Source of the DNA: a virus
IMG/VR virus record: IMGVR_UViG_3300028569_000020
Location: 1 to 64,000 of that record
DNA length: 64,000 bases
Reading direction: 5' to 3' (one strand)
This document shows positions 1-64,000 of the stretch, one piece after another. The translations under genes and the position numbers were made by a program. The notes below the pieces were generated by a model. The model was not told where the DNA came from. It searched no databases and worked only from the letters and a program-made list of their open reading frames with translations. Position 1 is the first letter of the stretch. The number at the start of each line of letters is the position of its first letter.

Positions 1-99
1 GAAGGTATCTTTCAGAAGAAATTCGAATGGTTTGTAAACCTTCGTACTTCTGGCGGTATTGATACTGTGCCTTTCTTCAGTTCTATGCGTCTGGCATAA
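1..99 (+). CDS. 3' end of a hypothetical phage protein (partial): EGIFQKKFEWFVNLRTSGGIDTVPFFSSMRLA*
   Basis: Open frame from base 1 to TAA at 97-99, followed directly by a terminator hairpin. Confidence 0.7.
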   Translation, partial: EGIFQKKFEWFVNLRTSGGIDTVPFFSSMRLA

Positions 100-107
100 C
101 TTAAATT

Positions 108-145
108 CTGAAGATTCTAAGTTTTTTTAGAATCTTCAGTTTTTT
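108..145 (+). terminator. Intrinsic terminator
   Basis: 13-bp perfect stem CTGAAGATTCTAA (108-120) / TTAGAATCTTCAG (127-139) followed by a T run. Confidence 0.75.
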
Positions 146-188
146 AAATATCTTCAACTTCTTAAAAACTACAACTTTTAAGTTTTAA

Positions 189-252
189 AGAAAAAAAGGG
201 TTTTTAGAAAAAAAGGTTTTTTAGTTTTATTTATAATTATAAATTTAAATTT
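189..252. repeat. AT-rich tract with a 17-bp tandem repeat and AT palindromes
   Basis: AGAAAAAAAGGGTTTTT (189-205) / AGAAAAAAAGGTTTTTT (206-222); perfect palindrome ATTTATAATTATAAAT at 229-244, containing TATAAT. Confidence 0.7.
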
Positions 253-269
253 CTCATTTAACTAAACAA

Positions 270-416
270 ATGAATTTTGAATCAGAGATCAAGGAGCTAG
301 ACTATCAAGCAACAGAGGATATCTTCTTAGAAGAAGATCTCAATGAATATGATGATTCATCAACTGCTTATTATAATCAGTTAATAAGTGAATGTATATT
401 ACCTATTACTAGGTAA
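270..416 (+). CDS. Small acidic hypothetical protein, 48 aa (MNFESEIKELDYQATEDIFLEEDLNEYDD...)
   Basis: Translated by hand; A/C-rich leader (ACTAAACAA) before the ATG; below the ORF-track size cut-off. Confidence 0.65.
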   Translation: MNFESEIKELDYQATEDIFLEEDLNEYDDSSTAYYNQLISECILPITR

Positions 417-461
417 TACTTAATTCATTCAACAAACCAACTTTCATTCAACAAACAAATC

Positions 462-614
462 ATGGCTTCATTATCTGCTTCAATCATTCTCAATCTATTA
501 GATAAGGCAACTACTTCGAGAGAAGTAGTTACTATTCTAGATACTCTAGAGTATCACTTAGGTGACACTACTGAGAGTATCACTCAACCTAACCTAGAAT
601 CTATACAATTCTAG
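462..614 (+). CDS. Small hypothetical protein, 50 aa (MASLSASIILNLLDKATTSREVVTILDTLE...)
   Basis: Translated by hand; leader carries a duplicated TTCATTCAACAAAC (424-437, 443-456). Confidence 0.65.
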   Translation: MASLSASIILNLLDKATTSREVVTILDTLEYHLGDTTESITQPNLESIQF

Positions 615-621
615 GTTGAGT

Positions 622-701
622 GTGCCAGTCTGTAGACTGTCTACTATTCAACCATTCTCCCCCCTCAGGGGTTATGCTTAGCAAGTCAACCAAACAAAGC
701 A
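622..701 (+). promoter_or_regulatory. Early promoter unit 0
   Basis: Imperfect palindrome GTGCCAGTCTGTAGACTGTCTAC at 622-644, -10-like TATGCT at 673-678, A/C-rich leader. Confidence 0.55.
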
Positions 702-827
702 ATGCCCGACACGCTCAACTTCACTGGTGACACTATCACCTATCTAGGTTTCATAGGTGTCACTTCAACCCTGATCATTCTGGTTTCAGTGTTTCGTTCC
801 TTCTACAACTCACCACTGAACAAATAA
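702..827 (+). CDS. Small single-pass membrane protein, 41 aa (MPDTLNFTGDTITYLGFIGVTSTLIILVSVFRSFYNSPLNK)
   Basis: Translated by hand; one hydrophobic segment; lies directly after promoter unit 0. Confidence 0.7.
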   Translation: MPDTLNFTGDTITYLGFIGVTSTLIILVSVFRSFYNSPLNK

Positions 828-985
828 TGAATTGCCCTGATAATGAAACCTTTGAATTAGCAATCAAGTTACACAACAAACTTCGATATCTTTCAGGAGG
901 TAATGAGAATGATCAGGATTTAGTTTCTCTTCTAGATTGTCTTATTCAAGATCAAAGAATCAACCTTATCACTCAAACAAAATGA
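827..985 (+). CDS. Small hypothetical protein, 52 aa (MNCPDNETFELAIKLHNKLRYLSGG...)
   Basis: TAATG overlap with the previous gene and ATGA overlap with the next (translational coupling). Confidence 0.65.
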   Translation: MNCPDNETFELAIKLHNKLRYLSGGNENDQDLVSLLDCLIQDQRINLITQTK

Positions 986-1410
986 CTCAAACTGTTTACA
1001 CTGACGCCATTATTATTGACACTTTGTGTCAGGCAACTCGTGATTACTTAGAGGAGAATTGTGAGGAGGGTAGTTATGCTTTAGATGATGCTCTAGAGTT
1101 TATAGCAACTCATGGCGAAGAAAATCTAGTTAACTACTATGATGATTATATCATTATGGCAGAGAAGATTGGTTACGATGTTGTTGATGCCTTTATAAGT
1201 ATCAACGATATTAGTAATGTTAACTACGCTCAAGATTCCTTTGTTGGTTGTTACTCTAGCGGTGCTGCTTTCGCTGAAAAATATTACTGGCACAATGAAA
1301 CTCATCCTGTGCCAAGTTATATAATTGTTGATTGGGAGGCAACATGGGAGAGCAACATGCGATATGATTTTGATTATATAAACGGTTACGTGTTTGATAG
1401 TAACTGGTAG
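982..1410 (+). CDS. ArdA-like antirestriction (DNA mimic) protein; start revised to ATG 982
   Basis: Acidic, Tyr-rich protein; C-terminal FVGCYSSGAAFAEKYY...VPSYIIVDWEATWE resembles the ArdA C-terminal signature. Confidence 0.55.
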   Translation: MTQTVYTDAIIIDTLCQATRDYLEENCEEGSYALDDALEFIATHGEENLVNYYDDYIIMAEKIGYDVVDAFISINDISNVNYAQDSFVGCYSSGAAFAEKYYWHNETHPVPSYIIVDWEATWESNMRYDFDYINGYVFDSNW

Positions 1411-1473
1411 TTACTAAGTAACATTTAGCAAGGGGCGGCAGCGGCCGCTCCTCTCTCCCTTCCCTCCCCTCCC

Positions 1474-1507
1474 GCCCTCTAGGTTACAGACCCTAGAGGG
1501 CATTTTG
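1474..1507 (+). terminator. Intrinsic terminator-like hairpin
   Basis: GCCCTCTAGG-N8-CCTAGAGGGC followed by ATTTTG. Confidence 0.65.
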
Positions 1508-1515
1508 TTGATTTA

Positions 1516-1600
1516 GTAGACAGTTGCTACGCTGTCTACCTTTACCCCATAGATCCGCTGCTGACCCTGTATAATTAAAGAGTAAACAAGGGAAACCAAA
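1516..1600 (+). promoter_or_regulatory. Early promoter unit A
   Basis: Perfect inverted repeat GTAGACAG-N8-CTGTCTAC at 1516-1539; TATAAT at 1570-1575; leader with AAGGGAAACC. Confidence 0.8.
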
Positions 1601-1744
1601 ATGTGGGATGAGATCCAAGACTGTGCAGGCGAGATTTTTGATTTCGATCAGTGGATCGATGAGATCGCCTCAGATCCCGAGTTCATCGCTCAGGTTGAGG
1701 CATCCAACGCCCAGTTTGACCTGGAGGTGGCACAGTTGCCCTAG
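1601..1744 (+). CDS. Acidic microprotein, 47 aa (MWDEIQDCAGEIFDFDQWIDEIASDPEFIAQVEASNAQFDLEVAQLP)
   Basis: ATG directly after the unit A leader; not in the ORF track. Confidence 0.75.
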   Translation: MWDEIQDCAGEIFDFDQWIDEIASDPEFIAQVEASNAQFDLEVAQLP

Positions 1745-1814
1745 TGGCACAGTCAGGGGCAATGGATGCCCCTCTGACCCTGTAGAATTAAAACAACAAA
1801 CAACCAGAGACCAA
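1729..1814 (+). promoter_or_regulatory. Early promoter unit B
   Basis: Half-site GTGGCAC ending at 1750; hairpin GGGGCA-atgga-TGCCCC at 1756-1772; TAGAAT at 1783-1788. Confidence 0.75.
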
Positions 1815-1979
1815 ATGACTCGCCTCCTTGCCTATCTGCTGATCTCAGGAATCACTCTCGGGGTTTCCCTCTCGGCAGTTAATAGCACCAACCAAATGAT
1901 TAAGGTATTAAACCAGAGGCAAACCGCCCAGTGTGACAGTCTAAACGCTGTCACTCCTGGCAGTTGCGTTATGCCTTGA
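1815..1979 (+). CDS. Microprotein with an N-terminal hydrophobic/signal segment, 54 aa (MTRLLAYLLISGITLGVSLSAVNS...)
   Basis: Start revised from 1608 to the ATG following the unit B leader. Confidence 0.65.
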   Translation: MTRLLAYLLISGITLGVSLSAVNSTNQMIKVLNQRQTAQCDSLNAVTPGSCVMP

Positions 1980-2016
1980 CCCTGTAGAATTAAAACAACC
2001 AAACAAAGGAAACCAA
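1933..2016 (+). promoter_or_regulatory. Early promoter unit C
   Basis: Perfect inverted repeat GTGACAG-N8-CTGTCAC at 1933-1954; TAGAAT at 1985-1990; AAAGGAAACC leader. Confidence 0.8.
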
Positions 2017-2181
2017 ATGACCCGCCTCTTGACCGTTCGCTGCCCCTCTGCTCCTTGGGAGAATGACACTGTGCCCGCTGATCAGGCATGGGATCTATGC
2101 TACGACCTCTCAATTGAATTTGGTTGCGCTCGCATCCTAGACGGTGAGCAGATCATCGGTGAATATCTAGACGGTCGCTAG
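2017..2181 (+). CDS. Microprotein, 54 aa (MTRLLTVRCPSAPWENDTVPADQAWDLCYDLSIEFGCARILDGEQIIGEYLDGR)
   Basis: Translated by hand; not in the ORF track. Confidence 0.75.
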   Translation: MTRLLTVRCPSAPWENDTVPADQAWDLCYDLSIEFGCARILDGEQIIGEYLDGR

Positions 2182-2252
2182 ACTGTCACACACAGGGGCA
2201 GAGGATGCCCCTCTACCATGCTACAATTAAACCACAAACAAAGGGAAACCAA
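2168..2252 (+). promoter_or_regulatory. Early promoter unit D
   Basis: TAGACGG-N8-CTGTCAC at 2168-2189; hairpin AGGGGCA-gagga-TGCCCCT at 2194-2212; extended -10 TGcTACAAT (hexamer 2222-2227). Confidence 0.8.
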
Positions 2253-2498
2253 ATGGCAACCGCAACGATGACCGAGACCGAGACCTTCAACGGTTGGGCA
2301 AACTGGGCAACTTGGAATGTAGCATTGTGGTTACAGAATGATGAGGCAATGTATAAGGTTGCTAGGCAATATGATCGCTACGATGCACTCATCCCACGCC
2401 TTGAGTATGCCTTCGGTCAGATGACCCCAGACGGTGCCCGTTGGATGGATCCAACTATAGATACCGATGAGTTGGATGAGATGCTCACCGATATGTAG
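2253..2498 (+). CDS. Conserved-type phage hypothetical protein with an (F/Y)NGWxNxxTWNVxLW motif, 81 aa
   Basis: FNGWANWATWNVALWLQNDE motif; start revised to the ATG after the unit D leader. Confidence 0.8.
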   Translation: MATATMTETETFNGWANWATWNVALWLQNDEAMYKVARQYDRYDALIPRLEYAFGQMTPDGARWMDPTIDTDELDEMLTDM

Positions 2499-2555
2499 AT
2501 TATACTCTAGAGGGGCATTGCTGCCCCTCTCACTGTTAACCACTGCCCTCACTAA

Positions 2556-2711
2556 ATGAGATTTAGAAAACGCAAGATCGCCTTAGCTATCATCGGTTTC
2601 ATGATGTTTGGGCCTGGCGTGTTAACCGTCCTAGCACTGATCAAATATCTAGATCGTTTTGATGTGCCTGCAGGCGGACTGTCACCAGATGACCCCAACC
2701 TCTCCCTCTGA
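2556..2711 (+). CDS. Small membrane protein, 51 aa (MRFRKRKIALAIIGFMMFGPGVLTVLALIKYLDRF...)
   Basis: Basic N-terminus followed by a hydrophobic stretch; preceded by hairpin AGAGGGGCA-ttgc-TGCCCCTCT at 2509-2530 (decayed unit or terminator). Confidence 0.55.
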   Translation: MRFRKRKIALAIIGFMMFGPGVLTVLALIKYLDRFDVPAGGLSPDDPNLSL

Positions 2712-2745
2712 CCCTGTAGAATTAAACCACAAACAACCAGAGACC
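2664..2745 (+). promoter_or_regulatory. Early promoter unit E
   Basis: GTGCCTG-N8-CTGTCAC at 2664-2685; CCTCTGACCCTGTAGAATTAAACCACAAACAACCAGAGACC. Confidence 0.8.
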
Positions 2746-2946
2746 ATGCTTCCAATCAACTCTAAGTTCAGTGCCTGCGCTCGTAAGGTTACAGGCAACC
2801 CCTTAAGGGGCACTGTGGGGGTGACCTTTACTAGCAGCGATAAAGTTTATCGCTTCACTGGGGTTTCCCGCCGTGCCATTCTAGGCGCTGTCATTCTCCC
2901 CCCCGCTAGTGTAGGCAAGTGGATCAATCGCCACTGTTTCGCCTGA
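2746..2946 (+). CDS. Microprotein, possibly KTSC-domain-like, 66 aa
   Basis: VTF...VYRFTGVSRRAIL...SVGKWINRH resembles the KTSC pattern; start revised. Confidence 0.65.
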   Translation: MLPINSKFSACARKVTGNPLRGTVGVTFTSSDKVYRFTGVSRRAILGAVILPPASVGKWINRHCFA

Positions 2947-2993
2947 GGGGCACGGTTGCCATGCTACAATTAAACAACAAACAACCCCAGACC
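2919..2993 (+). promoter_or_regulatory. Early promoter unit F
   Basis: Extended -10 TGcTACAAT (2965-2970); short hairpin GGCA-cggt-TGCC; leader TAAACAACAAACAACCCCAGACC. Confidence 0.7.
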
Positions 2994-3170
2994 ATGCCAA
3001 ACGTTTCCCGCTCCTACCGTGCCAAAACAACCTCATCCTATGCCCTACATCGCCGCTGGATTGAGCAGGATATGGATCAGCAGGATGCCGATATAATGAG
3101 AGTATATGATCGGGCACAATACTATGCCGAGCAGGACGGTTGCCACACTGGCACAGACAGCGATGCCTAG
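2994..3170 (+). CDS. Microprotein, 58 aa (MPNVSRSYRAKTTSSYALHRRWIEQD...)
   Basis: Start revised to the ATG after the unit F leader. Confidence 0.65.
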   Translation: MPNVSRSYRAKTTSSYALHRRWIEQDMDQQDADIMRVYDRAQYYAEQDGCHTGTDSDA

Positions 3171-3215
3171 TCGCTGCTGACCGTCTAGAATTAAAACAAC
3201 AAAGCAACCCAACCA
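3133..3215 (+). promoter_or_regulatory. Early promoter unit G
   Basis: Half-site CTGGCAC at 3148-3154; hairpin CAGCGA-tgcctag-TCGCTG at 3158-3176; TAGAAT at 3186-3191. Confidence 0.75.
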
Positions 3216-3395
3216 ATGCAAATCGAAGTTCGCTACCAGACTCCTTACCCCGCCGCTGGATTGACTGAGGAGTGGCGCTCACAATTCTTTTCCACCCTGC
3301 CTGAGGCAGAGCGGATGGTCAAGTTCTACAAATCCTGTGGATCACCTGCCCACATTGCCCCTAGCAGTTTGGCACAATTCGCCCACCTCGCCTAG
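3216..3395 (+). CDS. Microprotein, 59 aa (MQIEVRYQTPYPAAGLTEEWRSQFFSTLPEAERMVKFYKSCGSPAHIA...)
   Basis: Translated by hand; not in the ORF track. Confidence 0.75.
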   Translation: MQIEVRYQTPYPAAGLTEEWRSQFFSTLPEAERMVKFYKSCGSPAHIAPSSLAQFAHLA

Positions 3396-3462
3396 TGGCA
3401 CAAGCGAGGGGCACCCCGCCCCTCTGACCGTCTAGAATTAAAACAACAAACAACCAGAGACC
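3380..3462 (+). promoter_or_regulatory. Early promoter unit H
   Basis: GTGGCAC at 3395-3401; hairpin GAGGGGC-acccc-GCCCCTC at 3406-3424; TAGAAT at 3433-3438. Confidence 0.8.
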
Positions 3463-3687
3463 ATGATCACCGAAAACGACCTTCTCCAAGCTTGGGCCGA
3501 TGCCACCGCTCACCTGACCCCAGAGGAGCGGGAGGCCGTAGGCAAGGCAACCCCAGAGCAATGGATGGCAGCAATGGCAGGATGCGTTAACGATCCCGAT
3601 TTCTGGCAGAGAATGGGCGCTGCCTTTATCGAGGGAGTGGCGAAGGGGTTCGCTGATTGGGCAGCTGATTGGGCAGCGAACAGGTAA
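3463..3687 (+). CDS. Ala/Trp-rich helical microprotein, 74 aa
   Basis: ORF track; ATG directly after the unit H leader. Confidence 0.75.
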   Translation: MITENDLLQAWADATAHLTPEEREAVGKATPEQWMAAMAGCVNDPDFWQRMGAAFIEGVAKGFADWAADWAANR

Positions 3688-3756
3688 GGCACTGGCACAC
3701 TGGGGCCAAATGCCCCCTCTGACCCTGTAGACTAACCAAGTAAACAAACAAACCAA
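3677..3756 (+). promoter_or_regulatory. Early promoter unit I
   Basis: CTGGCAC at 3692-3698; hairpin GGGGC-caaat-GCCCC at 3702-3716; TAGACT at 3728-3733. Confidence 0.7.
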
Positions 3757-3960
3757 ATGATCACAACCAATTTCTCAGATCTGACCGCCAACGAGGCAAG
3801 GCAGGCAATCTACAATCTCACCTGCATCTATAGTTGGGAGACCATTGGCAGCGAGATGATCAGCCGCATGAGTGGCGATGAGGCCCGCTCCTTTGTTGAA
3901 GATTTCACCAACCTCTACACCTGCGATATAGATGAGGATGATGATGAGGGTGCCAATTAA
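3757..3960 (+). CDS. Microprotein with an acidic tail, 67 aa
   Basis: ORF track; follows unit I. Confidence 0.75.
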   Translation: MITTNFSDLTANEARQAIYNLTCIYSWETIGSEMISRMSGDEARSFVEDFTNLYTCDIDEDDDEGAN

Positions 3961-4036
3961 GGCACTGGCACAATCGGGGGCAGAGGTTGCCCCTTGACCG
4001 TCTAGAATTAAACCACAAACAAAGGAGAGATCCCAA
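3950..4036 (+). promoter_or_regulatory. Early promoter unit J
   Basis: GTGCCAA-N8-CTGGCAC at 3950-3971; hairpin GGGGCA-gaggt-TGCCCC at 3977-3993; TAGAAT at 4003-4008; SD AAGGAG. Confidence 0.8.
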
Positions 4037-4207
4037 ATGACCCGCTTCACTTCCAACCCTTACGAGCAGCAGATCCTCGCTAAGGGTCGCGACCTGCCCA
4101 CCGCTGCTGCTCCTGCACAGCAATTCCCTAAGACCATCTACGGTCGCACCTTTGAGACTAAGGCAGACTACGATGAGGCAATCGCTGATTTCCTAAACGG
4201 AAACTAG
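4037..4207 (+). CDS. Microprotein, 56 aa (MTRFTSNPYEQQILAKGRDLPTAAAPAQQFPKTIYGRTFETKADYDEAIADFLNGN)
   Basis: Translated by hand; not in the ORF track. Confidence 0.75.
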   Translation: MTRFTSNPYEQQILAKGRDLPTAAAPAQQFPKTIYGRTFETKADYDEAIADFLNGN

Positions 4208-4247
4208 GGGCACCCCTACGGGGGGGCACCCCTACGGGGGGGCGGGG
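4207..4247. repeat. G/C-rich 16-bp tandem repeat (CACCCCTACGGGGGGG x2)
   Basis: GGGG-CACCCCTACGGGGGGG-CACCCCTACGGGGGGG-CGGGG; a related CCCCTACGGGGG CCCCCTCGGGGG lies at 4475-4498. Confidence 0.85.
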
Positions 4248-4276
4248 TTGACACCTGCCCCTTTACCCCGTATAAT
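4248..4276 (+). promoter_or_regulatory. Perfect sigma70 consensus promoter (unit K)
   Basis: TTGACA (4248-4253), 17-bp spacer, TATAAT (4271-4276). Confidence 0.9.
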
Positions 4277-4306
4277 TTAAGAGTACCAAACCAAAGTAAC
4301 CCACCA

Positions 4307-4474
4307 ATGACCGCAACCTTCACCATCGCCACCAAGTTCCTAGAGTTGACCACCTTTGAATTGGAGGAGTGGTTATGGGTAGGCACCACCTCCCTGGAAG
4401 AGGAGCGGGCAATCTGTAAGGAACTGGCAACCCGTGCCAAGCGTAGGCAAGCGATGGAAGATTTCCTCTGGTGA
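4307..4474 (+). CDS. Microprotein, 55 aa (MTATFTIATKFLELTTFELEEWLWVGTTSLEEERAICKELATRAKRRQAMEDFLW)
   Basis: Translated by hand; follows unit K. Confidence 0.7.
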   Translation: MTATFTIATKFLELTTFELEEWLWVGTTSLEEERAICKELATRAKRRQAMEDFLW

Positions 4475-4538
4475 CCCCTACGGGGGCCCCCTCGGGGGTA
4501 TGCTACAATTAAACAGTAATCAACCAACCTCAGACCTA
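4475..4538 (+). promoter_or_regulatory. Early promoter unit L
   Basis: G/C palindromes, then extended -10 TGcTACAAT (4504-4509) and an A/C-rich leader. Confidence 0.7.
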
Positions 4539-4745
4539 ATGACCAACCTGCCAATCTCCCCATGCTCAGACCTTGCCACCAGAGAACTCAAGTGGTTGTG
4601 GCAATCTGATCAGTTGAAGAATTACGCTTCCCGCCCCTCTATGTTTATTCACTGGGGTGTGCCTGCCTACATCATCGCCGCCCAGTGTGCTGAGGTTCAC
4701 GCTGATGAGGTGGCACCCTGCCCTATCAGTGGGTGGCGTTACTGA
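4539..4745 (+). CDS. Microprotein, 68 aa (MTNLPISPCSDLATRELKWLWQSDQL...)
   Basis: Start revised from 4434 to the ATG after unit L. Confidence 0.7.
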   Translation: MTNLPISPCSDLATRELKWLWQSDQLKNYASRPSMFIHWGVPAYIIAAQCAEVHADEVAPCPISGWRY

Positions 4746-4762
4746 GGGCGCCGCGACGGTCG

Positions 4763-4781
4763 CTGCCCTTCGGGGCAGTTG
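4763..4781 (+). terminator. cUUCGg tetraloop hairpin closing the array
   Basis: CTGCCC-TTCG-GGGCAG; the U tail is short, so the terminator role is uncertain. Confidence 0.5.
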
Positions 4782-4971
4782 ACTGTATATTATAACGATA
4801 TCGTGATGGTGCCGAGCGCCGAGCGAAAAGTCGTGGGTCCCTCCAACCTACAAACCTTTGAAAACGCTCAAGTGATTTCGAATACATATAAAAAAATTTC
4901 CGCCAGAAAAAACAGACAAAAAAACCTGAATGAAATAGATAGATATATAAGTTACCTCGCAGGTATTCTAA

Positions 4972-5226
4972 GTGAATAAAGAAGAATTATATAATATTGC
5001 TGATCAGGTAGGATTTACTGAATACTTGCTAGTAGCTCAAGAATTTGAAAGAGTAGAGTGCGAAAAAATTTGCAAATCATTTGCTATGAATGAGAAGCGA
5101 ATCGAGGTTGCTGCTGCATTAAATAGAGCAGCAGATTTAATTCGTTTACGTAGCGAGTTTGGAAACATCAATTTACCAGAAAGAAATACACCAAAAGATT
5201 TTATAACTTATATTGAGGATAAGTAG
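4972..5226 (+). CDS. Hypothetical protein
   Basis: ORF track; GTG start; AT-rich codon usage like the rest of the genome. Confidence 0.6.
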   Translation: MNKEELYNIADQVGFTEYLLVAQEFERVECEKICKSFAMNEKRIEVAAALNRAADLIRLRSEFGNINLPERNTPKDFITYIEDK

Positions 5227-5227
5227 A

Positions 5228-5554
5228 ATGAATAGTTACATTTTAAGAGCAGACAATCCTTCTAAACTATCGAATACCCTTTATGTGTATTACACTGGTG
5301 ATGGATGGGATACAAGTATGGAAAAAGTGATTTATTATTTTAAAAGAGAGGATGCTGAGGAGGCATTAAATTTAGTAAATAGTATTGCATTAAACATCAC
5401 CGTTGAAGAGGTCACTAAAGACGGTCCAAAGGTTGATGCAGTAGATGGTGATGATGATGGTTTGGTTGAGGACGGCACAGTATTTGAGCGCCCGATTGAA
5501 GTAAAAACAGTAAAGAAGAGAGCATATACTAAAAAGAAAGATATTAATAAATAA
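5228..5554 (+). CDS. Hypothetical protein with a DGDDDGLVEDGTVFERP acidic loop and a basic tail
   Basis: ATG at 5228 just after the upstream stop; DxDxDG loop is calcium-binding-like. Confidence 0.65.
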   Translation: MNSYILRADNPSKLSNTLYVYYTGDGWDTSMEKVIYYFKREDAEEALNLVNSIALNITVEEVTKDGPKVDAVDGDDDGLVEDGTVFERPIEVKTVKKRAYTKKKDINK

Positions 5555-5570
5555 TTCAAAAATCACCATT

Positions 5571-5729
5571 ATGAAATACGTTACCACAATTGAATATGAC
5601 GATGGAAATGACGAGTATATGTTACCGATACCTGAAGAGCTGTTAACAGCTTTAGGATGGGTTGAGGGTGATAATTTAAAATGGGAGTATGCAGACGATT
5701 CTATTTTGCTGAGTAAAACAAATGACTGA
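5571..5729 (+). CDS. AbrB/MazE/SpoVT-like DNA-binding protein, 52 aa
   Basis: MKYVTTIEYDDGNDEYMLPIPEELLTALGWVEGDNLKWEYADDSILLSKTND; the xIPxEx..LGW.EGD.L pattern fits the swapped-hairpin fold; missed by the ORF track. Confidence 0.7.
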   Translation: MKYVTTIEYDDGNDEYMLPIPEELLTALGWVEGDNLKWEYADDSILLSKTND

Positions 5730-6042
5730 ATTCGGATATAAGATTGTTGATAAAAATGGAAATATAGTAGAAGATAAGACGTTTGAAGATTTTGATTCAG
5801 TAGCAGACTATATGTTAGATGCAGCTGACAAGTGGTATTCTGGGTTACAGGATCCTAGTGATGTTATGAGTTTACAAAGAAGAGAAAATGGCACTGTAGT
5901 TTTTGAAGACACTAATAGTTTTGGAATTGAAAATGATGCACTTAGAAACCACGGATCAGAAGATACAGAAGTTGTTGATGTTACTGCAACAACAGGAGAA
6001 TCGGATTCAGTATTTGGAGAAACGTATAGCGAAGATTCCTGA
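5722..6042 (+). CDS. Acidic hypothetical protein
   Basis: ORF track. Confidence 0.6.
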   Translation: MTEFGYKIVDKNGNIVEDKTFEDFDSVADYMLDAADKWYSGLQDPSDVMSLQRRENGTVVFEDTNSFGIENDALRNHGSEDTEVVDVTATTGESDSVFGETYSEDS

Positions 6043-6193
6043 TCCGTTTTCAATTAGTTATAGACCACCTGGTGAAAACTATAAGAGTCTTCCCGATGCG
6101 TTAGATGCAGTATGCAATCGACTAAATAATTTGGAAGAAAAGACAAGAGAAGCGAAAGTATGCCACCAGCGTCTAGAATGCAAGACAAAGTAG
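5933..6193 (+). CDS. Coiled-coil hypothetical protein (YRPPG motif)
   Basis: ATG at 5933; heptad-like pattern; overlaps both neighbours. Confidence 0.55.
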   Translation: MMHLETTDQKIQKLLMLLQQQENRIQYLEKRIAKIPDPFSISYRPPGENYKSLPDALDAVCNRLNNLEEKTREAKVCHQRLECKTK

Positions 6194-6471
6194 CTACTGG
6201 GCATGGGTGTGATGTTACAACAACCATCCTTGAAGGGTCTCCTAACGTCATTATAGAAGGTCTTGGCGCTGCATATCAAGGTGCTGCATTAACACCTCAT
6301 ACTATTACAAATCCAGCGCCATTACCAGCGCCACCGTGTATACCACACACAGCAAAAGTTAATGTTGGTAGTAGCACAGTAAAGGTAAATGGAAAAGCTT
6401 TAGCACGAGTTGGTGATTCTGCAGATGCTGGTAGCATTATAGCTGGCGCAAAGAAAGTATTAGCAAAATGA
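6160..6471 (+). CDS. PAAR-domain baseplate spike tip (T4 gp5.4-like)
   Basis: PASRMQD...GHGC...GSPNV; GSSTVKVNGKALARVGD repeats. Confidence 0.9.
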   Translation: MPPASRMQDKVATGHGCDVTTTILEGSPNVIIEGLGAAYQGAALTPHTITNPAPLPAPPCIPHTAKVNVGSSTVKVNGKALARVGDSADAGSIIAGAKKVLAK

Positions 6472-6854
6472 AAGAAGTAGAAATTCATATAAATGAATGG
6501 ATTGAGAAAATTTCTAAGTTGCAATCAGAATTAAATGGTTTTTCGATTTTCCCGTATGCAAAATCTGCGAAATATACTATCATTCATTGTAGAGTAGAAG
6601 ATATTATACCAGTTGAAGATTACGACGTTGTTTTTTATGTTGTTGAAGATTATCTAGATTTGCAATCTATTCAATATTGGGTAAACTTTTACAATGAATT
6701 GTATACTCAATACATATTTTTGGAAGACCATGCAGATTATGACACTTATATCAATAATATTCAAACAAACAATGGTAAGTATAATTTAATTTTAATGCAA
6801 GATTTACAGAAATTACGAAATCGGGATAGCAACCCCGTAAAAAGTTCTGTTTAA
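6468..6854 (+). CDS. Hypothetical protein, possibly truncated at the C-terminus
   Basis: ORF track; ATGA-type overlap with PAAR; the last codons run through a small hairpin element. Confidence 0.65.
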   Translation: MKEVEIHINEWIEKISKLQSELNGFSIFPYAKSAKYTIIHCRVEDIIPVEDYDVVFYVVEDYLDLQSIQYWVNFYNELYTQYIFLEDHADYDTYINNIQTNNGKYNLILMQDLQKLRNRDSNPVKSSV

Positions 6855-6872
6855 CTTTTACGAGAAAAACAG

Positions 6873-7070
6873 ATGGCAAAAAAACAGATTCCTGACAACG
6901 TACCTTCGATGATGTCTGAAGATTTTGGCACCACAGTATTAATTACTGATCCAAGGTCTGACGCTTTACTAGAAAGATCACGCAAAATGAAATATATGAA
7001 ACCTCCGAATCGTTTAGAAAAATGGTGTGGTGGCAAAGGTGGCTTCGATGATTATGCCGAGTGGTTATAA
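6873..7070 (+). CDS. Small hypothetical protein upstream of gp25
   Basis: ORF track. Confidence 0.7.
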   Translation: MAKKQIPDNVPSMMSEDFGTTVLITDPRSDALLERSRKMKYMKPPNRLEKWCGGKGGFDDYAEWL

Positions 7071-7094
7071 TCGCGTCTCCGTCATATATGTGTG

Positions 7095-7101
7095 ATAAAT
7101 A
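7095..7101 (+). promoter_or_regulatory. T4-type late promoter (ATAAATA)
   Basis: Located 24 nt upstream of gp25. Confidence 0.6.
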
Positions 7102-7124
7102 TAGTAGACTTATAGTGGTATTTA

Positions 7125-7523
7125 ATGTCCACATTTCAAACTTTTAAAGATATAAGTGTAGCATTTGGTGCTCACCCAAACACAAAAGATTTAGTTGTGG
7201 TTAAAAACGAAACTGCTATTAAAAACGCCTTACAAAATTTAATTTTGACAAAAAGAGGCGAAAGACCTTTTAATTCAAATTTAGGTAGTAGAGTAACTGA
7301 GTTACTTTTTGATTTACTAGATTATGGTACTGCTGCTTCTATAAGAGACGAAATTATTTTATTAGTTAATGATTATGAGCCTCGTGTAAATCTATTAGAT
7401 GTTATTGTCACACCCGATGATAGTAACAATGCTTTTGAAGTTTATATAGAATTTGAAATTATTGGTAGAGAAATTGAAGGGGCACCTACGTCAACAGAAT
7501 TTCTTTTAAAGAGAACGAGATAA
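7125..7523 (+). CDS. gp25: Baseplate wedge subunit gp25
   Basis: AIKNALQNLILTKRGERPFNSNLGS and YEPRV motifs; synteny. Confidence 0.95.
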   Translation: MSTFQTFKDISVAFGAHPNTKDLVVVKNETAIKNALQNLILTKRGERPFNSNLGSRVTELLFDLLDYGTAASIRDEIILLVNDYEPRVNLLDVIVTPDDSNNAFEVYIEFEIIGREIEGAPTSTEFLLKRTR

Positions 7524-7526
7524 TCA

Positions 7527-9338
7527 ATGCCATATTCGCAGTTAAATCAATTAGATTTTAACAATATAAAAAATTCGCTCAAAGAGTATTTGAGAGCGAA
7601 TTCAGAATTTAGCGACTATGATTTTGAAGGTAGTGCTTTAAGTAACTTATTGGATATTTTAGCTTATAATACTTATTATACTGCATTCAATACAAACATG
7701 GTAGCAAACGAGATGTTTCTCGATTCTGCTACACTAAGAGATAATGTTGTTGCAATCGCCAAGCAATTAGGATATAGACCAAAATCTGCTACTGCATCAC
7801 AAGCAACGTTAAGTTTGAAACTTAATTATACTTCACCAAACAAACCAAACACTGCGATTATACGTAGAGGTAAGGCATTTACATCATTTTTTGATAATTC
7901 AGTATATCAGTATTCATTATTAGATGATGTAAGAACACCAGTTAATAATGGAGTTGCATTTTTTGAAAACGTGACCGTTTATTCTGGCACTATTGTTACT
8001 GATTACCATACAGTGCAGTCAGTATTAAGAAATCAAAAGTTTCTATTAAAAAATCAAAATATTGATACTACTACTATTAGAATAAAAATATTTAAATCTT
8101 TTCAATCTTCATCGTTTGAGTTATATGATTATGTAGAAAATATTTTAAATGTAAATCCAAATAGTAGAGTTTTCTTTCTAACCGAAATTGAAGATGAAAA
8201 TTACGAAATTAAATTTGGCGATGGCGTATTTGGAAGAAAATTACTGGATGGTGAATATATAGAAATTTCATATCTGACTACTTCAGGACCAGAAACAAAT
8301 GGCGCAAGAGTATTTTCTTTTAATGGAGTAGTAGAAGATTTAGAAACTACAAATAACAGTTTAAATGCATATAGTATCAGTCTTGGAGAAATTATTCTTA
8401 TTTCCGCTTCTTCTGGTGGGGAATATTCAGAAAATTTAGAAAGAATTAAGTTTAATGCGGCAAAAAATTACGCAACTCAAGATAGAGCAGTAACAAGTGA
8501 AGATTACAAAGCAATTGTGCGCAATTTATATCCATCTGTAGCGGATATTACAGCCTTTGGCGGTGAAGAAGATGATCCACCCGAGTATGGCGTGGTTAAA
8601 ATTGTAATCAAACCAAAATATTCTACTACGTTGTCTTCATTTACTAAAAATGATCTAGAAAAGAAGCTGAAAAAGTATTCGGTTGCTTCGGTAACTCCAA
8701 AAATTGTAGATCCTTCAATATTATATGTTGAATTAACTTCTAGAGTATTCTACGATACAAACAAAACTACATATAAACCCGATAAAATTCTTTCATCTGT
8801 TATTAAAAATATTGAAGATTATATTGTTTTGTCGGATACAGAAAAATTTGATGGTAAATTTAGATATAGTAAATTTGTCGGTGTGATTGATGATGCAGAA
8901 ACATCTATCAAATCAAACTTAACTACCATTATGTTAAGAAAAGATTTTTATCCAGCAATTAACTCTAAATTTTATTATGAAATTTGTTACAAAAATCCAT
9001 TTTTAATCGATGACTTACCTGTAATAAGTAGTAGTGGATTTATTGTAAGAGAATTTTCTCAATATACTGTTTATATTGAAGATAGACAAGGTAAAATGAT
9101 ACTTTACAGATTAGATAGTATTACAGGTGAAAAAATTGTCATGAATCCTAATCTAGGTAGTGTTGATTATGCAAAAGGTGAAATAATGATGAATAATCTG
9201 ATTATATTGAAAGGATCGTTTCCTGATGAAAAAATAGAAATTAGAGTAAAACCAGCTTTAAACGATATTGTATCTTCCAGAGAAATGTTTCTGGATGTTG
9301 ATATTACTAACAGCAAATTCACTATTATTCAAGAGTAA
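7527..9338 (+). CDS. gp6: Baseplate wedge subunit gp6
   Basis: FSDYDFEGSALSNLLDILAYNTYY, FGDGVFG and QDRAVTSEDY motifs. Confidence 0.95.
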   Translation: MPYSQLNQLDFNNIKNSLKEYLRANSEFSDYDFEGSALSNLLDILAYNTYYTAFNTNMVANEMFLDSATLRDNVVAIAKQLGYRPKSATASQATLSLKLNYTSPNKPNTAIIRRGKAFTSFFDNSVYQYSLLDDVRTPVNNGVAFFENVTVYSGTIVTDYHTVQSVLRNQKFLLKNQNIDTTTIRIKIFKSFQSSSFELYDYVENILNVNPNSRVFFLTEIEDENYEIKFGDGVFGRKLLDGEYIEISYLTTSGPETNGARVFSFNGVVEDLETTNNSLNAYSISLGEIILISASSGGEYSENLERIKFNAAKNYATQDRAVTSEDYKAIVRNLYPSVADITAFGGEEDDPPEYGVVKIVIKPKYSTTLSSFTKNDLEKKLKKYSVASVTPKIVDPSILYVELTSRVFYDTNKTTYKPDKILSSVIKNIEDYIVLSDTEKFDGKFRYSKFVGVIDDAETSIKSNLTTIMLRKDFYPAINSKFYYEICYKNPFLIDDLPVISSSGFIVREFSQYTVYIEDRQGKMILYRLDSITGEKIVMNPNLGSVDYAKGEIMMNNLIILKGSFPDEKIEIRVKPALNDIVSSREMFLDVDITNSKFTIIQE

Positions 9339-9342
9339 TTAG

Positions 9343-12300
9343 ATGGCAACCATTCAAAAAAGAATTTCCACACTAGTTAATCAACAACTACCCGAATTTA
9401 TTTCAGGTGAATATCCAAAATTTGCTTCGTTCTTGCAAAAATATTATGAGCAATTAGAATTAACTGGACAACCACTTGATATTATTCAAAATTTAACAAA
9501 ATATAATGATATCGATACTTATGAAAAAGATATATTATCAGAATATACTACATTAACATCAAATATTTCTGCTACTGCGTCTACAATCCAAGTAGCAGAT
9601 ACATATGCATTTCCAGAAACAAATGGATATGTAATGATTAATGATGAGATTATTTTTTATGCTTCAAAAACATCTACTTCTTTTTTAAATTGTAAAAGAA
9701 ATCTTAGTGGCACAACTAAGTTGGGCGATTTGTATAACGCTTCTGTTTATAAAACAGTAACAACACACGATCTAACTACAGGATTTCAACATCTAGTTGG
9801 CGAGCAAGCTTTTAATATTAGTAATTTGTTTTTATATGCTTTCGTAAAAAATTATGAATCTGAATATCTAGCATCTTTTCCAGAAGAATCATTAAAACCA
9901 GAAGTAGATAAAAGAACTTTAATCAAAAACATCAAACAATTCTATAGAGCAAAAGGAACAGACCAATCTATTGAATTTATTTTCAATTCTATAGTTGCAC
10001 AAGATTCTTCTGATATTCCATCAATTTATTATCCAAAAGATAATACTCTTAAGACTTCTACTTCAAATTGGATTAATAAGTATGCGTTAAAAGTAAAAAT
10101 TATTTCACAAATTGACCCAAATGACACTCCGTTACTTATTGGACAAAAGTTAATTCAAGAAGAAGATATTTACAATCCAAAAGTTAAAAATAATTTTGGA
10201 GTTATTGATAATGTGGTATTTGTTGGTAACTATGATGGAGAAAGCATATATGAAATAGTAATATCACCAAATAGTGTTGTTGGAGAATTTCAAGTTGCGC
10301 AAAAATCTTTTCTAACAAAACGACTTTTGCCTGGTGACACAAATAATAGTAGAATTAATGTATTTTCTACTACTGGTTGGAAAAATACACAAGGAAAACT
10401 TTTAATCGGTAACGAAATTTTTACATTTAAAGATAAAACAGTAAACCAATTTGAGATTGAGACAAGAGGAGGAAATGGAGATTATCCAATTAATACTCCA
10501 GTTTATAACTATGCTTCATTGAGCACTGAGGCAATTATTAACGGCGTTTCACGAAAAATTAAATTTTTAGCATTGGGTGTTTTATATAACATTAACGTTT
10601 CTTCTGGAGTGCCGTTTTCAAGTGAAGGAGATGTTGTGCAAATTGGTGATTCTGGGTTTGAGACCAGAAATCCAATAATTTACAACAAAACTTTATCTTC
10701 TGTTAGATGGAAATTGAATAATAGTGTATCTACTAGTAATATCAGTGGATTGAATAATGTATTAACCGATGTAGCAGCAATATATGAAGACGAGCAATAT
10801 TATTACATTGCTTCATCAGGATATCCTTCATATAATATTGGAAATTTTACAAATATTAGTTTAAAGGATCAAAAACACTTAAAATTAATTAAAAAGCATC
10901 CAACAAGAACAACAGAAATATACAAATCTAGCACAAGAGATGTAGGAGTATTTTTAAATGGTGTAGTTGCTTATGGATATAAAGATTATGATACAATTTA
11001 TGATTCTAATAATAATATTGTAGATAATGATATTGTTTACGGTGGAGTTGTTTCGGTTGATGTTATTAATAAAGGAAAAGGATATCTAACGCCACCATAT
11101 GTTTTAATTTCTGGTGATAAAGGAGCGATAGCAAAAGCAATTTTATCTGGTGAAGTATTAGATAGAATTGAAATTATTTCTTCTGGAGAAAAATATGAAT
11201 CAAATCCACAAATAACTATTACTTCAGGTAGAGGAGCACAGGTTAGTGCTGTGGTAACACTAGACAAAGTAACTAAGTTAGTGATTGATAATCCAGGAGA
11301 ATATTATTCTTCTCCTCCAACAATCATTATTAGTGATGCTATAAACAGAGGTAAGCTTGCTGAATATAAGGCAGTTATATCCACAGATGGAAAATTAATT
11401 GATACTATCAAAATAAGTGAAGGTAAATTTTATTCACAAGAAAATATTAAAATTTTTGTAGTTTCTGTGGGCACAGATGCAACTGCAAATGCTTTTGTAA
11501 AAAGATGGAAAATTAATAGATTTGAAAAATTGAAAAATGTATTGGATTCTAATTATGGATACTATTTCGAAAATATTGAAAAATCATTCGGTAATGGATA
11601 TGCTCATTTGGGGAGTCCAGTAGAATTAAGAAATCAATTAGGAGATACAACTTCAAATGAACATTCGCCAATTTTAGGATATGCATATGATGGAAATCCA
11701 ATCTATGGACCATATGCATATTTTAATCCTTTAGACCCATCTTCTAATATAAAACGGATGGCAACCAGCTATCGTTTAAAAACAGATAGAATTAACGGTC
11801 CAGCAATTTCGGCGTATTCTTTAGGATATTTTATAGAAGATTACAGATATCAACATAGATTTGGAGATTTGGATGATAATAACGGAAGATATTGTATAAC
11901 CCCCGATTATCCCAATGGTGTTTATGCATATTTTATTACTATAAATCAAAGCAATATTCCTGTATTCCCTTATATTATTGGAGACACTTATTATGCAATT
12001 CCAGTAGAATCAAACTATGCAAATAAAATTCAACATACGAATTTGCCTTCTAATACTAAAAGATTGAGAACTGCATTAATGCCAAAAAATGGCGTCAATG
12101 CTCAAACAATTATTGAAACTACAAAAGAAGGAAATGTAACATCATCGATAATAGAATCTTCAAATAATATTTTTTCTGTTGGATCTTCTATTATAATAGA
12201 TAATTCAAATACAGGGGGTAATGAGGTATCAGCTGAAGTTTCTTCAATAAAAGGAGAAACTATTGCATCTATAGAATCAAATCAAACTAAAGCAATTTTA

Positions 12301-15300
12301 ATTGAGTCTAAAAAACCAGTATATTTTTTCAATAGATCAATTATAACACAGGATGGCACAAATGCTTCTGGAGAAGTAGTTGGTGATATTTTTTCATCTA
12401 ATAACTTCGTATTGCGAAATACTACAGGTGTTTTTAATACAGTTAGCAAATTAAATTCCAATATTACTGTATTGAATCTAATTGTAGATACAGAATCGTT
12501 TTATACTAAAGATGCAATAATTAAATTTACTAATGGCAAAGAAGTAACAGTAATTAGTATTCAGAGCGGATTTTTAAAAGTAGCATCCAATCCGTTTATA
12601 AATGGAGACGCAATTGTTTTTCCACAAACAATAAATGGAATTCTAGCAAATACCATATACTATGTTACAAACTCTTCTTCCAATCAATTTAAAATTTCTA
12701 CCACTCAAACTGGCGCTCCATTAATTCTTCAAGATTTTTCTTCTTTTGGTGTTGTTGCATCTAGTGAGATTGCAAGGGGAGAAATTTTAGAGACAGTTTC
12801 TGGTGGTAATACAGTAAGAGTAAAAGTAACAGATGGAAATTTTATAGTAAGTCCACTATATTATTTAAAAACAAGTAAGATTGATGACACAGTTGGAAGT
12901 AGAGTGTTTAAAATAGACGAATTAAGTAAAAATGTTGAAATTAACTCCATAAATCAACAAATAGCTTTAGTTAATACTAACAGCGAACACAAATTAACAG
13001 AAAATGATAGTGTAATCATTGATATTAATCCAAACGACGCAATTACTACTACTAATTACTATGTTAGAAAAAGAATTTATCAAACGGTAAAACTTGTCGC
13101 ACCTTCAAGTACAACATTTATATCAGACAACGGTATCGGAGTAATTAAAAGATTAAATGGTGGAAAGGATTATGCTAATGCTGGTAGTGCCGTATATTCT
13201 AATGTAGAATTAGTATTTGCCGATCAAGCAAGATTAAGAAATAAAAATGGCATCGTAGTATCTTCTAATGCTTTTATTGGATCTACAGGAGCACCAGGAA
13301 ACGCTAGAGCAAACATTACAGTTACTAATGGTGTTGTATCAGAAAATGGAGTTAGTATAGTTGGTAAGGGCAGTGGGTATCAGATAGGAGATATTCTCAC
13401 TGTATCTAATACTGATTTACAAAGATTATCAGGATCCTTGAGTCAATCTTTCTTATATTTGGAAGTTACTCATGTTGGATTAGGGAAAACACAAACAAAG
13501 TTAATTGTTGACAGTGCTTTTGGTATTTCTAATGGTGATGTATTAAAAATAAACAACGAATTAATTTTAGTCAATTCAATTTTAAACAATGTAATTACTG
13601 TTACTAGAGGAATTCAAAATACAACAGCAACTAATCATTTTATAAATTCTCCTGTATCATTAAATAATGCTAGGTATAATTTTATTGTTGGAAATCGGAT
13701 TGGGACATCATCTGGAGATGCAATTATTAATTATTATGATTCGCAAAGCCAAGAATTAACGGTAATTTTTGATATAAATCAAAATTTAGAATCTATTAAT
13801 CAATTAACATTTACTACAAATTTTTCTGATACTAGTAGTCCAACAAAAGTAGTTAAGATAGATTCCGTAGTAAAGAAAGCAAATTATAAATTTGAATTTT
13901 CTAAATTTAATTCTACTGGTCCTTGGATTAAAAATCCAATAATAGATATTCAGCAATATTATAAGTATAAATTTATAACTAACGATTCTTCTTTATCTGG
14001 ATCTTTTCTAGAATTTTCGCCAAGCAATAATAAAAATATAATCACTACAGAAGTCATAAAAGGATCATTCCTGCCAGGATCTGGATCTGAATCCAATTCA
14101 TTTATTTCTGTAAAATTTGGTTTCGGAGATGCATCTCCTCTCAATAATTACACACAGAAGAAAAATTTAGATTTCAATAATTATTTTTATTACGATAAAG
14201 CAGGAATAGTAGATTCTGAAAATAGTTACTTGTCTGTTATCAATGACCCTTTACAGGGAGAAAAGACAGTATCTTATGTATCTTCAAATTCGTTTGCCTA
14301 TAATTTAGACAGATTGCCAGAATATGACGCTACTGGCACTTATAATTATACTACTACGTCTATTTCTGCAATTGGTGTAATTAATAACCTACGTATCACG
14401 AATACTGGAAGAGCATATAAAAAATTACCAACAATTTATGGATCGCAAGTTTCTCCAATTTTTGAATGTATACCAAATGTAAATTTCGACAGTGAAACTG
14501 GAAAAATTTTATCGGTTAGTGTAAATATTTCTGGCAGCGGATATTCTAAACCAGCCGCATTTTTATTAAATGAAAAAAATTCTCCTGAATTTCAAATTGT
14601 TAAAGGAGTAGGTGGTAAAATAGTTGCTATTTTAATAAAAGATAATAATATTACATTTAGTAAAAAACCAATAATGTTTATTATTGAAACTGACATAGTT
14701 GGATATCTAGGAAGTAATACTATTGGTATTCCAAAAAATATTAAAATTGATTATAATGGATCTAATTATTATGACGATTATTCAATATTACCCGATTACA
14801 AATCCCATCAAATTTTACAAATTTCAAATTTCGTCGAAAATTGTTTTTTGAATGGAGAAATAGTAAAGCAATTTGAAAATAATTTCTTAATTGCAGAAGG
14901 AAGAATTGCAGTGGATGGATATAGAAATAAAATTAATATTTTAAAATTAACTGATGTTAAAGGAGAGTTTAAACAAAATCTTTTAATTATTGGACAATCA
15001 AAGAAGAATACCGCATTAATTTCTGATGTTTTTTACAGTGTATTATCACCAGAAATTAAATCATATTATGATAATGCAGGATATTACGACACAGATAGCG
15101 GAAAATTATCAACCGCAGATCAGAAGCTTACAGATGCATATTTTTATCAAGATTATTCATATGTAGTCAAATCAAAATCTCCTATTAATATTTGGAAAAA
15201 ACTTGTAGAGCAAACAGTACACCCATCTGGGTTTAAAATGTTTGGTGAAGTGTTGATTAATGCTACAGCATCAACACAAATGCCAGAAAAGCAAAAGATT

Positions 15301-18300
15301 TTATCAAACGTTAGTATATTACAATTGTGGGATGAAAAATCTAACAGAGCAACCATCGAAAGCACTAGATACCAAACTACACAAACAGTAGTTTCTGTAA
15401 AAGATACTAACGTAAGAAGAGGTAAAGGATCTGTATTTGCATCTTCGATTGATACTTCAGAAACTCTTGCATATACATTTACGCTTCAACAACCATTTAA
15501 TGGAGATTTTAATCAATCTGGCAACAGAGTTGGCACAAAAACATTTAATATGATTGTTCCTGGACTAGGACCATTAAATGTTAATAACGTCAATAATTTA
15601 ATCATTACACTTGATGGTATTTTACAAGAACCTAATAAATCATTTACTATTTCTGGATCTTCAATTACTTTTGCTCAAGCACCATTAGGTAGCAGAACAG
15701 CAAATAATCAAAATATTGAAGCACAAAAATTTATCGGAAGAATTGTAAGATTTAAAAATGATTCTTTCAATGCGCAATATTTTAAAAAAATAAAAAATAT
15801 TGAAAGTAATTTTGATAGTAAACTTACCAGATTTCCCTTATATTATGAAGATGGCACAAATGCTATTTTAGACGCTAAAGAAAATCTAATAGTATCTCTG
15901 GACGGTGTTTTGCAGGAAAATAAAATGACACCATTAATTCCTGCAACTTCTTCTTACTATATTGATAGAAGCAAAACTCCAAATGAAATAGTTTTTATCG
16001 CTCCACCAACAAAATTAAATAATGACAATTATCAGAAATTTTTTGCTTACAGTGTGGGTAATTATGAAAGACTAGAAATAGACGAAAAGTTATTCACTGG
16101 AAAAAGAAAAGGTCCTTTTGTTCTTCGTAGTGTGTTAGGTAAACGCACGATTAATATTGATTCTGATAGAAATATTCTTTTGTTTAGAGAAGGAATATTA
16201 CAACTAAGGAATAGGGATTACATTATTACGGGGGCAAACATTATTTTTTCAGAAGCTCTCGTTGTCGGGCAAAAAATAAATATTCTTTATTTGTATGGTA
16301 GAGAAACTACTCCAAAATTAACGTTTCATAATTTTGAAGATAACAAATTTTTTAACACAATAAAAATTGTTGTGAATCAAAATGTGACAGCAAAAGATAT
16401 TCTTGGAAAAACTACAATATATCAAGGAAATTCAATTTCTTCTTGGGAATGTGTTGGAGAAATTACATCGTTTAAGCCAACAAACAACATCGCAACTTTT
16501 ACTATAAGACAACAAAATTCTTTATTTCAAAATAATAAAGATTTGAAAATTATTGGAAATGGATCAGAAATTGTTATCCCATTCAATCAAATTATTTCTA
16601 TTTCTGAATTTGATGAAAATGATGAAAAAAATGATTTGGTTTATCGATATAAATCTAATTTTTCAAATTTAAATTCAGGAGATTTAATTAAAATTGATGG
16701 AGAAAGAGATTATAGATCTATTTTAGAAATTCCTGAATTCGTCAATAAAAGAGGACACAGACCACAAGATTTAATTGAAAATAATCATTATGGATTAGTA
16801 AATGTAACTCAATATAATGGTATTATAGACGGTGTTGGGTTAAACGTTATTGCCAATATATCTAATGGAAAAATTTCTTCTTTAATATGGAATAATCGTA
16901 AATACGAAGAATACGCGGTTAGAACATTTGATGGAATTATTATAGCAAACCCAATTTATAGTAGGAGTGGATTTGTAGAATTAACTACGCCAAATTTAAT
17001 TAGATTGCGTAATAATACTACTTTAAATGTAATTAATGATAACGCAGCAATTGTAAATTATAATGAAGTTTCTATTCAACCCAATGCATTTGGTTATAAG
17101 GAAACTCCACAATTAGTCTTTGTACCTCAACCACAAAGAGATGTATATGGAAATATAACTGGACCAGTTGCTGGTGGTGGTGCATCTGGATTTGTTATAA
17201 TGGATAAAGGAGAGATTATTGATGTAATTCTTTCTAGTGTAGGAAGTGGATATTTAACGCCGCCTAAGATTTATGTGACGAGAGGGTATGACATTTATAA
17301 ACTTCCAGAAAATCTCATTAGATCTACCACTGATTTTACATTATCTCCAAAAATTACTTTTGATACTACTATCACAAGAGTAATTACAGTTATTCAATCA
17401 CCGTTTATTTTACCAGAAATACAAACAATTTCTGAAGTAAGATGTAAGTATGATTCTATTATACCAACTAAAATTATTACGCCAAAATCAGATGCGGTAA
17501 CAATAGAAAAAATAAACCATAATATAATTTCTATTATTACATTAGAAGCTCCAGAAGTTATTTCTATTACTAATGTATCATCTTTTAAATCATCAATATT
17601 TGTAATTCCTCCTGTAGTTACGAGTATAGTATCTTTAGTAAAAACTAGTGTCAATATTATAGAGTTTGGATCAATTGATACTTATCAAACTAAATTGAGT
17701 AATTCTAAATACAATTTTGATAAATTAGGAAATAAATTTGAAGTTTACGAAAATATTAAATTTTTGACAGATTTTGGTGCTGGAAATATTAATCAACAAA
17801 ATACATTAGAGATGATAGACACACATTATCCAACAATAACTTTAGGAGATTTTTCTGATGGATATGCATCTTCGACTGGTATTAATGGTGGAGTGTGGGA
17901 TTTAACATGGCCATCAATTTATGAATATGGCGCATTTTTAGACAGCTCTTTATCTGTAGCATCAGTAGGTGGTTATGATAATATTACTTCATTCCTTGGA
18001 CAAAATAATCTTGTCTTAATTTCTGGCGTATATACGATAACGGTAAATGTTGCTTTAAACGGAATAGTTACTTTAGTTAGTGTATCTCCTGGAGCACCTT
18101 CTGGTCTTTATATTACTTCTGGAGGTACACGGTTTATCTATAATCTCGCAGATACTATTGTTTATATACCAGATGCTTCTCGCTTTCCTTCAACAGGAAA
18201 ACTACTTATTGGAAACGAAATAGTCACTTATACTGGTAAACTATCTGATCGTTTTCTTGGTGTTACTCGTGGAGCAGAAAATACGATTATACAATCACAT

Positions 18301-18333
18301 AATCCAGGTGATTATCTGAGAAGTTTATTATAA
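9343..18333 (+). CDS. gp7: Baseplate wedge initiator gp7, 2996 aa, with a YHYH-like domain
   Basis: QLPEFI...FLQKYYE, LIKNIKQFYRAKGT, YQDYSYVVKS...VHPSGFKMFG; HSPILGYAYDGNPIYGPY; lies between gp6 and gp8. Confidence 0.85.
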   Translation: MATIQKRISTLVNQQLPEFISGEYPKFASFLQKYYEQLELTGQPLDIIQNLTKYNDIDTYEKDILSEYTTLTSNISATASTIQVADTYAFPETNGYVMINDEIIFYASKTSTSFLNCKRNLSGTTKLGDLYNASVYKTVTTHDLTTGFQHLVGEQAFNISNLFLYAFVKNYESEYLASFPEESLKPEVDKRTLIKNIKQFYRAKGTDQSIEFIFNSIVAQDSSDIPSIYYPKDNTLKTSTSNWINKYALKVKIISQIDPNDTPLLIGQKLIQEEDIYNPKVKNNFGVIDNVVFVGNYDGESIYEIVISPNSVVGEFQVAQKSFLTKRLLPGDTNNSRINVFSTTGWKNTQGKLLIGNEIFTFKDKTVNQFEIETRGGNGDYPINTPVYNYASLSTEAIINGVSRKIKFLALGVLYNINVSSGVPFSSEGDVVQIGDSGFETRNPIIYNKTLSSVRWKLNNSVSTSNISGLNNVLTDVAAIYEDEQYYYIASSGYPSYNIGNFTNISLKDQKHLKLIKKHPTRTTEIYKSSTRDVGVFLNGVVAYGYKDYDTIYDSNNNIVDNDIVYGGVVSVDVINKGKGYLTPPYVLISGDKGAIAKAILSGEVLDRIEIISSGEKYESNPQITITSGRGAQVSAVVTLDKVTKLVIDNPGEYYSSPPTIIISDAINRGKLAEYKAVISTDGKLIDTIKISEGKFYSQENIKIFVVSVGTDATANAFVKRWKINRFEKLKNVLDSNYGYYFENIEKSFGNGYAHLGSPVELRNQLGDTTSNEHSPILGYAYDGNPIYGPYAYFNPLDPSSNIKRMATSYRLKTDRINGPAISAYSLGYFIEDYRYQHRFGDLDDNNGRYCITPDYPNGVYAYFITINQSNIPVFPYIIGDTYYAIPVESNYANKIQHTNLPSNTKRLRTALMPKNGVNAQTIIETTKEGNVTSSIIESSNNIFSVGSSIIIDNSNTGGNEVSAEVSSIKGETIASIESNQTKAILIESKKPVYFFNRSIITQDGTNASGEVVGDIFSSNNFVLRNTTGVFNTVSKLNSNITVLNLIVDTESFYTKDAIIKFTNGKEVTVISIQSGFLKVASNPFINGDAIVFPQTINGILANTIYYVTNSSSNQFKISTTQTGAPLILQDFSSFGVVASSEIARGEILETVSGGNTVRVKVTDGNFIVSPLYYLKTSKIDDTVGSRVFKIDELSKNVEINSINQQIALVNTNSEHKLTENDSVIIDINPNDAITTTNYYVRKRIYQTVKLVAPSSTTFISDNGIGVIKRLNGGKDYANAGSAVYSNVELVFADQARLRNKNGIVVSSNAFIGSTGAPGNARANITVTNGVVSENGVSIVGKGSGYQIGDILTVSNTDLQRLSGSLSQSFLYLEVTHVGLGKTQTKLIVDSAFGISNGDVLKINNELILVNSILNNVITVTRGIQNTTATNHFINSPVSLNNARYNFIVGNRIGTSSGDAIINYYDSQSQELTVIFDINQNLESINQLTFTTNFSDTSSPTKVVKIDSVVKKANYKFEFSKFNSTGPWIKNPIIDIQQYYKYKFITNDSSLSGSFLEFSPSNNKNIITTEVIKGSFLPGSGSESNSFISVKFGFGDASPLNNYTQKKNLDFNNYFYYDKAGIVDSENSYLSVINDPLQGEKTVSYVSSNSFAYNLDRLPEYDATGTYNYTTTSISAIGVINNLRITNTGRAYKKLPTIYGSQVSPIFECIPNVNFDSETGKILSVSVNISGSGYSKPAAFLLNEKNSPEFQIVKGVGGKIVAILIKDNNITFSKKPIMFIIETDIVGYLGSNTIGIPKNIKIDYNGSNYYDDYSILPDYKSHQILQISNFVENCFLNGEIVKQFENNFLIAEGRIAVDGYRNKINILKLTDVKGEFKQNLLIIGQSKKNTALISDVFYSVLSPEIKSYYDNAGYYDTDSGKLSTADQKLTDAYFYQDYSYVVKSKSPINIWKKLVEQTVHPSGFKMFGEVLINATASTQMPEKQKILSNVSILQLWDEKSNRATIESTRYQTTQTVVSVKDTNVRRGKGSVFASSIDTSETLAYTFTLQQPFNGDFNQSGNRVGTKTFNMIVPGLGPLNVNNVNNLIITLDGILQEPNKSFTISGSSITFAQAPLGSRTANNQNIEAQKFIGRIVRFKNDSFNAQYFKKIKNIESNFDSKLTRFPLYYEDGTNAILDAKENLIVSLDGVLQENKMTPLIPATSSYYIDRSKTPNEIVFIAPPTKLNNDNYQKFFAYSVGNYERLEIDEKLFTGKRKGPFVLRSVLGKRTINIDSDRNILLFREGILQLRNRDYIITGANIIFSEALVVGQKINILYLYGRETTPKLTFHNFEDNKFFNTIKIVVNQNVTAKDILGKTTIYQGNSISSWECVGEITSFKPTNNIATFTIRQQNSLFQNNKDLKIIGNGSEIVIPFNQIISISEFDENDEKNDLVYRYKSNFSNLNSGDLIKIDGERDYRSILEIPEFVNKRGHRPQDLIENNHYGLVNVTQYNGIIDGVGLNVIANISNGKISSLIWNNRKYEEYAVRTFDGIIIANPIYSRSGFVELTTPNLIRLRNNTTLNVINDNAAIVNYNEVSIQPNAFGYKETPQLVFVPQPQRDVYGNITGPVAGGGASGFVIMDKGEIIDVILSSVGSGYLTPPKIYVTRGYDIYKLPENLIRSTTDFTLSPKITFDTTITRVITVIQSPFILPEIQTISEVRCKYDSIIPTKIITPKSDAVTIEKINHNIISIITLEAPEVISITNVSSFKSSIFVIPPVVTSIVSLVKTSVNIIEFGSIDTYQTKLSNSKYNFDKLGNKFEVYENIKFLTDFGAGNINQQNTLEMIDTHYPTITLGDFSDGYASSTGINGGVWDLTWPSIYEYGAFLDSSLSVASVGGYDNITSFLGQNNLVLISGVYTITVNVALNGIVTLVSVSPGAPSGLYITSGGTRFIYNLADTIVYIPDASRFPSTGKLLIGNEIVTYTGKLSDRFLGVTRGAENTIIQSHNPGDYLRSLL

Positions 18334-18337
18334 TCAG

Positions 18338-18351
18338 TATAAATATAAATA
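18338..18351 (+). promoter_or_regulatory. Tandem T4 late promoters TATAAATA
   Basis: TATAAATATAAATA upstream of gp8. Confidence 0.75.
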
Positions 18352-18384
18352 ACTCAGAATTAAAGTATCAACTAAGGAAAGACT

Positions 18385-20295
18385 ATGGCAGCTATTATTT
18401 CCGAGAAATTCAGAATTTTTAATGCAAAACAGTTTCTAGAATCTTTATCGGAAGGGGCTACTGGAACTGAAGCTACTTCTTCTGATAGAACAAAATCTTA
18501 TTTCTTTGTGGGAAGACCACAAAAATGGTCCGCATATTTAGAGATATATGCAGTAGTCGGCTCTTTTCAGGTTGGAGAGCAAATTTATGTTACTGGATCT
18601 GGAATTACTCTAGCAAATTCTTCATTTAAAGCTACAGTAGAAGCAGTTTACCCAAACAATATACTTGTTTCAAACGTATTTCCTAATATTGCTGCAATTC
18701 CTGGAATTGGAAGTCAGATAAAAGGAAATACTTCAAACGCAACTGCAACTGCTGCTGTGTATCGTTATGCAACAGATGAAATTCCTCTAAGACCAGCCGA
18801 TAACCAAGAAGAAGATCAAAGTATTCATGATGATATGATTGCTTTGAAAAGAATTAGTCCAGAACAAGTTAGATCAGTTGTAAGAAGATATAATTGGAAT
18901 CCAACAACAAACCCAAAGTTTGACATGTGGAAACCAGATTATTCTTATGCAAAATTAGCAGCGGTTGATCCAGATGGAAGTGGATCAGCTACTGCTGCTC
19001 AAAGTATATCAAATGCAAGATTTTATCTTGCAAATGAAAATTATGAAGTTTTTAAATGTCTTTACAACGGGCAAAGCGTTGCAAACCCAAGCGGAACAAA
19101 TGCAGCATTGCAACCAAAAATAAATCCAGGACCAACTGGAGAAGGCACATATGATGCAGCAACAGGAATTTTTACAGAATATCCAGTAGTATCTTCTAAT
19201 GGATATGTTTGGAAATACATGTATACTATTCCAACTAATGATGTTATTAGATTCTTATCTACCGACTTTATGCCGATTGTGCAAAATTCTACGGTGCAAA
19301 CACTAGCTGCATCACAATCTGGATCTATTACTGCAATTATTTTAACAAATTCTGGATCTAATTTACCTGCTAGCGCAACATTATATGCAGCAATCTTAGG
19401 AAACGGCACTGGTGGCAGAGTTAGAATTGAAACAACTTCTTCTGGCACCATCAGTGATGTATTTCTATGTAATAGTACTGCTGGATCTAGAGTTAATATT
19501 TCTGGACTTGGATATACCTATGCAAATATTATTTTAAAAAATGGATATTTGTTTGGAAACCCAGATCTTACAAATCCAATTACAATATCGTCAACTGCTA
19601 GCGGTGCTGTTGATGTTATTATTCCTTGTAAAGGCGGACATGGATCAAATCCTATTGATGAATTATTTGGAAAAAGAATAATGGCAAATATTCGCCTTAC
19701 TTTTTCCGAAGGACAAGGTGATTTCCCAGTAGATAATGATTTTAGAAGAATTGGAATCGTTACAGATCCAAGACTACCAGCACCGTCAACTGATTTTGCT
19801 ACTGCAGATACTTTAAGCGCATTATATGCTTTAAAATTAAATAATGTTTCTGGATCATTTCAACCAGACGAAGTTATTAAACAAGAAATTTCTGCTGGTA
19901 AATTTGCAATCGGCGCTGTCGTTTCTTGGGTTTTTGATGAAGTGCCAGCTGGGCAAACTCCATCTTCTGGTGTGTTGAAATATTTCCAAACTCCAGAATT
20001 ACATACAGATAATGGTGTTGTAAATTCTTTTGTTTCAGATGCTTCTAAATTAGTAACGGGGCAAACTTCCTTAATTACTGGTGCAGTGGAAGTAAACTTT
20101 TCGTCTTTAGTTGATCCAGACGGTAGTGGTCCTTTACTAACTCCTGGTGCTTTATTGGGAATGATATTCACCAACGGTTTAGCAACTCCAGAAGTTGCAA
20201 AATATACTGGTGATATTATTTACGTTGAAAACAGAAGACTTATCACAAGAGCACCCGATCAAATAGAAGACATTAAATTAGTAATCGAATTCTGA
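18385..20295 (+). CDS. gp8: Baseplate wedge subunit gp8
   Basis: MAAIISEKFRIFNA, VFKCLYNG, GYVWKYMYTI, YVENRRLITRAPDQIEDIKLVIEF. Confidence 0.92.
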   Translation: MAAIISEKFRIFNAKQFLESLSEGATGTEATSSDRTKSYFFVGRPQKWSAYLEIYAVVGSFQVGEQIYVTGSGITLANSSFKATVEAVYPNNILVSNVFPNIAAIPGIGSQIKGNTSNATATAAVYRYATDEIPLRPADNQEEDQSIHDDMIALKRISPEQVRSVVRRYNWNPTTNPKFDMWKPDYSYAKLAAVDPDGSGSATAAQSISNARFYLANENYEVFKCLYNGQSVANPSGTNAALQPKINPGPTGEGTYDAATGIFTEYPVVSSNGYVWKYMYTIPTNDVIRFLSTDFMPIVQNSTVQTLAASQSGSITAIILTNSGSNLPASATLYAAILGNGTGGRVRIETTSSGTISDVFLCNSTAGSRVNISGLGYTYANIILKNGYLFGNPDLTNPITISSTASGAVDVIIPCKGGHGSNPIDELFGKRIMANIRLTFSEGQGDFPVDNDFRRIGIVTDPRLPAPSTDFATADTLSALYALKLNNVSGSFQPDEVIKQEISAGKFAIGAVVSWVFDEVPAGQTPSSGVLKYFQTPELHTDNGVVNSFVSDASKLVTGQTSLITGAVEVNFSSLVDPDGSGPLLTPGALLGMIFTNGLATPEVAKYTGDIIYVENRRLITRAPDQIEDIKLVIEF

Positions 20296-20337
20296 GTTTT
20301 GTCTACACGGTATAATATAAACTTCAAATGAATAGAA

Positions 20338-23300
20338 ATGCCACAAAAGATTAATCTAAACACTAAAGAATATAATGACGATTTCGAATCGTCTAAAAAT
20401 TTCTATAAGGTAATTTTTAGACCAGGATATTCTATTCAAACGAGAGAATTGACCACACTACAGTCAATTCTCCAAAATCAAATTGAACAATTTGGAAAAT
20501 ATCAATTTAAACAAGGGCAACAAATAATTCCAGGTGAAATATCATTTAATAATAAACTACCATACGTAAAATTATCTTCTGTTTCTGAAGTTGCTGAAAA
20601 TGTGGGAGGAGAAATAAAATTCAATAAGTATGATATTAAAAATTTAATTGGTTTAACTTTAACTGGATTAAATTCTAATGTGCAAGCTATTGTAGTAGAA
20701 ACAAATTATGCATCAGAAACAGAATCAGATACAATTTATGTAAACTACATTAGTAGTGGTGACAGTAGTGAGAAAACTTTTCGTCAGGGAGAAGAATTAG
20801 AAGTAAATATTGCAAATAGTCCCAGATTAGTAGTTGGCACTGATAGTAGTTCTTTACCAAGTAAAATTATAACAATAAATCCAGATACTCTTGCTGCAAC
20901 AGAAATTGCAAGTACAGCAATGGGATTTGCATCTGCAGTACAGGTTGTAACGGGAATTTATTTTGTAAATGGATTCTTTGTGCAAAACGAAGAATCTCTT
21001 TTGGTTGTTGACAAATATAATACGCAACCTTCTAAAAAAATTGGATTTGTAATTTTAGAAGAAATCGTGACTCCAGAAAAAGACGCTTCATTATATGATA
21101 ATGCTAGAGGATTTTCTAACTTTACTGCGCCTGGAGCACATCGTTTAAAAATTGATTTAAAATTACAAGCATATGATTTAGATGAATTAACGGACGATAA
21201 TTTTATTGAGTTATTGACTTTAAGATTAGGAATAAAACAAAATAAAGTAACCAAAAAAGGTTATAATGAAGTTGAAGAAACTTTAGCAAGAAGAACTTAT
21301 GACGAATCTGGTGACTATGTTGTAGATAATTTTCCAGTAGAGATTAGAGAATATTTACAAAAAGGCGAAAATCAAGGAATTTATCCACTCAGAGTAGATG
21401 GAAAAGTTGGTCCAGATGAATTTACAGAATTAGAAGCAGAGACAAAAATTCTTGCTGGATTAGGATCTGGAAAATCTTATGTAAGAGGATATGAAATTGC
21501 AAACAAGGAAACAAAATTTATTAAGGTAGATAAAGCGAGAGATTCGTTAGTTAAAGAAAACAACAGAATTAAAACTTATGGATTGCCTTCATTTAATATT
21601 ACCAATGTTTATGGCACTATTCCATTAAATAATGAAGGCGAGCAATTAACAGCATACCCAACTGTTTATTTCTCGTCAGTATTTAATGACGGATATCTTG
21701 GATACAATGGAGATTATGTAACTAGAAAAACTTTATCTAGAAGATCACAAACATTAAAATCTTTAGCGAAAACAAATTTATTTCATGATTATGCAATAAA
21801 AACAATTTATGTAAAAGCAAAAGCACCATCAGCAGATTTTAGTTTTATCTTAGGGCAAAAATTATATTATGTTGCTAATTTAGGTCAAAATTTAGCATTA
21901 ACATCTGTAGATTATGTTGAAGTAATTGCATATTCTGTTGTTGAAAGAATAACAGATTTGGGTGGTGGCGATCTTTATTTAGAATTAACCGTTTTAGGTA
22001 ACAAACGAGATTTGCATGATAAATTTTTAGAATATGATGATGCCGATTTTATACCATCAGCATTGCCATCTACTGGAGCAACTGTTGATGTAAAAAGAAA
22101 ACAATTATTTTATAAAACGTTAAGTAGCGCCACAGACAATGGAGGATTCAATGCACAGAATTATTATTGGCAAGCAACGGGTGCTCAAATAGCAGTAGAT
22201 AAAATTGAATATGAAATGAGAGTAGTCAACACTACTAATACTTATGTTGGAAAAGTAACAACTTTAACTCCACATGGATTGTCAGCTGGTAGTGCTGTGA
22301 CAATATCTAATGCTCTTCCTAGTGTTTATAATGTTTCTGGAGCAATTGTATCTAATGCAACAAGCAATTATTTTGAATATCAATTATCAGGAAATCCAAA
22401 TTCAATTGCATCTGGTCCTATTAGTTTAACTGTGCCGCTATCTTCGGTAAATGCAATTCTACCATTTGGAGAAATTGTAGATTACAGTGATACTATTATT
22501 CCTTTAATTGGTTTTGCAAAACCAAAAAATATTTCTTTAGTTGAAAGAGGCAGTGGATTCAATCAACAAACAGATAGAATTATTTCTAAAGGAAGAGATT
22601 CTTTAGGAAATGTAAAATACAATAGTATTTTTAATTTAGAATATTTCAATCCTATTTTCTTTACAAAAATTATTACAGAAACTAAAATTAATAATGGATT
22701 TAGTGCTGGACAATATGTTGTTGGATCAAGCAGTGGAGCATATGCTGTAATTGAAGGCACAGGAGATTCCACATATAGTTCTTCAAATATAATATTTGTT
22801 AAGATGCTATCTGGAAATTTTATTTCTGGAGAGACGATAGCAGATGAATCTGGAAATAGCATTGAAATAGCCAAAGAAAATACACTATCTCATTTTATTG
22901 TTACTAAACGAGGTAGTGGTTATTCACAGTCAAACGTAGGTATATCAACTAAACCAATTTCTATAAATGGTAAAGCAATTGATGTTTCTGCAATTAAACC
23001 ACAATTAGTTGCTGGTAAAGTTATTAAGATTTCTATACTTAATAAAAAATTATTATCAGAAGAATTTGTTTCTCCTCCTTCTATTATTGTAAATAGTGAT
23101 TCTACTCCAACTCAAGCAGCGGTTATAAAATCTGTTTTATTCAAAAATGTAATTACTACGTACACGAATGAAAACGTAAAATCATTATACTCTGAGTTTG
23201 GTGATGGAGCAGTAAATAAATTTACGGCAGATGTAGAAACTTTTGCTGAAAAGTTTTCCACAAGTAAAAATGTAACAAATTTAACTTTTTCTGGTGGAAA

Positions 23301-26300
23301 AGGAGAAAAAGTATTATTCTGCCTTTCCTTTTCTGGAAATCCAGCAAATGATTTGATGCCTGGTGACATTATTGAATATGTGGACACTACTAATGTTGTG
23401 CGAAGAAATTTTGTAGAGTTAGTAACATCTTCTTCTGGACTATCAAGAGGATTGATATATCTAGATACTGCATTAAAACAACAAGTTTCTGGGTCAATCG
23501 TTGTAAGAAAGCGAGCAAAAATCACAAATCCTCCTAATTCATCATTGTTGTTTCCAATTGGGTTTAAATCACCAAAAACATTAATTCAAGATAGCGATAA
23601 TACTAGATTCAAATATTATGTGAGAAGAGATTTTATTACTATTTCTTCTACTTCTGGAGGAAAAATTACATTTTCTGCACAATTAAAATTTGGCACTCAA
23701 CGATTTGTTGAATTTAACGAAAACAATTTTCTATTAACAATTTTAAATAAAGGAAATTCAAACACTGGATTAGAAAATGGCGATGTAATGTATATTACTG
23801 GCGATCAAGTAACTGAGTTATCTACTGGTGGAGTTGCTATTACATTAGATAATTTAATCTTTAGATCTGATGCATCAACAGCTTCTAATGTAATTTTAAA
23901 ATTATCAGCAACAATTGAAATAGATAAAGCATCTCCAAAAACAAAAAACGCTATTAGAAACAAAAGAATTGTCGTTATCTCAAGTGGTGATAAAATAATT
24001 CCTTTTAGAGGATATGATTACGATGAGCAAACAGCGGATATAATTTCATATGCAGATGCATTTGGCGTTTACGGTGATAAAATTAAAGTTTTTGAAGGAT
24101 CTCAATCTAGCCCCCCTATTTTAGATGATCAAAATAATGTGCTTGATGGTTTTGATATTACAAATAGATTTACTTTTGATGATGGTCAAAGAGATACATT
24201 CTACGATGTTTCTCGATTAATATTGAAGCCTGGATATGTTTCACCAACAGGTCAGGTGGTTATTGTTTTTGATTATTTTGAGCATTCACAGGGAGATTTT
24301 TCAATTATTGATTCTTATACATTAACAGGCACACCAATAAGTGATATTCCTGTTTTCAACTCTCCTGTTTTAGGAAAAGTTTCTTTGGGAGATGTAATTG
24401 ATTTCAGACCAAAAGTTGATGTTAATACTATTATATCAGGATTTCAAAACAAAACATTATTACTTTCTGGAGAATCAATCGGATTTAATGGATCTGGTGG
24501 TATTCCATCTGCATCTTTAGCGCACGACAATATTTTAGAATCTTCTATTATCTTCAACAGTCAACAATACTTAGACAGAATAGACGGAATTTTCTTAAAC
24601 AAAAAAGGAGAATTTGTTGTAAAAAAAGGAAATTCTTCATTGAATCCATCTAAACCAGAAACACCAGATGATTCAATGGCATTATATTATTTGTTTTTAC
24701 CTGCGTATACCAAAAGTGTTGCAGATGTTAGAGTAACATCAGTTGATAATAGAAGATATACAATGCGTGATATTGGAAAATTAGAAAAACGTGTTGAAAG
24801 ATTAGAATACTACACCACAATGAGTATTTTAGAGCAACAAACTTTTAACATGCAAATCAAAGATGATATTGGATTAGATAGATTTAAATCTGGTATTGTT
24901 GTAGATACTTTCGAAAATCATGCAATTGGTAATTTATCATCTCTAGATTATAGATGCTCTATTGATACACAACAATCAATTTTAAGACCAAGATCAATAG
25001 AAGATTCTTATGCACTGGTTGAATTCAATTCAACCAATCAAGAAAGAGCGACCGATGGATATCAGATAACTGGTAACGTAATCACATTACCGTATACAGC
25101 ACAATCAGTAATTCAAAATAAATTTGCTACTAGTGGTGGAGAAATAAATCCAAATCCATTTGTAGTTGTGCAGTATGTTGGTGATTTGTCTATTTCGCCA
25201 AACATAGATCACTGGTATGATATTAAACAAACTCCATCTATTCTTAATAATGATACCAAAGTATTTTCTGTATTTTTATCCAAGTCAGATTCAAGAGAAG
25301 GATATTCTAGTTTAAATAATTTTTATCTAACTAATTGGATAGGCACAAATAGATCTTTTTATAATGTTAGCTCTTTAAATGAAGTAACTTCTAATACCAA
25401 CACCACAATATTGCCAGCAACACTTGCTACAAGCTCAAATATTAGTCCGCAAAATAATGAAATTGGTAAAGGAATACAAAGTGTAAATAACGGATCTAAG
25501 GTGGTCTCATCTTCAATTCAATTATATACTAGATCCAAAGAAATTAAATTCTTAATCAGGAGATTAAAACCAAATACTAGATATTATGCATTTATAGATG
25601 GTAGAGATGTTAGTAGGTGGATTGCTCAGGATACTAGATTCACTGGCATTCCAGGCAATTCAGTTGGAGTTTTTGGAGCAAATATTTCTGGCAACGCTAT
25701 TTCGTCTGATGTAAATGGAGATGCTAGTGGTATTTTAATTTTCCCAGCTGGTTATGCTCCAGTGCAGAATGCATCTTGGACTGGCGACATTAATACCGTT
25801 GTGTATGATAATGCAAAAGATTCTATAAAATTAAATTTTTCCACAGGAATTAAAACTATCAGATTTACTACGAGTGATGACGACAAAAACGATTCTACTG
25901 TAGATAGTTTTGCAGAATGCAAATACTATCCAACTGGTATTTTTCCGAATCAACCTGCGTCAATTATATCTACGATTCCTTCCTATTTTAAAGCGCCAGA
26001 AGGAATTCAATTCATTGATAATGCATCAACGCAATCAAAACCAAGTCCATTATCACAAACTTTTAAAGTAGAAAATTACGAAGGGGGAATGTTTGTCACT
26101 GGTGTTGATTTATTCATTTCTAAGAAAAGTGATACATTACCGATTAGAATTTATTTAACAGATACAAATAGTGGCAAACCTGGAAACTATATTATACCAG
26201 GCACAGAAGTTGTTAAACTGCCTGACACCTATTTAAAAATTACAGTCAGCGCAACTTTAAATCTTACCATAGGAGAGACAATTTCTGGAGGTACATCAGG

Positions 26301-28863
26301 AGTTAAAGGAATTATAAAAGAAGTTGTAGATAAAAATGGTATAAAATTATCACCAACTTTACAAAAAACAGTTGTTTTAACCAATGACCAAGTATATACT
26401 TTAGTATTATCTAATTACATAAGTCCTTCTGGTAATCCATTTAAAGCAGGCGAAAATTTAGTTATACAAACGTTAATTGATTTTAATAATAAAAACAATG
26501 CTAAGTTGAGCGTATCAATTTGTAAAGATTCAGGAAGAATTTCTAAACTGCTTGTTACTGACTATGGAGAAGGATATGATTCTGCTACTTTAATTATTCA
26601 AAGTCCACAATTACCAGGAGGAAGTAGCGCATTAGGAAATGTTTCTATTTCTAAAGGAGAAGTTTTCGAATCAAATATTATTCTTACTGGATCTGGATAT
26701 ACCGATACTCCTGCTATTATTTTACGACCAAATGGGTCTATAAGCAGAGAAGCGGTAATCATACCAGTATTAGAAATTGATACTCCATCTGTAAGAATGG
26801 GAGTTTCTGTAGACCCCAATGATGGAGTTACTTCTCCTTCTATATCACCAACTACATTTATTTTTGAAAATCCAATTTATCTACAAAACAATACTGATTA
26901 TTCTTTATCAATCGAAACGGATTCAACCAACTATAAAATTTGGGCATCAAAACTTGGAGAAAAAGATGTATCAACTTCTCAAGTTATTACTCAGCAACCA
27001 GCATTAGGATCTGTATTTAAATCACAGAATGTTGATACATGGACAGAAGATTTAAGTCAAGATATTAAATTTACATTATACAGAGCTGTATTTACTAAAG
27101 ATACACCAGCAACGGTGAAGTTGACAAATGAAAGTTTAGGATATGAAATCATAGAAACAAATTCTATAGAAACTGATGCATCATCAAATGATTCTGCAGA
27201 TTCTTTATTGTTTAAAAATAACAACCGTGTAATCAGAGTTTTACATCAAAAAAATGGATTTGAAGATTCTGGAAAATCATACGTTTCTTTTAAACAAGTA
27301 AATACTGTTGGCGGGATTGAAGGAGAAGAATTCAATACTAATTTATTTCAAGTATCAAATAGCGGACTTGAATATTATAATATTCTATCTGATCTAGGTG
27401 CTGGGTCTTCTAATTCTGGAGGTGGCACAAATATTCTAGCATCATACAATAGAAAATATGAAAAATTATATCCACAGGTCGGATATTTATCGTTTACAAA
27501 TACACCGTTTAATACTGAGGTAAAAACTACAAATATTATTCCGATTGATAGTATAAACGAAAATTATAATTCTTATTCACAATCTTCATACGAAAAAACA
27601 TTTTTGAATGAAGAGCATTATTTTACAAACCAAAAAGTTATTGCTTCTGTCTTTAATGAAATCAAAAATAGTGCATCAATATTAGGAGAAAAAAAATCGT
27701 TAGTTTATAAATTTACATTTAATACTACTGTTGATAATTTATCTCCAGCTATTGATTTGAGATCTTCTTCTGTAAAATTAATTTCTTCTGTTGTTGATAG
27801 AGGAGATGGTAAACAAACAAGATATGGAAGAAGAAATAAAATATTAAAGTTTTATCCTGTTTATAAATTCGCAGTTTCGAATTTACCAGTAAATTCTACT
27901 GGTCAGGCAATATTGCCAACAACGGGGCAAAGTGTAGTTGGAAATATTAGCAAAACTAGAGGAGATGTGATTAAAGTTTCTAGTAGCACAATTTATGTAA
28001 AAATTAAAAATAATGGATTATATGAAGCAGGAGAAGGATTGACCTTTGGTATTCAAAATCTTGGTAGTGCATCGGTATCTCCAAATGGATTAACTGAAGT
28101 ATTATCTAATTTTACAGTTGGCACTGATGTTGCTGTTTATAGAGAAGATTTAATTAATAAATTTACTACAAAAATTTATGCTAAAATTCTTTCTTGGGAC
28201 ACAACTAAAAAAGAATTAACTGTATTGGAAGAGAAAGCACCAATTAATAATGATTACACCTCGTATGCAGAAGGATCTATTTTTGGAAGATCCTCTGTAA
28301 ACAACGGAGCAAATCAATTACCTGATATCATTCGTGTTTTTGATAAATTATGGCACCAAAACATTGCTCCGCAGAGCTCAATTGATAATAATGAATCTGT
28401 GCCTGGTTTTGTAGAAGTTTCTTCTATATCATATTCAACTGGAATTCTATATGTCTCTGACATTAATTCGAAGAATAGCTCTGCTTTATCTAAATATGTG
28501 ACTAAAGAAATTACCTTAGAAAATCCAGCAACAAGTATTGATGTTAGATTAACTGCTAATCTTGCACGACAAGATGATATTGAAGTTTATTTCAAAACGA
28601 AACCAGTAAATTCGCAAAATATTTTTGACAATACTGAATGGATTGCTTTTAATACTACTGGGTATCCCGATGTTGATGTAGCTCCATCAAACGAAGTTGC
28701 CATTGCTGGATTGTTTGAAAGTCAATCCTCATATAAAGAGCATAAGTATAGTGTGTCGAATGTTAGTGAATTTTCATCTTTCGCTATTAAAATTGTATTA
28801 AAAGCATCTAATCCATGTTATATACCAAAAATACAAGATGCTAGAGTGGTAGCAGCATTCTGA
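20338..28863 (+). CDS. Large virion structural protein, VrlC/DUF4815-like, 2841 aa
   Basis: YNDDF...FYKVIFRPGYSIQTRELTTLQSILQNQ, APGAHRLKI, LARRTYDESGDY, RRYTMRDIGKLEKRV. Confidence 0.85.
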   Translation: MPQKINLNTKEYNDDFESSKNFYKVIFRPGYSIQTRELTTLQSILQNQIEQFGKYQFKQGQQIIPGEISFNNKLPYVKLSSVSEVAENVGGEIKFNKYDIKNLIGLTLTGLNSNVQAIVVETNYASETESDTIYVNYISSGDSSEKTFRQGEELEVNIANSPRLVVGTDSSSLPSKIITINPDTLAATEIASTAMGFASAVQVVTGIYFVNGFFVQNEESLLVVDKYNTQPSKKIGFVILEEIVTPEKDASLYDNARGFSNFTAPGAHRLKIDLKLQAYDLDELTDDNFIELLTLRLGIKQNKVTKKGYNEVEETLARRTYDESGDYVVDNFPVEIREYLQKGENQGIYPLRVDGKVGPDEFTELEAETKILAGLGSGKSYVRGYEIANKETKFIKVDKARDSLVKENNRIKTYGLPSFNITNVYGTIPLNNEGEQLTAYPTVYFSSVFNDGYLGYNGDYVTRKTLSRRSQTLKSLAKTNLFHDYAIKTIYVKAKAPSADFSFILGQKLYYVANLGQNLALTSVDYVEVIAYSVVERITDLGGGDLYLELTVLGNKRDLHDKFLEYDDADFIPSALPSTGATVDVKRKQLFYKTLSSATDNGGFNAQNYYWQATGAQIAVDKIEYEMRVVNTTNTYVGKVTTLTPHGLSAGSAVTISNALPSVYNVSGAIVSNATSNYFEYQLSGNPNSIASGPISLTVPLSSVNAILPFGEIVDYSDTIIPLIGFAKPKNISLVERGSGFNQQTDRIISKGRDSLGNVKYNSIFNLEYFNPIFFTKIITETKINNGFSAGQYVVGSSSGAYAVIEGTGDSTYSSSNIIFVKMLSGNFISGETIADESGNSIEIAKENTLSHFIVTKRGSGYSQSNVGISTKPISINGKAIDVSAIKPQLVAGKVIKISILNKKLLSEEFVSPPSIIVNSDSTPTQAAVIKSVLFKNVITTYTNENVKSLYSEFGDGAVNKFTADVETFAEKFSTSKNVTNLTFSGGKGEKVLFCLSFSGNPANDLMPGDIIEYVDTTNVVRRNFVELVTSSSGLSRGLIYLDTALKQQVSGSIVVRKRAKITNPPNSSLLFPIGFKSPKTLIQDSDNTRFKYYVRRDFITISSTSGGKITFSAQLKFGTQRFVEFNENNFLLTILNKGNSNTGLENGDVMYITGDQVTELSTGGVAITLDNLIFRSDASTASNVILKLSATIEIDKASPKTKNAIRNKRIVVISSGDKIIPFRGYDYDEQTADIISYADAFGVYGDKIKVFEGSQSSPPILDDQNNVLDGFDITNRFTFDDGQRDTFYDVSRLILKPGYVSPTGQVVIVFDYFEHSQGDFSIIDSYTLTGTPISDIPVFNSPVLGKVSLGDVIDFRPKVDVNTIISGFQNKTLLLSGESIGFNGSGGIPSASLAHDNILESSIIFNSQQYLDRIDGIFLNKKGEFVVKKGNSSLNPSKPETPDDSMALYYLFLPAYTKSVADVRVTSVDNRRYTMRDIGKLEKRVERLEYYTTMSILEQQTFNMQIKDDIGLDRFKSGIVVDTFENHAIGNLSSLDYRCSIDTQQSILRPRSIEDSYALVEFNSTNQERATDGYQITGNVITLPYTAQSVIQNKFATSGGEINPNPFVVVQYVGDLSISPNIDHWYDIKQTPSILNNDTKVFSVFLSKSDSREGYSSLNNFYLTNWIGTNRSFYNVSSLNEVTSNTNTTILPATLATSSNISPQNNEIGKGIQSVNNGSKVVSSSIQLYTRSKEIKFLIRRLKPNTRYYAFIDGRDVSRWIAQDTRFTGIPGNSVGVFGANISGNAISSDVNGDASGILIFPAGYAPVQNASWTGDINTVVYDNAKDSIKLNFSTGIKTIRFTTSDDDKNDSTVDSFAECKYYPTGIFPNQPASIISTIPSYFKAPEGIQFIDNASTQSKPSPLSQTFKVENYEGGMFVTGVDLFISKKSDTLPIRIYLTDTNSGKPGNYIIPGTEVVKLPDTYLKITVSATLNLTIGETISGGTSGVKGIIKEVVDKNGIKLSPTLQKTVVLTNDQVYTLVLSNYISPSGNPFKAGENLVIQTLIDFNNKNNAKLSVSICKDSGRISKLLVTDYGEGYDSATLIIQSPQLPGGSSALGNVSISKGEVFESNIILTGSGYTDTPAIILRPNGSISREAVIIPVLEIDTPSVRMGVSVDPNDGVTSPSISPTTFIFENPIYLQNNTDYSLSIETDSTNYKIWASKLGEKDVSTSQVITQQPALGSVFKSQNVDTWTEDLSQDIKFTLYRAVFTKDTPATVKLTNESLGYEIIETNSIETDASSNDSADSLLFKNNNRVIRVLHQKNGFEDSGKSYVSFKQVNTVGGIEGEEFNTNLFQVSNSGLEYYNILSDLGAGSSNSGGGTNILASYNRKYEKLYPQVGYLSFTNTPFNTEVKTTNIIPIDSINENYNSYSQSSYEKTFLNEEHYFTNQKVIASVFNEIKNSASILGEKKSLVYKFTFNTTVDNLSPAIDLRSSSVKLISSVVDRGDGKQTRYGRRNKILKFYPVYKFAVSNLPVNSTGQAILPTTGQSVVGNISKTRGDVIKVSSSTIYVKIKNNGLYEAGEGLTFGIQNLGSASVSPNGLTEVLSNFTVGTDVAVYREDLINKFTTKIYAKILSWDTTKKELTVLEEKAPINNDYTSYAEGSIFGRSSVNNGANQLPDIIRVFDKLWHQNIAPQSSIDNNESVPGFVEVSSISYSTGILYVSDINSKNSSALSKYVTKEITLENPATSIDVRLTANLARQDDIEVYFKTKPVNSQNIFDNTEWIAFNTTGYPDVDVAPSNEVAIAGLFESQSSYKEHKYSVSNVSEFSSFAIKIVLKASNPCYIPKIQDARVVAAF

Positions 28864-29075
28864 TGAATAACTATTCTAAAGTATATGGTCACGAAGATTT
28901 GTATCGTGATAATTTTACTGGTGCTATCATAAATACAGATAAAAGTTTATTAGATAAAACAAAAAAATCTAAATCTGCTAGTGAAATTATTAAAACATTA
29001 CGAGACGATGTAGATAATTTACAAAGTGATATTTCAGAAATTAAAAATCTTTTACGAGAAATAGTTGGTAAGTAA
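28863..29075 (+). CDS. Small coiled-coil protein
   Basis: KVYGHEDLYRD..TGAIIN followed by heptad repeats; coupled to both neighbours. Confidence 0.8.
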   Translation: MNNYSKVYGHEDLYRDNFTGAIINTDKSLLDKTKKSKSASEIIKTLRDDVDNLQSDISEIKNLLREIVGK

Positions 29076-32000
29076 TGGCACTAAGAAACGTTTCAAAAAG
29101 TTATACATTTGAGCAACAGAGACAAGAGATTAATTCTCTATCTACTGATGTAGGCGATATTAGTCAACTTGTTAGTGGATTGCCAAATATAGTATCAGCA
29201 ATTAATCAAATTTCTCTTGCTGGAGATGATGGAGGATCTTTACTCGGTGGTGATTTACCACCTACTTCAGCTGATGGAGCAAATGGAGACTTTTATTTAG
29301 ATACAAATACTAAAAATTTATACGGTCCAAAAATTGCAGGATCTTGGCCAGCAACAACTATTTCTATTTCAGAACAAATTCTTTCTGGTGTTGTTGCGCC
29401 ACTAAGTAATCAAGGTAAACTTAATGATTATTTTTTCAATAGTGTAACAAAAGAATTATACGGACCAAAAACTGTTGGTGGTTGGGGCGCACCAACTTTA
29501 ATAGGAGAAGCAGATTACAGTAACGTTTTATACGTTAAACCAAACGGTAATGATATCAAAGATGGTAAGACTCCATCTAAGGCATTCAAGACGATCAAAG
29601 CTGCCGCTAGAGCTGCTTCTGCACTCGATGGCAACACGACCATCAGGGTCTCTACAGGCACGTATTACGAAGACAATCCAATATATCTTCCAAAAGGAAC
29701 TTCAATTGTTGGCGACAACTTAAGAGAAACTATAATTATTCCAAAAAATGAAGGAAGAGATATTTTTTGGATAACGTCTGGTTGTTATATTAATTACTTG
29801 GTTATTGAAGATAACCTACTTGGCGGTAAAGGATTTTTAGAAACTGAGCAATCAGACAACAGATCTTTATCAGCAACAGACACTACCTTCAAAGTTTTGC
29901 CTGGGCATACTTTATCAAGAGTAGATGGAATTTATGGGGATGGCGCAAATGTAATTGAATTTTTAAAAACAACAATTATTAATGAAGCATATGCTGCATT
30001 AATTGCGCAATTTCCATCATTTACAGTAGTAGATGCAACAAAATGTAAACGCGATATCGGATATGTGGTTGATGCAATTGTTGCTGATTTACGCTCGGGT
30101 GGAAATGTAGCGTCAGTTAAAGCTGGTCTTTCTTATAGAGATGCTGTAACAGGATACTTAATATCTAATGGTGTTGTTAACGAAGAAATAGAAACTATAT
30201 ACGCTTTTACTCAAGTTGCAGCAATAGCAAATATAAAAATATTAACTATACCTACTGGATTTATTGCTGCGGGATATCCAACTATTATTCAAGATCTTGC
30301 TGGATATCCAGAATGCTCAAAAGTTCAGGCTGCAATTAATACTTTAACAAATATTATTACTAATATTATAAGAGGAGAAGATGCTCCACAATTTAATTCT
30401 GGTCCTGGATTTATACTTTTAGATCAAGAATGGATGAAAGTAGTTGATTTTAACACAACTACTGGCGAATTTATAGTTGTTAGAGCACAGGCAAATCCAA
30501 TAACAGGAGAATCAACTCTTGCGTCGAAGCATATAACTGGTGGTTTTATTTCTCAAAATGGATTTGCTTGGAGATATGCAGTAGCATATCCAGATCAAAA
30601 TGGTATTCCTGGTAAAGGAAGAATCAATTTAACAGTAGGAAGTAGTATTGTTACTGGAAATTTATCAACAAGATTTTTAACTGAAATCCAAGTTGGTTGG
30701 TATATTAAAGTAGCAAACAATAATTACAAAGTAATCAATATATCATCAAATGATCAATTAACATTAGACGCTCCGATAAGTAGCGGAAATGGTGCTTTAC
30801 TATCAATTTATAAAATCATTCCACCAAAGGAAAGAATTTTCTTATCACCGTATACACAAAACTGCTCCTGCATATCAAAATTAGGTAGAGCAGTTTTTGA
30901 TCCAGTTACTCAAACATATGACGCAACTAAAACTAGAGCTGGAGGTTTATTAGCAGATGGCGCTCAGTTAGATTCAAATAGTCCGTTAGAATCTATGGTC
31001 GTTGATGCATTTACACAAGTTGTATTTGGATCTATTGGATTCCACATGAAAAATGATGCTTACTCTCAATTAGTATCTGTTTTCCAAGTTTTTGGAAGTG
31101 TTGGTGTGCTTTGCGAGTCTGGTGGTTACGCTTCAATTACAAACTCAGCCACAAATTTTGGTTTTGAAGGATTAAAAGCAGTTGGATTTTCTGATAATGT
31201 ATTGCCAATATTTGCTAATGGACGAGTTTCAGCAATACAAAATATTACAAAAACTGATATAAACCAAGCGCCAAGTGAAATTATTAGTACCACTTTTTCT
31301 TCTGCTGCAGGAAACACAAAAGTAAGAGTTAGTATTGAAGTTTCTATTAATAATATTAGTAAATTTGAAAGAGGGCAAGCGGTAACTATTTCTGAGCATA
31401 TTTCTACGCCAGTAATTAATGGAGTGTCACGAATTATTGATACAGTAGATTTTCAAAGTAATATAATTACTTTCGTTTTGGATACAGCGTGGAATAGTAA
31501 TTACGTAAATACTTCTGGTACAAGCACAGGTCAGATTATAATTGCTAGCGGATCAGTATTTACAAAAGTTAGTGTAACTGGATATCAAGCGCCGCCAATT
31601 CCAAATTTTATTATAAAAATTCCTGGACTTGGATTAGATCCAAATCAAAATCAACAAACTGTAGGAGAATTAATTTCATATACTCCTGGAGTAAATACAG
31701 AATTCACTACCAATTTTCCACTATCAAATGCACAAGTTGCGGCAGTAGCAAATAATGCGCAAATTGAATTATTTGCACCATCTTCAGTAAACAGTTCTGG
31801 ACATACTTTTGAATATGTTGGATCTGGTATTAATTATACTGCTTTTCCACAAAACGGTGGAATAAATATTCCCCGTACTCAAAGTGTAGAAGTTAATTCA
31901 GGAAAATGTTATGTAAGTGCTACAGATCAAAGTGGCAACTTTAGTGTAGGCCCATTTTTTAATGTTGACCTAAAAAGCGGAAAAGTTACATTTTCTGGAT

Positions 32001-34012
32001 CTGTTGCTCTGGGAGTGTTAGATTCTTTGCAACTTAAAGGATCACCTGGAGTACCTATTTTTAAATTTTCCCCTGATAATAATTTAGGCGGAGCAACTGG
32101 ATCGGCAGATACGGTTTTACCAACACAAAAAGCAGTAAGAGATTATATCAGTAAATCTTCTGTATTAGGAAACTTTGTTGGTTTAAACAAAGGTACTGCT
32201 CAAATACCTGGATTGATAGTACAATTAGATTCAACTGGTAAGATTGATGTTTCTCAATTACCAGCTGCACAACAATTTGTAGTATATACTATAGAAACAG
32301 AAATTGAAAGACTACAAGATTATATTCCTATTTCAAATAAAACATTAGTATCAAATACTACATTTACTATAACTTTAAATAGTGTTATCGGTCTAACGGA
32401 TGGACTTTTACTATCAGGAAATAATATACCGACAAACACAAGAATTAGTATTGGTGGAATTGATGTAGTAAATAAAGTAATTACGGTTAATCAATCATTA
32501 CCAACTTTGAGTGTTGGACAAAATATTGGGTTTATTGGCAACGCAATAAAAGCTGGCGATATAGCAATTCAAAAAAATGAAATAGATGGTAATCCAAATA
32601 CAGTTTTACAGACTTGGATTTCTACTGGTTTACCAGCGACAGATCCTAATAATTGGGAATTGTTGTCATTAAACCAATTAGATGCTGTCGCAATTGTATC
32701 TGGTATTATTTCTCCATCTAGATTAGGAACAGGAACTCCTAATGAAGATACGTATTTAAGTGGTATTAGTAAATATACTCCAGTTGTAAAAGGTATTTCG
32801 CTACCAGCAAATTCAGCAATTACTGCATCTGGCAACAAGGAAATTATAAAAAAAATTGGAGTCGCAAAAAATATTTCTTCTGCCACTTGGAATTCATCAA
32901 CCAATAAAATTACTTTCAATACTACAACTTCACATCTATTAAATAATAATGATGTAGTAGAAGTTGAAGTTATTCAACCAGATACTTTTAATGGCACATA
33001 TACAGTAACAATTATTGATACAGATACATTTACTGTTAACAAAACAACAAATCCTGGTAGTTATCTTGGTGGTGGTCAAGTAACATATGGAGAATTACAA
33101 CAAAGCGGATTTGTTGAATTAAATGTGCAGTCAGCTTCATATTCATCAGGTCAAACTACAGGATCTAGTTCTATTGGAGTAGCAAGATATAAGTTTAGTC
33201 TTTTTGATATCAATCCACAAAATGTGATTGATTTAAAAGAAAAAAGTATTACACTTGGTAAATTACAAAATATTGTTCCTCGATCTATTTTAGGAAACGT
33301 AGGAAATACAGCATCAAACCCCGACGAAATACTTATCGGTGTTGGTATATCTGGTGTAACTACTTTCAAAATTACTTTAAATGCAAATAGGTATCAAGTC
33401 ACAGATTCAAACATTTCACAAAATTTGGGAGTATTGCCTGATTTACAAATGATTCCTGGAAAGGAATATGTTTTTGATTTGGGTGATATAACTGGGCATC
33501 CATTTAATATTGTTACTTCGCCTGGAGCAATCGGTGCTAATCTATACACAACTGGTGTAGTTGGTAATGGCAACACATCAAATAGTATTGTAACCTTTAC
33601 GGTGCCACAAAATGTTCCACCGTTTTTATACTATCAATCAGGAATTAATGCTGATAATTATGGTATATTAAAAGTAGTAAAGATTTCTGATACTTTAGAA
33701 GTAGTAAATTCAACATCTTCTGCTACTATAACTTTAGATAGTTTTGGTGTTACTAACATAAACACAGCAAAATATCTTATTCAAATTAAAAATAATGTAA
33801 ATAATTATTTTCACTCAACCGAATTAATGTTATTACACGATGGTAATGATGTTTATCTATCAGAATATTCTACAATACACAACAATAGATTACTTGGTGC
33901 ATTCAGTGCAGATATTTTTAGTGGTAACGTTAGATTACGTTACACCCCAGCATTTGATGGTAATGATTATTTAAACAATATCATTATTCAAAAAAACTAC
34001 GTAATTAGTTGA
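29075..34012 (+). CDS. Tail fibre/spike-like structural protein, 1645 aa
   Basis: Two GDFYLD..TKNLYGPK..G.W repeats and a beta-helix-type start (LYVKPNGND...GTYYE...SIVGDNLR). Confidence 0.75.
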   Translation: MALRNVSKSYTFEQQRQEINSLSTDVGDISQLVSGLPNIVSAINQISLAGDDGGSLLGGDLPPTSADGANGDFYLDTNTKNLYGPKIAGSWPATTISISEQILSGVVAPLSNQGKLNDYFFNSVTKELYGPKTVGGWGAPTLIGEADYSNVLYVKPNGNDIKDGKTPSKAFKTIKAAARAASALDGNTTIRVSTGTYYEDNPIYLPKGTSIVGDNLRETIIIPKNEGRDIFWITSGCYINYLVIEDNLLGGKGFLETEQSDNRSLSATDTTFKVLPGHTLSRVDGIYGDGANVIEFLKTTIINEAYAALIAQFPSFTVVDATKCKRDIGYVVDAIVADLRSGGNVASVKAGLSYRDAVTGYLISNGVVNEEIETIYAFTQVAAIANIKILTIPTGFIAAGYPTIIQDLAGYPECSKVQAAINTLTNIITNIIRGEDAPQFNSGPGFILLDQEWMKVVDFNTTTGEFIVVRAQANPITGESTLASKHITGGFISQNGFAWRYAVAYPDQNGIPGKGRINLTVGSSIVTGNLSTRFLTEIQVGWYIKVANNNYKVINISSNDQLTLDAPISSGNGALLSIYKIIPPKERIFLSPYTQNCSCISKLGRAVFDPVTQTYDATKTRAGGLLADGAQLDSNSPLESMVVDAFTQVVFGSIGFHMKNDAYSQLVSVFQVFGSVGVLCESGGYASITNSATNFGFEGLKAVGFSDNVLPIFANGRVSAIQNITKTDINQAPSEIISTTFSSAAGNTKVRVSIEVSINNISKFERGQAVTISEHISTPVINGVSRIIDTVDFQSNIITFVLDTAWNSNYVNTSGTSTGQIIIASGSVFTKVSVTGYQAPPIPNFIIKIPGLGLDPNQNQQTVGELISYTPGVNTEFTTNFPLSNAQVAAVANNAQIELFAPSSVNSSGHTFEYVGSGINYTAFPQNGGINIPRTQSVEVNSGKCYVSATDQSGNFSVGPFFNVDLKSGKVTFSGSVALGVLDSLQLKGSPGVPIFKFSPDNNLGGATGSADTVLPTQKAVRDYISKSSVLGNFVGLNKGTAQIPGLIVQLDSTGKIDVSQLPAAQQFVVYTIETEIERLQDYIPISNKTLVSNTTFTITLNSVIGLTDGLLLSGNNIPTNTRISIGGIDVVNKVITVNQSLPTLSVGQNIGFIGNAIKAGDIAIQKNEIDGNPNTVLQTWISTGLPATDPNNWELLSLNQLDAVAIVSGIISPSRLGTGTPNEDTYLSGISKYTPVVKGISLPANSAITASGNKEIIKKIGVAKNISSATWNSSTNKITFNTTTSHLLNNNDVVEVEVIQPDTFNGTYTVTIIDTDTFTVNKTTNPGSYLGGGQVTYGELQQSGFVELNVQSASYSSGQTTGSSSIGVARYKFSLFDINPQNVIDLKEKSITLGKLQNIVPRSILGNVGNTASNPDEILIGVGISGVTTFKITLNANRYQVTDSNISQNLGVLPDLQMIPGKEYVFDLGDITGHPFNIVTSPGAIGANLYTTGVVGNGNTSNSIVTFTVPQNVPPFLYYQSGINADNYGILKVVKISDTLEVVNSTSSATITLDSFGVTNINTAKYLIQIKNNVNNYFHSTELMLLHDGNDVYLSEYSTIHNNRLLGAFSADIFSGNVRLRYTPAFDGNDYLNNIIIQKNYVIS

Positions 34013-34055
34013 CAAGTGTGCTATAATAAATATACCGTGTTGTTATTAAAAACCT

Positions 34056-34262
34056 ATGGACACTACTGCATTGAAAGAAAATTTTGATAATCAATTAAAA
34101 GAAATTGACGAAAAACTGACTCAAATTCAAAGTGAATTAAACAAAGCGCAAGAGTATAAATTAAAACTTCAAGGAGGTTTAGAAACTCTTGAATTATTAG
34201 AAAAACAAACTGAAGAATCAGAAATTGAAGATCTAGGTGATTTACCAGAAGAGACAATTTAA
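34056..34262 (+). CDS. Small acidic coiled-coil protein
   Basis: ORF track; upstream TGcTATAAT and AATAAATA at 34019-34032. Confidence 0.75.
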   Translation: MDTTALKENFDNQLKEIDEKLTQIQSELNKAQEYKLKLQGGLETLELLEKQTEESEIEDLGDLPEETI

Positions 34263-34272
34263 CATTAATGAT

Positions 34273-34305
34273 ACCCCTCGTATAAATAAATGCGAGGGGT
34301 TTTTT
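34273..34305 (+). terminator. Terminator hairpin with a late promoter in its loop region
   Basis: ACCCCTCGTAT-AAATAA-ATGCGAGGGGT followed by TTTTT; TATAAATA at 34281-34288. Confidence 0.75.
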
Positions 34306-34318
34306 GTGGGAAAAATTA

Positions 34319-34651
34319 ATGGCGGCTATTCCTATTAACTTAGTAGTGGAGCAAAAAGCAGACTTTGAAGCAACATTTAATATTACTTCTGTAAACAATG
34401 TAGCTTTAAATTTAACTGGTTACACTGCAGAGTCTAAAATTAAAAAACATTATTCTTCAACTAGTGTAAATAACTTTGGTGTTACGTTTTTAAGTAGGCT
34501 CGATGGGAAGTTAAAACTATCTATGAGTAGTTTTGCTACTAGTCTTCTAAAACCAGGAAGATATTCATATGATATTTTAATTATTTCTTCTGGTGGTGTA
34601 AAAACTAGAGTTGTAGAAGGGCAAGTAACAGTAACTCCTGGTATTAGTTAA
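34319..34651 (+). CDS. Virion structural/adaptor protein (Ig-like)
   Basis: INLVVEQKADF...LTGYTA...LKPGRYSYDI...RVVEG; start revised to ATG 34319. Confidence 0.75.
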   Translation: MAAIPINLVVEQKADFEATFNITSVNNVALNLTGYTAESKIKKHYSSTSVNNFGVTFLSRLDGKLKLSMSSFATSLLKPGRYSYDILIISSGGVKTRVVEGQVTVTPGIS

Positions 34652-34992
34652 TGGCAGAAGAATTTCAAGTTTCTATGAGTTATAATAATGTTACTAGCGT
34701 TACATTAGAATCATCAACAAACACACAAGTATCAACTTCATATATCGTGGCAGATAACTTAGATGATTTAGGTAATGTAGATACTTCTGCATTAGATAAA
34801 ATAGGAAATAGCACTAACCATTATGTTATGGTATATGACGGCGTTGCAAAAAAATATAAATTTGTAAATCCAGATGTTGTTTTATCTTCTGCAGCTACCG
34901 AACCTACTCAACCTGGATTACCTCAAGATTTTATAAATGAATTAGATATAGTGATGGACAATAAAGTAAATCTTGATGGTGGAACGTTTTAA
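34651..34992 (+). CDS. Hypothetical fibre-associated protein ending in LDGGTF
   Basis: ORF track; DGGTF C-terminus shared with the next gene. Confidence 0.75.
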   Translation: MAEEFQVSMSYNNVTSVTLESSTNTQVSTSYIVADNLDDLGNVDTSALDKIGNSTNHYVMVYDGVAKKYKFVNPDVVLSSAATEPTQPGLPQDFINELDIVMDNKVNLDGGTF

Positions 34993-35042
34993 TTATTCTG
35001 TTTAATAAATAGTAAAAGAAATAGTATCGATAGGATATTTAA

Positions 35043-36539
35043 ATGGCAGCACCAACAATTAAATTCAAAAGGGGCTTGCAAGCAAATTTGCCTGCGTTGG
35101 CAGCTGGAGAACCAGCATTCGTAAGCGATGAATATAATTTTTACTTGGGTCTAGATGGCAACGCTAACACTAACAAATTTTTTGGTAGTTCTAGATATTG
35201 GGTAAAAGAGACTGCTTCGGTTGGGCAGTCTGTTAAATTGCACTCAAAAACTGGTGCTGGCGGCGGCGGCAGTGTTTTATTAAAAGCTCCAGATACATCA
35301 GCAGTAGATACTACATATACTCTTCCTGCTGCTCCTACAGAAAATTATTTTCTCAAAACTAATGCTAGTGGAGTCCTTACGTGGGCAGAAGTTGTAAGTA
35401 ACTTAACTATTGCAGCTGATAGTGGCACAGCGGATAGTGTCAACACAGGAGAAACTATTACGTTTACTGGTGGAGAAGGTATTGATACCTCAGTAACAAA
35501 TAACGTAATTACTATTGCTGCAGAGTTAGCAACTAGTGCGAATGCTGGTGTTGCTACTTTCTCTGCCACAGACTTTCTGGTTACTGCTGGAGATGTAACT
35601 CTTGTACACGAAGCAGTTCAAGATATCGTTGGTGCCATGGTGGTCTCCAACTCCGAATCTGGTATTTCTGTAACATATGATGATCCTAATCATAAGTTAG
35701 ATTTCAACGTTGCTGATTTTACCGTTACTCTTGCTGGTGATTTGAGTGGTAGCGTAACTATCACCGATCTTGCCAGTGGCACTCTAACAGCAACAATCGT
35801 AGCAAATTCAGTTGCTCTTGGCACTGATACAACTGGTCAATACGCTTCTACAATTAGTGGTGGATCTGGATTAACCGCAACAGATGCGGGTGCTGATGAT
35901 GCCACTGCTTACACAATTGCGGTTGGTGCTGGTGAAGGTATTACAGTTAATGCTGATGACGTTGCTTTAAAGAACGGCACCAACTTAGTAAATAATACTG
36001 TAATCGGTTGGGACGATACTAATAATCAATTAGTAAACTCACCAGTTACTTACAGTAGTAACGATGTTGCGATTGCTGGTGACTTAACTGTTACTGGTAA
36101 CGATATTAAATCAAGTGGTGGCACAACTGCCCTGACTCTTTCTGGAGCAAACGTAACAGTCGCTGGTAATCTCACGGTTTCTGGTAGCACAACTACTGTT
36201 AACTCAACCATCACAACATTTGATGACCCTGTTTTAGAATTGGGTTTGGTTTCTGGTAGTGCGCCTACGACGGCAACCTCAATTGACCTTGGTTTGAGAT
36301 TCCACTATTATGATTCTTCTGCTAAGACATCTTCGATGTTTTGGGATGGAAACGCTGGATTTATCTTTGTAGATGCTACAACGGAAGCTGCTGGACCACA
36401 ACTAACAGGCACGTTGGCACATGTCCAACTAAAAGGTCTTTGGATGGGTGCTTACGGCACCGCAACCAATCAAGTTTTGAATAATAACAGCGGCACCTTC
36501 GAGTTAATCAATACACTCGTTGATGGCGGTACATTCTAA
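35043..36539 (+). CDS. Tail fibre-like protein with an Mtd-type N-terminal domain
   Basis: IKFKRG..ANLPALAAGEP; Thr/Gly/Ala-rich repeats. Confidence 0.75.
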   Translation: MAAPTIKFKRGLQANLPALAAGEPAFVSDEYNFYLGLDGNANTNKFFGSSRYWVKETASVGQSVKLHSKTGAGGGGSVLLKAPDTSAVDTTYTLPAAPTENYFLKTNASGVLTWAEVVSNLTIAADSGTADSVNTGETITFTGGEGIDTSVTNNVITIAAELATSANAGVATFSATDFLVTAGDVTLVHEAVQDIVGAMVVSNSESGISVTYDDPNHKLDFNVADFTVTLAGDLSGSVTITDLASGTLTATIVANSVALGTDTTGQYASTISGGSGLTATDAGADDATAYTIAVGAGEGITVNADDVALKNGTNLVNNTVIGWDDTNNQLVNSPVTYSSNDVAIAGDLTVTGNDIKSSGGTTALTLSGANVTVAGNLTVSGSTTTVNSTITTFDDPVLELGLVSGSAPTTATSIDLGLRFHYYDSSAKTSSMFWDGNAGFIFVDATTEAAGPQLTGTLAHVQLKGLWMGAYGTATNQVLNNNSGTFELINTLVDGGTF

Positions 36540-36555
36540 ATATAAAGAGTAAATT

Positions 36556-36777
36556 ATGTCAAATGATGTTGAGATTGATTACGCTTCATTAATTCAAGTT
36601 TATCAAAAACGATTATCGGATTCGATACAACAAAATATTATTCTGGAGACTAGAGGTAATATTCTAACACAGACAGTAAATTCTCTCAGAGAAAAAATTA
36701 CCGAGTTAGAAGAAAGTAAATCCACTAGTACAACGAAGAAAAAAACAGTAAATACTGTTTCAGAAGACTTTACATAA
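36556..36777 (+). CDS. Small coiled-coil protein
   Basis: ORF track. Confidence 0.7.
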   Translation: MSNDVEIDYASLIQVYQKRLSDSIQQNIILETRGNILTQTVNSLREKITELEESKSTSTTKKKTVNTVSEDFT

Positions 36778-36818
36778 AGTCTGCCCTCCGCTAAATAGCA
36801 CCACTGAGAGGAAGCCAT

Positions 36819-37349
36819 ATGGCAGCACCTAAAATTAGAATTAAACGTACTGCTGTACCTGGGAAACTTCCTGAGGTGGGGCAGCTTGACTTAGGTGAAC
36901 TAGCCATTAATACTTTTGAAGGTAAGTTATTCCTCAAGAAAAATCGTGATGGCGTAGAATCGATTATTGATGTTGGCGGTGCTACTAGTCTCGCTGGCAA
37001 TAGTGGCGAATTTCAATTCAATAATAATGGAGCATATGGTGCGTCAACCAATTTGTCTTGGGATGGATATTATGTAACTGCGACTAATTTAAAACTATTG
37101 GGCACTCTGACTGCTAGTGGCAGCACAGGGTCAGCGGGTAATGTTCTAGCAACAACAGGAGCTGGAGTTCAATGGGTTGAGATTCCTGGTCTTGCTTTGT
37201 TTCCGACTGGCGATTACAATGCCAACTCAAATCCTAATAATCCGCTTGAAAACACAGTGGATGCTTTTGGTATATCTACAATTGCGTTTTGGGATTGTAT
37301 GGGACCAGAAGGCAAAATATATCAAGTTGATTTAGAAACTACAGTATAA
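36819..37349 (+). CDS. Short fibre-like protein with an Mtd-type N-terminus
   Basis: IRIKRTAVPGKLP...LGELAINTFEGKLF; QFNNNGAYGAS. Confidence 0.7.
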   Translation: MAAPKIRIKRTAVPGKLPEVGQLDLGELAINTFEGKLFLKKNRDGVESIIDVGGATSLAGNSGEFQFNNNGAYGASTNLSWDGYYVTATNLKLLGTLTASGSTGSAGNVLATTGAGVQWVEIPGLALFPTGDYNANSNPNNPLENTVDAFGISTIAFWDCMGPEGKIYQVDLETTV

Positions 37350-37366
37350 TATTATAGGAAAAAATA

Positions 37367-38839
37367 ATGGCAACCCAAGTACAGTTTAGAAGAGGCACGG
37401 CAACACAAAATAATAATTTTACTGGTGTTGCTGGAGAGTTATCAGTAAATTTAAGTAACTATTCTCTTCGTCTGCACGATGGTGTAACTGCTGGTGGTTA
37501 TGAAATAGCACGGGCAAATATGTCCAACGCAAATTTCGGAGCGACTGTTTTACCTTCCAGCAATACTACTTACAATCTTGGATCTGCTTCATTTAAATTT
37601 GCTAATATTTTTTCACAAACATTTACTGGTGCTTTAGTTGGCAATGCTGATAGCGCAACTAAATTAATAACAGCAAGAAATATTAACGGTGTTGCTTTTG
37701 ATGGCACCCAAAACATCACCATCGAAGCAGCAATTGATAAAACTCTTACTATCGGTAATGGATTATCGGGCACACTATTTGATGGTAGTGCTGATGTAAC
37801 GGTTGCTATTAAAAATGGAGATAATCTTTCACAAAATAAATTAACGAAGTGGAATGATACAGATAATCAATTTACTAATTCTATTATTGATGATGATGGT
37901 GCTTTAGCAACTGTATCTGGCAACTTAACTATTACTGGAAATTTGCTTGTTAGTGGTCTTACTACTACTATTAGCACAACTGATTTAGCAGTTACTGATA
38001 AGGTAATTATTATTGGCAGCGGCACCACAACAGCAGCAGCTGCTGATGGATCTGGTTTTAATATTGGCACCACTGGCGTAACACTGACATATAATCATGG
38101 TTATACTTCGTGGTCATCAACGGAAAGTTGGAATCTTGTTGAAGGAAAAACTTATAAGATTAATGGCACTACTGTAATAGGGTCAACTGCCCTTGGTAGT
38201 AATATTGTTTCATCCAGTCTAACATCGGTAGGAACAATCACAACAGGAGTTTGGAATGCTACGATAGTATCTCCTACCTATGGTGGCACAGGAGTAAATA
38301 ACGGCACTAAAACGATTACTCTTGGGGGTGATTTTACTCATAGCGGTGCTCATACTTTAGGATTAACAACCATCGCAAATACCAGTTTAACTTTACCAAC
38401 AACTGGCACTCTTGCTACTTTAAATAATGTAGAAACTTTAACAAATAAAACTTTAGATAATCCAACTTTATTGAATCCAACATTAGGAAATGCTGCTGTA
38501 ACTACAGTATTACTTAATGAAGTTGCTGTTTATGCGTCCGCTGCAAACACTACAACAGCAACAACGCAATACACTATTCTTCCTCTTTCTGCGACTACAT
38601 ACTCTTCAGTGGAATATTTGATTCAAGCAAAATCTGGAAGCAACACACACGTATCAAAACTTCTTTTGATACACAACGGCACTGACGTAACAATAACTGA
38701 GCAAAATAGTTTAACATCTGATGTATACTTAGCATCATATTCAGCTGATATTAATTCTACCAATATTCGTCTTTTAGTTACACCAGCATCAGCAACTGCT
38801 ACTACTGTCAAAGTAGTAGCAACTGCTATTAAATCATAA
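37367..38839 (+). CDS. Tail fibre-like protein with an Mtd-type N-terminus
   Basis: MATQVQFRRGT..FTGVAGEL..LRLHDGVTAGG; GNADSATKLITARNINGVAFDGT. Confidence 0.8.
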   Translation: MATQVQFRRGTATQNNNFTGVAGELSVNLSNYSLRLHDGVTAGGYEIARANMSNANFGATVLPSSNTTYNLGSASFKFANIFSQTFTGALVGNADSATKLITARNINGVAFDGTQNITIEAAIDKTLTIGNGLSGTLFDGSADVTVAIKNGDNLSQNKLTKWNDTDNQFTNSIIDDDGALATVSGNLTITGNLLVSGLTTTISTTDLAVTDKVIIIGSGTTTAAAADGSGFNIGTTGVTLTYNHGYTSWSSTESWNLVEGKTYKINGTTVIGSTALGSNIVSSSLTSVGTITTGVWNATIVSPTYGGTGVNNGTKTITLGGDFTHSGAHTLGLTTIANTSLTLPTTGTLATLNNVETLTNKTLDNPTLLNPTLGNAAVTTVLLNEVAVYASAANTTTATTQYTILPLSATTYSSVEYLIQAKSGSNTHVSKLLLIHNGTDVTITEQNSLTSDVYLASYSADINSTNIRLLVTPASATATTVKVVATAIKS

Positions 38840-38874
38840 ATATTTCTAACACTATACGGGGAGAGTGATCCGTT

Positions 38875-39603
38875 ATGGCTACGTACAACAAAGAATTTAC
38901 CGTAAAAAACGGGCTGGTTGTTGAAAATAACAACGCAGTAAAATTAAGCACCAATGTAGGCACACTTAGATTTGTGTCTCTTAAAGCTCCATCCAGTTTA
39001 ACTGGAAATTATACACTAACATTTCCAGTTGATGATGGCGCAGCAAATGAGATGCTCATTACCGATGGTAATGGTATACTTTCTTGGGGAAAAGTTAATA
39101 CCATTAACATGTTACCTAACTCGGTAACTCCAACAATTTTAGAAAATACTGGAGATTTTATAATAAATTCTTTAAGTTTAAATAGAATAAAAGCAACTGG
39201 TGATATCATTATTGACCCAAATAATGATAACGGCGTTACGGGTATAGTGGAGATTAAAGGAGATCTTATTGTTAGAGGCAGTAATAATATTTCTGCAGGA
39301 GCAAGTTATAATATAGAGACACAAGATTTTTTAGCACAAGTATCAGGTAGATACCTTGTAAACACATCAGTATATTCAGAAGATATTACTGTAACTTTAC
39401 CCGTATCTCCTAATGTAGGAAATACTATTTCTTTTGCCGACACGGCAAATACATGGGACGCTTATAATGTTATTTTAGATGCAGGGTTAGGCAAAACATT
39501 TCAAGATAAAACTGGCGATGTAGATAGCCCATATATTTTAGACGTTGCTGGTGTTGCGGTAACAATTGTTTGGACAGGATCATTGTGGAAAGTATTTGCA
39601 TAA
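38875..39603 (+). CDS. Fibre/baseplate-associated protein
   Basis: KEFTVKNGL, YTLTFPVDDG..LITDGNGILSW, ITVTLPVSPNVGNTISFAD. Confidence 0.7.
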   Translation: MATYNKEFTVKNGLVVENNNAVKLSTNVGTLRFVSLKAPSSLTGNYTLTFPVDDGAANEMLITDGNGILSWGKVNTINMLPNSVTPTILENTGDFIINSLSLNRIKATGDIIIDPNNDNGVTGIVEIKGDLIVRGSNNISAGASYNIETQDFLAQVSGRYLVNTSVYSEDITVTLPVSPNVGNTISFADTANTWDAYNVILDAGLGKTFQDKTGDVDSPYILDVAGVAVTIVWTGSLWKVFA

Positions 39604-39615
39604 GTAAAAAATTAT

Positions 39616-39641
39616 TATAAATACTTTTGACAATATAAATA
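39616..39641 (+). promoter_or_regulatory. Two T4 late promoters TATAAATA
   Basis: 39616-39623 and 39634-39641. Confidence 0.7.
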
Positions 39642-39675
39642 AAATTGATTTAGATAACTCATACTGGGGTTTTAG

Positions 39676-40341
39676 ATGGCACTTTATTTAAGTGAATCAC
39701 AATCAAGTAGTTCTGGCGGTGGAGGTGGAAGTATGTATTCATACTTCAATACTTCAAATCGATTTACTTTTCATGCGCTTTCAAGAAATTCTGATGGTAT
39801 GTTGGTTTACACCAAAACAAACACAGCGGATACAGATTCTATTGACGTTTTTAACGTTGATGGTACGCAACAATTAGATCTTATGAATGCAATTGACAAT
39901 GTAGTTGAGGTCGGTGCTGTACAATCATTATCATTCATATCTGGTGGTATTCCAGTTGATACTGATGCTAATGTTACTTATACAGTGCTTGATTTAACAG
40001 GTAATGCAGATGGAGAAGGATTAAATTCTGGTGGTGGGGTAGGATTAAACTTATTAATCACTAGAAATTCATTAGGATTGATTTCAAACATTGAAATTCA
40101 TAATCGTGGCGCTTTTTTCAGTCCAAATGAAACGGTAACTGTTTCATCTTCTAAAATTAATGACGTTACAGATTTAACTATTCAAGTTAAGACAATCGTT
40201 AAATCTTTCAGTAATGATGAAAACAATGATAAATACCAACAGTATAAGTTTGATGCAAGAAAGATAACATATTTCGTTGATGACGAAGGTTATTTTGTTG
40301 CTAGATTTGGCACTTACGATTATACTGTAGGACCAAAATAA
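39676..40341 (+). CDS. Hypothetical fibre-associated protein
   Basis: ORF track. Confidence 0.75.
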   Translation: MALYLSESQSSSSGGGGGSMYSYFNTSNRFTFHALSRNSDGMLVYTKTNTADTDSIDVFNVDGTQQLDLMNAIDNVVEVGAVQSLSFISGGIPVDTDANVTYTVLDLTGNADGEGLNSGGGVGLNLLITRNSLGLISNIEIHNRGAFFSPNETVTVSSSKINDVTDLTIQVKTIVKSFSNDENNDKYQQYKFDARKITYFVDDEGYFVARFGTYDYTVGPK

Positions 40342-40401
40342 TTGCCAATCTTGGCACAAACGTTTTTCTATCCAACACGGATTCAATAAGGGAATTAAAA
40401 A

Positions 40402-43400
40402 ATGGCTGATTTTAGACTAGGTAGATTAAAATTTAACTGGAGAGGTTCATGGGCATCTTCTACTGCCTATGTAATTGACGACATTATTTCCTTTAAGGGA
40501 AATACCTACGTCTGTGTCGTTAATCACACATCGGCATCATCTCAAACATCCTGGGCATCCACAGATTTAAATATTGCCACACCAAGATGGCAGTTGCATG
40601 TCCCTGGTGTACGGATAATGGGATTGTGGACAGCAAATACATTTTATGCAGTAAATGATTTGATTAGTTACGGAGCAAATCAATATCTTTGTGTTACTAA
40701 CCATACATCAGCTGCAAACGAAACTTTATTCTATTCAAATATATCCAACTGGTCTCTTTATACTTCGGGAATAACGTATAAAGGAGATTGGAATTCTAGT
40801 GTGTGGTACAAATTGAATGATATAGTTAAATACGGCAATACTTTATATTTAACCATATCATCTCACACATCAGGAATTTCGTTTGATTTAACAAAATTTG
40901 GTATTTACTTAGAATCTATTAAATTTGAAGATACTTGGAATGGTGGTGGAGAATATCAACCAGGAGATATTGTAACCTTTGGTGGTTATGCTTACATTGC
41001 AAAAACTATTAACACTAATAGGCAACCAAATATCTATAATGTATCTACTGCTCCAGGTGGAGGACCCGCTATAGCAGATTGGAATATTGTAACAACTGGT
41101 TTTGACACCAAAGGAGAATACAATAATTCTTCAATCTATGTTCCTGGTGATCTTGTGCAATTTGGTGGCAACACTTATGTAAAAATTGCTACTGGTGCAG
41201 CTGGTGTTTATCCAACAAACACTGCTGCATGGGATCAAGTTGGCCGAGGTTTAAATTGGAGAGGTCCATGGACTTCGAGCGCAATATATCAAGTTAATGA
41301 TGTCGTTTCTAAATCTTCTGCTAGTTGGGTTAACTTAACTGCTCACAATACTAACATCGATCCAGTTGCTGACGGTGGTGCTAATTGGCAAGCAGTTGCT
41401 CAAGGAGAATCAACATTAACTCTGCAAGATCCTGGAGATATTCTTTATAGAAATGCTGCTGGTGCTAACGTTAATTTGCCAATCGGCACAAACGGAAAAA
41501 TTTTAACTGTATCGGCAACTGGTTTACCAAATTGGGAAAGAAATAATTCATGTGCTAATGTTTTTTACGTAGCAACTGATGGTGTAGATAGTGCATCATA
41601 TGGTAAAAATATTTCTAAACCATGGTCAACTTTAAGATATGCATTATCACAACTTCCAGTAGGAAATACACATAATGTAAATACAGTTTATGTTAAGTCT
41701 GGTACTTATGCAGAGCAACTTCCATTAATAGTACCTCCATATACTTCCATTATTGGAGATGACCTTCGTTCTACAATTATCAAACCGATTGCAACTGGAG
41801 TAGCATACACAACTCCTTTAGCGGTTACTCGTGTTGACGCTAATACATTTACAGTTAATTCTGGACCTTCAAATTATACTGGTGCACACACATTTGTAAG
41901 TGCAATCACAAATGGTATAACAAGAGGTGCTGGTACAGCAGCTGCTGTTTCTGGCACAATTACTGCATTGAATGCAACTTACAATCCAACATCTGGTCTT
42001 GTAGCAATTACATCAACTGCACACGGATTAGTAACTGGAAATACCGCATTATTTGCTCCAGATTGCTTAGTATTCAAATGTGCTCGTGATAATTACACAG
42101 CAAATCATAGTTATCCATCATCTACTGGTATGTCACTTGACTCAGTGCCAGTTGAAAATAGATTCTCTACTATGTTTTATGTTTCAGAATCTACTATTCT
42201 GAGAGATTTGGTTATGACAGGAATGGAAGGATTCACTCCTGCAGGAGGAGTAGATGCTCCTGATATTACTCAAGCAATTGTCAGAGGTGTATTCTTACGA
42301 CTTAATCCTAATGTGCCAATTACTGGCAAATCACCATATATTTCACAATGCTCTGCATTCTCTGGTAGACCAGCAGGAAGCGCAACATATTGCACAGGCG
42401 GTGTCGGAGCAATTATCGACAAATCTGTCTATGGATCTGATGTATCAAACGGATCAATGCTGTTTGATTCCTTTACTCAATTCAATGATTTGGGAGTAGG
42501 ATTCTGGTGTAAAGATCAAGGTAATGCAGAAATTGTTTCTTCCTTCACATATTATTGTCACGTCGGTTATACTTGCACAGGAGGCGGAAGAATTCGCTCT
42601 CTTGTTGGTAATAACTCATGGGGTAACTACGGTGCTGTTGCTTCTGGATTCGATACAACAGAAACTGCAGTTACAGGTACAGTTAGAGGGCAAAGACTTA
42701 ATTTTGTATATGCAGAAAACAGTCCATTATTTAAACAGACTGAGCAAGTTGCTCAAAGCACTTTCGGATCTGCAGATTATGCACTTGCTTTAATTTTATA
42801 TGTGCAGTCGAATTATTTAATTATAGAGCCAATTACAGGTACATTTGCAAATTCTAAACCAATTACAGGAGTTGGCGCAGCAGGTGTTGTTCCTTCTTCA
42901 GCAGTTGCTACAACCGCTGCTGGTGGCGCTACACCTGCTTTAGAAGGTGTTAAGGGTAAAATCTTCCCACTAACTAATCTAGCGGTTGTGGGTGGATCAG
43001 CAGTGCTTCCAAAGATTACTGGCGCTACTAAATTCTTAAATGTATCTGGTGCTTCGCAATATAATGATAGTGGATATTTTGTTATTAAGGAAGTAGTAGA
43101 TTCTTCAACTGCAACGAATATTTTTATCTCTAATCTAAGACAGTTTGATGTGCCTGGTACTCATCCTACTTCGCTTAATATAGCGTCGATGAGTAGATCA
43201 TCTAACGTTGCAACCATTGTTTGCTCTGCATCTCATGGTATGACTACTGGTGACAAAGTTGTTGTTACTATTGCATCTGCTGTTGCTACTGCTAGACAAT
43301 TTGCTACTGGATATGATGCATCAGATAACGGAATTATAAAAGGAATTCTTGGTGGAGTTTTACAAAGAACTACTGTAACCGTTACTACTGGTAATACATT

Positions 43401-45585
43401 TACTTATTCTAATACTGGAAGTGACATTACAATTGCAAGTGGAGATGCTAGACTTACTGATTCTAAGGTTTATAGATCTAATAAAACTGGAGGAAGCACT
43501 CCCTCATTACATTCTGGTGGTGCAGCAGTAGATCTTTATAATGTTTCTTCTCAAACTGGTGTTTTAAACAAAGTTGGTACTTCTGGTCTCGCTGGTGGCG
43601 ATACTGAAGTTTCATTTGATGATGAAACTGGTCCAAATTTTCTTGCTGCCGCATCTGCTGGAGCAAATAACTTTTTACTTATTGATAATGAATTATGTAA
43701 TATTACTGCTGTTGGGGCATCAAGTATTACTATTACAAGAGCTCAACAAGGAACTGCTGCAGCGCAGCACGTTGACGGTAGCATAATTTTCTATGTAACA
43801 AAAACTTCAAACAGCACTACTTTACGAGGTGACGTTGATACGGCAACATTAGATGCTCCGTTATTCTCAATCTCAGGATTTGATGCTAACGACATTGTAA
43901 AAATTGATAATGAATTTTTCCGTGTTACTTCGGTAAATACACCACTGGTTGGTAGAGCAACAATTATTTTCTCTCAACCAAAAAATATTATTACTAATAA
44001 TGGTCAAGGAGTAGAAATTCGTTTGCGCTATTCACAAGTGCGTATGACAGGTCATGACTTCTTGCAAATAGGCACTGGTGGTAAATCTACTACTAATTGG
44101 CCTGGCACACCAATAAATACGCCAATACAAAATAATGAAGTTGTAGAAAATTTCCCTGGAAGATGTTATTATGTTTCATCTGACCAAGATGGTAACTTCC
44201 GAGTTGGTGAATTCTTTACCGTTGAGCAGGCAACAGGTACTGCAACACTTGATGCTACTGCTTTTAACTTAAGCGGTTTGTCTTCATTACGTCTTGGCAC
44301 ATTAGGTGCTGAGTTGGGAGTTTCTATTAATGAATTTTCTTCTGACATACTGTTAGGCGCTGATTTCTCTAGAGATTCTGCGGTGCCAACTCAGCTTGCT
44401 GTTAAAACTTATGTAGACAATCAAACTGGTAGTGGTATCTCAAGACTTGCTCCAAATCTATCTGTTGCTACAGCAGCATCAGTTGGCACTACCGCCACAT
44501 TAACTACTTTTGCTACGCACAATATTTACCAAGGCGATATTGTTGTAATATCAGGAGCAGCTCAAGCAAATTATAATGGAACGTTTACAGTAACGGCAAT
44601 CAATGTTGGTGCTAAGACAATTACATATACCATGTCTGGTAGTGCTTTGTCTCCTGCCACAGGAACCATTAACATAGAAAGAAAACAAAAAGTAGTTTCT
44701 GATCTTAATATTGTTGGTGAATTTAATATTAGACCAACTTGGAATACTGCTTCTAGCACTCAAGCATTATTAATTGATGCAACTAACACACTATCAGGTG
44801 CTGGCACTACATTAATTGACGCTAAAGTTGGTGGCACAAGTAAATTCTTTGTTGACAAAGATGGAAATGTTACCGCTGGTGGTAGTTTAACTGTTGCTGG
44901 CACGACAACTACTATTAATTCAACTGATTTATCAATTACAGATAAAATAATTATTGTTGCAAGTGGAGCAACAAATGCTTCTACAGCAAATGATTCTGGA
45001 TTACAACTTGGATCAAGCAACTTAAGTTTCAAATTTGATAATGCAAACAGCAAATGGAATCTACCAAACGCTGGATTAAATATAGGAGGTACGTTAGAAA
45101 TTAGCGGCACCTCTGTATTATCATCTTCAACACTTGGATCTGGTATTCTTAATTCATCACTTACAAGTATTGGCACTTTATCTACATTAAATGTAACAGG
45201 TAATTCTAAGATTGCGTCTGTAACAGAAAAAACTGAGATTAGAGCTGCTAGTCAGAGTGGCACTCAAACATATAGTTATAATGATGCTGCTATTTTCTAT
45301 CATCCTTCAGTTGGTGGAAATATTACTGTAGCACTAACTAACATTCCAACTGATGCTTCTAAATCACATTCTGTTGCAATTGTCTTTACCCAAGGTGGCA
45401 CTGCATATAACATTTCTACTGCGGTTGGTGTAAATGGAGCATCGATTACTTGTAAATGGAGCGATGCTCTGCAACCAACAGGCACTGCTAGTAGATCAGA
45501 TGTTTGGAATTTTACAATTATCAACACAAGTACAACTGCCACACCTAGTTACACTGTGATTGGATCAAAATCCACTTTTGGTTAA
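40402..45585 (+). CDS. Long tail fibre/spike protein, 1727 aa
   Basis: MADFRLGRLKFNWRG.W; about six (W/Y)-x5-Y-x3-D-x-(V/I)-x-(F/Y)-G carbohydrate-binding-like repeats; beta-helix-like core. Confidence 0.8.
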   Translation: MADFRLGRLKFNWRGSWASSTAYVIDDIISFKGNTYVCVVNHTSASSQTSWASTDLNIATPRWQLHVPGVRIMGLWTANTFYAVNDLISYGANQYLCVTNHTSAANETLFYSNISNWSLYTSGITYKGDWNSSVWYKLNDIVKYGNTLYLTISSHTSGISFDLTKFGIYLESIKFEDTWNGGGEYQPGDIVTFGGYAYIAKTINTNRQPNIYNVSTAPGGGPAIADWNIVTTGFDTKGEYNNSSIYVPGDLVQFGGNTYVKIATGAAGVYPTNTAAWDQVGRGLNWRGPWTSSAIYQVNDVVSKSSASWVNLTAHNTNIDPVADGGANWQAVAQGESTLTLQDPGDILYRNAAGANVNLPIGTNGKILTVSATGLPNWERNNSCANVFYVATDGVDSASYGKNISKPWSTLRYALSQLPVGNTHNVNTVYVKSGTYAEQLPLIVPPYTSIIGDDLRSTIIKPIATGVAYTTPLAVTRVDANTFTVNSGPSNYTGAHTFVSAITNGITRGAGTAAAVSGTITALNATYNPTSGLVAITSTAHGLVTGNTALFAPDCLVFKCARDNYTANHSYPSSTGMSLDSVPVENRFSTMFYVSESTILRDLVMTGMEGFTPAGGVDAPDITQAIVRGVFLRLNPNVPITGKSPYISQCSAFSGRPAGSATYCTGGVGAIIDKSVYGSDVSNGSMLFDSFTQFNDLGVGFWCKDQGNAEIVSSFTYYCHVGYTCTGGGRIRSLVGNNSWGNYGAVASGFDTTETAVTGTVRGQRLNFVYAENSPLFKQTEQVAQSTFGSADYALALILYVQSNYLIIEPITGTFANSKPITGVGAAGVVPSSAVATTAAGGATPALEGVKGKIFPLTNLAVVGGSAVLPKITGATKFLNVSGASQYNDSGYFVIKEVVDSSTATNIFISNLRQFDVPGTHPTSLNIASMSRSSNVATIVCSASHGMTTGDKVVVTIASAVATARQFATGYDASDNGIIKGILGGVLQRTTVTVTTGNTFTYSNTGSDITIASGDARLTDSKVYRSNKTGGSTPSLHSGGAAVDLYNVSSQTGVLNKVGTSGLAGGDTEVSFDDETGPNFLAAASAGANNFLLIDNELCNITAVGASSITITRAQQGTAAAQHVDGSIIFYVTKTSNSTTLRGDVDTATLDAPLFSISGFDANDIVKIDNEFFRVTSVNTPLVGRATIIFSQPKNIITNNGQGVEIRLRYSQVRMTGHDFLQIGTGGKSTTNWPGTPINTPIQNNEVVENFPGRCYYVSSDQDGNFRVGEFFTVEQATGTATLDATAFNLSGLSSLRLGTLGAELGVSINEFSSDILLGADFSRDSAVPTQLAVKTYVDNQTGSGISRLAPNLSVATAASVGTTATLTTFATHNIYQGDIVVISGAAQANYNGTFTVTAINVGAKTITYTMSGSALSPATGTINIERKQKVVSDLNIVGEFNIRPTWNTASSTQALLIDATNTLSGAGTTLIDAKVGGTSKFFVDKDGNVTAGGSLTVAGTTTTINSTDLSITDKIIIVASGATNASTANDSGLQLGSSNLSFKFDNANSKWNLPNAGLNIGGTLEISGTSVLSSSTLGSGILNSSLTSIGTLSTLNVTGNSKIASVTEKTEIRAASQSGTQTYSYNDAAIFYHPSVGGNITVALTNIPTDASKSHSVAIVFTQGGTAYNISTAVGVNGASITCKWSDALQPTGTASRSDVWNFTIINTSTTATPSYTVIGSKSTFG

Positions 45586-45624
45586 TAAACATTCAATATA
45601 ACTACTATACGGAGAAATAAAAAA

Positions 45625-47475
45625 ATGAGCCCTATAATTGGAAGTTTTACGAGCGGAAGAGCTTTTGGTAAATTAAAATCGGGAGGTGGTGGAATTCCAT
45701 CTGAATATTTTTCAGTTAACGGATACAATTTGATTTCTGGAATTAGTGGATCGGTAAATTCAGAATGGGAAAAAGTATATTCTACTCCTGGATCATATAC
45801 ATATCAACACCCACCGACAGCAACTGAAGCATATGTTTTAATTGTTGGTGGCGGTGCAGGTGGCGGAGCATATCATGCAGGTGGTGGGGGAGCAGGTGGA
45901 GTAGTATATGGAAAAATTAATTTAACAGCGGCAGGATCAACTGCAGTTGTAGTTGGAGATAGAGGTAGAGGTGGCCAGCGGGATGGTAATGGTAGTAATG
46001 ATGGAGAGCAAGGAGCAGATAGTCAATTTGGTACTTTTGTTGCTAAGGGTGGTGGTGGCGGTCGGTGGAGATGTACTTCTGTAGACGGTGGATCTGGAGG
46101 TGGTGGAGGACATCACGCAAGTAGTCAATGTGGGCAGAGTGAGAGAATGAGTGTTTCGACTCAACCTTCTTATAGTGGTATGCGTACACTTGGCCATGGT
46201 GGGGGACATGGACAGAATGGCCATGGTGCTGGCGGTGGTGGTGGTGCTGGACGTGCTGGAGATCTTTCTATTACTGGTGGTAGAAATGGTCAAGGTGGAG
46301 CAGGTACTTTCTTATTGGGTAGAGGTATTGCTGGCGGTGGAGGTGGAGGTGCTTACAGTGGACAACTTAACGTTGCCATGCCAGGTGGATCTGGTGGTGG
46401 TGGACATGGAAGAACTGAAAATGTATCAGCAGATCAAGCAACTTCTCATGGTTCTGGGGGTGGCGGAGGTGGTCACACTTCTGGATCTGGTGGATCTGGA
46501 TCTGTTGGATTGGTTGCTATTAAATTACATGCTGGAGAATCGATTGGACAACTAATTTCAAACACATATTTTTCAAATAATGGTTTTAGTTTAGTTAGTG
46601 GCAGTGGAGGAAATGCTACTTATAGAAAAGATTTTACATCTGCATCATCTTTCACATTTACTGCTCCAGATGTTAATGGCACAGCCAGGATCATTTTAGT
46701 TGGTGGAGGTGGTCAATCTGCTGCAGCTCATGCTGGCGGTGGTGGCGGTGGTGGAGTTGTAATAGGAAATTATTCTTTTACAGCAAATCAAAGTATTAAT
46801 GGTATTGTTGGTCCTGGAGGTAGTGCGGGCACATCCTATGGAGGTCCTGGTAATAATGGAGGTAATTCTACATTTGGTATCTGGACTGCTCTAGGTGGTG
46901 GTGGTGGCGACGGAACTAACTCAAGTCAAGGTGCCAACGCTGGTGGTTCTGGAGGAGGTGGAGGTCCTTCTTCTGGTGCTCCTAACAGCGGACATACTGC
47001 TGGAGGTGGATCTAATCAACCTGGACAATCTAATCCTGGAGCATATTATAACTTAGGACATGCGGGAGGTGCAGGTAATATAGTATATGGCGCTCATGCA
47101 TCTGGCGGTGGTGGAGGAGCAGGAGGGCACGGACATATTAGTAATGGAACTGCATCGGGTGGTACTCATTCTAAAGCAAATGCAGACGGTGGAATGGGAT
47201 ATTATTCACCGTTTTTAAATACTCATTGGGGTGGCGGCGGCGGCGGCGGCGGTCATAATGGTAATGCTTGGAATGCAGGCGGAACAGGAGGACTTGGCGG
47301 CGGCGGTGATGGATCAGGTGAGGGTGGCAAAGGTGGTGCAGGTGGTAATAATACAGGAGGAGGTGGAGGTGGATCTGGTCACGGAAGTGGTGATGGATCG
47401 GCATCTGCTGGCGGCAGTGGTGTTTGTATTGTTTTACTACGAGCAGATGCCGTCGCATCTAGGATTCCCGAATAA
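45625..47475 (+). CDS. Glycine-rich adhesin / receptor-binding protein with two tandem Gly-rich domains
   Basis: VGGGAGGG...GGGGAGG...GSVGLVAI pattern present twice; follows the fibre gene, as polyglycine adhesins do. Confidence 0.7.
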   Translation: MSPIIGSFTSGRAFGKLKSGGGGIPSEYFSVNGYNLISGISGSVNSEWEKVYSTPGSYTYQHPPTATEAYVLIVGGGAGGGAYHAGGGGAGGVVYGKINLTAAGSTAVVVGDRGRGGQRDGNGSNDGEQGADSQFGTFVAKGGGGGRWRCTSVDGGSGGGGGHHASSQCGQSERMSVSTQPSYSGMRTLGHGGGHGQNGHGAGGGGGAGRAGDLSITGGRNGQGGAGTFLLGRGIAGGGGGGAYSGQLNVAMPGGSGGGGHGRTENVSADQATSHGSGGGGGGHTSGSGGSGSVGLVAIKLHAGESIGQLISNTYFSNNGFSLVSGSGGNATYRKDFTSASSFTFTAPDVNGTARIILVGGGGQSAAAHAGGGGGGGVVIGNYSFTANQSINGIVGPGGSAGTSYGGPGNNGGNSTFGIWTALGGGGGDGTNSSQGANAGGSGGGGGPSSGAPNSGHTAGGGSNQPGQSNPGAYYNLGHAGGAGNIVYGAHASGGGGGAGGHGHISNGTASGGTHSKANADGGMGYYSPFLNTHWGGGGGGGGHNGNAWNAGGTGGLGGGGDGSGEGGKGGAGGNNTGGGGGGSGHGSGDGSASAGGSGVCIVLLRADAVASRIPE

Positions 47476-47504
47476 TTGACAAAAATCAACAGATGTGATA
47501 TAAT
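47476..47504 (+). promoter_or_regulatory. Perfect sigma70 promoter with extended -10
   Basis: TTGACA (47476-47481), 17-bp spacer, TGaTATAAT (hexamer 47499-47504). Confidence 0.85.
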
Positions 47505-47528
47505 TTAATTATACATACTACATTTTAT

Positions 47529-48092
47529 ATGATTAAAATAATAGATAATGTAATCTCGTCTAGGTATCGAAATAACATAGAAGCAATTTTTTTTAGTGAT
47601 GATTGTTATTGGAATTTCAATACCAACGTTTCTGGAGATAATAAAACAAAACAAGTTGGATTATCACATCAAATAATATACAATTTTAAACATCACAGCA
47701 AACATGTAGATTTTCTATTACCATTAGTATTCGAAATTTCTGATAAATCAAATGTAAATTTTGATGCTATTCTACAAGCAAGAGCATTTTTGCAACCAGC
47801 TTCTACTTGTGAATATGATAATGATGTTTTTCATGTAGATGTTTTTAGAAATCATATGGTATTTTTATATTATGTAAATGATTCTGACGGCGATACTATC
47901 ATTCTAAATAAAAAATATGGTGACGAGCAACCTTCTTTTCTTGACCGAAATTATAGAAAAGAAGATATCTTGGAAAAGGTAACTCCTAAAAAAGGAAGAG
48001 TTGTAGTCTTTGACGGTCATCACTATCACGCAGCTGGAATACCCCAGACATCACATAGGTGCATTTTAAATTTTAACGTAGTAAAGCATTAA
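47529..48092 (+). CDS. 2OG-Fe(II) oxygenase-like protein
   Basis: HVD...LYYVNDSDGDT...VTPKKGRVVVFDG..YHA....R..LNFN facial-triad pattern. Confidence 0.8.
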   Translation: MIKIIDNVISSRYRNNIEAIFFSDDCYWNFNTNVSGDNKTKQVGLSHQIIYNFKHHSKHVDFLLPLVFEISDKSNVNFDAILQARAFLQPASTCEYDNDVFHVDVFRNHMVFLYYVNDSDGDTIILNKKYGDEQPSFLDRNYRKEDILEKVTPKKGRVVVFDGHHYHAAGIPQTSHRCILNFNVVKH

Positions 48093-48182
48093 ATAATGCA
48101 CAATGTAAATACGTTTTAAATATTAACTATTTTTAATCGTATAAATTATTAATATAACTTCATCATTATTCTGGAGAAAAAT

Positions 48183-49772
48183 ATGGCTTGGAAATCAGAT
48201 AAAATTGTTATTATTGGAGGAGGATCTGCAGGATGGATGAGCGCATCAACATTAGTTAGATTCTTTCCAAATAAAGATATTACGGTTATAGAAAGTCCCG
48301 ATATTCCAACAGTTGGAGTTGGAGAAAGTACTCTAGGATTTATTAGAGCATGGACATCTTCTTTAGGAATTGACGAAAAAGATTTTATGAAGCACACTGA
48401 TGCCTCATATAAATTAAGTATTAAATTTACAGATTTTTATAAAAAAAATTCAGGAGGATTTCATTATCCATTTGGTACTCCACATTTCACTGATAAAAAT
48501 TTTCTTGGATTGCGAGATTGGGATTTAAAAAAACATTATTATCCTGATACTCGAGTACAAGATTATTGTAGAACATTTTTTCCTGCAATGGCTTTGATAG
48601 AAAATAATAAAATTAGTCAAAATGAAGGTGGAGAATTTGGAGCATTTAGATTTGACAATGACGTAGCATATCACTTTGATTCTGTTAAATTTTCAATTTG
48701 GCTACGAGATAATTATGCTTTACCCAGAGGAGTAAAACATATTAAAGCAACAGTTAAAAACGTTGTTACTGATGATAGTGGGGTAAAAGAAGTTATTCTT
48801 GATAGCGGAGATGTAATCACCGCTGATTTATTTGTTGATTGCACTGGATGGAAAAGTATGCTTTTGGGCGATGCTTTAAAAGTTCCTTTCACTTCATATA
48901 ATGATATTATTCCAAATAATAGAGCATGGGCAACTCAGGTGCCTTATATAAATCCAGAAGAAGAAATGGAACCATATACAAATTGCACAGCAATTGATAA
49001 TGGTTGGGTTTGGAATATTCCACTATTTACCAGAATTGGTACAGGATATGTTTATAGCGACAAATATATTTCTAAAGAAGATGCCTTAAATCAATTTAAA
49101 AATCATCTTAAAACTAAGATGACAATTGTTGATGCCAATAGAATTACTGATGATTTAAACTTTAAAGATATTGAAATGAGAATTGGTATTCATGATAGAC
49201 CATGGGAAAAAAATGTAGTTTCTATTGGATTAGCATGTGGATTTATAGAACCATTAGAAAGTAATGGTCTTCTTACAATACACGAATTTTTATTAAAATT
49301 AGTAAAATATTTAAACAGAGAAATTATTTCTCAATGGGATATTGATAGTTATAATACTGGCACAAAAAGATTTTTCAGAACTTTTGCTGAATTTGTTGCT
49401 TTACATTACGCATTAAGTGCAAGAAACGATACTGAATATTGGAATGATGTCACTAGTAAAAGTTTTTCTCCATCTATGGTTGATTTAGTACCTTCAATGG
49501 TAGAAGGATTTGCGGATATGTCATCTAAAAAATTTGATGTTAGCGATTTTAATAATACTGCAGGAATCCATTGTTTAGCTCATGGGATGAGATATGATAC
49601 TATTGATGAATCAGTAATTGCACAATGGTCACATTATAATAAGCACGTAGATTATAAAAAAATAACAGATGAATTAATTCCTATATGGAATAAAGAGCAA
49701 AGACAATGGAAGCGAGAAGCAGAAGATTGTCCCACTGTTTATGAATATTTGAAAAATAATATTCATAATTAA
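48183..49772 (+). CDS. Flavin-dependent tryptophan halogenase family protein (PrnA-like)
   Basis: GGGSAG, GVGEST, catalytic-Lys region YKLSIKF, GWVWNIP (WxWxIP), GFIEPLESNG. Confidence 0.92.
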   Translation: MAWKSDKIVIIGGGSAGWMSASTLVRFFPNKDITVIESPDIPTVGVGESTLGFIRAWTSSLGIDEKDFMKHTDASYKLSIKFTDFYKKNSGGFHYPFGTPHFTDKNFLGLRDWDLKKHYYPDTRVQDYCRTFFPAMALIENNKISQNEGGEFGAFRFDNDVAYHFDSVKFSIWLRDNYALPRGVKHIKATVKNVVTDDSGVKEVILDSGDVITADLFVDCTGWKSMLLGDALKVPFTSYNDIIPNNRAWATQVPYINPEEEMEPYTNCTAIDNGWVWNIPLFTRIGTGYVYSDKYISKEDALNQFKNHLKTKMTIVDANRITDDLNFKDIEMRIGIHDRPWEKNVVSIGLACGFIEPLESNGLLTIHEFLLKLVKYLNREIISQWDIDSYNTGTKRFFRTFAEFVALHYALSARNDTEYWNDVTSKSFSPSMVDLVPSMVEGFADMSSKKFDVSDFNNTAGIHCLAHGMRYDTIDESVIAQWSHYNKHVDYKKITDELIPIWNKEQRQWKREAEDCPTVYEYLKNNIHN

Positions 49773-49775
49773 TTT

Positions 49776-49812
49776 AAAACCCTTCTTATAAATACATAAG
49801 AAGGGTTTTTTT
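49776..49812 (+). terminator. Terminator hairpin with a late promoter in its loop region
   Basis: AAAACCCTTCTTAT-AAATAC-ATAAGAAGGGTTTT plus TTT; TATAAATA at 49787-49794. Confidence 0.8.
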
Positions 49813-49818
49813 GTATTC

Positions 49819-50631
49819 ATGTCCAAGTCTCAACCAGCTACAAGAGAAGAGTTGAAAGAATACTGTCTTCGTAGATTGGGAGCTCCTGTTCTGGAAATTA
49901 ACGTTGACGAAGATCAGATTGAAGATCTTATTGATATGTCTTTACAGTATTTTAATGAGCGACATTCTGATGGTGTTGAAAAAATGTTTCTTAAACATAA
50001 ATTCACTGAAGCAGATGTAACAAGATTTCAAACAAGTAATGCTATCACCACTTCTTCAAATGGTGACACATGGGAAGAGCGTAATAATTACTTAGAGGTG
50101 CCAGATCACATTATTGGAGTAGAAAGATTATTCTCGTTTGTTTCTTCTTCTATTCGTGGTGATTTATTTGGTATAGAATATCAAATGTTTCTTAATGATC
50201 TTTATGCATTTGGATCTCTTGATATTTTAAACTATTACATGACAAAATCATATCTAGAAACATTGGATATGGTTTTAAATACTGGGTCTATGATTCAGTT
50301 ACGATATACCAAACGTCAAAATCGTTTGTATATTGATTACGAGCCTAAAACTATCACCAAAGATAGAATCATTGTTGTTGAATGTTATCGAGCACTCAAC
50401 CCAAATGATTATGTAAAAATATTTAATGATAGTTTTTTAAAACGTTATATTTCTGCACAAATTAAAAAACAATGGGGGCAAAACCTTATCAAATTTAATG
50501 GAGTGCAACTTCCTGGTGGAGTTTCTCTTAATGGAGAAAAATTATACGAAGAAGGAAAAGCGGAAATTGCTGATATTGAAAACAAAATGCAATCGGAATA
50601 TGAATTACCACCAAACTTTTTGACAGGTTAA
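49819..50631 (+). CDS. gp13: Neck protein gp13
   Basis: LKEYCLRRLGAPVLEINV; KKQWGQNLIKF..LPGG. Confidence 0.95.
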   Translation: MSKSQPATREELKEYCLRRLGAPVLEINVDEDQIEDLIDMSLQYFNERHSDGVEKMFLKHKFTEADVTRFQTSNAITTSSNGDTWEERNNYLEVPDHIIGVERLFSFVSSSIRGDLFGIEYQMFLNDLYAFGSLDILNYYMTKSYLETLDMVLNTGSMIQLRYTKRQNRLYIDYEPKTITKDRIIVVECYRALNPNDYVKIFNDSFLKRYISAQIKKQWGQNLIKFNGVQLPGGVSLNGEKLYEEGKAEIADIENKMQSEYELPPNFLTG

Positions 50632-50632
50632 T

Positions 50633-51547
50633 ATGGCAAAAAGTGTATATTTTCCACAACACGGTGGAATATCTCCAGAGCAAACTTTAATACAAGATTT
50701 AGTTGATGAGCAATTAAAATTATTTGGTGCTGAGGTTTTTTATATTCCTCGCCAAATGCTCATTGATAGATCTTTAGGAGACGTAGTGATGTCTCGATTT
50801 AAAGAAGCATATTTAATTGAAATGTATCTTGTAAACGTAGAAGGTTTTGGTGCACAATCAGAATTTATTTCTAAGTTTGGTTTACGAGTTACAGATGAGA
50901 TTACGTTTATTGTTTCACAACGTCGTTGGGAAGATGTAGTAAGTAAATCAATTACTTTGAAAGTGCCACCAAGACCAAATGAAGGAGATTTAATTTATTA
51001 TTCTTTAACTGATGATTTTTATGAAATCAAATTTGTAGAAAGAGAATCACCATTCTACCAGTTAGGAAAAATTTATTATTTTACGATGACAGCTGAAATT
51101 TATGAAGCAGGTAACGCAATATTTGAAACAGGAAATGCAAATCTTGATAGCATTAGTAAAAGTAATCAAGATGCATATCTATTCCCAGTATATTTAAAAG
51201 TTAATGGTACAGGCAATTACAACATACAAGAAAAAGTTAATCAAACATATACACCACCAAATTCGCTTACTCCTGTTACAGTAACAGCTACTGTTGCTGA
51301 TTGGGAACCAGCACAACGGTTATTGAAACTAACATATATAAATGGTAATCTAGCACCCAATGTGAGTTTGATCGGACAAACCAGTGGTGCTACACATGTC
51401 GTTGATAGTTTCTCTACAATCGATATAGAATTAGAAAACAATGATTTTGCACAAAATAAATACTTTGAAGATTCGGCAGACGATCTCATTGATTTCGAGG
51501 AAGGAAATCCGTTTGGTGAATTTGGAGATATCGGAGGATCATTCTAA
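50633..51547 (+). CDS. gp14: Neck protein gp14
   Basis: ISKFGL, RPNEGDLIY, PFYQLGK, DFEEGNPFG. Confidence 0.93.
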   Translation: MAKSVYFPQHGGISPEQTLIQDLVDEQLKLFGAEVFYIPRQMLIDRSLGDVVMSRFKEAYLIEMYLVNVEGFGAQSEFISKFGLRVTDEITFIVSQRRWEDVVSKSITLKVPPRPNEGDLIYYSLTDDFYEIKFVERESPFYQLGKIYYFTMTAEIYEAGNAIFETGNANLDSISKSNQDAYLFPVYLKVNGTGNYNIQEKVNQTYTPPNSLTPVTVTATVADWEPAQRLLKLTYINGNLAPNVSLIGQTSGATHVVDSFSTIDIELENNDFAQNKYFEDSADDLIDFEEGNPFGEFGDIGGSF

Positions 51548-52347
51548 TGTTAGGTAATCATTTTTATCATTCATGCATTAAAAAAACAGTTGTTGGATTT
51601 GGCACACTGTTTAATAATATTCAAATAATTAAAAGAGATCCACAATCTGGTGTGGAAATAGAGCGTCAAAAAGTTGCTATTGCTTATGGTCCAAAAAATA
51701 AATATCTTGCTAGATTAGAGCAAAATGCAGATGTAGGTCGTAAAGTTGGTATTACATTACCAAGAATTTCTTTTGAAATGACTTCAATAAATTATGATCC
51801 ATCTAGAAAAACAAGTCCAATTTTAAAATATTTAAAAGAATCTGGATCTAGCACTGGAGTAAAAACACAATATATGCCAGTGCCTTATAATATTGGATTT
51901 CAGTTAGGCATTATATCAAAATCACAAGACGATGCTTTACAAATTATAGAACAAATTTTACCATACTTTCAACCATCTTTTAATATCAGTATTGAGATGA
52001 TTCCAGAAATGGATGAAAGTAGAGATATTGCTTATGTATTAAATTCTATTAATTATGATGATGAATATGAAGACGACTTTTTAGTAAGACGAAGCATAGT
52101 ATACACTTTAGAATTTACAGCAAAAAGTTATCTTTACGGTCCAGTTGTTAATGCTGATATTATTCGCAAAGCAATTGTTGATACTTCACTTGGTAATTTA
52201 GCAGTACATAAACGATCTATAAGATATACAGTAGAGCCAGAAGCATTAACAGATATTAATAATGATGGCACAATAAACAATACTGATACTTTATTGCTTA
52301 CTCCAGATGATGACTTTGGATTTAATGAGGGTATAACATTGTTATGA
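51547..52347 (+). CDS. gp15: Tail sheath stabiliser/terminator gp15
   Basis: FYH..IKKTVVGFGTLFNNI, LPRISFE, QIIEQILPYFQP. Confidence 0.95.
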   Translation: MLGNHFYHSCIKKTVVGFGTLFNNIQIIKRDPQSGVEIERQKVAIAYGPKNKYLARLEQNADVGRKVGITLPRISFEMTSINYDPSRKTSPILKYLKESGSSTGVKTQYMPVPYNIGFQLGIISKSQDDALQIIEQILPYFQPSFNISIEMIPEMDESRDIAYVLNSINYDDEYEDDFLVRRSIVYTLEFTAKSYLYGPVVNADIIRKAIVDTSLGNLAVHKRSIRYTVEPEALTDINNDGTINNTDTLLLTPDDDFGFNEGITLL

Positions 52348-52748
52348 GTAAATTTAATAATAACATGGAAGAGATCTTTGATATAGAAACAGCAAAATTA
52401 GATGAAAAAATTATACCCATCACTACAGAAAACCATGATATAGAAAAAGATTATAATTATACAAGAGGAGAGTTGTATAACCTTCTCAGCAAGGGTCAGG
52501 AAGCGGTGCAAGGCGCATTGGAGGTTGCACAAGAATCAGGGCACCCAAGAGCGTATGAGGTTGCTGTAAACGCTATAAAGCAAGTATCAGACATAGCTGA
52601 TAAATTAATCGATCTACAACAGAAGATGAAAAATTTAAACAAAGATGAATCTAAAAAAAGTCCAACTTCTGTAACTAACAATGCAATTTTTCTAGGAAGC
52701 ACAGCAGACCTTCAACAAATGCTGAAGCGAGGAAAGGTAGAAGAATAA
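52344..52748 (+). CDS. gp16: Terminase small subunit gp16
   Basis: DYNYTR, HPRAYEV, NNAIFLGSTADL. Confidence 0.92.
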   Translation: MSKFNNNMEEIFDIETAKLDEKIIPITTENHDIEKDYNYTRGELYNLLSKGQEAVQGALEVAQESGHPRAYEVAVNAIKQVSDIADKLIDLQQKMKNLNKDESKKSPTSVTNNAIFLGSTADLQQMLKRGKVEE

Positions 52749-52771
52749 ATATAACATAAAAGGTATATCAT

Positions 52772-53047
52772 ATGAGACTTAAAATTTTAGGAACGGAAGT
52801 AGCTCTTCCAACATCTGCTGGCACTGCGATTACTGTAGGCGGAGCAACAGAAGTTCGTTTAATGCACGATGCTCAAGGTAATACAGCTCACTTAGTTACT
52901 ATCACTGATGGCGAAGCTTCTCCAACAACAGTAGCAACATTTAGCATGTCTCCAGCAGAGACATTGGTTATTCGTAAATTACCAACACAAAAAATATTTG
53001 CTTCTAATGATGATGTAAGAGCTGTCGCTGTTTCTTATCAGGGATGA
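52772..53047 (+). CDS. Hypothetical protein
   Basis: ORF track; AATAAATA late box at 52744-52751. Confidence 0.75.
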   Translation: MRLKILGTEVALPTSAGTAITVGGATEVRLMHDAQGNTAHLVTITDGEASPTTVATFSMSPAETLVIRKLPTQKIFASNDDVRAVAVSYQG

Positions 53048-53112
53048 AAACTTTTACTGAGTTACGAGAGCATCTCAACGCATACGAAACTTCCATGGAA
53101 TTGTTAATATGA
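53044..53112 (+). CDS. 22-aa micro-ORF MKTFTELREHLNAYETSMELLI
   Basis: ATGA overlaps on both sides; N-terminus resembles a T4 capsid-targeting sequence. Confidence 0.35.
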   Translation: MKTFTELREHLNAYETSMELLI

Positions 53113-53198
53113 CTAATATATTAATTACTGCGATTTCTTTATACGCAATTATTTTTACATCAATATACTGGGCTTTATCAGAAGCTTACATTAAATAA
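53109..53198 (+). CDS. 29-aa membrane peptide MTNILITAISLYAIIFTSIYWALSEAYIK
   Basis: Single hydrophobic helix; fills the gap, with coupled start and stop. Confidence 0.5.
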   Translation: MTNILITAISLYAIIFTSIYWALSEAYIK

Positions 53199-53199
53199 T

Positions 53200-53439
53200 A
53201 TGAACACTAAACAATGCTCTAAATGTGGTGCTTGCTGGATGGGAGGTCAACATTATTGGTCTGGCACTGGTAAACTTGGCAATGAAACAGAATTAGCATC
53301 ATTGGTATGTGACATGGTTAATTCAGATGAATGTATTAACCCAGCAAAAGGCACTACAACTGGTGATGGATGGGCAAAAAGATTCGAAGCATTAGAATCA
53401 TTTGAAAGAGATATGGAGAAATTAAAAGATTATGAATGA
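53200..53439 (+). CDS. Small Cys-rich hypothetical protein
   Basis: CSKCGACW...LVC...CIN. Confidence 0.75.
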   Translation: MNTKQCSKCGACWMGGQHYWSGTGKLGNETELASLVCDMVNSDECINPAKGTTTGDGWAKRFEALESFERDMEKLKDYE

Positions 53440-55096
53440 CGCAGTTTATTTGGGTAATCCAAATTTAAAAAAAGCAAACACATCAATTAACTTTACAAAA
53501 AAACAAATACAAGAGTTTATTAAATGTAAAGATAATCCAGTGTATTTTGCTAGAGAATATATGAAAATTGTTTCTCTTGATGAAGGTCTTGTACCATTTA
53601 AACTGTATGACTTTCAAGAAAAGTTAATTGATAATTTTCATAATAATAGATTTAATATTGCAAAGTTGCCTAGACAAACGGGAAAATCAACTACAGTTAT
53701 TTCTTATCTATTACATTATGCATTGTTTAATGACAATGTAAAGATTGCGATTCTAGCAAACAAGGCAGAAACTTCTAGAGAATTATTATCTCGTTTGCAA
53801 CTAGCATACGAGAATCTTCCTAAGTGGATGCAAATGGGAGTTTTAGAATGGAATAAAGGATCTATGCAGTTAGAAAATAATAGTAAAATTATTGCTGCTT
53901 CAACATCTTCTAGCGCCGTTAGAGGAAACTCATTTAATATTATCTTTCTTGATGAGTTTGCGTTTATTCCAAATCATATTGCAGAGCAATTCTTTAGCTC
54001 TGTGTATCCTACTATCTCATCTGGTAAGACCACAAAAGTTATTATTATTTCTACCCCACAGGGTATGAATATGTTTTACAAGTTATGGCACGATGCAGAG
54101 CGTGGCAAAAATGGTTACGTGCCTCTGGAAGTGCACTGGTCTCAAGTGCCTGGTAGAGATGCAGCTTGGAAAGAAGAAACAATTAGAAACACTTCTGCTC
54201 GTCAATTTACTCAAGAATTCGAATGCGAATTTTTAGGGTCAGTTGATACTCTTATATCTGCTGCTAAGTTACGGTCTATGGTTTTTGAAGATCCCATACA
54301 AGATAATAGTAAGGGTCTTAAAGTATACGAAAAAGTAATTGCAGAAAAAGATTACATCATAACAGTTGATGTATCTCGTGGTACATGCAATGATTACTCC
54401 GCTTTTGTTGTATTTGATATCACTACTTTGCCTTGGAAAATAGTTGCTAAGTATAGAAATAATGAAATTAAACCAATTTTATTTCCTAACATTATAGATC
54501 AAGTTGCTCGCAATTATAACAAAGCATATATTCTTATTGAGATAAACGACATTGGAGAACAAGTTGGTAATATTCTTCACTACGATTTAGAATATCCAAA
54601 TGTATTAATGTGCGCTATGCGTGGTAGAGCAGGTCAGATTGTAGGTCAAGGATTCTCTGGCACTAAATCTCAACTAGGTTTGAAGATGTCTAAGGTGACT
54701 AAAAAAATTGGATGCTCTAATTTAAAAACCTTGATTGAAGATGATAAGTTAATAATCACGGATTACGAAATCATTAGTGAGTTAACTACATTCATTCAAA
54801 AAAATCAATCTTTTGAAGCAGATGACGGTCACAATGATGACTTAGTAATGTGTTTAGTTATATTTGCATGGTTAGCAGTGCAACCGTATTTCAAAGAAAT
54901 GACTGATAATGATGTCAGGAAAAGAATATATGATGATCAAGCAAATCAAATAGAACAAGATATGGCACCATTTGGATTTGTTTCGAATGGATTAGAAGAA
55001 TTAGAATCTAAATTTGTTGATGAAAATGGAGATGTTTGGCATCTAGATGAATACGGAGATGTAGCTACAGACGTATCATATATGATGAATTACTGA
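53432..55096 (+). CDS. gp17: Terminase large subunit gp17
   Basis: Walker A LPRQTGKST, Walker B IIFLDEFAF, DVSRG and HNDDLVM nuclease motifs. Confidence 0.98.
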   Translation: MNDAVYLGNPNLKKANTSINFTKKQIQEFIKCKDNPVYFAREYMKIVSLDEGLVPFKLYDFQEKLIDNFHNNRFNIAKLPRQTGKSTTVISYLLHYALFNDNVKIAILANKAETSRELLSRLQLAYENLPKWMQMGVLEWNKGSMQLENNSKIIAASTSSSAVRGNSFNIIFLDEFAFIPNHIAEQFFSSVYPTISSGKTTKVIIISTPQGMNMFYKLWHDAERGKNGYVPLEVHWSQVPGRDAAWKEETIRNTSARQFTQEFECEFLGSVDTLISAAKLRSMVFEDPIQDNSKGLKVYEKVIAEKDYIITVDVSRGTCNDYSAFVVFDITTLPWKIVAKYRNNEIKPILFPNIIDQVARNYNKAYILIEINDIGEQVGNILHYDLEYPNVLMCAMRGRAGQIVGQGFSGTKSQLGLKMSKVTKKIGCSNLKTLIEDDKLIITDYEIISELTTFIQKNQSFEADDGHNDDLVMCLVIFAWLAVQPYFKEMTDNDVRKRIYDDQANQIEQDMAPFGFVSNGLEELESKFVDENGDVWHLDEYGDVATDVSYMMNY

Positions 55097-55323
55097 TGGA
55101 CTTAGAAGATCAAGTTTCTTTATCACATTTACTTTTTAAAGAAAGAAAATGTAGTATTTGCAGGGAAGTTAAAGATTTATTATCAGATTATTATCCTATT
55201 CGTAAGTTAAAAAGACATTTACCATCTTCATATTCTTACGAATGTAAGTCATGTGCAGCGCAAAGAATTATATCATTACGAAATGGACAGTATCTTCCTG
55301 AAGAAAGATATCCTAACTGGTAA
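55096..55323 (+). CDS. Small zinc-finger protein
   Basis: CSIC...YSYECKSC. Confidence 0.75.
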   Translation: MDLEDQVSLSHLLFKERKCSICREVKDLLSDYYPIRKLKRHLPSSYSYECKSCAAQRIISLRNGQYLPEERYPNW

Positions 55324-55417
55324 TGTTCGTGCATAGTTCGTGCAAATTTTACTGTTTTGAAATCATCTTTTTAATAAATATTTGTAGATCAAAAATGATT
55401 TCTATAGGGAGATAAAT

Positions 55418-57076
55418 ATGGCTGGTCAAGTATCACCTGGAATTGTATTAAGAGAACGTGATTTAACTAACTCAGTAGCAGTAGCTACTCAAGCAAATAC
55501 TGCTGCTATTGTTGGCGTCTTTGAAAAAGGACCAGTAAATGTAATTACCTCAATAACATCAGAAAAGCAATTAGTCGATACATTCGGCAGACCAAATTCA
55601 AATAATTTTGAAGATTGGTATGTTGCATCAACATTTTTAAGTTACGGTGGACAACTTCAAGTAGTTAGAGTAGCAGATTCAGCATTAAAAAATGCTGTTA
55701 CTGACTATGATACACAAGCTCCAAATGCTCCACTAATTACTTCTTTCTCTGATTTTGAAGCACAGAAAGGAACAACAACATATAAATTTGCTGCTCGCAC
55801 TGCTGGCACTTGGGGCAGTTCGCTTAAGGTATCTATTATTGATGGTAGTGTATCGTCAACCGCTTATGCGACTGCAACATATCATGGAATTTCTAAATGG
55901 TCTTCTATTGCAGCAAGACCAACAGATACAGATACTTGCCACGTTGTGGTTGTTGATGAAGGCGGTGTTATTACAGGTACCCCAGGCACATTATTAGAAA
56001 GTTTTATATTTACTTCTAGAGTTGCAACTGCAGTAAACACAGAAGGAGAAACAAACTTTTATCCTAATGTAATTAATAGAAGATCAAGATATGTTTTTGC
56101 TGACGAAACGGTTGCCGCAGGTGATTTAGATTTCTCTTTAGATGGAGGAGCAGACGGATATCAAGCAGCAACTTCTGCTTTAGAAGCAGCATATGCAAAA
56201 TTTGAAAATGTTGAAGATATCACAATCGATTTTATTCTTGGTGGTGGTAGTATTTCTTACGGAGCAACACCAGGAGATGCAACAAAAACTAAAGCATTAA
56301 AGGCAATTTCAATTGCTGCAAACAGAAAAGACTGTGTTGCTTTCATCTCACCTTATAGATCATTTGTTAGTTTGTCAGATTCTTCTGCACAAAAAGATGC
56401 AATCATTGCATACTTCAGTAATATAACTAGCACTTCATACGCAGTGTTTGATAGTGGATATAAGTATATCTACGACCGTTACAATGATGTATATCGTTAT
56501 ATTCCTTGTAACGGAGATGTTGCTGGATTGTGTGTGCAAACATCAGCAACTCTTGAAGATTGGTTTTCACCAGCTGGACTTCAAAGAGGAAATTTAAGAA
56601 ATGCTATTAAACTAGCATACACTCCATCTAAAACTGATAGAGACGAATTATATCAAAACAGAATTAATCCAATCACATCATTTCCTGGTCAAGGAATTGT
56701 GTTGTTTGGTGACAAAACTGCTCTTGGTACTCCAAGTGCTTTTGATAGAATTAACGTGCGTCGTTTATTCCTTGCGCTTGAAAGAAGAATTGGATCTGTT
56801 GCAAAAACAGTATTGTTTGAATTAAACGATGAGACCACAAGAAATTCATTCTTTACTACTGTCAACACTTACATGACTGAAGTACAAGCAAAACGTGGTG
56901 TTACTGATTATTTGGTTGTTTGTGATGATACAAACAACACACCAGATGTAATTGATAGAAATGAATTTGTTGCTGAAATTTATGTAAAACCATCAAGATC
57001 AATTAACTATATTACTATTACATTTGTTGCTACTAAAACAGGAACTTCATTTGCTGAAGTAACAGGTCAAGTTTAA
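55418..57076 (+). CDS. gp18: Tail sheath protein gp18
   Basis: SPGIVLRERDLT, WFSPAG..RG, AFDRINVRRLF. Confidence 0.97.
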   Translation: MAGQVSPGIVLRERDLTNSVAVATQANTAAIVGVFEKGPVNVITSITSEKQLVDTFGRPNSNNFEDWYVASTFLSYGGQLQVVRVADSALKNAVTDYDTQAPNAPLITSFSDFEAQKGTTTYKFAARTAGTWGSSLKVSIIDGSVSSTAYATATYHGISKWSSIAARPTDTDTCHVVVVDEGGVITGTPGTLLESFIFTSRVATAVNTEGETNFYPNVINRRSRYVFADETVAAGDLDFSLDGGADGYQAATSALEAAYAKFENVEDITIDFILGGGSISYGATPGDATKTKALKAISIAANRKDCVAFISPYRSFVSLSDSSAQKDAIIAYFSNITSTSYAVFDSGYKYIYDRYNDVYRYIPCNGDVAGLCVQTSATLEDWFSPAGLQRGNLRNAIKLAYTPSKTDRDELYQNRINPITSFPGQGIVLFGDKTALGTPSAFDRINVRRLFLALERRIGSVAKTVLFELNDETTRNSFFTTVNTYMTEVQAKRGVTDYLVVCDDTNNTPDVIDRNEFVAEIYVKPSRSINYITITFVATKTGTSFAEVTGQV

Positions 57077-57109
57077 ATTTATAAACATCATCACAAAAGG
57101 TAAAAAATA

Positions 57110-57703
57110 ATGGCAATCACTAGTAGCGTAAGTACATTTTTAAACACAGTAAAACAAGGAGTTAAGAATAACTTATTCCTAGTAAGTTTTGCTTATCCAG
57201 GAAGCCTCACTGAAGGAGCAGGTTTAGATACTACAAATTTGCTTTGCAAATCTGCTGCACTTCCAGCTTCAAATTTAGGTGTTATCGAAGTTCCTTTTAG
57301 AGGAAGAACAGTAAAAATTGCAGGAGATAGAACATTTGACACTTGGACTGCTACATTTATTAATGATCGAAATTTTGCAATCCGTCATGGATTTGAAAAA
57401 TGGATGGAAAATATTAATAAACACGAAGGAAATACTGCTGCTGCTTTTCAACCAGATAATGGTCCTACTGGTTACATGGCAGATTTAATAGTCAAACAAT
57501 TAGAAAGAGAAGCCTCAGACGGTGGTGCTGTATTAAGAGAATATTTATTTAAAAGTTGTTTCCCAACTAATATTTCACAAATTGATCTTGCTTATGATAG
57601 TAACGATCAAATTGAAGACTTTACTGTTGAATTCCAAATTCAATATTGGACAGCAGTTAACGGAACAGGGACAACTGTAACGGGCGGCGGAAAAATTGTC
57701 TAA
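57110..57703 (+). CDS. gp19: Tail tube protein gp19
   Basis: LCKSAALPAS..EVPFRGRTVKIAGDRTFDTW. Confidence 0.97.
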   Translation: MAITSSVSTFLNTVKQGVKNNLFLVSFAYPGSLTEGAGLDTTNLLCKSAALPASNLGVIEVPFRGRTVKIAGDRTFDTWTATFINDRNFAIRHGFEKWMENINKHEGNTAAAFQPDNGPTGYMADLIVKQLEREASDGGAVLREYLFKSCFPTNISQIDLAYDSNDQIEDFTVEFQIQYWTAVNGTGTTVTGGGKIV

Positions 57704-57730
57704 TAAATAGTGTATCAGTAATGTTTTAAA

Positions 57731-59362
57731 ATGAGTCAACTATTTGGATTTTCGATTAACGGGGTTGTTTCAAAACCAAAAGGACAATCCCCAATTCCAC
57801 CAAGTCAAGATGATGGAGTAGCTACAGTTGCTGGTGGTTATTTTGGTCATTATGTAGACATAGAAGGAATAGCGCGTAATGAGTTTGATCTCATTAGGCG
57901 CTATCGTGATATGGCATTGCACCCAGAAGTTGATAGTGCGGTAGATGAAATTGTCAATGAAGCAATTGTGAGTAATGAAAATCAATCATCAGTTTCTATT
58001 GAGTTATCTAATTTAGAAGTTGGTGATGGAATTAAAAATAAAATTAGAACAGAATTTAATTATGTAAAAAAACTTTTAAATTTTGATAAAAAAGGACATG
58101 AAATATTTCGTGGTTGGTATGTTGATGGAAGATCTTATTATCACAAAGTAGTAGATTTAGCAAATCCAAAAGCAGGTATTACTGAATTAAGATTTATTGA
58201 TCCGCTAAAAATTAAAAAAGTAAAACAAAGAATACAAGATAGAGAAAGAAATAGTCAGCAACTATTAAGCAGAGGAGATATAGCACAAACTGCTGATGCT
58301 TATGACTTTGGAGAATTTGTAGAATATTACCTTTACAACCCAAAAGGATTTATTAGCTTTGCTGGTGGACCAGATCCAATGCAAGGTGGTATGAGATTTG
58401 CTGCTGACTCCATTACATTCGCTCCATGTGGATTGATGGATTTAAACAAAAAAATGAATCTTAGTTATCTACACAAATCAATCAAAGCACTCAATCAAAT
58501 ACGTATGATTGAAGATTCTTTGGTTATCTACAGAATGTCTCGTGCTCCAGAAAGAAGAATTTTTTATATTGATGTCGGCAATTTACCTAAAGTAAAAGCA
58601 GAGCAATACTTACGAGAGACAATGAATCGTTATCGTAATAAATTAGTATACGATGCACAAACAGGAGAAATCCGTGATGATAAAAAGCATATGTCAATGC
58701 TTGAAGATTTCTGGTTACCTCGCCGTGAAGGTGGTAGAGGAACTGAAATCACTACATTACCAGGCGGTCAAAATCTTGGTGAACTCAAGGATGTTGAGTA
58801 TTTCAAAAAGAAGCTTTACAACTCACTCAACCTACCACCTTCCCGCCTTACGGATGACAACAAAGGGTTTAATCTTGGTAAGACCACCGAAGTTTTACGG
58901 GATGAATTAAAGTTTAATAAATTTGTCGGTAGACTTCGCAAAAAATTTGCTTTTATTTTTCATGATGTTCTTAGAACACAATTAATCTTAAAAGGAATTA
59001 TCACACCAGAAGACTGGGAAGATATGGAAGAAAACATTCAGTATGATTTTCTTTTTGATAATCATTTTTCTGAATTAAGAGACGCAGAGTTAATGAATAC
59101 TCGTCTTGACATTCTAATGAAAGTAGATCCTTTTGTTGGAAAATATTATTCTATTGAATATGTAAGAAAGCAAATTCTAAGACAATCGGATATAGAATTT
59201 GAAGAAATCGATAAACAAATGAAACTTGATATTGGAAGTGGAATGACTGCTGATCCAATACACACTAATAAAATGAATGCTCAAGCACTTGAAATTTCCG
59301 CAACACCGCCACCACCACCCACAGCACCAAAAGCATCTGTAAGTAGTAGTTCAGATAAATAA
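57731..59362 (+). CDS. gp20: Portal protein gp20
   Basis: RAPERRIFYIDVGNLPKVKAEQY, EDFWLPRREGGRGTEITTLPGG. Confidence 0.98.
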   Translation: MSQLFGFSINGVVSKPKGQSPIPPSQDDGVATVAGGYFGHYVDIEGIARNEFDLIRRYRDMALHPEVDSAVDEIVNEAIVSNENQSSVSIELSNLEVGDGIKNKIRTEFNYVKKLLNFDKKGHEIFRGWYVDGRSYYHKVVDLANPKAGITELRFIDPLKIKKVKQRIQDRERNSQQLLSRGDIAQTADAYDFGEFVEYYLYNPKGFISFAGGPDPMQGGMRFAADSITFAPCGLMDLNKKMNLSYLHKSIKALNQIRMIEDSLVIYRMSRAPERRIFYIDVGNLPKVKAEQYLRETMNRYRNKLVYDAQTGEIRDDKKHMSMLEDFWLPRREGGRGTEITTLPGGQNLGELKDVEYFKKKLYNSLNLPPSRLTDDNKGFNLGKTTEVLRDELKFNKFVGRLRKKFAFIFHDVLRTQLILKGIITPEDWEDMEENIQYDFLFDNHFSELRDAELMNTRLDILMKVDPFVGKYYSIEYVRKQILRQSDIEFEEIDKQMKLDIGSGMTADPIHTNKMNAQALEISATPPPPPTAPKASVSSSSDK

Positions 59363-59382
59363 TTATTTAATGGTTAAATCAC

Positions 59383-59577
59383 ATGGAAACTATTGATATT
59401 GTTAATGCTATTGCTTCTGGAAACAAACTAGATGCAATGGATAAAATTAACGATCATTTATATTCAAAAGCATCAGATGCTATGAAATCTTACAAAGAAA
59501 TTTTAGCACAATCTTTCTTCGCTTCTGCTGGAGAAGAATTAGATAACGAAACTCCAGAAGAAGGTAACGAAGAATGA
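59383..59577 (+). CDS. Small prohead core protein (gp67-like)
   Basis: Small acidic ORF between gp20 and gp21. Confidence 0.7.
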   Translation: METIDIVNAIASGNKLDAMDKINDHLYSKASDAMKSYKEILAQSFFASAGEELDNETPEEGNEE

Positions 59578-60218
59578 AACTAATTACAGAAAGTATCGAA
59601 GATATAGAAGTATTAGTAGAAGAAAAAAACGGTGTTAAAAATCTTTATATTGAAGGAGTATTTCTTCAAGGAGATATTAAAAACCGCAACGGTCGTGTAT
59701 ATCCTTTTGATATATTAGAGAGAGAAGTAAGTAGGTATAACGAGAATTATGTTATTGCTGGTCGTGCTCTTGGTGAATTAGGTCACCCAGATGGTCCTAC
59801 AGTAAACTTAGATAGAGTTTCTCACAAAATTATTTCACTTAAATCAGAAGGCAGTAATTTTATTGGTAAGGCGCAAATTCTTTCTACACCAATGGGAAGT
59901 ATTGCCAAATCTCTTTTGGAGTCTGGTGTTAAGTTAGGAGTTTCTTCTAGAGGGATGGGATCCATGGAAGAAAGAAATGGTGCTAGTTATGTGCGTGATG
60001 ATTTTATGCTAGCAACTGCTGCTGATATTGTGGCTGATCCTTCCGCACCTGATGCCTTTGTGAATGGAATTATGGAAGGAAAAGAATGGGTTTGGGATAA
60101 CGGTTTGTTAAAAGAAGCAAAAGTTGCTAAATACAAGAAGTATATTTCTGAATCTGCTAGGAAAAATATAGAAGAAAAATCACTAAAAGTCTTTGAAGAC
60201 TTTATGTTTAATTTATAA
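59574..60218 (+). CDS. gp21: Prohead protease gp21
   Basis: NRNGRVYP, ALGELGHP, GVSSRGMGS, DIVADPSAPDA. Confidence 0.97.
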   Translation: MKLITESIEDIEVLVEEKNGVKNLYIEGVFLQGDIKNRNGRVYPFDILEREVSRYNENYVIAGRALGELGHPDGPTVNLDRVSHKIISLKSEGSNFIGKAQILSTPMGSIAKSLLESGVKLGVSSRGMGSMEERNGASYVRDDFMLATAADIVADPSAPDAFVNGIMEGKEWVWDNGLLKEAKVAKYKKYISESARKNIEEKSLKVFEDFMFNL

Positions 60219-60270
60219 AATTAATAAATAATTGTAGAATAATCGTATACCTGTATAGGGGAAGCCAAAG

Positions 60271-61401
60271 ATGTCCGATATGTTAAACGAAAAGTTTGGG
60301 GAATTTATTGCTGAAACTGGTGATCCAATGCCATCAGTTGGAAGTTCTGTTGTACCTGGTAGTGCCACCGCTAGTGGCTACATGAAACCAGTAACAGGTC
60401 AATCAAGCACAGCAGTAAATGCTAATGCTTCAAACGGAAAAGATCCAATGCCAACAGTGCCAACTTCAGTTGTGCCTGGTCAATCAACAGAAGATGATGG
60501 TGGATCTACTTTTGAAAAACCAGAAGGCGAAGATAATCCTGGTGCTAAAGCAGCGTCACACAACAAAAAAGTTGCTGACGGTCATGTAACTCGTGACACT
60601 CATCAAGATCCAATGCCTTCTCTAAAATCATCAGGTTATCAAATTCCAGGTGGACCTAATAATACCAAAGTATTTGGTATGGAAGAAATCGATTATTCAT
60701 CTGATGATGACATCGAAGCTCTCGTAGAAGGAGAAGTAATTTCAGAGACATTCAAAGAAAAAGCAAAAACAATCTTTGAAGCTGCAGTCAAATCAAAAAT
60801 TGCTGAGCAAGTAAATTCAATTCAAGAGCAATACACAAACAGACTTTCGGAAGAAGTAGAAACCATTAAAGTTTCTCTTTCTGGAAAAGTAGATGAAGTC
60901 CTCAACTACGCTATTCAAAATTGGGTAGAAGAAAACGTAGTTGCCATCGATACAGGTCTCAAGCTAGAAATTGCTGAGAACTTTATGAGAGGTCTTAAAT
61001 CAGTTTTTGAAGATAACTATCTCGATATTCCTGATGACAAAATAGATGTTGTCGAATCATTGAATACCGAACTTTGTGAAATGGAGGAGCGCCTGACCGA
61101 ACAGCTTGAGCGCAATATTGAATTACATAATCGTCTTTCTGGATCTAGCAAAACTGTAATTTTAAATCAAATTTCTGAAGGTCTTGCTGATACACAAAAA
61201 GAAAAACTAGCTTCATTAGCAGAAGGTATTGAGTTTGTTTCGGAAGAAAATTTTGTTAAGAAACTTTCAACTCTTAAGGAATCATATTTCCCTAAATCTG
61301 TTACTAAAGAAATAGTAGACGAAACCCCAGTAGATGGTGAAGGTCAAGACCTGTCACCTTCAATGCAGTCCTACATGTCTGCCATTGCTCGCTGGTCATA
61401 A
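60271..61401 (+). CDS. gp22: Prohead core scaffold gp22
   Basis: FKEKAKTIFEAAV, acidic coiled coil, TLKESYF; synteny. Confidence 0.92.
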   Translation: MSDMLNEKFGEFIAETGDPMPSVGSSVVPGSATASGYMKPVTGQSSTAVNANASNGKDPMPTVPTSVVPGQSTEDDGGSTFEKPEGEDNPGAKAASHNKKVADGHVTRDTHQDPMPSLKSSGYQIPGGPNNTKVFGMEEIDYSSDDDIEALVEGEVISETFKEKAKTIFEAAVKSKIAEQVNSIQEQYTNRLSEEVETIKVSLSGKVDEVLNYAIQNWVEENVVAIDTGLKLEIAENFMRGLKSVFEDNYLDIPDDKIDVVESLNTELCEMEERLTEQLERNIELHNRLSGSSKTVILNQISEGLADTQKEKLASLAEGIEFVSEENFVKKLSTLKESYFPKSVTKEIVDETPVDGEGQDLSPSMQSYMSAIARWS

Positions 61402-61410
61402 CACTGATAA

Positions 61411-61418
61411 TATAAATA
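61411..61418 (+). promoter_or_regulatory. T4 late promoter TATAAATA for gp23
   Basis: Exact consensus; similar AATAAATA boxes at 35004, 55373, 57702, 60223 and 62912. Confidence 0.8.
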
Positions 61419-61469
61419 ATAATAATATTATTAACCCAATTTTTTCCAAACATCCAATAGGAGTTTAAA

Positions 61470-62861
61470 ATGTTTAACGCAGAAATGTTACAGGAAAAGT
61501 GGGCACCTGTTCTCAATCATTCAGGAGTCTCAGAGATTGCTGATAGACACAGAAAAGCTGTTACCGCTGTCCTTTTAGAAAATCAAGAAAAATTCATGCG
61601 TGAAGAGCGCGGCATCCTCAATGAGGTTGGCGTAAACTTTGCAGGCGCAACAAATATGACAGGTGCTGCATCAAACACTGGCGCTATCGCTGGTTTTGAT
61701 CCTGTGCTTATCAGCTTAATCCGCAGAGCAATGCCTAACCTCGTTGCATATGATATCTGTGGCGTACAACCAATGAGCGGTCCTACTGGACTTATCTTCG
61801 CTATGAAAGCGAAGTATGAGAATCAAGGAGGCGAAGAAGCATTCTACAACGAGCCTGATGCAGGTTTCTCTGGTGGATCAGATGCTTCCCAAGGCGCTTA
61901 CGGTGTGCGTAACCAGGCTGGCACTGGCGGAGACATGGAGGGTAACAACCCTGCAGTTCTTAACGATTCTAGCCCTGGCACATATGAGCTCGGATCTAAG
62001 TTAACTCGTGCTCAGTCTGAAGGACTTGGCGAATCTGGCGCCCTCTTCCGTGAGATGGCATTCAGTATCGAAAAGACTTCGGTTACTGCAAAATCAAGAG
62101 CACTCAAGGCAGAATACACTCTAGAGCTTGCACAAGACCTCAAGGCTATTCATGGTCTTGATGCTGAGCAAGAGCTTGCTAACATTCTCTCTTCAGAGAT
62201 TCTTGCCGAAATCAACCGCGAAATTATTCGCACCGTTTATTTCGTTGCTAAGAAAGGTGCTCAGCACAATGTTGCAACTCCTGGTGTATTTGATCTCGAT
62301 GTTGATTCCAACGGTCGTTGGATGGCAGAGAAGTTCAAAGGTCTTCTATTCCAAATTGATCGCGATGCTAATGCTATCGCTCAAGAAACACGTAGAGGTA
62401 AGGGCAACTTCATCATCTGCTCAGCAGACGTTGCTTCCGCTCTTAACTTAACTGGCGCTTTAGATTACGCTCCTGCTCTCAGCACTTCAATGAATGTTGA
62501 TGACACTGGAAACGTATTCGCTGGCACACTCAACGGTCGTGTTAAAGTATACATCGATCCATTCGGTGGTCCTTCATATACTCAAAGTAATGCCTCTAAG
62601 CACTACTACGTGATGGGTTATAAAGGCACCTCACCTTATGACGCTGGACTCTTCTACTGCCCTTACGTGCCCCTTCAGATGGTGCGTAGTATCGGTCAGG
62701 ATACCTTCCAGCCTAAGATCGGATTCAAGACTCGCTATGGCATGGTTGCTAACCCATTCGTTACCGTTGACGGTGCTTTTGGATCTGCTCCTACAGGCGA
62801 GACAATGAATGCAAATTCAAACCAGTACTACAGAAGAGTACAAATCATCAACATCAACTGA
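61470..62861 (+). CDS. gp23: Major capsid protein gp23
   Basis: GVQPMSGPTGLIFAM, SRALKAEYTLELAQDLKAIHGLDAE, FQPKIGFKTRYG. Confidence 0.99.
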   Translation: MFNAEMLQEKWAPVLNHSGVSEIADRHRKAVTAVLLENQEKFMREERGILNEVGVNFAGATNMTGAASNTGAIAGFDPVLISLIRRAMPNLVAYDICGVQPMSGPTGLIFAMKAKYENQGGEEAFYNEPDAGFSGGSDASQGAYGVRNQAGTGGDMEGNNPAVLNDSSPGTYELGSKLTRAQSEGLGESGALFREMAFSIEKTSVTAKSRALKAEYTLELAQDLKAIHGLDAEQELANILSSEILAEINREIIRTVYFVAKKGAQHNVATPGVFDLDVDSNGRWMAEKFKGLLFQIDRDANAIAQETRRGKGNFIICSADVASALNLTGALDYAPALSTSMNVDDTGNVFAGTLNGRVKVYIDPFGGPSYTQSNASKHYYVMGYKGTSPYDAGLFYCPYVPLQMVRSIGQDTFQPKIGFKTRYGMVANPFVTVDGAFGSAPTGETMNANSNQYYRRVQIININ

Positions 62862-62878
62862 TTCAGTTTGTTGAATTC

Positions 62879-62906
62879 AAAGACTCCCGAAAGGGGGTCT
62901 TTTTTT
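62879..62906 (+). terminator. Intrinsic terminator after gp23
   Basis: AAAGACTCCC-GAAA-GGGGGTCTTT followed by a T run. Confidence 0.9.
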
Positions 62907-62932
62907 ATGCGAATAAATAATAATAAAAGATT

Positions 62933-63448
62933 ATGGGACAGACTAAGTGGTATTCAGAGCAACCGAAAAATAGAAATTTTCTTGCTCCAGTAGGATTTAA
63001 GATGGAATTAGATCTATTTGTAGGCGTAGATTTTTTCTGTCAACGAGCAAATATTCCTGATATAACATTACCGTATACTGAAGTGCCAACAAGGTTTAGA
63101 AGTTTCCCTATCGCTTCTGCTGGAGGAATACAAACAGGCGATTTAAATTTAACATTTATTATTGATGAAGAATTAAAAAATTATATGACTATTCAAAACT
63201 GGATAAAGAAAAATGGATTATACGAAGAGCATAGTAATTCAGAAGCAGAGTATTCTGGAGGAAGATTAGAAATCACAACAAGTAATTTTAATATTGCTGC
63301 ATATGTTTCATACGAAAATCTTTTTCCAATATCTTTATCTGATGTTAGATTTGATGTATCCGACACAGACGTAGAATACTTTACTGCCGAAGCATCATTT
63401 AAATACACTTCTTTTGAAATTAGAAATAAACGTAATATAAAATTATGA
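62933..63448 (+). CDS. gp3: Tail completion protein gp3
   Basis: NRNFLAPVGF, FFCQRANIP, FIIDEELKNY, FPISLS. Confidence 0.9.
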   Translation: MGQTKWYSEQPKNRNFLAPVGFKMELDLFVGVDFFCQRANIPDITLPYTEVPTRFRSFPIASAGGIQTGDLNLTFIIDEELKNYMTIQNWIKKNGLYEEHSNSEAEYSGGRLEITTSNFNIAAYVSYENLFPISLSDVRFDVSDTDVEYFTAEASFKYTSFEIRNKRNIKL

Positions 63449-63918
63449 AATTTGATCATTTGAAAACACTTTTTAATCATGTTAAATCAGAATGGCAAGC
63501 AGACTCACATATAGACTTTGAATTTAAAAATAAACAATACTCAGCAGACCTAGCACAAATTTCTTTAGACATTCCTTATCAGCACAACAAATACTTAAAC
63601 TTCTACACAGACTTCTCAACAGAAAAAACGGCACTGGAATTTCAGTATCGCATAAAGTTAAAAGAGAAACGAGAATACTATCAAGGAGAAGCAGACCCAG
63701 AGATATACAAAGAAAAACCTTTTGGGCAATCTATCAAGACCTCAGAAAAAATGAAAGTTTATCTAGAGGCAGACGAAGATTTAATTAATATAGAAATAAA
63801 AATAGAGTTTATTAGTAAGGCTTTATTCTTCTTAGATAATATTCTTAAGATGATATCAAACAGGTCTTTCCAAATCAAAAATGCCATCGAATGGGAAAAA
63901 TTCATCAACGGTAACTAA
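63445..63918 (+). CDS. uvsY: Recombination mediator UvsY
   Basis: IPYQHNKY, EYYQG, YLEADED, ISNRSFQIKNAIEW. Confidence 0.92.
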   Translation: MKFDHLKTLFNHVKSEWQADSHIDFEFKNKQYSADLAQISLDIPYQHNKYLNFYTDFSTEKTALEFQYRIKLKEKREYYQGEADPEIYKEKPFGQSIKTSEKMKVYLEADEDLINIEIKIEFISKALFFLDNILKMISNRSFQIKNAIEWEKFINGN

Positions 63919-64000
63919 TGAATAAAATTGTAGTTAAAAAGAAAAACGAAGTCTTTTTACAAATTTCTGCAGATCCTGGAATACACATGGAATTATCAGA
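63918..64000 (+). CDS. uvsW: UvsW helicase, 5' part only
   Basis: MNKIVVKKKNEVFLQISADPGIHMELS; follows uvsY with a TAATG overlap. Confidence 0.75.
   Translation, partial: MNKIVVKKKNEVFLQISADPGIHMELS

Follow-up and report, generated by a model that had tools for sequence, protein, structure and literature searches.

The closest described systems to the locus analysed here are the PeSLs (promoter-early stem-loops) of the T4-type phages RB49/phi1, T4/PST and KVP40/nt-1 (Arbiol et al., 2010, PMC2839356; Comeau et al., 2014, PMC4122927), for which crossovers between the -10 box and the ATG were sequenced in mini-circles (PMC2839356). In cyanophage S-PM2, PeSLs were discussed only for the 'ORFanage' neighbouring the region considered below, and were judged sparse there (Puxty et al., 2015, PMC4503421).

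The window, that is, the whole stretch of 64 kb that was analysed, belongs to an AT-rich T4-like cyanomyovirus, and some searches extended to its contig of 94.5 kb, about half a genome. Upstream of gp25, gp6 and gp8, in a hyperplastic region where small genes lie between conserved T4 core modules, the window carries a row of 13 microgenes (ORFs A to M, 1601-4745), which probably represents a PeSL-type array, that is, a hyperplastic region of one-gene expression cassettes. The features of the locus are the following:

615-827, plus strand: second-class promoter unit with x41 (702-827), a 41-aa membrane microgene
982-1410, plus strand: gene Y, 142 aa, candidate ArdA-like, adjoining the array
1474-1510, plus strand: left island border, intrinsic-terminator-like hairpin with T-run (terminator scan)
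1516-1744, plus strand: cassette A, dyad 1516-1539, -10 1570-1575, ORF 1601-1744 (47 aa)
1745-1979, plus strand: cassette B, TGGCAC at 1728 and 1745, hairpin 1755-1773, -10 1783-1788, ORF 1815-1979 (54 aa, membrane)
1933-2181, plus strand: cassette C, dyad 1933-1954, -10 1985-1990, ORF 2017-2181 (54 aa, phrog_17176)
2170-2498, plus strand: cassette D, dyad 2170-2187, hairpin 2194-2212, -10 2222-2227, ORF 2253-2498 (81 aa, DUF7249 / phrog_871)
2499-2711, plus strand: cassette E, decayed unit with hairpin 2509-2530 and no -10, ORF 2556-2711 (51 aa, membrane)
2704-2946, plus strand: cassette F, -10 2717-2722, ORF 2746-2946 (66 aa, phrog_7365)
2947-3170, plus strand: cassette G, degenerate hairpin, -10 2965-2970, ORF 2994-3170 (58 aa)
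3135-3395, plus strand: cassette H, dyad-like 3135-3152, hairpin 3158-3176, -10 3186-3191, ORF 3216-3395 (59 aa)
3396-3687, plus strand: cassette I, TGGCAC 3396, hairpin 3406-3424, -10 3433-3438, ORF 3463-3687 (74 aa)
3688-3960, plus strand: cassette J, TGGCAC 3693, hairpin 3702-3716, -10 TAGACT 3728-3733, ORF 3757-3960 (67 aa)
3950-4207, plus strand: cassette K, dyad 3950-3971, hairpin 3977-3993, -10 4003-4008, ORF 4037-4207 (56 aa)
4208-4474, plus strand: cassette L, two 16-nt GC repeats 4207-4238, full consensus TTGACA-17-TATAAT 4248-4276, ORF 4307-4474 (55 aa)
4475-4745, plus strand: cassette M, two short GC hairpins, -10 4504-4509, ORF 4539-4745 (68 aa)
4746-4935, plus strand: right border, hairpin 4763-4778, then a conserved non-coding element

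All 13 of the -10 boxes listed in a preliminary description of this DNA were found again, as TATGCT (673), TATAAT (1570 and 4271), TAGACT (3728), TAGAAT (1783, 1985, 2717, 3186, 3433 and 4003) and TACAAT (2222, 2965 and 4504), followed as described by ORFs of 41-81 aa. The shared repeat to which that description assigned all of them holds for the island units, where a TA(G/T/C)A(A/C)T box stands upstream of 12 of the 13 ORFs with 23-30 nt between its end and the ATG, but not for the unit at 673, which represents a second repeat class of a different kind. Spacing, too, was as described, mostly of 200-300 bp with one double interval: from 1570 onwards the boxes are 213, 202, 237, 495, 248, 221, 247, 295, 275, 268 and 233 nt apart, the 495-nt interval holding the decayed unit that precedes ORF E. 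The repeated module, 45-85 bp long, opens each cassette and consists of an optional dyad or TGGCAC, a GGGG..CCCC hairpin, CTGACC plus a TAGAAT-like -10, a leader and the ATG. With up to three mismatches, the motif GACCSTSTAGAATTAAA was matched nine times in the 64-kb window compared to 0.68 expected, a number reached by none of 100 shuffled controls; seven of the nine matches lie inside the island, all on the plus strand, and at up to two mismatches there were zero copies outside the island across the 94.5-kb contig. Near-identical copies had also been reported correctly, 1768-1813 and 3418-3463 being 96% identical over 46 nt. The dyad of C overlaps the 3' end of B, the stop codon of B lies within the TTGACC directly 5' of the -10 of C, and the stop codon of E is the TGA in the CTGACC of F's unit.

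The dyad (consensus GTGMCAGT-N6-ACTGKCAC) starts about 52-54 nt upstream of the -10 in A, C, D and K and is kept in full in only 4-5 of the 13 units; some others carry TGGCAC half-sites, and TGGCAC occurs eight times compared to 0.9 expected. The early-gene promoter element of T4-like cyanophages, reportedly described by Doron and colleagues in 2016, is said to combine an upstream palindrome with a host-type promoter that has only a -10, ahead of small early genes, and this palindrome may resemble the dyad of these four units. Perfect GC stems were detected in seven units (B, D, E, H, I, J and K), ending 8-11 nt upstream of the -10 or, in E, of the place of the lost -10; the GC hairpin is imperfect or of another type in G, L and M, and there is none in A, C and F. 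The hairpin occupies the usual position of the -35, a box found only in unit L, which was also the only unit called by a generic promoter scan. Because no T-run or U-run follows the module stems and the terminator scan called none of them, a role of these hairpins as terminators appears doubtful from their sequence. The leader, of 23-30 nt, is A/C-rich and G-poor (A 56%, C 28%, G 9%), and a clear Shine-Dalgarno sequence is absent from most units.

Gene order was compared in four close arrays (L035, L034, L138 and L278), in 80 loci anchored on H and in the cultured phage S-PM2. The orders of the window and of the four arrays were as follows:

Window: A B C D E F G H I J K L M
L035: A C G B H D F' K N
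L034: C E G F H O D K I N
L138: G'. A C D H F K N
L278: C. G. f46 D H f47 f113 K M f19 L

Gene families were thus common to the relatives in differing orders, and the fixed order that the preliminary description had named as a refuting outcome was not found. As examples, B is placed between G and H in L035, where G is missing its own promoter; in L034, the homologue of E lies 4 nt after C and I comes directly after K; and M precedes L in L278, whereas it follows L in the window. The array content was variable over more than 80 loci, and among the H-anchored loci H had at least 22 neighbour families upstream and at least 16 downstream, with 270 relatives of H detected in viral contigs. Homologues of K were present in 171 cultured cyanophage records, S-PM2 among them. 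The number of downstream partners was 7-18 for the GC-rich families versus 1-5 for the AT-rich families of the flanks, the variability rising with GC. These comparisons show the modules to be the places where genes come and go, are replaced or change order. Apparent tandem duplicates were rejected as clustering artefacts. No duplications or circles were seen, and no near-identical genome pair differing by one cassette, which would have captured a single event, was found.

The ends of homology coincided with the repeats, as the preliminary description had anticipated, or with stop codons. Of 28 ends of cassette-level matches, 17 lay in the spacers, which account for 31% of the island (P = 0.0013). 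When H-anchored loci with different upstream neighbours were paired, homology was lost between -120 and +20 of the ATG in 98% of 2661 pairs, and when the upstream neighbour was the same it mostly continued for more than 200 nt; on the right-hand side, homology ended within 20 nt of the stop codon. Intergenic breakpoints are partly expected from selection against broken genes, whatever the recombination mechanism, and this selection alone would already place breakpoints between genes if the repeats were merely conserved early promoters or transcript ends, non-causal in a turnover due to general or illegitimate recombination and to selection for intact genes. Similar promoters would also be expected if one RNA polymerase and one regulator read all the units, and the conservation of the CTGACC-TAGAAT core across many lineages points to functional constraint. 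However, homology blocks regularly stop within the module itself, past the -10 and before the ATG, some of them within leaders, and not just anywhere intergenic; the promoter and leader sub-variants occur in one genome in all four combinations (B and F; C; I; K), a mosaic consistent with crossovers in this interval, like those sequenced for PeSLs in the equivalent stretch (PMC2839356); and the adjoining AT-rich small-gene regions keep their order far better than the array. We thus consider such a passive role of the repeats unlikely. The likeness between modules was 0.58 for unrelated cassettes of one genome, 0.58 for the same gene in different genomes and 0.49 for unrelated pairs.

The cassettes could also be moved by a site-specific system that recognises the hairpin or the dyad, either an integron-like one or one that depends on a homing endonuclease. 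The hairpin is indeed conserved in structure and position with a variable sequence, the dyad stands at a fixed distance, and an ORF with a putative HNH-like sequence adjoins the island in the relative L036. Such a system is nevertheless highly improbable, as breakpoints are scattered across the module with no single shared crossover point, the mobile cassettes C and F have no hairpin, F also having no full dyad, and the cassettes bring their own promoters, which integron cassettes do not. Moreover, no tyrosine recombinase (PF00589) was found in the 94.5-kb contig by a search with positive controls, so that the term 'integrase-free' used in the preliminary description is right for that half of the genome.

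Between the window and L278, dS was 0.03 for L, 0.25 for G, 0.41 for H, 0.48 for M, 1.1 for D, 1.6 for K and 2.6 for C, with 93% nucleotide identity for L and 82% and 96% amino acid identity for G and M, respectively, beside a gp25 with 50% amino acid identity and a dS of 1.8. This range of cassette dS, from 0.03 to above 2.5, next to such a divergent gp25 shows that cassettes have passed singly between cyanomyovirus lineages whose backbones are very different. High amino acid identities were also found for A (89% in L035 and 85% in L138) and for K (93% in both L034 and L035). The cassette ORFs are real genes under purifying selection, with a dN/dS of about 0.1 for H, M and K. Ten of the 13 had no Pfam or PHROG match, the last three having been scanned against Pfam only.

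The GC content of the array region (about 1430-4790) is 53%, compared to 35% across the 64-kb window, an island that was absent from the preliminary description. Its GC step is sharp at both borders, GC3 is 0.60 in the cassettes versus 0.17 in structural genes, and ACC, ATC, CGC and GCC are the codons favoured in the cassettes. The abruptness of each step would be expected if the island were a foreign block acquired once from a GC-rich host or phage donor, or an assembly chimera, its composition reflecting that origin. This is barely credible, as the same island recurs at an unchanged location in many independent contigs and also in S-PM2, a sequenced isolate, and the cassettes did not arrive together, because their dS spans the above range within one genome pair. 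Also, the codons are shifted towards those ending in C and not those ending in G, which would fit selection better than GC pressure alone. Judged by GC3 and the C-ending codons, and not against a host genome, the codons of the cassettes would be Synechococcus host-like.

Both flanks of the island carry conserved elements. To the left, the x41 unit comprises a dyad-like GTGCCAGT..ACTGTC (620-641), a C-run/G-run hairpin, the TATGCT box at 673 and a CAAGTCAACCAAACAAAG leader; this second repeat class has one copy in the window and four in L034, ahead of other genes, and in L035 it stands upstream of Y. The x41 gene itself is 90% identical to that of L278 (dS 0.26). Gene Y, the only gene with a functional hint, is a candidate anti-restriction DNA mimic of the ArdA type: weak, below-cut-off matches to Pfam ArdA (PF07275) were obtained for 6 of 11 homologues (best E 3e-4) and none for the window copy, and the best solved fold for its AF2 model (pLDDT 86) was ArdA 2w82_A by VIA-align (Z 6.9 over 118 residues; runner-up Z 4.5), with nothing found by Foldseek. 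Y lies within the array, following K and with its own promoter, in S-PM2, L036 and L037. The hairpin at 1474-1510 is kept in L034, L035 and L138. The right-border element, with a palindrome, an invariant TAACCTACAAA and an A-run, is 73-83% identical at the nucleotide level in L034, L336, L328 and L332 and partially present in S-PM2, L036 and L037; it had no Rfam match and covariation was not found.

In the mechanism that we propose for the PeSL-type array, a host sigma-70-type RNA polymerase would, early in infection, initiate one short mRNA per microgene, promoter activity and timing being suggested by the sequence and by analogy with T4 and S-PM2. With their unstructured leader and their host-like, C-ending codons, these mRNAs may be translated by host ribosomes ahead of phage tRNA production, and the module hairpin could end or stabilise the upstream transcript. 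Near-identical modules would supply the short homologies needed by the UvsX/UvsY-type recombination of the phage, both inside one genome and between co-infecting phages. The preliminary description had placed both uvsY and uvsW in the window; uvsY is there (63445-63918) and uvsW was not found in it. Its overall interpretation is partly supported, as neither of the two refuting outcomes looked for here, a fixed gene order and breakpoints away from the repeats, was found, and PeSLs were the right comparison.

Compared to integron arrays, this array likewise has single-gene units in one orientation with a content variable between relatives, but no integrase was found in the 94.5-kb contig, there are no attC sites, and a promoter-like unit of its own precedes 12 of the 13 genes instead of a shared Pc promoter. 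The small-gene region of S-PM2 (LN828717; S-PM2d068-d078 and d239-d250), annotated just as hypothetical proteins, has the same position, after an MRKIE..-type gene and before gp25 and gp6, shares families K, Y, E-like, F and D, and shows the same architecture, with a hairpin, a TATAAT/TAGGAT box and a repeated leader upstream of each gene; it differs in the flavour of the repeat (leader CAGTTCAAACGAAACGAC) and in that K and Y precede F and D. PeSLs and the array alike combine a GGGG..CCCC stem-loop with a host-type promoter, set before small ORFan genes within a hyperplastic region of T4-like genomes. In both, the units delimit the indels, replacements and order changes that distinguish relatives, crossovers are inferred to fall after the -10 and ahead of the ATG, and no integrase takes part. 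We therefore read the array as a cyanomyovirus variant of the PeSL cassettes. In contrast to PeSLs, 12 of its 13 units have no -35, the hairpin, which has no U-run, lies at that position, many add an upstream dyad or TGGCAC half-sites, and the leader is A/C-rich, mostly without a clear Shine-Dalgarno sequence. The array also forms a GC-rich island with apparently host-like codons in an AT-rich genome, and its exchange extends to phages with core genes about 50% identical, not just to near-identical pairs.

The source contig is 94.5 kb long, the window being its first 64 kb, with a completeness of about 50% (CheckV). The window encodes the T4-type proteins gp6, gp8, gp25, terminase, sheath, portal, scaffold, gp23 and UvsY, and its portal shares about 70% identity with the portals of Synechococcus myoviruses; this predicted gene content identifies the virus as an uncultured T4-like cyanomyovirus. 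None of the cultured phages is a close relative at the DNA level, and no close match was detected when the GC-rich cassette array (the island) and 15 kb of flank were compared by megablast with 50,697 phage records. A PAAR-motif protein is encoded just upstream of gp25 (6160-6471), and the gene for a tryptophan-halogenase-family flavoenzyme is found among those for the tail fibres (48183-49772).

The array of promoter units is real and well above chance. All 13 of the -10 boxes listed in the preliminary description were found where it had placed them, and from 1570 onwards each is followed by a small ORF on the + strand, with 23-30 nt between the end of the hexamer and the ATG. The island ORFs, designated A to M, span 1601-4745 and encode 47-81 aa; a -10 box is present ahead of 12 of the 13, the exception being cassette E, formerly described as a decayed unit, which retains only its hairpin. 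With up to three mismatches, the core GACCSTSTAGAATTAAA was matched nine times in the window against 0.68 expected, seven of these in the island and all on the + strand, and at two mismatches or fewer no match was found outside the island in the 94.5-kb contig.

Several elements recur in the repeated segment, or module, ahead of each cassette. The dyad GTGMCAGT-N6-ACTGKCAC starts 52-54 nt ahead of the -10 box in A, C, D and K, and TGGCAC half-sites (eight copies in the island vs. 0.9 expected) are found in B, H, I and J. Units B, D, H, I, J and K have a perfect GC hairpin (GGGG..CCCC type) that occupies the usual -35 position and ends 8-11 nt ahead of the -10 box, and the one in E lies immediately 5' of the lost -10 site; a promoter scan found a true TTGACA-17-TATAAT promoter in unit L only. 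Downstream of the hairpin follow, in order, CTGACC, the -10 box and a leader composed of 56% A, 28% C and 9% G, and the hairpins are not followed by a T-run and were not called by a terminator scan. The stop codons of B and E are the TGA within (C/T)TGACC. Before L and M, the usual single hairpin is replaced by tandem 16-nt GC repeats (GGGGCACCCCTACGGG, two copies) and related CCCCTACGGGG hairpins (4207-4238, 4469-4497). Judging from their sequence, the unit promoters would fire, and fire early, the microgenes would be translated without a strong Shine-Dalgarno sequence, and the hairpin would have a role in the unit. When 185,579 prokaryote genomes were scanned for the dyad, the result was uninformative on its use by hosts, as the matches listed were spread over many phyla and about 1,000 were expected by chance.

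The unit at 673 represents a separate repeat class, which has one copy in the window and four in the related array L034, where the copies stand ahead of different, AT-richer genes. At the right border of the array lies a conserved non-coding element, with 73-83% nucleotide identity in phages whose adjacent proteins are only about 40-50% identical. No covariation was found in this element, nor any Rfam match to it or elsewhere in window 1-7000, and a called 57-aa ORF overlapping it (4806-4979) may be spurious.

Second-class units and right-border element
Window 615-701: second-class unit, with a dyad-like site, CCCCCCTCAGGGG, TATGCT and a CAAGTCAACCAAACAAAG leader
L034 1559-1642, 2081-2165, about 2942-3026 and 3587-3650: second-class units
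Window 4775-4935: conserved non-coding element, with palindrome TATAACGATATCGTGAT, GCCGAGCGAAAAG, invariant TAACCTACAAA and an A-run

The island also differs in composition, with 53% GC vs. 35% for the window, and with a GC3 that falls from 0.60 in the cassettes through 0.28 in the small genes of the flanks to 0.17 in structural genes. The codon shift in the cassettes is towards C-ending (ACC 68%, ATC 73%, CGC 49%) and not G-ending codons, a preference that would correspond to the codon style of marine Synechococcus. Cassettes translated before the phage tRNAs exist would benefit from host codons. This would fit the argument that AT-rich cyanomyoviruses, when they infect GC-rich hosts, depend on tRNAs that they encode themselves (Limor-Waisberg et al., 2011, PMC3152331). 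Homology and substitution patterns establish the island ORFs as real genes: D corresponds to DUF7249/phrog_871, F to phrog_7365 and C to phrog_17176; K has homologues in 171 records of cultured cyanophages, of which 140 bear the name Synechococcus phage and only two Prochlorococcus phage; H has 270 relatives among viral contigs; and H, M and K have dN/dS values of about 0.1.

Adjoining the array, gene Y (982-1410, 142 aa) looks like an ArdA-type anti-restriction protein. Weak Pfam ArdA matches were obtained for six of 11 homologues and the closest solved fold is ArdA 2w82 (Z 6.9 over 118 residues); a Foldseek search of the PDB with Y gave no match. In the cultured Synechococcus phage S-PM2 and in the related arrays L036 and L037, Y lies inside the array behind its own promoter. 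This ArdA-like protein is the only hint of counter-defence at the locus.

Syntenic arrays with the same flanks were gathered by motif and protein scans. A search for related loci with protein Y alone returned nothing, whereas alignments of K and H did find relatives. Most of the listed matches of a motif scan of metagenome contigs were due to chance, but the scan yielded L138 and at least about 15 more distant arrays; a degenerate leader pattern run over viral contigs gave no new arrays among the matches listed. As automatic clustering fused families A and K through in-frame read-through, the orders of the close arrays were taken from hand-checked ORFs.

Cassette order in the window and in related viral arrays (f-numbers are gene families)
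Window: A B C D E F G H I J K L M
L035: A C G B H D F' K N
L034: C E G F H O D K I N
L138: G'. A C D H F K N
L278: C. G. f46 D H f47 f113 K M f19 L

L034 and L035 have the backbone C G H D K N in colinear order and differ by single-cassette indels and one replacement, and the window and L278 add translocations, with D moved and the order of L and M reversed. The distant arrays, including that of S-PM2, contain K, Y, F, D and others in still different orders, and every gene stands behind its own genome's flavour of hairpin, -10 box and leader. Among 80 loci anchored on H, 73 distinct orders were found, with at least 22 families upstream of H and at least 16 downstream. As a control, AT-rich flank families retained their downstream neighbour (f13 followed by gp25 in 96%, f22 by f23 in 100%), whereas GC-rich families had 7-18 different downstream partners.

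The apparent tandem duplicates H H, M M and f60 f60 were spurious overlapping ORFs merged by the clustering, and no duplication is inferred from them. Two adjoining paralogous microgenes of S-PM2 (4450-4930), both with the motif EGAEMLRLIVRD and with separate promoter units, are a credible tandem cassette duplication, the only one seen. In the distant relative L036, a 170-aa ORF with HNH/NUMOD-like sequence (2857-3369) lies directly 3' of the GC island and may encode a homing endonuclease. A chimeric assembly was ruled out, since the island and both its flanks are found again in S-PM2 and in independent contigs.

Where the window matches L034, L035 and L138 at the level of cassettes, homology begins at CTGACC or the hairpin and stops in the leader that follows or at the stop codon. 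Spacers account for 31% of the island and contain 17 of the 28 match ends (P = 0.0013), and several of the remaining ends miss a spacer by no more than 10 nt. In 2661 pairs of loci with different upstream neighbours of H, 98% of the left ends of homology lie at -120 to +20 of the ATG, whereas in pairs with the same neighbour homology mostly extends beyond 200 nt; the right ends lie within 20 nt of the stop codon. The notion that the units are promoters only, amid passive gene turnover, is weakened by these breakpoints inside the module, by the contrast with the AT-rich neighbouring genes and by the mosaic structure of the module itself, in which sub-variants (CCCTG/CCGTC before the -10 box, TAAAAC/TAAACC after it, AGAGACC/GGRAAACC at the leader end) occur in all four pairwise combinations within the window's single array. 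Mean module identity is 0.58 for unrelated cassettes in one genome, 0.58 for the same gene in different genomes and 0.49 for unrelated pairs. Mosaicism and module likeness would fit repeated exchange or conversion between units, and may also have arisen from recurrent mutation or shared constraint.

The ages of the cassettes are very different. Between the window and L278, gp25 has 50% amino acid identity (dS 1.8) and the flanks do not match at the DNA level, whereas cassette L is 93% identical in DNA (dS 0.03); dS is 0.25 for G, 0.26 for x41 (the 41-aa membrane microgene at 702-827), 0.41 for H, 0.48 for M, 1.1 for D, 1.6 for K and 2.6 for C. Several cassettes are therefore far younger than the split of the backbones. 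In the comparison with L034, the age of K (dS 0.48) is as low as that of the best-conserved genes of the flanks, and Y, C, D and I are saturated. Such heterogeneous dS, with recurrence in independent contigs and S-PM2, ruled out a one-off foreign block.

The shuffleable cassette library proposed in the preliminary description is supported as a comparative pattern, the aligned arrays showing variable order, breakpoints at modules and unequal cassette ages; as for the mechanism, we infer homologous recombination. Movement of cassettes by a site-specific recombination system is unlikely: breakpoints are scattered, some mobile cassettes are without hairpin or dyad, and a profile search of the 94.5-kb contig, about half a genome, found no tyrosine-type integrase.

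A joint reading, which we hold only tentatively and consider rather doubtful, is that T4-like cyanophages have in common a GC-rich pool of early microgenes with host codons, which cross one cassette at a time between otherwise distant lineages by recombination at the promoter module. This module is itself unusual, with a structured GC hairpin in place of the -35 box and an upstream dyad that may borrow a host transcription factor, and the hairpin might work at the DNA level too, as a hot spot for recombination, besides its effect on RNA. If true, the module would be at once an immediate-early expression switch and a joint for gene exchange. Cyanomyoviruses are among the most abundant viruses of the sea and lakes, and to our knowledge the function of their small early genes is almost always unknown. 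Early genes that are self-expressing mobile cassettes would explain how host-takeover and counter-defence functions are renewed without disturbing core genes, and also the GC-rich islands long seen in AT-rich cyanophage genomes. The module could serve as a handle for finding early genes in metagenomes, and S-PM2, which is cultured and has the same architecture, permits direct tests.

The array is a cyanophage variant of the PeSL (promoter-early stem-loop) kind. PeSLs combine a strong sigma-70-like early promoter with a transcription-terminating stem-loop, 'generally involving GGGG...CCCC'; they cluster densely in hyperplastic regions and bring about indels and replacements, and the mini-circle junctions that were sequenced lie in the stem-loop or in the stretch from the -10 box to the ATG (Arbiol et al., 2010, PMC2839356; Comeau et al., 2014, PMC4122927). 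Architecture, setting and comparative pattern are common to both. Unlike PeSLs, the present array lacks -35 boxes (except in unit L) and U-runs, has an upstream dyad and an A/C-rich leader, and forms a GC-rich island whose codons are host-like. In the open-access literature, PeSLs were found linked to cyanophages only by Puxty et al. (2015), who examined the neighbouring 'ORFanage' region of S-PM2 and judged PeSLs sparse there; in the subscription literature the promoter element has probably been described before, and cassette shuffling possibly so. As the principle has been known for the coliphage relatives of T4 since 2010, the present array extends it rather than founds it.
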